Below are positions 1 through 50,305 of a stretch of DNA of 50,305 nucleotides, piece by piece. The stretch lies in assembly GCA_004431415.1 (NCBI GenBank), contig QPMI01000356.1, forward strand, positions 1 through 50,305, read 5' to 3'. The notes under the pieces were generated by a model that saw nothing but the letters and a program-made list of their open reading frames with translations, did not search any database and was not told the origin of the DNA. Each line of letters opens with the position of its first letter. The stretch's first letter is position 1. Source of the DNA: Cyanophora paradoxa CCMP329 (lineage: Eukaryota; Plantae; Glaucophyta). The translations under genes and the position numbers were made by a program.

Positions 1-2168
1 CTCTTCGTTCTCCCGCTCGTTCCGCTCCCGCCGGGCCTCCTCCAGCTCCGCCTCGAGCGCGGCGATCTCCTCGTGCGCCTGTGCGCGCTCCTCGTCCTGC
101 GGGCCGGCCTCCCTTAGCGGCGGGAGGGGGCGAACGGAGGGCGAGCCGGCGGTGCGCACGACGCGTCGGTCGGAGGCCTCCTGGAGCTCCTCGAGCTCCC
201 GCTCCGCCGCGGCGAGCCGGTCCATGAGCTCCTGGACGCGCTCCGCCGCCTCCGCCTCCGCAGCCTCCGCCGCCAGCGCCTGCTCCGCCCCGGAGGCTTC
301 CAGCTCGCCCTCCAGCTCCCGCACGCGCTCCTGCGCCGCCGCGAGCTCGGCCTGCAGCCGCCCTTCCGCCTCCTTCGCCTCCGCGGCCGCGCTTCTGCGC
401 TGCTCGGCGAGCTCCTGCAGCTCGCCCCCTGCGGCGACCGCCGCCTGCAGCTCGCGCTCCGCCGACTCGGAGGCCCGCAGCGCCCGCCGCGCCCGCTCGT
501 CCGACTCGGCCTGGCCGTCCTCCGCGTGCGCCCGCCACGAATCCGCCTCCTCCGCGTCCGCCCGCGCCGCCGCCGCCTCCGCCTCCGCCGCCGTGACCCG
601 CCCCGCGCCACGAACGCCTCGATCTCCGCCGCCCCGCCCGGCCTCCGCCTCCGTCGCGCGCCGCTCGGACAGCTCTTCGCGTTCCGTCGCTGCCTTCGCC
701 TCCTCCCGCGCCGCCGCCCCCACCGCCTCGGCATCCGCGGCCCGCCGGCGGGCGGCCTCCGCCTCCGCCGCCGCCGCCTCCGCGCGGGCCTCGCCTCGCT
801 GGCCCGGCGCTCCGCCGCCTCGGCCCGCTGCCGGGCGGTCTCGGCCTCTGCCGCCGCGGCCTCCGCGCGGGCCTTGGTCTGCTCCTCCCGCGTCTCGGCC
901 GCCTCCGCCACGCCCTCCGCCTCGTCCGCCCGCCGCTCGGCCACCTCGGCGCGCTCCAGGGCCGATTCCGCCCGGTCCTCGGCTTCTTCTGCCTTGTCCG
1001 CTGCCGCTCGCTCCGCTGCTGCCGCGCGCTCGGCCGCGCGCTCAGCTACACGCTGCGCCTCGACGGCCTCCAGCCGCGCTGCAGCCGCCGCGTTCGACCG
1101 AGCCTCCGCCGCAACCTGCGCGGCCTCGGCCCGAGCCGCCCGCTGCACAGCCGCCTCGGCCGCCTGCAACGCCGCGTCGCGCTCCTTGCGAAGCTCCTCT
1201 GCGCCACGGGATGCTTCCGCCGCCGCCGCGCGAGCCTCGTCTCGCTCACGCGTCAACGTCGAGCTGAGCTCCAGCGCTTCCGCAGTTTGCAATACGGACG
1301 CGCGTAGCTGAACGGAAGTAGAAGCAAGTGTCGCGCTGATGCGATCACGCTCTTGCTCGGCATCCTCGCGGGCCGCTGCAGCCGCGTTCCGCTCGCGGAT
1401 CGCAAGGTCGCGCTCAGCCTCCGCACGCTCGAGCAGCTGTAGCGATAGCCGACGCGACTCCAAAGCGCTGTGAAACTGCTTCTCGACGTGCTCAAGCCCG
1501 TACGAGACCGCACTCCGGAAGTTCTGCGACGAGCATGCGCAGCGCGCGCGGTCAGATTCGATCTCGGCTTCTTCTCGTCTAATCGAGGCCCGATCAGGCG
1601 AGGAAGAGCGAAACACGCTTCTAAGAGTCTGAATATATCAACAACGAGCGTCGTGTGCGAGGGACATCAGGTGAGTTCCCTTCACTCGGGAGCGCACCGT
1701 TACAAGAGCCTCGCGGCCGCTCTCGTCGCACAGCACGAATAGGTCGGGGCTGTCACTGACAAGCGAAGAAATGTTGACGTCTGCTGAGCGAGCGGTCGCC
1801 TTGCCCTTGTGCGAGGAGGCCCCGCCCGCGCAGGCTGATCCGGCAAGTGACCGCGTGAGCCGCTCGACCGATACGAAGGCGCTGTTTTCCGCATTATACG
1901 CCGCACGTATCCGCAAGTTCGCCTCACTTTCGTGAGCTCGGGCGGCCGCCTGCGCGTCGGAAAGCGGCAAGGTCAGTCAACGAGCGAGGCTTGCCCCAGG
2001 TGGCTCACCGGGTCTCCCTGCGTCGCCGCGCAACTCGCGGTCGGGGCGGCCATGGTCTGGAAGCCCACGAACGGCTGCTCCTTCCTCAGATCTTCCACTC
2101 TGTACCCCGCCGGCACGCTAGTTGCTGTACCCGGGCTGCCTCACCTTCAGTTCTGTGCGCTGCAGCAT
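1..2168 (-). CDS. Ala/Glu/Arg-rich coiled-coil protein (spliced; 3' end outside window)
   Basis: ATG at 2168 (MLQRTELK, then GTGAGG donor). Further exons around 2009-2105 and 1698-1970. Long heptad-like stretch LERAEAERDLAIRERNAAAAAREDAEQERD...AEERAESALERAEVAERRADEAE. Frame shifts near 600-800 (intron or indel). Confidence 0.6.
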
Positions 2169-2375
2169 ATGCAGCTCGCCGGGGCGCCAGCAGCTTTTAC
2201 GTGCACGTGCACGTGGCGATCACAGCAGACTCAGCGGATCACAGCATGCGCAAGATCAAAACTCTTGATATTCATATAAGCAGACAGCTACACACAGTCC
2301 TGTCTACGAGCCCTATCCTAGCTATAGGCGCTGGCTGATCATGGGCGTGCGCATGCGGGGCTCGAGGCGCCGGGG

Positions 2376-3604
2376 TCATCTCCTGGCGGACGCCTGCGCC
2401 CGCTTTGCCGCCTCGATCTTCGCAGGCAGCGCCTTCTTCGCCTGCCCCAGGGTCTCCTTTAGTGCCAGCGTCGCCGGGTGGTCTGCGCCGACCTGCGCGG
2501 CAGACGCCGGTGAGGCGCGGCCGCGCGCGGGCGACCCTCGCGCCGCTCCTCCCCGCGCACCTCCTTCGCGCTGATGTCCACCGCCTTCTGGTAGCTCCTC
2601 AGCGCCTCCTCGTACCGCTCCAGGAACTCCTGTGCCCCGGAAGTCACGCCGGGGTACGGAACCAACGGGGAGGGAGCGGGCGCGCCAGCTGGACGCCGAT
2701 GCTGTGGTACGCTATGGATGTCATGCTCGACGGAGGCTTCGGCGTGTTCTCCTCCTGCGGAACGCGCGGGCGGCGTCGGGAGGGCGGCGAGGTGCTCCAG
2801 ACGGGGCAAAGGCGCGACGCACCTGTGGGGCCGCCTCCGCCATTAGGAGCAGGTCCAGCGCTTGCCGCGCGTGCCAAAGGGCGAACTTGTGCCTGCGGGC
2901 GGGCGCTCATGATCAGCGAGCTCTCAGCGGCCGGCGCGGCGCGGCGCGTGGGAGGCGGCGCGCCTGCTGAGCTGCGAGAGGATGGCGCAGATGTTGAGGT
3001 GCGTGCAAGCGGGGTTGTCGGCCGTGTGCTGCGTTGTCTCGATCTTAAGAGCCTTCTCCGCGTACTGCAGCGCCGTCTTCAGCATCCCGCGCCTGGGCGG
3101 AGGGGTCAGGGGGGGCGGCCCGGCGCCGCGTGCGGGGCGGGCGCGCTTCTTCAGGTAGCACGCCATGTTGTTGAAAGTGATCGCCCGGAGCTTTAGGCGC
3201 GTCTCGTTCCGCTCTATCGACTCGTACGGCGGCTCCGTCAGGACCTCCGCCCGGCGCAGCAGGTTCTGGCATAGCTTCATGTCATCTGCGATGCGCAGCA
3301 TCGATCAGCGTGAGCTCAATCTCAGGGTGCACAAGGTGACAGCTTGCTCGCCGCCCAGCCGACAACGCGAGGGGGGGCGCGGTATACGGTCCGGGCGCAC
3401 CTTGCTGTAACGCCTGCATCGCATTCACGTTGCAGGCCTCCGTGAGCCTGTAGCCGCAGCCGGGTTAGCTAGCGAGCGCAGGAAGCGGCGAGCTCAGGTG
3501 GACTCGGACCTCTTCCAGCTGCGGAAAGTTATGTCATTGTCCCGTCCGAGCACTTGCTGCTCCTCGACCCACTGCCGCTCTATCTCTGCGATCTCCTCCA
3601 CCAT
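2376..3604 (-). CDS. TPR-repeat protein (kinesin-light-chain-like TPRs), spliced
   Basis: Joined exons read MVEEIAEIERQW...LRAITFNNMACYLKK|RGMLKTALQYAEKALKIE...ACTHLNICAILSQL...SIAYHSIGVQ...RYEEALRSYQKAVDI...VGADHPATLALKETL...ARR*. These are typical TPR helices with a 'DHP' cap. Confidence 0.75.
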
Positions 3605-3817
3605 CTATTCTCAACGGTGAGCCCGGTAGTCGCTGGAACCCCTACCCGGAAGCTAGCAATCGGCACTGAACAAACACGGCCTGAAGCCGGAGGAGGGCTG
3701 GAATAGGGTGCGTGGTTTTTTTTAGATGGGGGTATAAGTGAAACGCGATGGAGGCGGGCTTCGTTGCTGCCGGAGCTGTCGTTGGGGGCGTGCGTGCTGG
3801 CGGTGCCATCCTTGGAG

Positions 3818-6471
3818 ATGCGCCACAGAAGCGACCGCAAGAGCGGGGGCAGGTGCTTATGCCGCACGAGCGCCGCACGGGCGCGCAACCGGCGTCGTGA
3901 CGCGTTGCCGCCTCGCAGACGCATCGGCAGAGGGCGCGAGCTATCAGCTTGTGCGTCCACTTTCCCCCGCCGAGAGGCTAACGTCACGCGCTCCGCCGCG
4001 ACTGAACGTCGCAACGCGTGCAGCCGCGCGCAGCCACAGAGCGCGTCGAGCTTCTTCCCTTCGAAGCGTCTCCAGCAGAGGCCGTCTCCGCACCGCGTCG
4101 AGGAGCAGGTCAGAGCGAACCGCCCGAAGCACGTGTTCCCGTCCACGCCGCCGATCCGCTGCGCAGCGCTGCGAGACGCCGCGCGCGGAGAGCTCAAGCG
4201 CCGTGACGAACGCTGCGACCCCTGTGGACTCGGAGGACATCGCGTGGCCCTGGTGGCCCCTGGTGCGCCCGCCCGGGAGCGCCCCGCGCGCCCCGCGCCC
4301 GACCGCGGCGCGCTGCAGGTGCCGTTGTACCCGTACGGCAAGCGGAAGACGATCCGCAAGGAGGTCGTCTACAACAACATATGGACCTTCGACCAGATGC
4401 AGGTCCGCCGCCGACCCCGACCCCGGCCCCCCCTCTGTCCCGCCGCTCTGACCGTGGCGCCCCGCAGGGCATCTTCTATGTCGGTCTGCCTTGCCATATA
4501 CCCCTCCGCCTTGCACCCTGCCCTCTCGTCACGCCCGCCGCGCACCGCAGTCGTGCCCGTCCGCATGACCGTCATCCGGTGCGCCCCGCCCCGCGCAGTC
4601 TGTACCCCCGCTGGACGCGCCGACCCCCCTGCCAGGCTCCGGAACGGAGGCCTGATGGTGTACGCCCCCGTGGCCCCGACGCGCGAGTGCATCCGCATGG
4701 TCCGCGAGCTCGAGGCCGCCTATGGCGAGGTCCGCCTACCCCCCGCGCTTCTCCCCCCTCCCCTCCCCCCCGGCTTCTGACGCGCGCACCTCAGGTGAAG
4801 TACATCATCGTCCCGACGAGGTGCGGGCGGGGCCGGGTGCCCGCCAGCGGCCGGCCGCCCTGACGGCCGCTGCGCCCCCGCCGCCGCCCCCGCCGCGCAG
4901 CACGGGCCTGGAGCACAAGGTCTTCGCTGGTCCCTTCGCCCGCCGCTTCCCCAACGCCCGCGTCTACGTCGCCCGCAACGCCTGGTCCTTTCCGGTGACC
5001 ACGTACCCCTCCCCGCACCCCCCGCACCCTGGTCGAGCGTCGGCGGCGCAGCTCAACCTCCCCCTCTCCTGGCTCGGCCTCCCCGGCGGTCGCACTCAGG
5101 TCAGCGCGCCCACCGCTTCCCAGCCGCGTCCCCCCTCCTCCTCTGATCCGCGTACCCCCAGTACCTCCCCGAGACGGCGGCGGAGACGCCCTTCGGCGAC
5201 GAGTTCGACCTCGCCGCCATACCCCCCGTCGACCTCGGTCCGTACCCCGGCCCGCCCCTCGCGATCGCCCTTCTCTCCGCCCAACGGGGGTACAGGGGTG
5301 GGCCCGTTCGAGGAGGTTGCGCTCCTGCACCGCGCCACGGGCACCCTTATGGTCACCGGTGCGGACCCCTGCCGCCCCTCCCCCCGTCCTTCTCACCGGG
5401 GCCTCAGACGCGCTGGTGAGCATCCCCGACGAGCCGCCCGAGGTGCCTACCCGCCCCGCCCGCCCGCCCGGCCCCTCGCCCCCGGCCGGCCCCGCTTGCT
5501 TCTCTCTGCTAGAAGAATACCGCCTCCGATCTCATAGCAGCGCCCCGATAAGAACGAAGGGCTCGAGAAGCGGCGGGCGCTGAGCTGGGCGGGGGCAGAT
5601 CGTGTCGGCGGGGGTGGACGGGCCCTTCCCCCTGCTCTACCACGCCCGCGACCGCGCCAGCGACCCCGCCGTCGACACCCCCGAGAACCGCCGCAAGGCC
5701 CGCCCCTCGCCTTCGTCGTCGTTGCTGGCCGCGTGCGCTGAGCGCGCCCCGCAGGGCTGGCACCGCGTCGCCCTCTTCGCCCTCCTCTTCCGCCCCTCCG
5801 TCCTCGACGTCCCCACGGTGCGCCCAGCCCCGTACCCCCCTCCCGGAGCCCCCCCGAGCCCGGGCGGCAGCTGGGGGAGGCGCTGGCGGACGCGGGGACG
5901 GCCCCGGACCGCTCCCGCCGCAACCTCTTCGGCCTCTTCCCCTTCAAGTGGCGCCCCGAGTGGGAGGACTCCTTCCACGTGAGACCCCGTACCCCCACCC
6001 CGCTGCTCCCCCGCCCGACGGGCGCCCCGGGCAGGCCCTGCGCGGCGAGGGGCGCCTCCTCGTCGCCCCCATCCTCCAGGAGGTCCTCCTGCCCAGGTAC
6101 CCCTCCCTTCTCCCCCGCCCGCCCCCCGCCCCCCGCCCCTGAGCTTTCCTCCCCGCCCCCTTCCCTCAGGGACCCGTACCGGGTGCGGGAGTGGGCGAAC
6201 ACGGTGGCGGGCTGGAAGTTCGAGCGGATCATCCCGTGCCACTTCGACGCCCCCATCTCCGCCACCCCCAACGACTTCCGGCGAGCCCCCGTCCCCGCCC
6301 GCCGCCCCGCGAGCGCCCCTCTGAGGGGGCGGCAGGCGAGCGTTCGCCTTTCTGGAGCGCTCGAGCGCGCCGGTGGCGCCCCCCAAGGAGGAGGACCTCA
6401 GCTTCATGCGCTCCCTCGAGAACGGCCTCGTCAAGGCCGGCGTCATCCCCGCCCGCCGCCCCAAGCTCTAG
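3818..6471 (+). CDS. DUF4336 family protein (cyanobacterial-type, metallo-beta-lactamase-like), probably plastid-targeted; many exons
   Basis: Spliced peptide WPWWPL|VPLYPYGKRKTIRKEVVYNNIWTFDQMQ|GIFY|VVPVRMTVIR|LRNGGLMVYAPVAPTRECIRMVRELEAAYGE|VKYIIVPT|TGLEHKVFAGPFARRFPNA...FPFKWRPEWEDSF...FERIIPCHFDAP...RRPKL* resembles cyanobacterial DUF4336 proteins as I recall them. Start codon uncertain. Confidence 0.85.
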
Positions 6472-6746
6472 CCCACCCCTCTCAAGCCGGCCCCGCCGCC
6501 CACCCCGCCCCCGGCCCTCGCTCTCTCTTCCTTCACTTAAGCATCATGAAGATATAAGATAATCGCTTTCAATTGTGGCTTTGATGCAGCAGGCATCGCT
6601 TTTCTTGTTTCTGCATAGTTTTCGGTATTGCTACAGGTTACCCTACAGATCCAATGTCCCTCCCGTGTGCTCGATGACATTCAGTTGAACAGCGCGGAGC
6701 AGAGCGCCGGCGGGCGCGCTGAGGGAGGGTGGCGGGCTGTGGCCCT

Positions 6747-9700
6747 CAGGAGCCGCGCCCGCGCTTCTTGAAGCCGCCGCGGAGGCGCATGGCGGCGCGG
6801 TAGGCGGCCTGCCCCACGTGCGCCTCCCCGTTGCAGTAGAAGACCTGCACCCCGCCGCCGGCACTCGCATCGGGTCGGCGCGCGGGGCGGTGCTAGTGGG
6901 CCCCCGTTCGCTGTATTTTGCTCATTCTTCCTGCTTACCTTCTGGCCGTTGACGGTCCTCCACCCGTTCGCGCCGGCGGAGCGCTGCGGGGCGGTGAGGG
7001 CCGGGGGCGGCGCGGGGCGCTCGGGGCCCGGGGTCGGCCGCACGAAAGTCGGGACGCCGGAAGAGCCGCCGCCACCGCCACCGCCACCGCCACCGCCGCG
7101 CCCGCCACCGCGCCCGCCGCGGCGGCCGCCGCGGGCGGGGCTGCGGGACTGGGACTGGGTGGCCGCCGGGGCGGACGAGGAGGCGGCCGGGCCTCCGCCT
7201 CCCCTCGTCCTCCTCGGGTTCCACCACCGGCCGCCGCTTCCGGCCCGCCCCGCCGCCTCCCCGCGCCCCCGCGCCTCGCCGCCGCCGCGCGGGGCCCGGG
7301 CTTGCGCTTGGAGACGAAGCCCGGCTCGCCCCGCTTGGGCTTGGGCGGGGCGGCCTTCTGCGCCGGCAGGCCGCCGAAGATGCCCCGCCCACCCCGGGCT
7401 CCCCCGGCTGCCCCTCGCGCCGCGTCGGCCGGCGGGGCGGCAGGCGAGCGCGCGCGGGGGCCCACCTGGATGCGGACGAAGTTGCCCATGTAGGCGCGCT
7501 CCTCCTCGGTCATCTGGCTCTCCGGCACCGCCTCCTCCTCCTCCTCGCCCTCGCCTCGCCCTCGCCGTCAGTCGTCGCGTCATCGTCCTCCTCCTCGCCG
7601 CCGAACGCCTCCTCGGGCGCGGGTGCTGCTGCTGGCCTGCGCCCGCGCCGCCCGGCGCCTGGGGCGGCGCGTGGGCGCCAGCTGGAGGCGCGCGCGGCGG
7701 AGGCGGGCCCATGGGGTGGGAGGGGTGAGGGCTGGGCGGGGGTCCCGGCGCGGCCCTGGAGGGGTACGACGGTCCGGGGCCCGGGCGGGAGAGCGCGGGC
7801 CGGGGCCGGGGCGGGCGGGCCCCGGGCGGAGTGCGAAGGCCCCGCGCCGGCGGGCGCGCGGGCCGGCGGCGGGAGCTGGGGCAGGGGCGCCTCGGGAGGG
7901 TACAAGCCATGGGAGGGCTGAGCGGGGGTAGAAGAGGAGGCAAAGGTGGCCGGGGCGCCGAGGCGCGCCGCGGCAGGGCGGGCGAGGCCGCCGGCGGCGG
8001 GCCGGCGCGGGGACGGCGGGAGTGGACTTGCGCTGCGCGGGGCGGGGGCGGGGCGTCGGAAGGGCGGGGCGGGGCGGCGAGGGTACGGCATGCGCACCTG
8101 GGCGAGGATCTCCTCCTCGTCGATCATGCGGATGATTGCGTCCATCTCCTCGTCCTCGTACCCGCTCGGCGGCTCCGGCGCCGCCGCCGCGGCGGCAGCG
8201 CGCCGCGGCTCGGCGAAGGCCGGGAGAGGGCGCTTGGGCCGGCGGCGGCCGGCGGGAGCGGCGGCGCCGGCGGGAGGGGGGCGCGGTCCTGGGGCCCCTT
8301 TGCGGCGAGGATGTCGGCAGCAGTGAGGAAGGGGCGCGGCGCCCGCCCCGCCGCCGACGCCGCGAAGGGGTTGACAGCGCGCCGTGGCGCCGGTCCGGGC
8401 CGGGCGTTGGGATCCTCCGTGGGGACGGGCTGCGGCGGCGGCGGCGGCGGCGGCTGCTGCTGCTGCTGCGCCGCCAGCCCGGGCTCCAGCTTTATGATTG
8501 GCGCCCTGGCCGGGGCCGGGGCCGGGGCCGGCTCCGGTTCCAGGACGGGAGACGTGAACGGGTTCGGGGCGGGGCCCGGGCCGGGGGTGGCGAAGGCGAA
8601 GGGCGGGACGGGTGGTGGGTCGGGGCGGGCGGGGGCGGGGGCTCGGGCGGGGGCGGGGGCCGGCTCCGGCTGCTGCGTGTAGTTCTGGCTGTCGAGCCCC
8701 AGGTCGAGGGAGAAGCACGGGAGCTCGTCCTCGAGGAAGCGAGGGGGCCGAGGGGGCGGCGCTGGCGCTGGCTCCGCCGCGGAGGGCGCCTCGCCCGGCG
8801 CCTCCCCCTCGCCCTGCGTCTCCGCCTCGCCCGCGCCCTCCTCGTCAAAGCCCAGGGAGAGGTCGAAGTCGGGGAGGGTGCAGGGCGGGTCCTCCCCCGC
8901 CCACCGCCCCCCGCGCCCCTTCCACGGCTCGCAGAGGAGCGGCTCGGGGGGCCGCGAGGAGGCCCCCTGGCCCTCCCGCTGGAAGCGGGCCGGCCATTCG
9001 GGGGGCGGCGAGCCCTGCCGCGCCTCTTCCCGGCCCGCCGCCGCCGCCGGCGAGGAGGCGGCGGGCGTCGCGGGGCGCGGCTGGACGCCCTCCGCCGCCC
9101 CCTCCGCCTCCTCTGCATCTTCGATGCGCGGCCGCCGGCGCGGCCGGCGCTCCGACCCGCCCGCGGTGGCCGGCGGCTCGGCGGGGTACAGGCACCCCTG
9201 CACGTAGAGCGCCCACGCGGCGCAGACGTCGCACTCTGCGCGCCCCGCCGGCAGCAGAGACGACTCGGGGAACTCGCTAAGCACAGCCTCCCACTCCTGC
9301 GCGCGGCGTTGGGCGAGCAGATTGCGGCGGGAGACGACGGCGCGCCGCACCGAGGCCGACGCTAGCGAGCGGCCGGAGGGATCGCCGGTCATGTTGCCGT
9401 GCGGGCAGCGGAGCCCGCCGTTGGCGTCGCCCGTGATCGCTCCGGCTGCGAGCCGCCTGTTCGGGAGCGGCGTGGGCGGGGCGCGCGACGCAAGGGACGC
9501 ACCCTCGCGCCAGTTGGATGCGAGCCAGAAGCGCGCCTCCGCATCGGGGCTCTCGCCCTCCGAAGCGTGGGCCTGCGTGGAGAGCCCGCCCCGCCCCCCG
9601 GCTGCGGCGCTGGCGCCAGTGCTCCGGCTGCTGCTGGGAACCGCTGCGGCGCTTCTCGGGGAAGCGCTCCGCTCGCGGCCTTCCGCGGCACTTGTGATGT

Positions 9701-10127
9701 TCTCGCCCTCCGCTCCCGCCTTTGCCGCGGCTTCGCGGCTGCCGCCGCTTGCGGGCCCCGGCTCGTCGTCCCCCGAGAGCTCGATGACCTCGTCGACGTG
9801 CTCCCCGCTCGATGGAATCCGCGCCGGCGTCTGCTCCGTGCTCGCAGCTGCGGGAGGTGCCGGATGATGCGAGGACCGCCGATTTGCGGAAGCGAGCGAC
9901 CCGCTGCTGCTGCTTCGCGTCGCTGCTCCGCTGCTGCGTCCAGAGGACGACGACGCACTTGGCGCGGCGCTCGGACCCGCGGCGGGGACGCGGGGCCTAC
10001 GAGGTGCGCGGTCAGGGTCCGGAGTTCAACTGAAGGGAATCCGGCGCCGGGGCGATCGAACGCACGTAGCGCCGGAGTTGGTTCTAATGAACTGGAGCAT
10101 TGGCGCCCCGCTGCGTTTCGGCGGCAT
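6747..10127 (-). CDS. Hypothetical Pro/Ala/Glu-rich, largely disordered protein (probably nuclear)
   Basis: MPPKRSGAPMLQFIRTNSGAT|, then a long exon (VDEVIELSGDDE, AECDVCAAWALYVQGCLYP, LPDFDLSLGFDEE, MDAIIRMIDEEEILAQ). Later exons MTEEERAYMGNFVRIQ and VFYCNGEAHVGQAAYRAAMRLRGGFKKRGRGS*. No family recognised. Confidence 0.55.
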
Positions 10128-10567
10128 TCTTGCTGCCCGAAATTTGAAATCAGGGGCACGGGAGGCATCTCGTTGGGCAAAAATTCTTACCCGCCCTACC
10201 GTGCAGCGCGCAAGCGGCAGCTGAGGAGGTCTAGTTGCCCCCAAAGTACGCGCAGGGGGGTAGGGCGACGAAATTAGCTGGGGTACCACTTACCTTCGTT
10301 CGCTTAGCTGTGCCGTGACGCGGACGCTGGACGCAGCAGGAATCTGCGTGACTTAGCCCTAGGCCTACCCGGCAGTAGAGGCACCGCTGCCGGCCAAGCA
10401 GCATCCCTGCCGCAGTGGAAGCACCGGCGCACCAGTTCGCCTGAGCCTCTCAGCCGGCGCGCGCACTGCGGCAGTTGAGTCCCTTCAGTCGAATCGAACG
10501 ACGCCCGCCAGGCGTAGGCCAGCTGTTTCGCCGGGCCGCGGAACAATACCGAGGCCTGGGGTGATCC

Positions 10568-12496
10568 ATGCAGACCCCGCGCGGTGAAGGTGCGCGATCC
10601 GAAGCCGCAACGTGTGGCGCGGACGGGCAACTTCTCGGGCCCGATATCGATCGTACCTGGGGAGTGCAGCGCTCTTGCAATTGGTCGTTTCGATGGTCCT
10701 TCTCTATCTGGATTGTTATCTCGAGAGTGGAGGGCGCTGCGATCGTTTTAGACAGAAGCTTAAGCGCAATCCGCGGCGCGCGGCCCGTTGGGCGCGCCAG
10801 CTCCTCGCTGAGCTTTCCGCGGCGCTGGCCGGCATGCGCAGTTCGGATCTGGGACCGCATGGCGGCCGAATACGACACGATGGTGGGCGTGATCGCCTCC
10901 CTGTTCACGAAGGACGCCGTCGGGCAGCTGGCAGACTACTCGCGCCGCCACGGGGCCGGCGCCCCCAACGGCAAGCGCTTGCGCGCCCTCGAGGTCGGCC
11001 CCGCTCGACCGCAGCTTGCAATTCGCCGCGCCGCGCCGCGCGCTCTGACCAGCTCGCAGGTCGCCGCAGGCACGGGCGCCCTGACCCTCCCGCTCCTCCA
11101 GGTCCGACGGCCCCGGGCCGCCTTTGGCCTCGCCTCGCCTCTTCGCCGGCCCCCTCGATCCCGCCCCCGCAGGCAGGGTACGATGTGGAGGCGACGGACT
11201 TCAGCCCCATGATGCTCGAGCGCCTCCGGGAGAACGTGAAGCGCGTACCCCCGTCCCCCACGGCGGGCCGCGTCCTCAAGGTTGAGGTCAGAGTGGGGCC
11301 CGAGGCCGCGCCGGCCCGATCGGGGCCGCCCTGAGAGGGCGCAGGTTCTAAACGGGGAGCATCTGGGCGCGCACGCGGACGGGTCGTGGGATTTGATCTG
11401 CAGCTCCTTCGGCCTCATATTCTTCGGCGAGCGCCTCAAGGCCCTCCAGGCAGCCCCGTACCCCCTTCCCCGCCCCGTACGCCCCTGATCATGAGGACGG
11501 CGGCAGGGCTTCCTGAAGGCGGTGCGCCCCGGGGGCCTCCTCCTGAACGCCTCCTGGACGCCCCCCTTCGAGTTCCTCACCCTCCTACCCGCCTCCATCA
11601 AGGTAGCCCCGTACCCCCCTTTGTCGAGCCGCGTACCATACCCCTCTCACCTGCTTGCTTCCCTCTCCTCAGCGGGCGTTCCCCGACTTCGCGCTGCCCG
11701 CCCCGACGCCGGACTCCCCGGGGCCCCTCTCCATGGCCGACCCCGCCAAGGTAGCCCCCCGCCTCCCAGGGACGCGCCCCCCCATCAACCCACGTACCCG
11801 CAGGTGGAGGCGGACCTGAAGGCGGCCGGCTGGGTGGACGTCGAGGTGGGTGTCCCCACGCGCCCCGCCCCGCCCGCCCGCCGCTGTACCCCCCAACCCC
11901 CCCGGGGCCCGCCAGGTGAGGAAAGTGTCGCACGAGGTGAAGTGGGCGACGCGGGAGCAGCTCTACAACGTGGCCAAGGACTCCCCCAGTGCGCCATCTG
12001 CCAGCGCAGATCTCAGCAGTTAGCTAGGGGCGGTGCGAGGCTGCGCCGCTGACGCGCCCTGCCGCACGCGCAGTCCTCTACGACGTGCGCGCCGCTCGCC
12101 GGCCCCGCCTCCGGCCTCGACCCACCCTCGAGGGGCGCCGGGGGCCCGGTCTGAGGCGGGCGGGCGGGCGGGGGGGCGGCGGGCGCAGGCGGCGAGGAAG
12201 GCGACGGGCCTGCAGGACGCCGGCGTCATCGTCGTCATGAAGGCGCCCCGCCCCGCCCCGCCCCGCCCCGAGCTCGGAGCCGGCTGCTCATGATCAGCGC
12301 CTCGCGCGCAGGCGCTGCGGGAGGTGATCGAGGAGCGGTACAAGACGGAGCCGATCGTCCTCCCCCAGGTGCCCCGCCCCGCCCCGCCCCGCCTCCCTCG
12401 CCGCCCCCTCCTGGTCATGGGCCCCCTGACGAGCCGCGGGCGTCCGGGGCGCGCGCGCAGCACGCCCTGGTCGCCATCGCCCGCCGCCCTGCCTAG
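10568..12496 (+). CDS. Class I SAM-dependent methyltransferase (Methyltransf_11/25-like), spliced
   Basis: IWDRMAAEYD...LRALE|VAAGTGALTLPLLQ|AGYDVEATDFSPMMLERL...WDLICSSFGLIFF...KALQ|GFLKAVRPGGLLL: motif I (ExAAGTG), TDFS and RPGG motifs. Start uncertain. Confidence 0.85.
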
Positions 12497-12907
12497 GCCT
12501 CGAGGGGGTGCAGGAGGCGAAGGGACGAGAGGGCCCGGCCGCGCGCGTACGGGGCCCTCCTCCCGGCTTTTTTTGAGATTTCGCTTCGTTTCCTTTCTGC
12601 ACGCTTTCTTCTCCGCTACTTTTGATCTATTCGCATACTTTGACTCTTCGCTGTGTAGGATGTGTGCGTAGCTATAGGGTATGGATGTTCCCGAGAATTA
12701 CTTACAGAGCGCCACTATGTACATGGGTTTCAAGCGGGGATGCGGAGAGCTCCACACCAGGGCGCGCACCGCGGCATGGATTGCACTCGGCGGGAGGGGA
12801 TGAGAGCTCGAGGTCGGCGACAGCCTCGGGATCGGCCGGCTGCAGCCGTGGCCGCAGCCGGCGAGGGATCCAGAGGCGGCGGGGCCCGGGGGCCGCGGGG
12901 GCCGGGC

Positions 12908-14581
12908 TCAGAAGAGGAAGGGGACGAAGGCGGCGACGCGGGAGCGGTACTCCCCATACTGCCCCCCCGCCCCCCCCATGGCCGGGTCAGCATCAATCTC
13001 CGGGAGAGGCCTAGGACGGAAGAGAGGGGCGGGCGCACGGCCGGCCCGAACTTGCGCTCCAGCTTCACGTCCTCCAGCCGGTGCCCTGCCCAGCGCACGT
13101 CAACTCCAACGATCGCGAGCTTGGGGAGGGCCTCGAGGAGGCCCCGGGCGGGGCCCGGGGCACCCCAGGCGATGTAGGCGGTGGCGGAGAGGAGGAAGAA
13201 GAGGCGGCCGTACGTCATCGCCGGCTCCAGCGCCATCTGCCGCGCGCAGAGACCGGGGCCGCGCTCGCGTCGGGTGGGGACCGGAGGCCCCTAAGAGGCC
13301 AGGCCTAGGGCGAGGGGCCGCGATCCGGCCGCGGGGGCCTGACGCCAGCGCCGGGCCAGCGATCGACCGGAACGCGCCTGGAGGAGCATGAGGGAGTACA
13401 TCGGGTGCCTGTAGACCAAAAGAAGGACGGCCCCGGTCAGGCCTCGGTCAGCCCTCGGCCATGAGCTCGGGGCCAGGCCTAGCCCACGCGGTAGAAAGGT
13501 TTGAAATTGCAATTGCACCGGACGAAGCGGAAGAAGCCCGAGGTGATGAGCGAGCGATCGCGGCGCGCCCCGCGGCCCTCGCACATCCCCATCTCGTCCT
13601 GCACGAAGGATTTGATCAGATCAAGCATGCGCATTTCGGAATATTAGATCGCACCTCAGCCTCTTCGGCCGTGAGGAAGAGGCAGGTCGTACCAAAGATC
13701 TCGAGCGGGTCGAAGTGCAGCATGTGGATCTGATCATGAGCAGCGAAATTTGAATGAAGCGGTGCGCGAAATTCGATTCACGAGCTGGCGCGCGGACCGC
13801 GAGGAGCACGATGGCCGTCGTCTTAGCAGCCTCGATGGCGACGGTCGCGGCGGGGCTTTCGCGGAAGTCCCAGAGCGCCCCGGGGCACGAGGCCCAGCAC
13901 GAAGCGACGGTCATCAACTCCACGTTGGAGACTGCAGCAAAGAGGGTCGGGATGACTTGCGGCGGCACGAAGCGCCGCGCGAAAGTCTTCCCGGTGATCT
14001 GCGCCGGATAAAACAGGAATTCGAGTTGAATTCGCAGGAATTTTGCAGCATCTGAGCTGTGCCAGGCTGCAGATTTAATTCGATGCGCATGCACTTCGAT
14101 CCAAACGCACCGAAGCCATGGCCGAGTGCAAGCTGCCGAAGAGCATGAAGATCATGAAATCCCACGCGAAGGCGCCCCCGCAGCTCCACTTCTCGCTGTA
14201 TCTGCAAAGTCGAAGTGCGCGATTGGGATCAAATTCGATAGTCGAATTCGAATTCGGCCGCGCTGTGCGGTTTAAATTTGCGAAAGGGCCAAATCTAGAG
14301 CGCGATCGCGAAATGCGAGCGCACCCGACGCCGGTGCCGCGCGACATGCCCGCGGCGAGCTGCAGCATCTGAGAAGCGACGGGCAGTCGCGTCGACGGCC
14401 CCTGGAGCCCGGTGATCCACCCGAAGCTCCAGACGAACGGGAGTGCACTGAAAGCGATGTTAAAAGGCAGCCAGAACGAGAGTTCGAGGAGCGAGAGCTT
14501 CGTCTTGGCCGAGCGGGCCGCCTTCGAATTCGGCGCGCAGGTCGAGTCGCTCGAGCACACTGCTGTCGTAGATGCGGCCAT
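12908..14581 (-). CDS. Nurim / MddA (methanethiol S-methyltransferase)-like membrane methyltransferase, ICMT/PEMT superfamily
   Basis: Spliced: WDFMIFMLFGSLHSAMAS|...RRFVPPQVIPTLF...IHMLHFDPLEIFG...LITSGFFRF..RHPMYSLMLLQ|MALEPAMTYGRLFFLLSATAYIAW|GHRLEDVKLERKFGPA|YGEYRSRVAAFVPFLF*. The HSxMA, RHPxY and E-x7-FG-xx-Y-xx-Y motifs are characteristic. Confidence 0.75.
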
Positions 14582-15014
14582 TTTAGGGCGTGCGCGTGGC
14601 GAAAGGTTTTGAATTCAAGTCTGCGGCGTGCGAGTCCTTGAGCTCGCGATCGTTGCGAGTTGCGAGTAATTATTTTGGGGTCTCGAGCTCGACTCTAGAT
14701 CGATATCTAGATCTAGATCTCGAGCTCTCTAGAAAACTCCCTCGAGCTCGATGTATAAAAAGGCCGAGCTGCCTCGCCTGGCCGCATTCTTCGCCCATCG
14801 CGAGAAAGGTGATCTTTGCTTCCCACCCCCGCGCTGAAGCTGGGATCTAGATCTAAGCGGTAGTCCGCCGGTCCTCGCAGGTCAACACAGCAAAGCTGCG
14901 ACGGCCGCCTCCGCGCGGCCGGGCGCGGCGTGTTCTGGTTCGCTTCGCCCTTAAGCCCGTAGCTATAGGGTAAGTAGACCTAGGTTTCGATCTCGAGCTT
15001 CGGTATTCGATTTC

Positions 15015-15130
15015 GATTTTCGACGTCACTTGCCTATCTGTCTGAGCCCTTACGATTCGACCGGCGGCCCACTGCTAGCCAAACAGCTACTAGGGCTAGT
15101 CCAAATGTCGTTGGTCGTGTCTGAAATGCA
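15015..15130 (+). mobile_element. 116-bp dispersed structured element, copy 1 (intergenic)
   Basis: 113/116 identical to the reverse complement of 43072-43187. Flanks are unrelated. Confidence 0.85.
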
Positions 15131-15501
15131 AGTCCTTGATCGCAAGCTCGAATTCACATTCCTCTCTTCGCGAAAAGCCACGTGCAAATGAAATGGGGGA
15201 TCTAGATTTGCGCGAAATACTATATGATATCGATATGCGTCGACGTCGGGTACCGGTCGAGGTCGACGTCGCATCGGATCCCCCTCTAGATCTTCTCCCT
15301 TCGAAAAGTTCCTCTGGATCTATAGAAAGGCCTTTCGCCAGGCGCGATGGTCGAGAGCAGAGGCGCCGACCCTTTCTAGATCGAGATCGCCTCTTCCGAA
15401 TCGAGATGCGACCCAGACAAATCGATCTCACACTCTCTGCCCCAGATATAGCCTGTATTGCCTTGGAACAGGAGGGGAGGGCCTCCGTCGCGGCCTGGCG
15501 A

Positions 15502-18500
15502 TCACCGCTTCTTCTTGCCGCCGCCGGCCTCGCGCTGCGCCTGCTTGAGGGCCGCCTGCTGCGCCATGTACGCCGCGTACTGGCCGTCGTCGTGATCAGG
15601 GGGTACCAGGGCGGCGCCCTCTGGGGGTACGGGCTCACCTCCGGGGCGAGGGCGTGCCCCGTGACCTTTATGTGCTGGAACATCTTGTTCCGCGAGGGGA
15701 AGGTTTGCCTGCGCGCCCCCGGGGAAAGTAAGAAGAGGAGGGCGGGGGGAAGGACGAGGGAGGGCGTGGGCGCGCCTGCACTTGTTGCAGACCCACTCGG
15801 AGGCCTCGTCGTCGCTGTCTCCGCCCTTCCCCTTCTTCCCCTTCTTGCCCTTGCCCTGGGGCGGCGCCGCCGGGACCGGGGCCGCCGCGGCCGGGGCCGG
15901 GGCCGGGGAGCGGCCCTTGGCCTGCGGCTGCGCCTGGCCCTGGGCCTTGCCCTTGCCCTTCCCCTTGCCCCGCTTGCTCGGCGTCGCCTCCTCGTCGTCC
16001 CCAGCCGGGGCCGGGGCCGGGGCCGGGGCGGAGGGGCCCGGGGCGACCTCCTCGTCCTCGGCCCCCGTAGACTCCTCCCCCGCCTCCTCGCTCGACTCCG
16101 CCTGCCGCTGCGCCGGTTCGAGTCCGGGGCGGGCCCCCGGGGGAGGGGGGGCGGGGCTCGCCTGGGCGCGGGCGGCCTGCTTGGCGGCGGCCTTCTTCTG
16201 GGCCTTCTGCTGCGCCTTGAGCTGCTGGCGGCGGCTCATGAAGTGCGCCGCGAACGCCGCGTCGTCGTCCCCGCCCTGCCGGCGGGGGCGGCGGCGGTGA
16301 GGCGCCGGCGCGCGCCGCCGGGCGAGGGCGCGGCGAGCGGTGAAGTGCGAGGCGAGCTAGGCGCCCTAAGCGAGCTTGGAAGAAGAGAGAGGACGCTGGA
16401 GGCCTTTCGAGGTCTAGCGGGGGCGGGGTGGGGCGGGGCGGGGTGGCTCACGTCCTCTCCTTCCTCCTCCTCCTCCTCCTCCTCGCCCTCGCTCCCGATG
16501 GCTGCCTTCGCGAGCTTGGCCCGCGCCTCCGCCACCACCTCCTCCTCCTCCTCCTCCTCCTCGTCCTCGTCCTCGTCGTCGCTCTCCTCGTCCTCCTCCG
16601 ATTCCTGCGGGGAGATCGGCCGGCGCGCGGTTGGCGGCCCGGCCGTGCTCCCCGCGTACCTCCTCCTCCGACTCCTCCTCGCTCTCCACAGCCGCCGGCG
16701 GCCGGCGCTGCGGTCCCTTGCCGCCCTGCGGCCCCCGCGGGGGCGGCCCCTTGCCCTTGCCTGCAGGCTTCTCCTCTTCCTCCTCCTCCTCCTGGCGCCG
16801 GCTCAGCGCGCAGAGGCCTCCCCCGGGGCGGGCGAGGGCGCACCTCCGCAGAGTCCTCCTCGCTCTCCACCCGCGCGGCCCTCGCCGCGGCGCCCCGCGC
16901 CCGCGCCCGCGCCCCCGCTGCCGCCGCCGCCTCCACCTGCGGTCTTTGGAGTAAGGAAAGCGCCCGCGGGAGTCTCCGGGGCCGGCGAGCGGGCCTCGAT
17001 CTCGTCGGCGCCCTCTTCGGAGGAGGAGGCCCCCGCGCCCTCCGCCTCGTCGCTGTCCAGCGCCACCTCGCGCCGCAGCTGCCCCGGCCCCCGCTCGCCT
17101 CCGGGGTGCGCGTGCGCGGGGGCGGGGGGGCGGGGGGCGGGACCTGCTCGACGCGCTTGACGTGCTGCTTGGACTTCTCGTGGTTCTTCCACTGCTTGTC
17201 CGACTTGAAGCGCTTCCGGCACGCCACGCAGTAGAACTCGTCCGGCTGCCCCGCCCCGTCACGCGGCGCCCCGGCACGGCGCCGGCGACAGCGGGCAGCG
17301 CGCACCTCGTCGTCGTCCTCCTCCTCGCTCTCCTCCTCGTCCGAGTAGCGCGGCGTCCCCTCCTCCTCCTCCTGCTGCGCCGCCCCCGAGACGTTGGGGG
17401 GGCGGGGGAGGGGGCGGTGCGGAGTCCGGGGCACCCGCAGCTCGGCGAGGCGCTCGGCCTGCAGGCGCCTCATCCGCTCCTGCCGCTCCCGCTCCGCCTG
17501 CGCCCCCGCGTCACGCGTGGCTCCCGCGCGCGGGGCGGGGGGCGCGGGCGGGCCTCCTCGCGGCGGGCCTTCTCGGCGGCGAGCTTCTCCTCGCGCTCGC
17601 GCTTCTTCTCCAGCTGGTACTTCATCCACCGCGGGTCCCGCTGCGCCCCGCCGCGTCTGCCGGGCACGGGCGCGGCGGGGCGCGGGCCGGGGGCGCGGCG
17701 CCGGTCACCTTGCGGACGAACTCGACGAGCTCGCGGACGCTCTCGTTGAAGACGCGGCGCTCCTTGTCCCGCTGCGGCGGCCCGGGCCCCGGCGTGGGCG
17801 GGCGCGGGCAGGGCGCGGGGCACAGGGGCACCTCCTTCTTGTTCTCCTTCTCCATGGCGCGGCGGTACTGGCGGTTGGGGGCCTGCGGGGGCGCGTGGGC
17901 GGGGGGAGGTGCGGGCGGGGGCGGGCGGGGGGCGCACGGTGGCGACGTTGTAGGCGTCGCACCAGGCGAAGGACTTGCACGAGCTGAACGCGCTCCAGTG
18001 GTTGTAGAAGGCGTTCACCTGCCGCCCCCCGCCCCGCCCGTGAGGAAGGCCAGGGGGGCGAGACGGGGGGGGGTGGGGGGGGGGGATTGGACCTCGGGGA
18101 AGTCGGAGGTGGACTTGCCGAAGGGCGGGGCGGCGCGGTGGGCGCCCCGCTCGGCGGCCGCCCCCTCCTCCTCGTCGAGCGTCTGAAACACGCGCGCGTA
18201 GACCTGGTAGAAGCCCTGCGGGGGCGTCGCACCCGGAGGCGGCGGCGGCGGGCGGGGGGGCGGGGGGGACCTTGGGCCCGTCCCCGAAGTCGTCGTAGGC
18301 GGAGGAGCGGAAGAACTCCCACAGGCGGACCTTCGTGTCCTCGCCCGTGTGCCCGCCCTCCTCCACGTCGTCTGAAGCCGCCAGAGACCGCCGTCAGGGG
18401 CCGCGCCAGTCGAGGGGGAGCGCGGGGCGGGCCGGCGCACCGCCGCGGAGGATGGCGTCGCGGTGGCTGTCGTACCACGAGCGCTCGTGCGGGTCGCTCA

Positions 18501-18816
18501 GCACCGAGTACCTGCGCGCCGCCCGTCGGCGCGCCGCCGGCGGCGGCTCATGTGAGGCCGGCGAGGGCGCACGCGTGCTGAATCTCCTTGAAGCGGTGGT
18601 GCGCCTCGTCGCTGTTCTCCGGGTTCTTGTCTGCATGGGCAGCGATGTTAGCTCAGCCGCCCGCGGGCTCCGTGCGCCTCGCGGGGCCCGGCGGCGGCGA
18701 TCGAGCGCACCGGGGTGCCAGCGGAGGGACAGCTTCTTGTAGGCGGTGCGGATCTCGTCGTTTGAGGCCTGCCTGCCGACCTCCAGGACCTCGTAGAGGC
18801 ATCGCTCCGGCGCCAT
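15502..18816 (-). CDS. DNAJC21: DnaJ/Hsp40 with C2H2 zinc fingers, DNAJC21/Jjj1 ortholog
   Basis: J domain MAPERCLYEVLEV...LRWHP|DKNP...YSVLSDPHERSWYDSHRDAILRG. Also FYNHWSAFSSCKSFAWCDAY, APNRQYRRAMEKENKK and VRELVEFVRK|RDPR. Zinc fingers FYCVACRKRFKSDKQWKNHEKSKQH and WVCNKC|RQTFPSRNKMFQHIKVTGHA. Confidence 0.92.
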
Positions 18817-19225
18817 CTCGACCGGCGCTCAAAACTCCGATGGGATTGACTGGCGTCGCTCTTTAGGCTTGCCCGGACCCGTAGATGCGCGGCGAAGCGC
18901 GCGGCGCGCGAGATGCGGCCGATTCCAGGCGGCGCGCGGATCGGGACCTCGGAAGAGCCGAACCGCGGACTTGCACGACTCGGTCAGAGCAAACGCGGGC
19001 GGTCGCGGGCACGTCGCGGCCGTCTCCCCGCGCGCTGAGCGCTTTTTTGGAGGTCCGGGCGTCGATCAGAAGCGCAGCTAACAGCCGGGTGCCGGGACGG
19101 CGCGGCACGCGCGCCGTCCCGCGGGCCGAAAGGCGTGCAAGCGGGCGAGCGGCGGCCAGCAACACAGAGCGCCAGCGGTTTCAGCAGTGCGAGGTGGCGG
19201 CGCCGGCTCGGGACGGCGCGGCACG

Positions 19226-19953
19226 ATGAAGAACTTGTACAGCATCCTCGGCGTTCCGAGCAGCGCCTCGGCAGACGAGATTCGGCGCGCGTACCTGAAA
19301 CTCGCCAAGGAACACCACCCGGATCTAAACGGCGGCTGCGAGAAGGCAGAGGAGCGCTTCAAGCGCGTGCAAGAAGCGTACGAGGTGCTCGGCGACGCAA
19401 GGAAACGCGCCAACTACGACGGCGCCGGCTCCGGCAGCGCCGGTTTCGGCAGCGGCGGCCAATCGTCGTACGCTGGCGGCGCAGGGGCGCACCGGTCGCA
19501 GCACTCCCACTCGCGCCACCAGTACTACGAAGAGGGCGACGCGTACTCCGAGTCCTTCCGCAGGCGCGCCGGGCCAGCGCTGCTCTTCGCTCGGCAGCTC
19601 ACGCGGGGACAGGTCGCAGAGGCCGTGGCGCAGCTCCGGGGGATTTTGGAGCGGGGGCGGGCCCCGCATCAGCGGGCCGCAGATGGCGGCGGGCGGGGCG
19701 GCCGTTCTCGCGCTGCTCCTCGTGGCGGGGGGGCTCTCCGCGGGGGTAGACGCCCTCTGGGAGCGCAACAACGCCGGCGTGCGCCCTTCCGAGCCTCCCT
19801 GTACCCCCGCGCCGTTCTTCCCTCGACCCCCCCTCGCAGAAGCTGTACAAGCCCGCCGCTCGTGCGACGCCCCCGCCCCGGCCCGCACCGCCCCCCGACA
19901 CCCCCGCCGCCCCCGACCAAGTCTCGGCGCCCTCCCCAGCTCCTCGCTCGTGA
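19226..19953 (+). CDS. Small J-domain protein with C-terminal hydrophobic segment (plant dnaJ72-like)
   Basis: MKNLYSILGVPSSASADEIRRAYLKLAKEHHPDLN...FKRVQEAYEVLGDARKRANYD, then AAVLALLLVAGGLSAGVDALWERNNAG|KLYKPAA|PPRS*. May extend upstream. Confidence 0.85.
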
Positions 19954-20112
19954 GGGCACTCCCTTGTCCATATCCGCGCCGCATCTGTACAGCGCTGCCC
20001 CTGTACGCTGCACTGGAGACCTCATGCCTCTCGCTGTAAATCTGCATATGTTGCAGCTAACTACATGAAACTAAGAGAACAAAGCTAGACTGAAACCTGT
20101 AAACAAACGGAA

Positions 20113-22667
20113 TTAGAAGAAAAGGCGGCTGCACAGTCTACTCCAAGAGACTGGCGGGGGCGGCAGGGGCGGGGGCGGGTGCTTGGGCGGGAGGGGGCGG
20201 GGCGCCCAGGGGCGGGGCGGGATGCGGGCTGGGGCGGGGGTGGCGGGGCCGGGGCGGGGGAGCGGGTGCAAGTTCGCGAAGGGGGACGGGCTCGCCGGTG
20301 GCCGCGCCGGCCGCCGGGGAGGCCCCGGGAGCGATGCGAGGCGGCGGCGGCGCTCGGATATCACGTAGTGCGCGCCGCCGGCCTGCCCGGGCGAGGCGGC
20401 GCCCTCAGCGGCTCAGGCGGGGGGGGGGGGGGGGGGGGGGGGGGCGGACCGCTGCGGCGACGCAGAAGGCGACGAGGGAGAGGGGGGCGCCCCGGTCCAC
20501 GAAGCGGGCGGCCGGCGAGGCGTACCCCTCCGGGTCCGCCTTGGCCAGGCCCACCCGCAGGTTCTCCCTGTCGAAGACCGCGTAGTAGGCCCTGCCGCGC
20601 GTGAGGCGAGACGGGGCGCAAGGCGGAGGCGGTGCTGGCGCGGTACCGAAGGAAGACGTCGCCCAGGATCCAAACGCTGGGGCTGCGTGACACGGACGAG
20701 TCAAGGACGGGATTGGGGGGAGGGCGGGGGGAGAAGGGGCGGGGCCGTACTTGATTTCCTGGGTGCCGAGGGCGAGAGTGCAGACGGGCCGGCCGCCCTC
20801 CTCTGCGACCTGGGCCCCGCCCCGCCCCCTCGCATCGGGGGCGGGGTCGTGGGGGTGCGGGACGGGCGGGCACCTGGACCACGAATTCCTCCGGCGAGAG
20901 GGAGAACGGTACCCCCGCTTCCCCCAGCGCGAAGGTGATGGCGGGGACCCTTGGCGCGGGGGAACGAATTCAGCGTGGGGGGCGGAGGGGAGGGGGCGGG
21001 GGGAATCGAGGGCGGGCACTTGTCGAGGTCGCGGCAGTCCCAGCGGGGCCCCGCCATGGAGGCCGAGGGCGGGCCCCCCGGCGCCGCCCGCTCGCTCTTC
21101 GGCGGGGGTGAGAGGGGCCGCGGGGGGCGCGCAAGGGGGCGGGCGGGCCTGGAGGAGGCGGACGCCGGAGAGGAGGCGGGCGGCGAGGGCGCGCACGGCC
21201 TCGGGGGGCCCCACCAGCAGCGAGCTCCCCGTGTCCAGGATCGCCCCGCACCCGCCCCGCCCCCCGCCCCCAGCCCCCCGGCACAAGGGCAGCGCGCTCG
21301 CCCCCGCCGCGATCCCCGCCAGCCGCACCCGCCAGTAGCTCTCCCTGCGGTGCTCCCCGCTCGGCCCCGGAGGAACAAGCGCTGAGAGCCGCGTACCCCA
21401 TGATGGGGAGGAAGGTGTACTCGTAACGCGGGTCCCGCCCCCCCAGGATGAGGGCGCTCTCCCCGGACCTGCCCGGCCCGTTGGCCGGCGCGCGGAGGAG
21501 GGGAGGGAGGGGGGGAAACGGGGGACGGGGAGGGGTACCGGCTCGGATCGCGCCCCAGGTAGAACGAGAACTCGTTCGCGGGGAGGGCGCCCTGGGGCGC
21601 GCGCACGTCAGGGGGAGGAGGAAGGAAGCGGGGGGTACGGGAGGCGCCTGGGACATGAGCGCGTCGAAGAGGGGGTACAGGCCGTCCTCGGAGAGGGAGG
21701 GGAAAGCAAGGCCCACGATCCCGTCCGCCGGCGTCTCCTGCCGGGGGTACGCTCGGTCACGGGGGGGAAGTTGAGGAGAGGGAGGGGGTACGGGCGCGCC
21801 GAGAAGACGGCCTCGTCCTCACTGACGGCCTCCCCGAAGGCCACGTCCCGTGCCACGAGCCCCGCCACCCGCACCGTGTCCCGGCCCACGTACCCCTTCA
21901 TGCTCCCGGAGCCGTACTTGGGGAGGGGTACGCCGTGAGAAGGTGGCGGGGGGCGGCGCTCCCGGCCGCCGGGGTGCAGTTGCAATGCACGCACGTGGAT
22001 CTCGATGCCGGTGCCCACGAAGCTGTAGGTCTTGGAGAGGGACCCGTCGAAGCGCCTGTGCGAGCCGCACGAGGACTCGCAGCGGCGGGACGGGACCCTG
22101 AGAAGGGCGGCCGGTTGTGGCGCGGCTGCGGTTGCGGCGAGGGGCACGCGGGCGCCGCACCACAAGTTCGAGGACCTGCGCGAGCGCTCTCAGGAGGGCC
22201 TCGCGGAGGCTCGAGAGCGGCGGCGGCGGACCCGGTGTCGAAAACGCATGTGAAGAGCTGCTCGGGCTCGCCGATCGAAATCTCGCCCACGTACTCCGTC
22301 TGCGACGCCGGAGTCGGCGGTTTTGAAGCGCGGGGCTGCTCAAGCGGATCGAGGGTAAACTCACGTAGAAGTTCGTGAGCGGTAACCGCGCCGCCCCGGG
22401 CGAGGCCTCCGAACCGCCGCGGCCGAGCAAACGGCGGGCGCGAGCATCCGCGCTGATGGCCGGGAGTTGGTCGGCTGCGGCGCCGTCCTGCAATTTCACC
22501 AGCGCTGCTAGGTGCATCTTCACCGCGTCCGCGTTGAGCCGCTGCTCCCGCCGCAGCGCTATGACGCGGGCCGCACTTGGGCCAGGGCGACGCATAGGGG
22601 TGGCGCTGATCCACGCGGCGCAGCCCAGCACCAGCAGCAGCAGCGCCACCCCGAAGCCGCGGCCCAT
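20113..22667 (-). CDS. Pepsin-like (A1) aspartic protease with signal peptide and probable C-terminal membrane anchor
   Basis: Signal MGRGFGVALLLLVLGCAAW. Then LTNFY|TEYVGEISIGEPEQLFTCVFDTG|SSNLW, YGSGSMKG, DGIVGLAFPSLS, second catalytic AILDTGSSLLVGP, and WILGDVFLR|AYYAVFDRENLRVGLA. 3' end approximate. Confidence 0.92.
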
Positions 22668-22790
22668 CCGCCCAGTAACCGCGAAGCGCGAATCGATACA
22701 CCCTGTACCCCCAATACGAGCGACGCCGCGACGGCGCTGCGACGCTGCGACAGCAGCTGCGACACACTGGTGTAGGCGGGCTCAGCACGA

Positions 22791-24506
22791 ATGGCTCAGC
22801 AGCAGCAGGAGCGGGATCGAGGCGCGCGGGACCGCTTCGACCCGTACGCGCGGCCGTCTCCACCCCCGCGCGCCTCGCGGCCTCTACCTGGCGAGATTGC
22901 CGGATTGTCCGTCGGCGAAGCGCTGAATCAGATCCACCCGGCGATCGGCGATGGTCTGTTCAACAGCTACAAGCCCGAGAAGGTCGGCGCGCCAGCCTCT
23001 TCGCCGCTCGAGCTCTCTGTCGGCGGCGCCTAACTGGTGCGGTCGTTCAGGTGGCATCGTTCTCATCGCTTCTACGGCGCTCGGACGGCGCATACGTCGT
23101 CCAGGTCCCTGGCTCCTGTCCAAGCTTCAGCATGCCCGTCGCGAACGGCGCCCAGCCGTGGGACCTGCGCTCGATTGATTACCAGAAGCCGGTCAAGTGT
23201 TCCGACGCCGTGCGCGCGCCGCCCGCCCGCCTCCGCCCCACCCGCCCGCCGGCGCCCCGCCCGCCGCGCCCCCGCTGGGTGTCCCACGATTGCCCCTGCG
23301 CAGTTTAAGACGCATTCTCTGGATTCAATCCTGCTCGCTCTGGCCGCGTCTGGTGCCCCTCTCCCCGAGGGCGACGCAAGCGAGCCTCCCGTCGACTTCA
23401 TCTCGTACGACCCATCACGCCCGCCGCGCCGCCCCGCGCCCTGAGCGCGCGCGCAGCTTCCGGAACAACTTCAACAAGATATGCAAGACGCCGTACCAGC
23501 GCGGCCGGCAGGACGAGTGGCAGATCGCGATCCACCGCGTCGGCGGCGTCGGTGCCGAAGCCTGCTTTGCGTGTACCCCCTCCTTAAATTCACGCCCGCG
23601 CAGTGCACATGAACATCCTCGAGACGGGCGAGGAGCCTGCTGTGGACGTCGAGGCGTGGGGCTACCGCTTTGAGGGTACCCCTGGCTACCCCCGCGAAGC
23701 GCGCGGCAGCCGATTCTGGTCCGCCGCAGGCCTTAGCACCCGTCCGCCCGCGAACGTACCCCCCGAGCACGACCACCAGGAGTTCTGCATCGTGGTGCGT
23801 ACCCCTCCAACAATGCTTTCCCCGCCTCAGAAATCTACCAGGTCCGCTCGGAGCTGGGCCCGTACCGCCTGTACCTTGGCGCGGAGATCGACTGCTATCG
23901 TACCCTGCCCAGCCAGCGCGACGCGCCCGCCGCCCCCGCGCAGGGTACGCCGCCGTTTCCGTTGGCCCTCTCGCCGGCCCCGCGGGGCGCCGACGCGGGG
24001 CGGGTGCAGAAGGGCCGGCGGGGGCCGGGGAGGGGGCCGGGGCCCTCCGAGTCCCCGCCTTCGAGGGGGCGCACCAGAGCGTGGCCCTGGGGGGCGACCC
24101 CCCCGGGGCCCACGGCCTGGCGGGGTACGTCGAGCTCAAGTCCAGCATGGGCCCCGTCGACCTCTCCCGCCCCCACAGGCGCGCCCCCGCCTCCGCGCCC
24201 CGGCAAATCATACAAGAATATGATGATTACTGCTAAGATGCTATTGTCTCATCTAAGATCGCCAAGAAGAGGTCAACACATCCTATTTTTTACCCAAACC
24301 CTCCTTCCTCATTTATGTTAACATAACTTTCCTTCTGAGCATCTCTGTTGCCGCGCCATGTGACTGCGCGCAGCCTGCGGTACATGCGCTGGTGGGTCCA
24401 GTCCTTCCTCGCCGGCGTCCCCGCCCTCTTCTGCGGCGTCCACCGCGACGGCATCATGTACCCCTCCGGCCTCTCCCGCCTCCTCGTGTGCTCCCTCCCC
24501 TCCCCC

Positions 24507-24541
<35 letters not shown>

Positions 24542-25012
24542 ATCCGTCCTCGGATGCGAACCGGGGAAGGTGTCGGACCTGCCGGCGAGCCTGGAGAAGG
24601 CGGGGCCGGCGCGGCGGGGCGCGCCGAGCTGGGACCCGGGGGTCTGCCTGGCCTTCGCGGCGCGCGTGCTGCGCCTCCTCAGAGAGTCCACCGCCGAGGG
24701 CGGCCGCTACATCCTCAAGCGCGCCCGCCCCCCGCCCCCAACCCCCCCGCCCCTTCCGCCCCCGCTGAGGCGCCGGCAGCAGGTTCTCGTCGCAAGAGGA
24801 CCGCATCTCGCTTCTGCCGGTGCCGGGCGACGGGCCCGGCCTCTCGTTCCTGCCCCCTTCGTACCTCGCCCGCGCCTCGCCGGCCCGTGCCCCCTGACGC
24901 GCCCCACTCGCCGGCGCCCGCGGCCCGCCCCGCCCGCGCCTCTGCTCGGGCAGGGGCACGTGCACGCGGACTGTTAGCGTTCTCGGCGCTCGAGCTCGGG
25001 CGAACCAGCTAG
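22791..25012 (+). CDS. DXO: DXO/Rai1/Dom3Z-family decapping exoribonuclease
   Basis: VDFIS|FRNNFNKICKTPY, AWGYRFE, QEFCIV, LYLGAEIDCY, YVELKSS, RWWVQSFLAGVPALFCGVHRDG: the conserved Rai1/DXO motifs in order. Confidence 0.88.
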
Positions 25013-25087
25013 TCCCGGGTCCAGCGCGCGCCAGGCGGGCCCCGAGTCCCCGACCCCCGCGCCCCGGCCCCCGGCCCGCCGCCGAGC

Positions 25088-25148
25088 CCGGACTCCCGAC
25101 TCCCGACTCCCGACTCCCGACTCCCGAGTCCCGACTCCCGACTCCCGA
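25088..25148. repeat. (GACTCCC)n heptamer tandem repeat, about 8 units
   Basis: gactccc gactccc gactccc gactccc gactccc gagtccc gactccc gactccc read directly. Confidence 0.9.
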
Positions 25149-27796
25149 GCCCTGGGCCCTCCATAGAAGGTTCTCTCAGAGTCTCGAAGCTAGCGCTTCA
25201 GAGAAATCCTCCGAGGCTTCCAAGGAATTCGAATCGTCGCCTGGAACGCTCTGGAAAGAACTTCTGAAACTTGTTGACAAACGCGATGGAATCATTCAAT
25301 TATCATTGGAATGATCATCCAGAATATTAGCCTATTTTTCAATGATAAGGTACCGGTAATTCGAACACGCGTCGTTGTTTTTCGTACTACCGTAGTACGG
25401 ACCTGTACGGTAAATGCGTAATGAAGTCGAAGTCCGGCTCCGCGGCGGACTCCCGGAGTCCAATCCGCATCGAGAGTCGAGACTCGAGCTAGCCTTGTGA
25501 CGGGCAACTTGGGGCCAGTGATGGTATTCCGAATTAACCGAAAAACTGCCCATTCCAGGAATAATTCCTGGAATATTCCTAGTAAGATTCCGAATTCTTT
25601 ATTGTTTCTAGAAACCCTTCCCTCGTACTACGGTACACGCGTACCGTAGTACCGCACCCCACGCCGGCCCAGCCCCGCCCCGCCCGCCCCTCCCCGCTTT
25701 GCGAGACCACTGTATGAACTGTCAAGCATTAAATATTGAAGCATATTCATGCGTTCGAAGGTGCAGCGCTAGAAAATAATTAAGAGTCGGCCGCGCGGAG
25801 CGCTTTAGTAGCGGCCTTTAGAAGGGGGTGTGCGCGGCGCGCGCTATACGGGGTCTAGATCTAGATCTGTTGGAGCGTCCGAGAGCCCCCTCGCACTACA
25901 GCTAGCTTCTCCCGCGCTGCAACTAAGGCTGCATCACGTACCCCCCCAGCACCTCAGGTTTAGTATACGATAAATCTTTAGTAGTGGGGCCTGAAAACTT
26001 TGGTACTATAAAGATCCAGTATACTAAATATTTCCCGACTTACAGTAAAGGCTTGAAAGTTGAACCCCGCCGCGGCGCGCTTCTACTCGCCGCCGAGTCG
26101 CCGGTCGGAGTCTCGAGAGCTCGCTTTGTTGATCGAACTCGGAATTCCGGTGCACTCACGTTCACATATATTCGCACATATATGCTTTTTTCACACCACA
26201 GGCTCACAGCATGCATATGCGCAATGTGAACAGTTACTGTGAACAGTGAACTTCGCTATTTTTTAACATTTGGAACTCGGGAGTTCGAACACGCAAAAGC
26301 GACGATGACATTAGTGAAACTGACAGAGTCTGACACGCGAGAGCTGCCCGATTGGAGTGCGATGTTTCGCAAACTGTGTTCGTTTGGAACGCCAAGTTGT
26401 CGACAACTGATGGTCAGACTAGGTCAGTGATGGATCTGTCCGACGGTTCAATGTCCATATTTGATATATCGATGAACACGTGAACACATGCAGAGCGAAT
26501 GATTGAACGCTCATTCAATCATTATAGGCCGCGCGGCCCTTAGCCATGGACGTGCGCATGCCTGCCAATGCTGCCACGCGGGCCATTGCCTGGACATGCG
26601 CATGCGCATCGCAGGATATCGATTCGCAGCGCATCATCTGCGCATGCGCAGCGCATGCCGCATGCGCGGACTCCGGGATGATGCGCCTCGCCGCGGCCGG
26701 AGTCGATCGGGACTCGGGAGTCGGGACTCCGGAATCCGGATCGAGTCGCCCGCGGTGAACAGTGAACACCGAACAGTGAACACGTTTGCGGAGGTTCAAA
26801 TGTTTTTCTTCCACAACGTACTACTACTACGGTACTAGTACGGTACTACTGGTAGAACGTCGAACTTCTAGAAGTTCGCCGAACACTTCTGCCGCTGCTG
26901 CCCCGTACCGTACGGCGTACGTTCGCAATGCTACGCATCTGCCAAGCCTACGCTGGCGATGAAGGTCGCAGCCTGGCAGACTCGCAGTCGCCGAGTCACG
27001 AGTCGACATCTCATGATCAGAGTCGACGTCTTCAAGGCTTACTAAGTCGGAAATTCGAAAACGGGGCCCACGCCCGGCCCAGGCGGCCAGGCCCAGGCTG
27101 CAATTGGCAACAGGCGTCACCGCGAAGGCCTCCGATCCCCATTCGCGTGCAATTCGCAAGGCCCGAGCTCGAGGAAAAGGACTTCGCCAAAAATTGGGAG
27201 CTCGAGGAGTGCGGACAGCAGCTGTCAGCAGCAGCAAAAAGCAGCGACCAAGCGGTCGCACGTACGCGTCGTTCGCCTCCGCGGTCGCTTAGCTCGGCCA
27301 GCTGCACTGCGGAAGCACGCGCGGCGTCGGGCCACGCGAAGCGACGCGCGCGCGTACGTCAGGTCGGATCGGAGCGGCGCGTATACGAATACGCGAGCGC
27401 GGCAGCGGCGATCGCAGCACGCGCGCGCGTAGGGCATCACCATCAGCGATCGGGCGTTCAACGCGCGTTCGCTCAGACGAGACGAAGGTTCCACCCGCTG
27501 CCAGCGCGTCTGTCAGCGATCAAATTGCAAAGCTGGCGACCGCCGGCGCCGTCGCCCCGCACGCGGCGCTCTTTCCCGACACCGCCGGGGCACGCTACAG
27601 GCGCGAGCGCGTGCTCGCCAGGCGCAACAGCAACTCTCGTGAGGGCGTCGTGCGGCGGCGCGTCGGCAGGCCGCCCGTGCAGCTGCAGGCGCCGGCGCCG
27701 CAGCCTGCGACCGGGCCATTAGACGTAGAGGCGCTGCTGGAGCTGTGCGCCGCGGCGGCGCCTGCACCGCGCAATTGCAAGCGCCCGGCGGCAGAG

Positions 27797-30700
27797 ATGC
27801 AGGCGAGCTCGCCGCCGCCGCCGCTCGTGCCGATCGAGATGCTCGCGTACGGCGGCATCGGCAGCGGCACCGCGCATCTGCGCGCCGGCGCCCTCTACCG
27901 CCTCTGCGTCCCCGCCATCACCCTCTACAACGGCGCCGCCGCCGCCCGCAGCCCGTCCGCCGCGTCCGGGCCTGGCGCTGTGGCGCGCGGGCGGCCGGCG
28001 GAGAGCTCCCGCCTGGCCAGGGTCACCATCTCTGCGTGGCCGGAGACCGTCCCCGGCGCCCTCCCCTCGCCGCCCGACTTCGACGCGCGCGCCGACACCG
28101 CCGAGGACCTCGGCGTCTCCATCGCTCTCTCCGCGTACGACGGCTTCACGATCAAGGTGCGCGCCCCCTCTAGATCTGCAGCGATCGCTTTCAAGCTCCC
28201 TGATTTTCCATTTCTGATTCTGGGGTCCCTTGCATTTCGTTTTCTTTGCGGCAGGGGAACCCGAGCCTCGGGGTGGACCTCCACATCGGCGTCGACGGCC
28301 TGGCCCTCGCCCCCATGAAGTGCGCCCCGGCCCCGCCCCGCCCCCGCGCCGGCCACGGCGACTCGGAGGTGAATGTGTCGCGGTTCCAACGTGCACGCGC
28401 CGCCCCCGCGCTCCCATCGGCAGGTTCAAGATCCTGTGCTCGAGCCAGTACGGCGGCCGGCCGCTCGCCCTGCGCGCCCACTGGGTGAGATCAACTGCTT
28501 TCTAGATGCGATCGGATTCCCGCCTCGCGATGACGAGCGGCGCGGCGCGATCGAATCTCGGGATGCCTGACGCGGGCGGGCGCCGGCGGGGCGTGCGCAG
28601 GCGGACGACCGCATGCCCCTTCCGGGAACACAGGCCGTGCGCTTCGTTCTCGGGGGCGAGGCTGCGCGCTCCTCCGACGAGACGCTGCCCCTACCGCGCC
28701 CCCTCCTGCCCCCCGTTCCGAGCCTCATGGTGCCCGTCCCGCCGGCCCCGGCGGCGCTCGGGATCGCGAGCGGCCACTCGTCGCCCTCGGCGCTGGGCGT
28801 GCGCCGGCGCTCGCCGAGGGACGGCGGGGGCGGCGCTGCCGGGCCGCGCCGCCGGAGCAACCCGACGATCGACGCCGGGCTCGGGATCGCCCTCGCCCCG
28901 CCCTCTGCCTCCGTCTCCCCCTCCTCCGCCTCCCGCGCCGCCGCCTCCCCCACCGCCTCCCTCTCCACGCCCTCCCCCTCCGCCTTCCGCCCCCGCCTCG
29001 AGATCGTGCCGCCGGTCGGCCCGGTGGGGGCGACGATCAGCGGGGCAGAGCTGCGGGGCGGGGCGTTCCTCGGGGTGGCGCGCTCGCTGCGGGAGCTGCC
29101 GGTGGGGGCGGGCGGCGTGGTGCCCCCGCTGAGCCCCGTGCCGGCGCAGCGGGGCCAGCTGCCGCCCGAGGAGATGGCGGCGGCGGCCCTCTCCGCCGTC
29201 GCCCTCTCCGCCGGGCACGCCGGCTCCCGCGCCGGCACCCCCACCGTCTCCTCCCCCGCCTCCGCCTCCTCGCCCCCGGCTCCCCTCCGACCCCGAGCCC
29301 CACGGCGCCGCCCCCGGTCCCGGCGCGCCGCTGCCGCCGGCGGGCCTCGAGGCGCTCGCCGTGGCGCAGGAGGTGGCGAGCCTCGGGCTCGGGCTCAAGC
29401 CGCCCCCCGGCCCCGGCGGCCTCTGCTCCCTCATCAGCCCCGTCCACGGTCCGCACGTGCCCCCGCGCCGCATCAGCGCGCCGCAAAGGACCGAAAAAAA
29501 GGAAATAAAAGGAAATTCGGGGCTGCAGAGAACCAGGAGTGGCTGTCGGAGGTGCTGGGGAGGACGCGAGAGGAGCTGGGGCGGCGGGGCGGGCGGCACG
29601 CGGCGCTGGCGCCCCTGGCCGCCCTCGCCCGCCTCCTCTCCGACCTCGAGGCCGCCGACCAGGTCCCGCCCCCGCCCCGCCCCGCCCCGCCCCGCCAGTC
29701 CTTGCCTGAGGCTGCCCGCCCTCGGGCCCCCGGCAGGGGAAAGAGGCGCCGCTGCCGCCGGCGCCCTCCCCCTCCCTCTTCGCCATGGACGCCCTCACCG
29801 CCCCCGACGAGGTGCCTCCCCGCACGCCCTTCGCCCCCTCCCCCCGTCACCCTCCCACGCAGGCGCGCGCCGGCTGCACGCTGCCGGAGTGGCGGCCGAT
29901 GCCCGTCGAGGCCCCCGAGCTCGACGCCTTCGTCGCGCAGGTCGAGCAGGCGCGCTCGCCCCGATCGCGAGCGCCGCGCCCCGCCCCTCCGCTGAAGCCC
30001 CGCGCGCCCCCCCCTCGCAGGCCTTCGAGTCGCTGCGGTTCGCGGGCAGCGCCGCAGCAGTGGCGGCCGCCGCCACTGCCGCCACGCACCTCCTCCTCGA
30101 GGTGCGGAGGAAGCGGTGGAGGGTCCAGACGCCTCCGCTGAGGGGCCCCCGCGCGCGCGGCAGGACCGGCTGCTGCTCTCGCCGCTGGTGCGGACGAGCG
30201 AGGGGCGGACGCGGCTGCGCGCCCTCCTCGTCGCCCTCCGCGAGCACACCGCCTCCATGAGCCCGGTCCGATCGATATCCGGAGCCCCGCGCCTCGCGAT
30301 CGGCTCCTCCCTCAGGCCCCGCTGACCTCGAGGCCCCGCCCCGCCCTTGTCCTGACAGGTCCTGCACGTCGCCTCGAGCCTGGCGGACCAGGCCATCCGC
30401 CGCCTCCGCCACCCGTGCGCCCCGCCCTCCGAGGGCCCCTCGCCACGAGCTCCCCTCGCGCCGCCCTCTGACGCGTCCCTCCCCGGGGCGGGCAGGGCGG
30501 AGCACCGCGAGGACGCCGTGAGGAGCGCCTGGGACGCCGTGGACGCGCTGCGGCCCCCCATGCGCGGCGCCTGCCCCGACCTCTACCCCCTCACCTACCC
30601 CCGCGCCCTCGAGGCACGCCCCCGGCCGCCCGCGCCGGCCCCTCTCCCCGGAGCTCTGACGCCGTCGCCAGGTCCTCACGGCGGCGCGCGACGTCGCGCA

Positions 30701-32493
30701 AAGCGCCGGCGGGCCCTTCGGTGTTGACGTCGTGCGCCCTCAATTCGACGCTAGCCAAAGACCACGCTAGAATTCCGAAGAACCGGATGGGAAGCCGAAA
30801 CCAAAGAATCGAACAAGAAGCTTAGAAAGGAGCGAAGAAGAAGAAGGGAGAAGAGAGCTGACGCGCGTGCTGGCGGGCGGTGCGCGCAGCTGCCGAACGT
30901 GCTGTACGCGGAGGCGCTGGTGCGGCTCGGGGAGCTGATGGTCGTCGAGGGCCACGTCGAGGAGGGCCTCCAGACCCTCGTCCGCCCCCGGCCCCCGACC
31001 CCCGCCCCGCACCCCTCACCCCTCACCCCTGACCCCCCCGCGCGCAGTTCGACGTGCGCGGCCCCGCCCTGCACCCCTCGACCCGCGCCCCTCGCCCCCG
31101 CCCTCGCCGACGGGGGGCGCGCAGGCGTGGTCGGTGGTGCTGCGCGCGGGGGCCTGCCCCTCCCGCCTCGAGTCCCGCATCATCCTCCTCCTCGCCGAGG
31201 GGCACTGTGCGCCCCCGCACCGCCCTTTCCCACCCCCCGCCCCTTCCCCCCGGCGCCTGACGGTCGCGGGGCGGGGCGGGCAGTCGTGCACCCGACGGCC
31301 TTCCAGCTGGGCGAGCGGGTCTACTGGTGCACGCAGAACGTGGAGGACCGGCACCAGGAGGCGCGGGCGTGCAACCTGCTGGCGGCGCTGGCGGCGAGCG
31401 CGGGGCGCCTCGAGGAGGCCCGCGCCCACGTCGACCGCGTCTTCGAGATCCAGCTCCAGCTGCCCCCGCACGAGCAGTGCGCCCCCCTGCTCCGCGACAG
31501 CGAGCTCAGGGAGCTCCTGCCCAGAGAAGCGGAGAGACCGAGAAGAGCGCAAGGGAATAAGAAGCGGATAGGGCCCCCCCGTTCATTTCCTTTTTAGCTT
31601 CTTTTCCGTCCTTATCGACCTTGAATTGCGATGGGGCGCGCTGACGGGGGCCGGGGGCAGGGAGCGGGAGGCGGCGGGGTACCTGGCTACGAGCACGGCG
31701 GTGCCGATGGCGCTGCGGGCGGGGCGGACGCACGAGTGCTTCGAGCTGGCGCGCACCGCCCACGCCATATACCGCCGCCTCCCCGACGCCGCCCAGTGCG
31801 CCCCGCCCCACCCGCCTCCCGCTGCGCATGCCCCCCCTGCGCGGTCTCACGGGGGGTACCGGGGGCGCAGCGCGGCGGGGGACGTGGTGACGGGGGGCTT
31901 CCGGGCGATGCACCGCTTCCCGCACCTGCTCCCCGCCTACGCCGAGGCCGCCCGCTTCGCCCTCTTCCTCTCCGCCCTCGCCGACCCCGAGTGCGGCCCC
32001 CCGAGCCCGCCCCCCGCCCCCCGCCCCGCCCCGCGGGGTGTGCTGAGGGGTGGGGCCGGGGGCAGGGAGAGCACGCCGACGCGCTTCCTCGCCCTCTGCG
32101 GCCTCGGCGAAGTCTACGCCCGCCAGGTCCGGGTCCCGCCCCCGCGTCCCAGCCCCCTCCGATCGCGAGTCGCCCCGCCGCCGGCTCACCCGGGGCGGGC
32201 GGGGCAGGGCGCGTGGCGGCGGGCGGCGGTGGCGTACGGGGCGGCGCTGGAGGCCTCCGCGCGGCACCGGCGCTCCTTCCCCCTCGACCACCCCCGCATC
32301 CTCGTCCGCCCTCCCCCTCCCCCCGCGCCCCGCCCCGCCGGCCTCCTGTAGATCTAGACCTGACGGGGCGCGGGGCGGGCAGCGGGTGACGGAGGCGGTG
32401 CGGCGGTGCCGGGAGCTGAGCGAGGCAGTGCCGCTGCCGCTGAGCTTTCCGGGGCCCCCGACCCCCGTCGGCGAGCTCCACTTCCTCTTCTGA
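27797..32493 (+). CDS. Large hypothetical protein: N-terminal beta-rich region, Pro/Ser linker, C-terminal TPR-like helical repeats; many exons
   Basis: Consistent splice signals join exons such as ARVTISAWPET...YDGFTIK|GNPSLGVDLHIG, LYAEALVRLGELMVVEGHVEEGLQTL, EARACNLLAALAASAGRLEEARAHVDRVFEIQ, FLALCGLGEVYARQ|GAWRRAAVAYGAAL, and PLDHPRIL|...ELHFLF*. Confidence 0.6.
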
Positions 32494-33702
32494 TCATGAG
32501 CCGCCCGAGCCGCCCCCGGCCCGGCGCCGGCACCGGGCACGCCTCCCCCGGGCCATATTGCTTCACACATCGTATCGTCGTTGCATACTGTGCCTTACTT
32601 AAATTTGACGTGTATGCAATCGCCGAGATGGATCCGGAGCCGAGTCGAATTCAGGATAGCACGTATGAATAGCCTATAGCTAGCTATATATAGGTATAGA
32701 ATACGAATAGGCTTTTAATACTTAATCAGTTCCGTCTTAAAATCAGTTCCGTCTTTTAAACTGTGTTTGAATTCGAACCATTTACGGATATATAGCCGCT
32801 GAGGAACAGAGAGCTTCTTGGCCAGCCGGAGAATAGCCATAGCTGTAGCTAGAGCATCTTTTCAGCCACCGCTTCGGTGATCGAGCGTCGGAGTCTTAGC
32901 TTGCCAATTGTGCATGTATACGTATTTCCTTGCAATTGTAACTTTAGTTGAGATGTAGTTGGATTTCCCGGTACTTGGAATTTCTGAAGCCTTGAATCGA
33001 AGCTTGAAACCCTTTGTTGGCTCGTATTTTCTGATTCGCGTTTGTACGGTATTCGTAACGGTGTATACGTAGCTATCAGTGTAGAGTTCCCTCGCGATCG
33101 ACAGTATTCTTCCCTCCCAGCCGCTGAGCCCCCGTCCGACGGTCTCCCACTCACAGTTCCTTGGGCTCCCGCTCTCATGATGGCTCTCTTGGCGCCGGTG
33201 AGGCCGGCAGAGGCCGGCCCCGCGTGCACGGGCGGAGCTCCACTCGACGAGGTCGACGTCTGACAGCCAGACTTGTACCGCGAGCCCCGGCGGCACGTAG
33301 CCTAGTAGTGACGCCGAACTCGTTCTAGAGGCGCTGTCCAGATCGAAACAGTCGATGTATTTTCTATTTGCTATACTAGAGACAAATTAGACTAGTGCTT
33401 GGTCTCAGAGTGTGGTTTTTTAATTTGAAGCTCGAATTCGAAGTGCTATGGCACGCCGTGTGCACGTGACGACTCGGCGAATATTTCTTCCATTGAGCCC
33501 AGCCGTAGGCCGAGGCGTCGAGAGTGGGGGCGCAGAAGCGTCGTGGACGTCGACGCGTGCGTGTCGCCGCACCGAGCGCCCGCCGGCCAGCGCACGGCTG
33601 GGGGGCTCCGGGCGGGGCGCGACGGCGGGGCGCGCAGGGGTCCGCTGCGGGGATCAGGCGGCGGCCGGCGCCGATGGCGACAGCTACTGCGGCCCCCGAT
33701 GC

Positions 33703-35232
33703 CTAGTAGATCCCCGGTATGATCGCCTTGCGGTTCTTGGGGTACCTCTCCCCGAAGTGGGACCTGTAGAACGCGTGGTGCGCCCTCGCCCGGGGTACAA
33801 GGTTCGCCGCCGTCAGCAGCACGAACGCCAGCGCCTGATGCAGTGCGGGAAGGAGGGGGGGGGGGAGGGGTGATGTTAAGAAAAAGGGGGGGTACGGGTA
33901 CCGGTCGGTCTCCGGGGCACGCACCGCGGGGCTCCAGGTCGCGATGGCGAAGCCCGTCCACTCGAGCAGCTGCGCGGGGGGCGGCGGGGCTCGGCGCCGG
34001 GAGGGGTACGGGTAGAGGGGGGAGGGCGCGCGGACCTCGCCGAAGTAGTTGGCGCAGGAGACGTACTCGAAGGCGCCCCCCCGGGGGATCAGGTACGCGC
34101 GCTTGGCCTCCCCCTCCCCCCCCAGCTCGAGGACCTCCTCCCCCCCTCCCTGGGGCCCCGCGCCCTCCCCGGCGGCCTTGCCGGCCGGCTTGCCCCGCTG
34201 CCGCGCGGCGCCCTTGGGGGCGGCGGGGGCGCCCGAGGCGGGCTCCGGGGCGGCGGCCGGCCTGCCGGCCTCCTTCTCCCGCTTGGAGCGGAGGGCCCAG
34301 AGGGCGTAGTCGCTGAGGACGTTGATCAGCCAGCCCACGTTCCAGAACATCACCCCCAGCAGGAAGCTGCCGGCGGTTCGCGGGGGGAGAGACAAATTCG
34401 AAGGGCGGAGGGGGTCAGGCCTAGGGGCGCGGACCGCGGGTCGAAGAAGTAGTGGGTGGGGTACGGCTGCACGAGGGAGAAGTGGCGCCCGTTGAGGTAG
34501 CCTGCAGGGCGGGCGTGAGGCGACGCTGCGGCGGCTCCGGGCTCGAATCCGGCGCGGACCGTTGACGACGTTGAAGAGAATGGCGCAGAGGACAGTCGTG
34601 ACGTTCGTGGGGCCGAAGGAGGGGCACATGAGCGAGTGGATGATCGAGCGGTTCACGTAGTGGATCTGATCCGATCTGAGGCGCGGGGCGCGGGGCGCGG
34701 GGCGCGGGGCGCGGGGCGAGCTCGCGGGCACCATCCACATGCCGAGGAAGACGGCGGGGAGGCCCATGTGGACGGAGAGGGGCATGCGCAGGCCGCGGCC
34801 AATGGGCAGCTCCATGAAGAACGCTGCGAAGAAGAAGATGGGCGAGATGACCTCCTGCAGGAACCTGCGCATGCCGCCGCGCTGCAGGCCCCGGCGGCGC
34901 GAGGCGGCGCGAGGCGCGCGAGGCGACGCGCGCGCACCAGCCGAAGCGACCGCTCAGCTTCGGCCCGAATCCGCTCCGGTAGTGCCGCCCTGGCGGTCGC
35001 GCGTGAGGCCTGCGGCGCAGCGTGCGGCGGCCGGCAGCGCACCGTATGGCGCCGTGAAGCACATGCATGCGACGAACGTGACCGGCGCCATCGCGAACCA
35101 GAACGCGAGCAGCTTGTCATAGAACGAGCGCTCCGTCGTAACCGGCCAGTCCAGCAGCTCTTTGAAGTGCGTGACGAGGTAGCCTCCTACCGGCTGCGCC
35201 TGGGCGCTGCCCGGCGGATGGCTGATATCCAT
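33703..35232 (-). CDS. DET2: 3-oxo-5-alpha-steroid 4-dehydrogenase (SRD5A1/DET2 family)
   Basis: TAPYG|RH...GW|FLQE, IHYVNRS, FNVVN|GYLNG, INVLSDYALWALR, YLIPRGGAFEYVSCANYFGE|LLEWTGFAIATWS, ANLVPRARAHHAFY...YPKNRKAIIPGIY*. Confidence 0.92.
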
Positions 35233-35418
35233 TTATCCCTGCTCGGCTGGGCGCTCTGACTCGCCGCTCACTGACTTTTCGCACGAGTCGCGAGCGGCGT
35301 ACCCCTGGCGTGGTGGCTTCGCCGGAGCGAGGACGCCCCAGCGGGCGTGCTGGTACTTCATTCGAAATTCGAATGAGTCAGTAATCCGCTGCAGAGCCTG
35401 CGGCTGGCCGTGGGTGAG

Positions 35419-38196
35419 ATGAACGGCTCGGCGAACGCGCTGCCAGCTCGGCGGTTTGCGAGCGCCTTGCCTTGGACGAACATCGTAGGCATCCCTGCAT
35501 TCTGCTCTCGATTGAAATAACGCCGCACTTCCCAGTTCGTCGACTCGTTCGTTCGCGGCGGAGCAGGCCCGGGCAGCCCAGGACCCGTCTTCTTTCTTTC
35601 TCATTTCCATAGCGGTGAGCAGCGCCGCGCTCTTCTCCATCTGCCTTCGCCGGTCCGCGCCGGCCTAGCGCTGCTCATTCAAACCGCGCAGACCACTATG
35701 CGGGGATCGAGTGGCTGCAGGGGACAGGAGCACGCGTCTACACGTCACAGGTCACAAGGGATCTCCTGCTGGACCGCTTCCGCATCGATCCGCGGGCCGT
35801 GGTCCCTCTGGAGGAGATGCGGCAGCACGTGATCGACCTCGACCCGGGCCCCGCGGGCGCCGTCCGCGTCGCCGTGACCCTCATCCCCGCCCGCAGGCGC
35901 GCGCTTGCAATTGTTCGAGACGACGCTAATGGCCCAGAACCGCCCGCGCCGCGCTCACAGTCGCCGCAGCCACTGTCCTGGAGCGGTTCTGCTCCTGTTC
36001 GAAGGTGAGCGTGCGCGCGCATGCGCATACGGCCGCGGCTCTCTAGGCTATAGCCGGATTCGCGACCCTGAGCGTGACCTTTGAGCGCGTGAAGGTTACT
36101 TCGGTCGGTACCTCCACACGGGTCAGCCTCTTCCTCTCGAAGCCCCCCACTCGTCCGCGCTCAGATTTGATCTGGACCTCAGGTGACTTCCGCTACGATG
36201 ACTCGACGCGAGAGCTGCTCCTACCCCTCGTCTCCGGCCCGGGAAGGGGGGTAGACATTCTCTTCGCCGATACGACGTTCGCGGACCCCCTCTGGCGCGC
36301 CTTCCCAACCCAGGTCCCTCTGCCCGGCCCTACCCCCCTCCACCCCTGGCCACGGCTCACCCGACCCGCGCAGCAAGCCGCGCTGCAGCAGATCATAGGT
36401 GCGCGCGGCCGGAGCCCGAGCGCCGCGGCCCGGCCCTCCGGGGACGCGCCGCCCTCGCCTCAGATCTGATCGAGAAGCGGGCGCCGCCGCCGCTGCCGGT
36501 GTACATCGACACGCGGGGGATGCTGGGGACGGAGGGCCTCCTCGCCGGCCTCGCCCGCCACTTCCGCTGCAGGGCCCGCCCCCGCCCCCGTCCTCTCTCG
36601 TCGCCGCCCCCTCGCCCGACGCCGGCGGCCGCGGGCAGGTGTACCTCTCGGAGAAGCAGCACCGGCAGGCGCGCGCCTGCGCCCTCGGCGACCCTGACCC
36701 CGCCTTCCTCGACGCCTTCACCTCCGTCGTGCACACCCTCCCCCCACCGCCGCTGAGCCCGCCCTCCCCCCTCACCCCACACCAGGAATCCGAGACGAGG
36801 CTCCGGGCGGTCCGTGTACCCCTCGAGACCTACCGAACCGCCCTCCAAACCATTGCCGAGTCGCTTCCCCCCGGTGCGCCACGCCGGCCTTCCGTACCCC
36901 GGCCCGCCGGCGCCGCGCCGCGCCGCGCCTGAAGCTCCGCGCAGGAAGCCGTATCCCCCTCTCGCGCCTCCCCTTCCTCCTCATCCGCCCCTCGACGCTC
37001 TGGTTCGGCCTGCGGGTGTGCTTCTACACCGCCTGTCCACTTTGGTAGCGTTGGATGCCGTACCCCGCAGAACGGGCGGGTCGAGAAGGCGCTGGCCGGC
37101 CCCATACGCCGGGGGGCCGTCTGGGTGCGCGCTCCCTCGCTCCTCCCGGACGGCGCAACCTCCCGAGACGCCGGGCCCCGCAGCACGTGCTCTTCTCGAT
37201 CCACAGCTCCTCCTCGGAGCTGCGGGCCTTCGTCGCCGCCGTCCGCCCGCGCCGCATCGTGCCCCTCCTGCACCTCTCCGCGCGCCAGGCGCGCCTCCCC
37301 GCCGGCGACGGCGGCGCGGCGGCCCCTCTGAGCGCCTGCAGCTGGCGCCCCTGGAGAGGGCCCTGGAGCGATCGCCGTGCGCGCGCCCCGCGCTGCCGGC
37401 GGCCGTGCGGCGCTGGTTCGGCCTCGCCGCCGAGCCCAAGGGGCCGCCCGAGCCCCCCGACCTCTCCGACTCCTACCGCGAGGTCCCTCGCCCCGCACCC
37501 CGCCCCACGCACCGCCCCGCCCCCGCCCGAGCGCGACCGGCCCGCAGTGCTCGTGCCCGGACGACGAGGGGCGGAGGAGGGCGGCGGGGCGGGGAGGGCG
37601 CGGGGGCGGAGGAGGATCTCGACGAGGGACGCTTCGCCGACGACCCGCCGGGTCCGCCCCCGCGCCCCGGCGCTCCCCGAGCGGGGTGGCGCTGAGGGGC
37701 GTCGGCAGGGGGCCCGGGCGGGGTCGGGCGGGAGCCCCGGAGGCGGGGGAGGGTGTCGAGCTCCCGGCCGCGTCAGAGCAGGGCCCGCCCCCCGCCGCCC
37801 CCGCCGCCCCCGCCGCCCAGCCGCCCTCCGCGCTCCCCGAGGGCCCGCCCTGGAGGGCCGCCCCGCCGAGGGCCGCCGCCCGCCGGCTGCTGGCCCCGCG
37901 CGCCGCGGCTCGGGGCGGGGGCGGGGCGGGGGCTCGCGGGGCGGCGGCCGGGGAGGCCGGCGGAGGGCGCGCCGCCCCCCGCCAGCGAAGGGTCGCAGGC
38001 CTCCGGGGAGGCCTCCCCCGCGCCCCGCAAGCGGCCCCGCACAGGCCCCGCCGCCCCCGCGCCCGCCGCCCCCGATCCGCCGCCGCCGCCGCTCTGGCGG
38101 GTGCGGGCGGAGCTGAAGGGGAACAAGATTGCGTCCGCCCCTCGCGCCGCCCTCCTCCGCCTCCTCGCCCACCTCGAGGCCGCCGCGGCCGCCTGA
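35419..38196 (+). CDS. SNM1/Artemis/Apollo (DCLRE1) family beta-CASP metallo-beta-lactamase nuclease
   Basis: MNGSAN...WTNI|FVDSF...FFLSHFHS|DHYAGI...VYTSQVT, TLIPA..HCPGAVLLLFE, TSGDFRY, DILFADTTF, HVLFSIHSSSSELRAFVAAVRPRRIVP. Confidence 0.9.
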
Positions 38197-38476
38197 CGCC
38201 CAGCCCGCACTCCAACGGACCTCTGAAGTCTGGCCGACGCCCAGGGGGCTCGCCGCCGCCGGGCGAGGTCCCCCGCCCATCGATAACTGTATACGGTGTC
38301 CGTACGCGTATATATTGCCTTGCGACCCCCGCGCCGCCCTTCGCTGCAACCGGAGCAGTATCTCATTGCGGACGATGCATCTAACGTTTGTATTTAGCAG
38401 TAACGATAAGCGCGGACGTGGAGGTTTTTAGTAGGCTAGTGGGGTGCGGGTGGCGGGGCGGGGGCGGGGGCCGGGG

Positions 38477-39378
38477 TCAGGAGGAGCGCATGGCCTCGGA
38501 GGAGAGGGCGAGGAGGGCGGCGCGGGCGGAGTCGAGGTCGGCGCGGGCGGCGCCGAGCTCGGCCTCGAGGGCGGCGACCCTGGCCTCCGAGGCAGCCACC
38601 CGCGAGCGCGCGATCGCCTCCCGCGTCGCCGCCAGCGCGCCCCCGAGGCTCGCCCCCCCGCACTTGCTGCACGTGCCCGAGGAGGCCTCGGACCCCGCCG
38701 CCGCCCCCCCCTGGCCCCGCCCCGCCTGCTGCGGGGGGAAGATGGACCAGGGCGGCTGGTAGACCGGCCCGCCCGGCAGCTGCGACATCATCGCGAAGCC
38801 CGAGGTCACGGGGGAGGCAATGGGAACGCCGCCGGCCGTCGCGGAGACGGCCGCCGCCGCCGCCGTGAGCCACGGGGAGCCGGATACGAGGCTCTGCCTC
38901 GCCGAGCCGCCCGCGATCGGCGAGTCGGTGCCGCCGCCGTTTGTGGCCGGCATCGCGGCCGGTGGTGGGAGCCAGGACTGCGCCGCTGCGTGTCCAGACG
39001 GGGAGCCCACCAGCCCGAAGCCCGGCATCATCAAGCCGTTCCCGGGGCTCGAAAGCTGGGCGCCCGGCGAGACGGGCGACACTCCAGAAGCTCCGGCAGC
39101 AGCAGTTAAGGTAGCCAGACGCTCCCGCTGCCGCTTCCGGTACCTGCGCATCACGCCTCAGCTCAAGGTGCATCTTGCGCAAGATCGAGGCGCGATCACC
39201 GTCTGGCGGCTTCCGCGTTCATCTGCCGCTTTCGCTCAATATCGTCAGTAGTTTTTTGTTCCCCTCCGCCTCCGGCGCCTCCATCTTCTCGCCCCGATCC
39301 GCTCTCTCCCCCCTCTTCAGCGCGCGCCACCAGCGTGGCCGCTTCGATGACTTCGTTCCGCTGGCCGCCCCTCGGCAT
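38477..39378 (-). CDS. bZIP-type transcription factor
   Basis: One intron joins DDIERKRQMNAEAARR|YRKRQRERLATL (N-x7-R basic region). C-terminal heptads VAASEARVAALEAELGAARADLDSARAAL. Confidence 0.75.
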
Positions 39379-39643
39379 GCCCAAAAGCACGCCAAGCGCT
39401 ACGCAAAGCTAAGCTTCCCTAGCTAAGTTTACGATGCTGGCTGAGAAGATCGGGAATCGAAAAGGCGATGCCGAAGCTGGGCTAGGGCAGCCGCGAAACA
39501 CGGGGCAGAAGCCTCACGCGTGCAGGCGGCGAGAGCCGGATGAGGCAAGAAGCCGCAGCGTCGCCAAGCGAGGCCGTGGGGTGGGGGTGAATTGTTTTTT
39601 CAGGGAGGGTACACAGAGACCCGGCCGAAAGCGGAGTGCGAGC

Positions 39644-40243
39644 TATGGCGGGGAAAGGCGGCGGGTTTCAGGTGCGGCACGGCTCGCCAGTCTTCTCTGT
39701 GGCGCACTGCAACCCGGAGGCAGGTCTCGGTGGACAGCGCGGCGGGATATGACAAGGAGATGCTCTTTACAGGCCTGGCAGTAGTTGAAGTCATGAGCGG
39801 TGCGTGGCGAGCCTCCCGGGCTGCTGCGTGGCGCCGGAGCGCCAACAATCGCGCAGGCTACTACGGGCCGTGCAAGTGTGTAGTGAACTTCTTCAAGAAC
39901 CTGTACTTCGAGGTGCCGGATGCGGAAACGAAGATCAAGTTCATTATTGTGAGCACTTGATCCGAAGCGGGGCCGGGGCCGCGAGGGGATGCGGGCCTCA
40001 CGCGGCGCGCCTTGCGCAGGCGGACGCGGACAAGATTCCGAAGCTAGCTGAGTACTCAGAGAAGGCGGAGCCCACGTTCCTCTTCTACAAGGTGCTCCCC
40101 GCGCGCCCGCCCCGCGCGCCGCGCAGAATCCCGCGCTCGTCGGCCAACCGGGGTTCCCTCGCGAGCAGAAGGGGCAGCTTCTAGAGAAGATCAAGGGCGT
40201 GCAATCCCCAGCCATCCGCAACCTGATAAAGAACAACGTATAG
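39644..40243 (+). CDS. Thioredoxin-like protein resembling outer-arm dynein light chains / NME8-NME9 N-terminal domain
   Basis: Five exons: MAGKGGGFQ|VSVDSAAGYDKEMLFTGLAVVEVMS|GYYGPCKCVVNFFKNLYFE...KIKFII|ADADKIPKLAEYSEKAEPTFLFYK|KGQLLEKIKGVQSPAIRNLIKNNV*. Confidence 0.8.
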
Positions 40244-40707
40244 CGTAGTGTGAGCCATGTACAGTAGGAGTAGCACGCGTGTGTTGTAGGTCAGGACGCC
40301 TCTCCCGGCTGGCGACGGGCACAGCGGTCTTAGCTTCAACGGGCTTCTGCACTTCTGCAGCCCGGCAGGCGGCGGCGGGGCGGCAGCTGCGGCGGCAGCG
40401 GTGGCGGCTCTTAGCACGGCGTTGCTGCTCCGGGACGAGCGGGCTCCAGCGCGCTGGGCACAGGCGAGGCGCGGCAGTGCAGAGCCCATGGCGAGCGGGG
40501 GCGGGGGCGGAAGGGGCAAAGGGCTGGAGGCGGTGGACCGCGGGCCGCCGAGAGAGGGTCGGCAAGCGCATCCATGTCGGACCCGGATGGAGTCTCGTGA
40601 ATTCTAACAAAAAGCAACAAGGGCGGCGGAACGGCGAAAGAGCAGGCAGCTATGCGAAAAGCCTAGCTATAGAGGGACGCAAGTGTAAAGAGAGAGCAGG
40701 GGGGACT

Positions 40708-43420
40708 CTAATGGGCACTGGCGGCGCCCGGGAATGGGAGGCGGGCGGCGGCGGCGAGGAGCTTGCGGGGCTGCGGGGGGGCGCGGGGCCGTGCGGGGTG
40801 AGCAGGCGGGCGGGGGCGCGGGGGCGGCTGGAGGGGACCTCGAGGGGGACGGAGGTGTGGAAGCCGGCCTCGAGGAAGACCGCCACGAAGAGCGGGCTCA
40901 GCGGGATCATCGCCTGCGCGGCCGTGAGGGGCGGCCGGGGGGCGGGGGGCGGGCGGGTGCGGGGCGGACGGCCCAGGTGACGGCGAGGCAGGCGAGGCGG
41001 GGCGCCCGCCTCCGCAGGCCCGGCAAGAGCTTCGAGAGGGCGACCTGCCGCCCGTTGGGGGGGGGGGGGGGGGGGGGGGGGGGCGAGGGGGCGGGGGCGC
41101 CTGGGCGATGCAGAGGGCGTAGTGGGCGAGGAAGAAGAGGACGTGGCGCCCCCGGCCGTCCGGTTGAGCGTCACCAGGCACAGCTGCGCCCGCCCTCAGC
41201 GCACCGGGGGGGGGGCATGCGAGGAGGGCCCGGTGGGCCTCCTAGAGCTGGGAGCGGGGGCGGACGGGGTGGGGCGGGCGGGGCGGGGCGGGGCGGGGGC
41301 GGCGCGCGTATTCGTGCATGAGGCCGGAGTAGAGGAAGACGGCGAGGGCCGAGGCCGCCGCCCGCGCCCGCTCCTGCGCCGCCTCACGTGGGGGCGGGCG
41401 GCGCAGGCGGGCGGGCGGGCGGGCCTCGGCGGGAGGCGCTGGGAGAGGGCCGACGCGAAGTGGAAGACGGAGAGGCGGCGGGCCTGCGGGAGGCTCAGGG
41501 GGGAGGGCGGGGCGCGCGGCGGGGGCGCGGCGCACCTGGCCCTCGCTCCTCCGCCGCTGCCGGCGCCCGCGCCTGCGGGCCCCGCAAGGGTCGGGCGGGG
41601 GCAGGGCGAGGGGAGGGGCGGGGAGGGGAGGGGGCGCACGGGCGGTCCTCGGGGCGGGGGCGGGCGGGGCCTCGCCGCGGGCGTAGAGGGGGCGGAGGAG
41701 GCGGGGGAGCCGGGTGGCAGGGGCGAGGGCGTCGGGCGCCCGGCCCCGCCCCTCGGGCCTCGCCGGCGTCCCCGGCCGGCTATCGCCTCCGCTCGCGCTG
41801 TGGGGCCGGTGTGGGCGCCCCCACGAGGGCGGGCACCGCAGGGCGGGAGAGGCGGGGCGGGGCGCGCACGGGCGGCCCGGCGCGCCGCGGGACCCGTCCC
41901 CGTGCGCGCTGTGCCCGTTCCCGTCGCCGTTGCCGTTGCCGACGCGGTACTTGTCGAAGATCAGCTCCCGAGCCAGCACGCTGAAGCTGCGCGGGGCGCT
42001 CAGGGGCGGGGCGGGGCGCTTGGGGCGGGGCGGGGCGGGGCGGGGAGGGCGCGCCCCGTGTTCCAGCGGTTGCTCCAGAAGTCGCGCGGGGAGGTGCAGA
42101 ACCAGGGGTTGTCTGCAGACCGCGTCACCCGGCAAGGAGAGGGCGGGCGGCGCGGGCGGCGGGGCGCGCCGAAGATGTCGGAGAGCTTCACGTGCGGAGC
42201 GAGCACGCCGATGAGCCCGTTTTGCACGTCGAACGCCCCGCTGAGGAAGAAGTACCCCTGCCCGACAAGGGTCACCCCGCGCGGCCTCGTGAGGGCGGCG
42301 GGGGCGGGGGGCGGGCGGGCGGGCGGGGGCGGCGTGCCGCGATGATGGCCTGGTGGCAGTAGATCTGAGTCGGCGGGTGAGGCCGGCGGGGCGGGGCGCG
42401 CGCTCACGGCGCAGAACCCGGCAGGGCGCACCGTGTACCAGAAGAAGGGAAGGGCGCGGAAGTCGAAGCGCTGGAGGGCCCACACCCAGAGGGCCCAGAG
42501 GGCGAACTTGCCCGCGGCGCGCGCGAGGCGGGCGGCGCCGGCGCGGTACCCCGCCCGCACGTCGGCGTCGGAGGCGTCGGTCTTCGCCTTGACGCGGCCT
42601 CCCTCGGGGAAGACGAGGAGCGAGGCGGCGAACTCGGCGGGGCTGAGGTGCCGCAGCTGCAGCGGGTTCCGCACGAAGAAGAGGACCGCCGTCTGCGCGC
42701 GCGCGGGGAGCGGGCCGTGAGCGGCGCCGCCTCTCGAGGGGCGGCACGCCGCGCGCCTTCATTGTCAAGAGGAGGCCGAGCGTGACGAGGCAAAAGTCGC
42801 TGACGGGGAACTGCGGGAACAAAGCATGGTGAGGTACCGGATCGGGTGAACGCGGTGCTGGCGCGGGGGGGGGCGAACGCCAGTGCGGAAGGCCACAGGA
42901 AAGGTCAAGCTAAAAAGGAATCAGCCGCTGGGGGCTCCGCGGCTGCGCGACGGAGGACAGCGCACGAGAGGAAGACGACAGGCATCGCAGCTCGTCTGAG
43001 GCCGCGCTCGTCGTTGATGAGCTGCGCGGCGGCGGCGGTGTCAACGCCGGACGCGTACGCGAGTGTAATCGTGCATTTCAGACACGACCAACGACATCTG
43101 GACTAGCCCTAGCAGCTGTTTGGCTAGCAGTGGGCCGCCGGTCGAATCGTAAGGGCTCAGACAGATAGGCAAGCGACGTCGAAAATCACAGGGCACAGGG
43201 GAGGCCCGCGTCGCCGGCGTTCCGCAGGGCGGCGTCGCGCGTGCGCCCGAACGGACGACGGGAGACGTCGACGCACCAAGACGGCGAGGAAGAGGTACAC
43301 GCAAGATGCGCCGAGCACGCTGAACTCAAACGCGGCGCCTTTGGGGCGCAGCGGCTCGGCGTCGTGCAGCTTCTTCAGCGCGGCCTCGAGGGCTTGCTCG
43401 ACGCGCTCGGCGGTCTCCAT
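40708..43420 (-). CDS. MBOAT_2 / wax-ester-synthase-like O-acyltransferase
   Basis: METAERVEQALEAALKKLHD..., LSDIF|DNPWFCTSPRDFWSNRWNT|SFSVLARELIFDKY, AVFLYSGLMHEY (catalytic His), VLFFLAHYALCIAQ. Confidence 0.85.
43072..43187 (-). mobile_element. 116-bp dispersed structured element, copy 2 (inside intron 1 of the MBOAT gene, sense orientation)
   Basis: Reverse complement matches 15015-15130 with 3 substitutions. Host intron 43022-43276 is ~255 nt versus ~60 nt for most introns here. Confidence 0.85.
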
Positions 43421-43518
43421 ACGCGGCAGTCGCGGTGCGGCCAGCTGCAGTCGCGGGGAGAACGCGGCCGCGACGCGCCCGCGGGGCTGTACAGGTGCGA
43501 CGGAGGAAAGAGTGACAC

Positions 43519-43573
43519 CCGCTCGGACAGCCTCGACAGCCGCTCGGACAGCCCCGACAGCCGCTCGGACAGC
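43519..43573. repeat. 21-bp tandem repeat x2.6 (CCGCTCGGACAGCCYCGACAG)
   Basis: Read directly; lies just upstream of the MBOAT start. Confidence 0.85.
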
Positions 43574-43627
43574 GCGCCAGAGGGGTACGGCTCGTTGCAA
43601 ATTGACGTACCCAAACCTTTATGCTGC

Positions 43628-43679
43628 TGCATTTCAGACACGACCAACGACATCTGGACTAGCCCTAGCAGCTGTTTGG
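43628..43679 (-). mobile_element. 5'-truncated (52 bp) copy 3 of the element, flanked by TGCTGC direct repeats
   Basis: Identical to 43072-43123. TGCTGC occurs at 43622-43627 and 43680-43685. Confidence 0.8.
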
Positions 43680-44005
43680 TGCTGCACGTGCCGGCGTTGC
43701 CGCCGCGGGAGCCAACTTTAAAGACGACGTCAGTGACTAGATCTAGATTCGCAACTTCAACGGCGTGTTGGGCGCATCGCATCAACATCAACGCACTTGC
43801 AAGTTGTAACGCCGGTCCCGCAAGTCGACGCACTTGCAAGTCGACGTCGCGGGGGGCGCGCGCGCTGATCGCATCAACCTTACCTAACGTCTAGACACCA
43901 GCATCGGCGCGCACTTGTGCTGCAGCTGCGCGTTCTGCGGCAGCGCATCGCGTCCAGCCGGTCTCCCTGCCGTCTGGCAGTCGCATGCGCAGCGTAGCAG
44001 CGGGA

Positions 44006-47000
44006 ATGAGTCCTTCCGGTGGCCTCGAACCGGAACCAGTTTCTGCACCGGACGCGTACGACTGCGGCGAGCCCGCGACCGTCGCTCTGGTCCGGCGCCT
44101 CTCCCTTTCCAAACCTGGGCGCTGCGGGGCGTGCTCCTGCTCCGCGTGCGGCTGCGGCTGCCACGCCGCCCTCTCCCTCGCGGCGCGGCGGCACTCGGGC
44201 GGTTCGGCGGAGGTTTGCGAGCCGCCGGTCGCGCCGGCGGCATGCGCACCCTACTCTCACATCTCCGCCCGCGGCCGCTCGCCGACGCGCGGGCGGCGCG
44301 GCTCCTCGCGCGGCCTGGCCATCCCCTCGGCGCCGCCGGTGCCGCCGGCCGCCCCGGAGCCGGCGGCGGGGGAGGAGCGGGAGACGCTGCTACGGGGCCT
44401 GCGGCGGGCGCAGGGGCGCCCGCGCGAGTTCCTCGCGCGCGCCGCCGAGCTCATCGCCGGCGCGCTGCGGGCCCCGGCCGCCGAGGTCTGGTCCTTCGAT
44501 GGCGAGGGCGAGCTCGGCGGGGAGCCCGTCGCCTCGCACCGCGCCCCGGGGCCCCGGCCCTGGACGTCCCGGGGCCCTCCGGCGCCCTCCTCCGCCGCCT
44601 TGTCGCCCGCCCCGGGCGGCCCCTCGCCGCCGACTTCGAGACGGCCGCCGGCCGCGCCTTCGCCCTCTGCGCCCTCGCCGCCGCCGGGCCCGACGCCCCG
44701 CCCTCGGGCGTCCTCACGGCGCGCCCTCCCCTCCTCCTCCCCCCCTTCCTGACGGGGCAGCGCCAGGTCTTCTTCCGGGAGCGGGCGGGACGGGAGGGGG
44801 CGCTGGCGGCCTGGGGGCCCTGCCTGTGCGAGGCCGCCGAGTTCGTGGCGGGCGGCATCGAAACCCGCCGCGCCCTCGACGAGGCCGTGCGCCCCCGCGC
44901 CGCGCCGCCCGCCCGTGCCGGCGGGGGCGGGTGCTGAGGGGCGGGCGGGGGCAGGCGGGGGCGCAGGCGGGGCTGCTGGCGTCGACGGCGCTCTTCAAGG
45001 CGCGGCTGGAGCGGCGGGCGCGGGACCAGGAGGCCCTCGCCTCCATCTCCCGCACCCTCCTCGCCCACCAGGCCCGCCCCGCCCCCGCCCCCCCGCCCCC
45101 GCCCCACAGAGAGACCCCGCTGCGCCGCGGCCCCGGGCAGGGCGGGGCGGGGGCTGAGGGGGCGGGCAGGCCGGGGAGGGCCTGGAGGAGCTCTGCTCGC
45201 GGAGCGCGGCGGCCCTCGGGCCCATCCTCCGCGTCCACCGCGTGTCCGCCCCCCACCCCCCCCCCTTCAGCCGACGCCTTGAGCCCTCAAGCCCCGCGGC
45301 CATGCGCGCTCTCCTCCGCCGCCTCCACCTTAGCCGCCGCGCGGGGGCCGCAGCTTCGTGTGGGACTACACCGACGCTTCGTACGCGAGCGGCGCCGGGT
45401 ACCCCCGCGGCGCCTGGACCTCCCCCGCCATCTTCGCCCCGGTACCCCCGCCCCTCCCCCCCGCCCCAGCGCCCTTGGCTGCGTCTCGGGTGCGAGAGCG
45501 GGGGCAGGGGGGCCCGAGGGAGCGGGTCGGGGAGCGGCTGGAGAAGCTCGAGGCGCCCGTCGTGCGGGCCCTCGCCGCCGCCCTCGACGAGAGCCCCGGT
45601 GCCCCCCCCCCCTTCTTCCTTTCCTTCTTCTTCTATTTCCAAGCGCCCTCCTCCTCGTTCGCCAGAGGGCGTCTTCCGCTGCGGCAGCGTGGGCGAGGCG
45701 CTGCTGCGGGCGGGGCCCCTCGCCGCCCCCGGGCTCGACCTCGCCGCCTGGCAGGCCGAGGCCGGGCGCAGCGGCGTCGGGCGCGGCCACTCCCGCAGCC
45801 TCGTCGCCCGCGCCGCCTTCCAGGGCGCCCCGCAGGGCCGCCCCTCCCCCGCCCGCCCCGCCCCGGCGGCCGGCCGGCTGAGGGGCGGGGCGGGGGCAGG
45901 GTTCGTGTGCGTGTCGGTGGAGGGGGCGCGGGGGCCGGGGGCGGGGCGGCGTGGGGCCCCGAGGACGTCGCCTCCTCCGCCAGGCCGCCACCAGCTCGGC
46001 GTCGTGCGCCCCCGAGCCCCGCCCGAGACCCCGCCCCGGCCCGCCCCCGACGCCGCGGCGGGGCGGGGCAGGCGATGGCGCACGCGCGGCTTGTGGCGCG
46101 CTTCCGCGAGCAGAACGCGCGCCTCGAGGCGCAGCTCAACTACTCCCGCCTCTTCCAGGCCGTCCGCCCCGCGCCGCCCCGCCCCGCCCCGCCCCGCCCC
46201 GACGGGCGGGGCTGAGGGGGCGGGGGGCAGATCACGCGGGAGATCCACCAGGCGCGGGGCGTCCGCGAGGTCTTCGAGATCGGCGCCCGCATGGCCGCCC
46301 CGCCCGCCCGGCATCCCAGCGCCCCGGGGGGCCCACGCGGGGCGCCAGGTGCGGGAGGCGCTGCGGTGCAGCCGCTGCCGCGTCACTTGCCTCGACGACT
46401 TCAGCCTCGACGCGCGCGCCCCGCGCCCCGCGCCCCCGCCCCTCACAGCCCGCAGGCCGTGAGCGTGGATCCCGAGGAGAGCGCGAGGGCGGCGGGCACC
46501 CCCCGCCGCCCTCCTCCGAGGTCTACGCCGGTGCGCGGGGGCCGGCGCCGGGGCGCGCCGCTGCTCCTGACGGCGGGGGCAGAGGCGATGGGGAGGTGAC
46601 GGAGGGGGCCCGGGCCCCTCCGCGTCGTCGCCGCCATCTTCCAGAAGGGCCCGCCCCGCCCGCGGCCCGCACTGAAGTGGACGGATCTGGGGGCCGCTAT
46701 TTCAAGGGCCTCTTTTAAGGCCGCTGCTAGTTTAATGAGGCTTAGTCTAAAACTAAGGGCCGCTGCTAAGGCCCAAATAGGATCTAAGGCGGACCTGGAG
46801 GATCTAAGGGCTGCTAATATATACAACGCCCGGCCCGCTCTTGGGGGCCTCACGGGGGGGGGCGCGCTGCAGCGAACCGGGCGGTGATCCCGCTGGAGGA
46901 CGTGGAGAGCGCCGGCGTCCTCGCCGACTTCGGCCTGCCCCCGCCGTCGTCCAGGCGCCGCCCCGCCCCGCCCCCCGCACCCCGCAGCCCCCACGCCTCC

Positions 47001-48733
47001 CCTGCCCCGCCATAGCTTCCACCAGGCAGACGCGGCACGCGAGCGAGCGAGCAGAGGGACGGGGCTGACGGGCGGGCGCAGGCGGTGGTGGCGATGATGC
47101 GGCGCTTCGGGAACCGCGCGCTGATGGGCGCCGTGACGAGCTTTGGGGGGAAGCCGAACGGTGCGCCTCAGGGCCCCCTCGCCGGCGCCTCGCCTCTTTC
47201 GCGGCCTCGCCGCTGCCTCCTCCTCGCCCCTCTTCGCGGCCTCTGACGAAGGCCGGGGCAGGGTTCATCACGGTGTCGCAGACGGAGGCGCGGCGCTGGA
47301 CGGAGGACGAGGAGCGCCTCCTCGGCACCGTCGCCGAGCAGATGGGCTCGCCATCGGTCCGCCCGCATCCCTGGCCGGCGCCTCGCCGCAGGCCCCGCGC
47401 GCGCCGCTGAGGGCGGCGCAGCGCAGTCGCAGCTGCTGCGGGAGGAGCAGCAGCAGCGCGAGCTCCTCGCCTCCCGCGTGCGCCCCGCCCCCGAAGCCCG
47501 CTTGGGCGGACCAGAGCTCGCGCGCACGCCAGAGATGCACCTTGCTAGGACTCGAGACGTAGGCTACAGAACGCCTGTAGATCATCTCAGACGGTTTATA
47601 GAAACTTTTGCACATGCCGGCCTGCCCGCGGCGCATCCCGCCTCGCGATGGCGGCTGAGGCCTCGCGGGCAGAACGCGGCGCTGGAGGAGGCGCGGCGGG
47701 AGGCGGACGCGGCGAGCCGCACCAAGTCCCAGTTCCTCGCCATGGCCCGCCGCCCGCCCTTGCGGGGGATTGAGAGCGAGGTGCTCGGGGGCGGGGCTGA
47801 CGGCGGGGCGGGCAGGTCTCGCACGAGGTGCGGACCCCGATGAACGCCATCCTCGTGCGCCCGCCCCCGCCGCGCCCGCGCATCCCCGTAGGCGCCGGTT
47901 GAGGGGGCGGGGCGGGCAGAACATGGCCGACTTCCTCCTCGTGCGCCCCGCCGCCCGCCCCGGGGCCTCCGCCCGGCCGGGGCGCCCCGGCTGAGGCCGC
48001 CGGCGCCCCCGCAGGAGACGGAGCTCAGCGCGCTGCAGCGCGACTACTGCGCCACCATCCAGGCGCGCCCCGGCCCTCCCGGGGCGGGGCGGCGGGGGGC
48101 TCAGGGGCCGGGGCAGAACTCGTCGGCGGCGCTCCTCAACATCCTCCGCGACATCCTCGGTCCGCCGCCCCCGGGGCGCGGCGGGGCGGGGCGGGGGGCG
48201 GGAAGAGGAGCGCGCCCGCCGGCAGCCTGCCGGCGCTGAGGCGGGCGGGGCGGGGCGGGCGGGGCGGGGGCAGACACGTCGCGGCTGGAGTTTGGGAAGG
48301 TGGAGATCCGGCGTGCCCCGTCGCCCCGCCGCCCTCGTCCAGCAGGCCCGCCCCCGCCCCCGCCCCGCCCGGCCGCCCCGCCACCCGCCCCGAGGGCCGG
48401 CTCGAGCGGGGCCGGGGCAGGTGGTGGACCTGATGGCCCCTCGGCCGCCCAGAAGGCGCGCCACCCGCCCCGCCCCGCCCGCCAGCGCCCCACCCGAGCC
48501 CGCCCCACCACGCGCCTCGGGCGGTCTCTGGAGCGGGCGGCGCCGCGCTGAGCCGGGGCCTCGGGCGCAGGGGTTGGACCTCTCGTACCACGTGGCGGCG
48601 AGCTGCCCGGCGATGCTGCACGCCGACGGGCCCCGCCTCACCCAGATCCTCGTCCGCCCGGCCCGGCCCCGGCCTCCTCTTCCCCCCGGCCGACGCGTTG
48701 GACGCGCCGCAGATCAACCTCATCGGGAGTGCG

Positions 48734-48772
<39 letters not shown>

Positions 48773-50305
48773 CGCGCCCGCGAGGCGGAGCTGAGGCGGG
48801 GGCGCAGACGGCGTCAAGTTCACGCACAGCGGCGAAGTCTCCCTCCGCCTCTCCTGCGAGGCCCGCCGGCCCCCCGCCGCCCCCCGCCAGCGGCCTCGAG
48901 GCGGGGGCGCGCTGAGCGGGCGGGGCGGGGCAGGCGGGGCGCTGCGGGCGGTGATCCGGACACGGGGATCGGGATCGCTGCGGAGGACCAGGAGAAGCTC
49001 TTCTCCTGGTTCCACAGGTCGACTCCTCCCACTCCCGCCAGTACGGCGGCACCGGCCTCGGTGCGCCCCCGGGCCGCGCGGGGCCGGCGGGGCCGGGCCC
49101 GAGGGTGCGGGGGCGGGCAGGCCTCTTCATCTCGCGAAGCTCGCTCTCCTCATGGGCGGCGACATCGAGGCCCGCTCCGAGGAGGTCCCGCCCCCCTCCC
49201 CGCCCCGGCCCCTCGCCGGCCCGCCCAGCCTCGCGCCCCGCAGGGCCGCGGCTCCACTTCGTTCTCACCATCCCCTCGCCTGCCTTGCCGCCCCGAGGCG
49301 AGCCCGAGGCCGAGGAGCCGGCGCACGGGGCGGAGGCGGGGGGCGGGGCGGGCGCTGGCGCTGGCGGGGCGCGCGGTGGCGCTGTGGACGCGCTCCGAGG
49401 CGACTGCCGCCCTCGTGCAGGCGCGCCCCCTCCCTCCACCGCGCGGGGCGAGGGGCCAGGGGAGCCTCGAGGCGCCGCCAGGCGCTGCGCCCGGAAGCCT
49501 CACCGGGGGTCGCGCAGGACGCGCTGGCCGCGCCGGCGCCACCGTCCTCCTCTCGGCCCCGCGCCCGCCCGGCCCCGGCCCGGCCCGGCCACGCGTGGGC
49601 GGGTGGAGGCGGCGGTGGTGGACGTGGGGGCGCGCTCGACGCTGCTCGCGGGGTGCGGCGGAGGTGGCGCGCTGGCCTGCCCCTCGTCGCCCTCGCCCCG
49701 TGGGGGACCCGCCCGAGGAGAGCGCCTCTTCGAGGTGTGCCCCGCCCGGCGCCGGGCACCCTCGCCCTCACGCCAGCGCCGCGGCGCGTGGGCGCTGCCG
49801 GCAGGCGTGCGCGGGGTGGTGAGCAAGCCGCTGCGCCCCGCAGCCTCGTTGACTGCGTCGCCGCCGTCGCCGCGGGGCGCGCCCCGCCCCTCCTCCGCCC
49901 GCCGCCTCGCCGCCTCCTCCCCGGCCCGGGCGATTGCGAGCAGGCCCGCCCCCGCCCCGGCCCCGGGCCGCGCCGCGAGCCCCCTCCGCATCCTCGGTCC
50001 GCCCGCGCCCCGTCCCGCCTCGGGTCCTCGGGCCGTGACGCGGGGCGGGCGCAGTGTGCGAGGACGTGAGGTGAACAAGCGCATCCTCCTCCTCATGCTC
50101 GAGAAGCGCGGCTACCCCGCCGCCGCGCGCGCCGTCCGCCCCCCCGCAGAGGCCCCGCACCGCCCGGCCGCCCCGCCCGCTGAGCCCCTCCCGCAGGTGA
50201 GCAACGGGGCGGAGGCGCTGGCGGAGGTCCGCGCCGCCGCCCCGCCGCCGCCCCCTACGACTGCCTCGTGCGCCGCCCTCGCGCCCGCCTTCGCGAGTGA
50301 CGGCG
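44006..50305 (+). CDS. Hybrid sensor histidine kinase (GAF-like N-terminal region, HisKA, HATPase, receiver); runs off window; several apparent 1-nt indels
   Basis: SRTKSQFLAM|VSHEVRTPMNAIL (H box), DTSRLEFGK, DGPRLTQIL|INLIG|NGVKFTHSGEV (N box), DTGIGIAAEDQEKLF, QYGGTGL|GLFIS, LMGGDI, GRGST. Receiver start ED..VNKRILLLMLEKRGY...VSNGAEAL. Confidence 0.88.

Follow-up and report, generated by a model that had tools for sequence, protein, structure and literature searches.

A 116-bp repeat with a fixed 3′ end in Cyanophora paradoxa is probably a tiny non-autonomous mobile element

Analysis of a 50,305-nt stretch of Cyanophora paradoxa DNA (the window) revealed a dispersed 116-bp repeat that is probably a mobile element. 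Its copies and their borders suggest that it is most likely a young, tiny, non-coding and non-autonomous element copied from a fixed 3′ end. Copying may have proceeded at the DNA level by a one-ended route of the Helitron2-, IS91- or Fanzor-linked kind, a plausible reading that we hold with somewhat less than even confidence; a SINE-like RNA route is possible but less likely, and our lean towards the DNA route is weak. The copies, their fixed 3′ end, the truncation, the direct repeat and the strand-specific stem-loop are direct observations, whereas we infer that the repeat moves, in which direction it is copied, that it does so as DNA next to GCA, and which kind of partner would move it.

Repeat search, blastn with short words, nhmmer --max and self-comparison of the window recovered three copies, and no more, within the 50,305 nt:

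15015-15130, plus strand: copy 1, full-length, 116 bp (k-mer counts, blastn, nhmmer)
43072-43187, minus strand: copy 2, full-length, 116 bp (k-mer counts, blastn, nhmmer)
43628-43679, minus strand: copy 3, 5′-truncated, the element's last 52 bp

An initial annotation of this DNA had placed three copies with sharp shared ends at these positions, and k-mer counts, blastn and nhmmer all bear this out. The 3′-terminal 24-mer occurs exactly three times in the window against none expected in shuffled sequence, and the 5′ 35-mer of the element occurs twice. In the self-comparison, the 116-bp family was the sole repeat that is not of low complexity. A weak candidate for a fourth copy, at 6254-6288, was judged a chance match.

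The two full-length copies lie 28 kb apart in opposite orientation, share a 5′ end that is the same to the base, and are identical at 113 of 116 aligned positions (97.4%). Since they diverge by 2.6%, the family appears young. Copy 3 matches copy 2 over all 52 nt, on the same strand and with 556 bp between them. The 3′ end is common to all three copies, and alignment showed their flanks to be unrelated on both sides, ruling out segmental duplication. Because copies 2 and 3 are identical and 556 bp apart, the three copies represent only two independent places, which weakens the earlier extrapolation from three copies in 50 kb to a high copy number.

The differences between copies 1 and 2 are three, at element positions 14, 75 and 90, each A versus G (window positions 15028, 15089 and 15104 in copy 1; 43174, 43113 and 43098 in copy 2), with A in copy 1 and G in copies 2 and 3 where covered. 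On the opposite strand, one of these sites lies in a CG context and two in CWG (CAG/CTG) contexts. Decay of methylated cytosines from C to T in copy 1 would look like this, the three sites being too few to say more.

The borders of the truncated copy carry a feature that had escaped the initial annotation, a 6-7 bp direct repeat, (T)GCAGCA, that brackets it:

43680-43685, minus strand: direct repeat GCAGCA on the 5′ side of copy 3, reading TGCAGCA if 43686 is included
43622-43627, minus strand: direct repeat GCAGCA on the 3′ side of copy 3, directly after the element's terminal TGCA

In its TGCAGCA register, the repeat overlaps the element's last four bases, TGCA. When random 52-nt segments of the same window were scored identically, a flanking repeat of at least 7 bp was found in 0.5% (P ~0.005) and one of at least 6 bp in 1.3% (P ~0.013). 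The same scoring gave a best length of 0 at full copies 1 and 2. The (T)GCAGCA around copy 3 looks like a target-site duplication (TSD).

All three 3′ junctions (marked by a caret) read ...GAAAT^GCA, the element end there being ...AAATGCA. The full copies are set in their flanks as ...TTTC^G...A^AGTC (copy 1) and ...CTGT^G...A^CGAT (copy 2). The pattern is that the 3′ end is always exact, while the 5′ end is either shared without a duplication or truncated with one; each part of it rests on one or two cases, drawn from three copies at two independent places.

We regard the repeat as mobile because three copies share an identical 3′ end within unrelated flanks and one of them is bracketed by a duplication. 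The copies could instead have been laid down during DNA repair, by templated filler synthesis or the capture of fragments at breaks, with copy 3 derived from copy 2. The identity of copies 2 and 3, their proximity on the same strand and the short microhomology at the junction of copy 3 would suit such an origin. Repair offers no reason, however, for the same 3′ stop in three of three copies or for the same 5′ base in copies 28 kb apart, and the flanking direct repeat resembles a staggered-cut duplication. We consider a repair origin very improbable.

An invariant 3′ end, together with a truncated copy and its duplication, is the mark of copying that started, or was defined, at the 3′ end. Two routes are known for 3′-end-defined copying: target-primed reverse transcription and one-ended DNA transposition of the HUH rolling-circle type. 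By the DNA route, copying would be anchored at the fixed 3′ terminus, 13 nt beyond a stem-loop. A run carried to completion would leave 116 bp that begin at a defined 5′ end and lack a target duplication; an aborted or one-ended run would yield a 5′-truncated copy with a short target duplication beginning GCA. The transposase, supplied in trans, would be of the HUH rolling-circle type, as in IS91 and algal Helitron2, and insertion would take place in one orientation, directly 5′ of GCA. The constant GCA at the 3′ junctions fits insertion in a fixed orientation beside a short target, of the kind shown by IS91 and Helitrons (PMC10288648).

We favour the DNA route because the combination seen here of complete copies lacking a TSD and truncated copies carrying one has been published for CRe-1, 2 and 3, the Fanzor1-carrying non-autonomous Helitron2 families of Chlamydomonas reinhardtii described by Bao and Jurka in 2013 (PMC3627910). 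In these families a TSD is missing wherever a copy extends to the consensus 5′ end, 5′-truncated copies bear TSDs of variable length (~7-19 bp), and 3′ ends are nearly always intact, from which the authors infer one-ended rolling-circle transposition (PMC3627910). The missing duplications at the two full copies fit the HUH and Fanzor readings, which the initial annotation had listed as alternatives, at least as well as its preferred one.

The preferred reading of the initial annotation was a SINE-like or hitch-hiking retroposon, in which the 3′ stem-loop of an RNA of ~116 nt would be read by the reverse transcriptase (RT) of a partner LINE or Penelope-like element. The partner would share the tail, and copies would arise by target-primed reverse transcription. 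The exact 3′ end suits this route, as does the one 5′-truncated copy with a target duplication, and the shared exact 5′ end would mark the transcript start. The duplication opens with the bases that close the element (TGCA or GCA), as if the nicked target primed on the RNA 3′ end; this is expected from target-primed reverse transcription as well and counts against the DNA route. In the Cyanophora paradoxa genome, LINEs account for 2.47% of the sequence (PMC6704402).

Other properties of the element argue against retroposition. Both full copies are without target duplications, which does not favour a SINE. The 3′ end, ...GTCTGAAATGCA, has no poly(A), A-run or tandem repeat that could serve as a simple-repeat tail. 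The best matches to Pol III A and B boxes have at least 3 mismatches, ARAGORN found no tRNA, and Rfam gave no match indicating a 5S, 7SL or tRNA origin, leaving transcription of a 116-nt unit after insertion unexplained. These results agree with the earlier remark that the repeat was not recognisable as derived from tRNA, 5S or 7SL RNA, and we rejected such an origin. Nor does the window hold an RT gene or, elsewhere in its length, a LINE tail with the element's sequence. On this balance we regard the SINE-like route as possible, and less likely than the DNA route.

No transposon protein was found in the window by Pfam search of 150 ORFs, which returned no RT, HUH or OrfB/TnpB domain. The partner RT, HUH or Fanzor gene proposed earlier is therefore absent from the window's ORFs, and with no transposon protein nearby the element would be non-autonomous.

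The element carries a predicted stem-loop, given here for copy 1:

15054-15120, plus strand: predicted imperfect stem-loop of copy 1, 67 nt

Its outer stem has 11 pairs (15058-15068 with 15107-15117), three of them G-U, and its inner stem has 7 pairs (15074-15080 with 15094-15100, CTAGCC/GGCTAG within) around a 13-nt loop. This predicted fold is the stem that had been drawn in the initial annotation. The stem-loop ends 13 nt before the element's 3′ terminus, and the 5′ and 3′ ends of the element are able to pair (UUUUC with GAAA[U]), enclosing the hairpin. The heptamer TGTCTGA does occur twice, as had been noted, at element positions 25-31 and 104-110.

Folded as RNA, the excised stem-loop (element positions 39-107) scored z -4.3 and -3.1 against shuffles on the written strand and z -0.55 on the complement, values that are generous because the stretch was picked after the fold had been seen. 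DNA parameters gave no significant value for either strand, with z of -1.3 and -1.6 for the written one and of -0.1 and -0.4 for its complement. The strand-specific hairpin is real, and its better folding as RNA than as DNA points to a possible role at the RNA level. That it is no better than shuffles as a DNA hairpin speaks against the DNA route, and the SINE-like reading gains from a stem-loop that is favoured on the sense strand only, mainly under RNA parameters and with three G-U pairs.

At the scale of the whole 116-mer the fold is unremarkable: set against dinucleotide shuffles, copy 1 gave z -1.28 and -1.21 and copy 2 gave z -0.62, and the opposite strand has no extra stability (z +0.41). 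All three A/G differences fall at unpaired positions. No pair has changed on both sides, a result that is uninformative either way with three copies and three substitutions, and the SINE-like route gains no support from covariation. The strand-specific fold had earlier been taken to imply selection. Its strand specificity stands, mainly as RNA, but the step to selection finds no covariation behind it and a whole-element fold equal to that of shuffles. The same two results leave unsupported the proposal of a new class, a structured-RNA mobile element. Nothing that we found requires such a class, which we regard as improbable.

To compare the element with known RNAs, we searched Rfam and found no family at gathering scores and none credible even at E up to 10, so no described non-coding RNA was found there. 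The best match, SNORD60, lay on the other strand and reached 14.8 bits, where the gathering score is 42. Box C (RUGAUGA) was matched with at least 3 mismatches, no H/ACA layout was seen, and CUGA is present near the 3′ end; a snoRNA was rejected on the missing box C and H/ACA layout and on the strand and low score of SNORD60. A hammerhead core was likewise missing, there being no exact CUGANGA (best window 1 mismatch) and no match to the Rfam hammerhead models, and we set aside a hammerhead retrozyme or Penelope-like terminal repeat. The element's ends are only 53% alike when inverted and thus form no terminal inverted repeats (TIRs); this, with full copies that lack a fixed-length duplication, excluded a MITE.

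Coding potential gave no stronger lead. The element frame at 15015-15128 (plus strand) is open through all 38 codons, and ORFs at 43044-43325 and 43378-43890, both on the minus strand, cross copies 2 and 3 in this open frame. The 38-aa peptide had no relatives among 1.84 billion protein representatives, returning one meaningless match, and the open frame is most likely due to chance. The earlier description of an element with no poly(A), no clean TIR and no convincing ORF therefore holds. No exact 24- or 28-mer of the element occurred in GTDB genomes, in metagenome contigs from JGI or in viral contigs from IMG/VR, and blastn of the element against plasmids and phages returned nothing; these results speak against a foreign sequence. 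Collectively, the copies, their ends and the null family searches support the view that the repeat is dispersed, non-coding and probably mobile, and that its 3′ end is fixed.

The repeat might alternatively be a family of small functional RNA genes, intron-encoded or independently transcribed, with two gene copies and one pseudogene fragment derived by retroposition or repair. Consistent with this are the sense orientation of copy 2 within a predicted intron, ends able to pair around a stable hairpin, and inter-copy differences that are all unpaired. Three substitutions are too few, however, to show selection, and the element has no Rfam match, box C or H/ACA layout. Alignment of the flanks revealed no shared promoter or terminator elements, copy 1 is antisense to both of its neighbours, and the element is absent from the JGI metagenome, IMG/VR and GTDB collections searched. 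Such a gene family seems to us quite improbable.

The genomic surroundings of the copies are those of ordinary host DNA. The Cyanophora paradoxa assembly comprises 712 contigs and 99.94 Mb (PMC6704402). GC content in the window ranges from 61 to 82% per 2 kb, with many G/C homopolymer runs and low-complexity sequence of the (CCCCG)n type. Pfam domains identified there are DnaJ, RAI1, steroid dehydrogenase, pepsin-type protease, DUF4336, DRMBL and JAZ-type zinc finger, and the proteins so identified belong to ordinary eukaryotic host genes. None of ten ATG-started ORFs of the window was present in the protein collection. Homopolymer runs of ~28-35 G (C on the other strand) lie at 20416-20444, 24507-24541, 41055-41083 and 48736-48768, and (CCCCG)n/(CGGGG)n microsatellites are dotted through the gene-rich DNA.

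Copy 1 lies in a spacer of ~900 bp between two minus-strand genes, one with its stop codon near 15505 and the other with its ATG near 14583. About 165 nt from that ATG and facing away from it, a TATAAAA occurs near 14748 on the plus strand (within 14600-14790). It could belong to a divergent promoter whose plus-strand transcript would cross copy 1 in the sense direction; downstream of it there is no ATG-started coding frame.

Copy 2 appears to sit in sense orientation in the first intron of a minus-strand gene:

43022-43276, minus strand: predicted intron 1 of the host gene, GTGCGT...CGCAG, 255 nt, holding copy 2

The predicted intron, with donor GTGCGT at 43276 and acceptor AG at 43023-43022, would measure 139 nt with the element removed, and the reading frame continues after it. 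The predicted exon 1 spans 43277-43420 (minus strand; 48 codons) with a GC3 of 0.90 counted by eye, and unspliced read-through from it meets a stop inside the element. The ATG of this gene lies ~210 bp downstream of copy 3. An introner was rejected: the predicted intron runs on past the element by 89 nt on one side and 50 nt on the other, so the splice sites are not supplied by the element.

The host gene of copy 2 had no Pfam match on any single reading frame, probably owing to its short exons, and its 252-aa ORF found no match in a large protein search in which candidates were probably swamped by low-complexity words. Two motifs seen by eye in this gene (41900-43420, minus strand), DFWSNRWN and SGLMHEY, recall wax-synthase/MBOAT-type acyltransferases, a label drawn from these by-eye motifs only.

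A further motif of the window is the palindrome GATCTAGATC, found 9 times with at most one mismatch where shuffles would give 0.5. Its sites (14704-14719, 14844-14853, 15199-15208, 15379-15388, 25852-25867, 32351-32360 and 43740-43749) always fall in lower-GC intergenic DNA, including the spacer of copy 1 and DNA upstream of the gene associated with copies 2 and 3. In this genome the palindrome may serve as a motif of promoters or spacers.

The RNA-type hairpin and the exact 3′ boundary also bring to mind the right end of a Fanzor/TnpB transposon. The repeat would then be the omega-RNA scaffold of such a transposon, left as tail-only copies, and the stem-loop would have been kept as the parent's RNA scaffold and not for transposition; if the parent uses a one-ended DNA route, this reading overlaps with our preferred one. 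A guide-RNA scaffold reaching to the element boundary would match the 116-nt size, the RNA-type stem-loop favoured on one strand only and the precise right end, and 3′-intact truncated copies with target duplications have been published for Fanzor1-carrying Helitron2 (PMC3627910). Against this, no Fanzor/TnpB coding remnant lies upstream of the copies, whose flanks are host sequence, a host exon included. Two independent copies share an exact 5′ end without duplications, which ragged truncation does not predict, and the Rfam TnpB-associated RNA motifs were unmatched. We consider a Fanzor/TnpB tail unlikely.

Should the 116-mer match the tails of Fanzor elements, the stem-loop would be a guide-RNA scaffold and the element a derivative of a Fanzor system. 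Even then, the shared 5′ end without duplication would need a separate cause, possibly that the 116-bp unit had become a transposable unit of its own.

A more radical option is a free-standing structured-RNA module that spreads without a protein gene, either as a solo omega-RNA-like scaffold or as a promoter-less retroposed RNA. In the former version, each copy's new 3′ flank could be a potential guide for a trans-supplied Fanzor nuclease; in the latter, the RNA could be retroposed by an enzyme specific for the 3′ stem-loop. Neither version corresponds, to our knowledge, to any type of non-autonomous element so far reported from eukaryotes, and we rate this option a long shot. The element would carry greater weight if it were tied to Fanzor elements or shown to move as a promoter-less RNA.

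Returning to the preferred reading, a tiny mobile element copied from its 3′ end, we note that 11.5% of the Cyanophora paradoxa genome is classed as 'unknown repeats' (PMC6704402). If our reading is right, the repeat adds one further family to the largely uncharacterised repeats of this glaucophyte genome. It would also make a very small test object, with 116 bp carrying everything needed for being copied, and a single window displays both outcomes, complete without a duplication and truncated with one. How algal Helitron2/Fanzor elements produce these paired outcomes has been a question since 2013, and a 116-bp unit could be a handy substrate for addressing it.

Compared with known systems, the element shares features with several and departs from each. 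With the omega-RNA right ends of Fanzor/TnpB elements it shares the size class (~100-130 nt), a strand-specific RNA structure, an exact boundary and a differing flank after each copy. It differs in that no Fanzor ORF or remnant adjoins it, two of its copies share a defined 5′ end, and the left flanks have no TAM-like motif in common.

The 'stringent' SINEs bear a 3′ stem-loop tail shared with their partner LINE, as in UnaSINE1/UnaL2. Like them, the element is short and non-coding, lacks poly(A), has a stem-loop near a fixed 3′ end and includes one truncated copy with a duplication. It differs from them in having neither a Pol III head nor a short tandem repeat tail, and from SINEs generally in full copies without target duplications.

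Among DNA transposons, IS91 and ISCR elements target the tetranucleotide GTTC or CTTG, whereas the target here would be GCA, as read from three junctions only; they are also bacterial and without truncated copies that bear duplications. They resemble what we propose for the element in their one-ended, orientation-specific insertion 5′ to a short motif and in canonical insertion without duplication (PMC10288648, PMC3627910). Rep-type transposons more broadly insert in one orientation beside a short target motif and have hairpins near their ends (PMC10288648), which would suit the constant GCA and the subterminal stem-loop seen here.

The closest parallel in the duplication pattern is with the CRe Helitron2 families, with which the element shares intact 3′ ends, the absence of a TSD on complete copies (n = 2), its presence on the truncated one (n = 1) and an algal host; its stem-loop near the 3′ end may correspond to their 3′ hairpin. 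Helitron2 is defined by asymmetric TIRs and a 5′ terminal hairpin (PMC3627910), and neither was found in the element; no inverted match of 8-15 bp was found between its first 20 nt and its 3′ region. Insertion was not at T^T or after TTTT, and the element's 5′ base is G, not T. Its 116 bp are far below the lengths stated for non-autonomous Helitrons, 657 and 673 bp (PMC3627910), its hairpin is long, imperfect and weak as DNA, and the window holds no RepHel protein. We did not file the repeat as a Helitron because asymmetric TIRs, a T^T target and a 5′ T were all looked for and not found.

Replitrons (Craig 2023) are algal copy-and-paste Rep elements with a right-end palindrome and short direct repeats at or near both termini, most families lacking a target duplication (PMC10288648). 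Their right-end palindrome, the usual lack of a target duplication and the algal hosts bring them close to the element. The element differs in that its single direct repeat, TGTCTGA, lies 6 nt from the right end and 24 nt inside the left end, where it is non-terminal, and assignment to the Replitrons was rejected on this account. In its behaviour the element recalls either the one-ended Helitron2/IS91 type or a stringent SINE, is demonstrably a member of neither, and is best described as a new, unclassified family of tiny non-autonomous mobile repeat.
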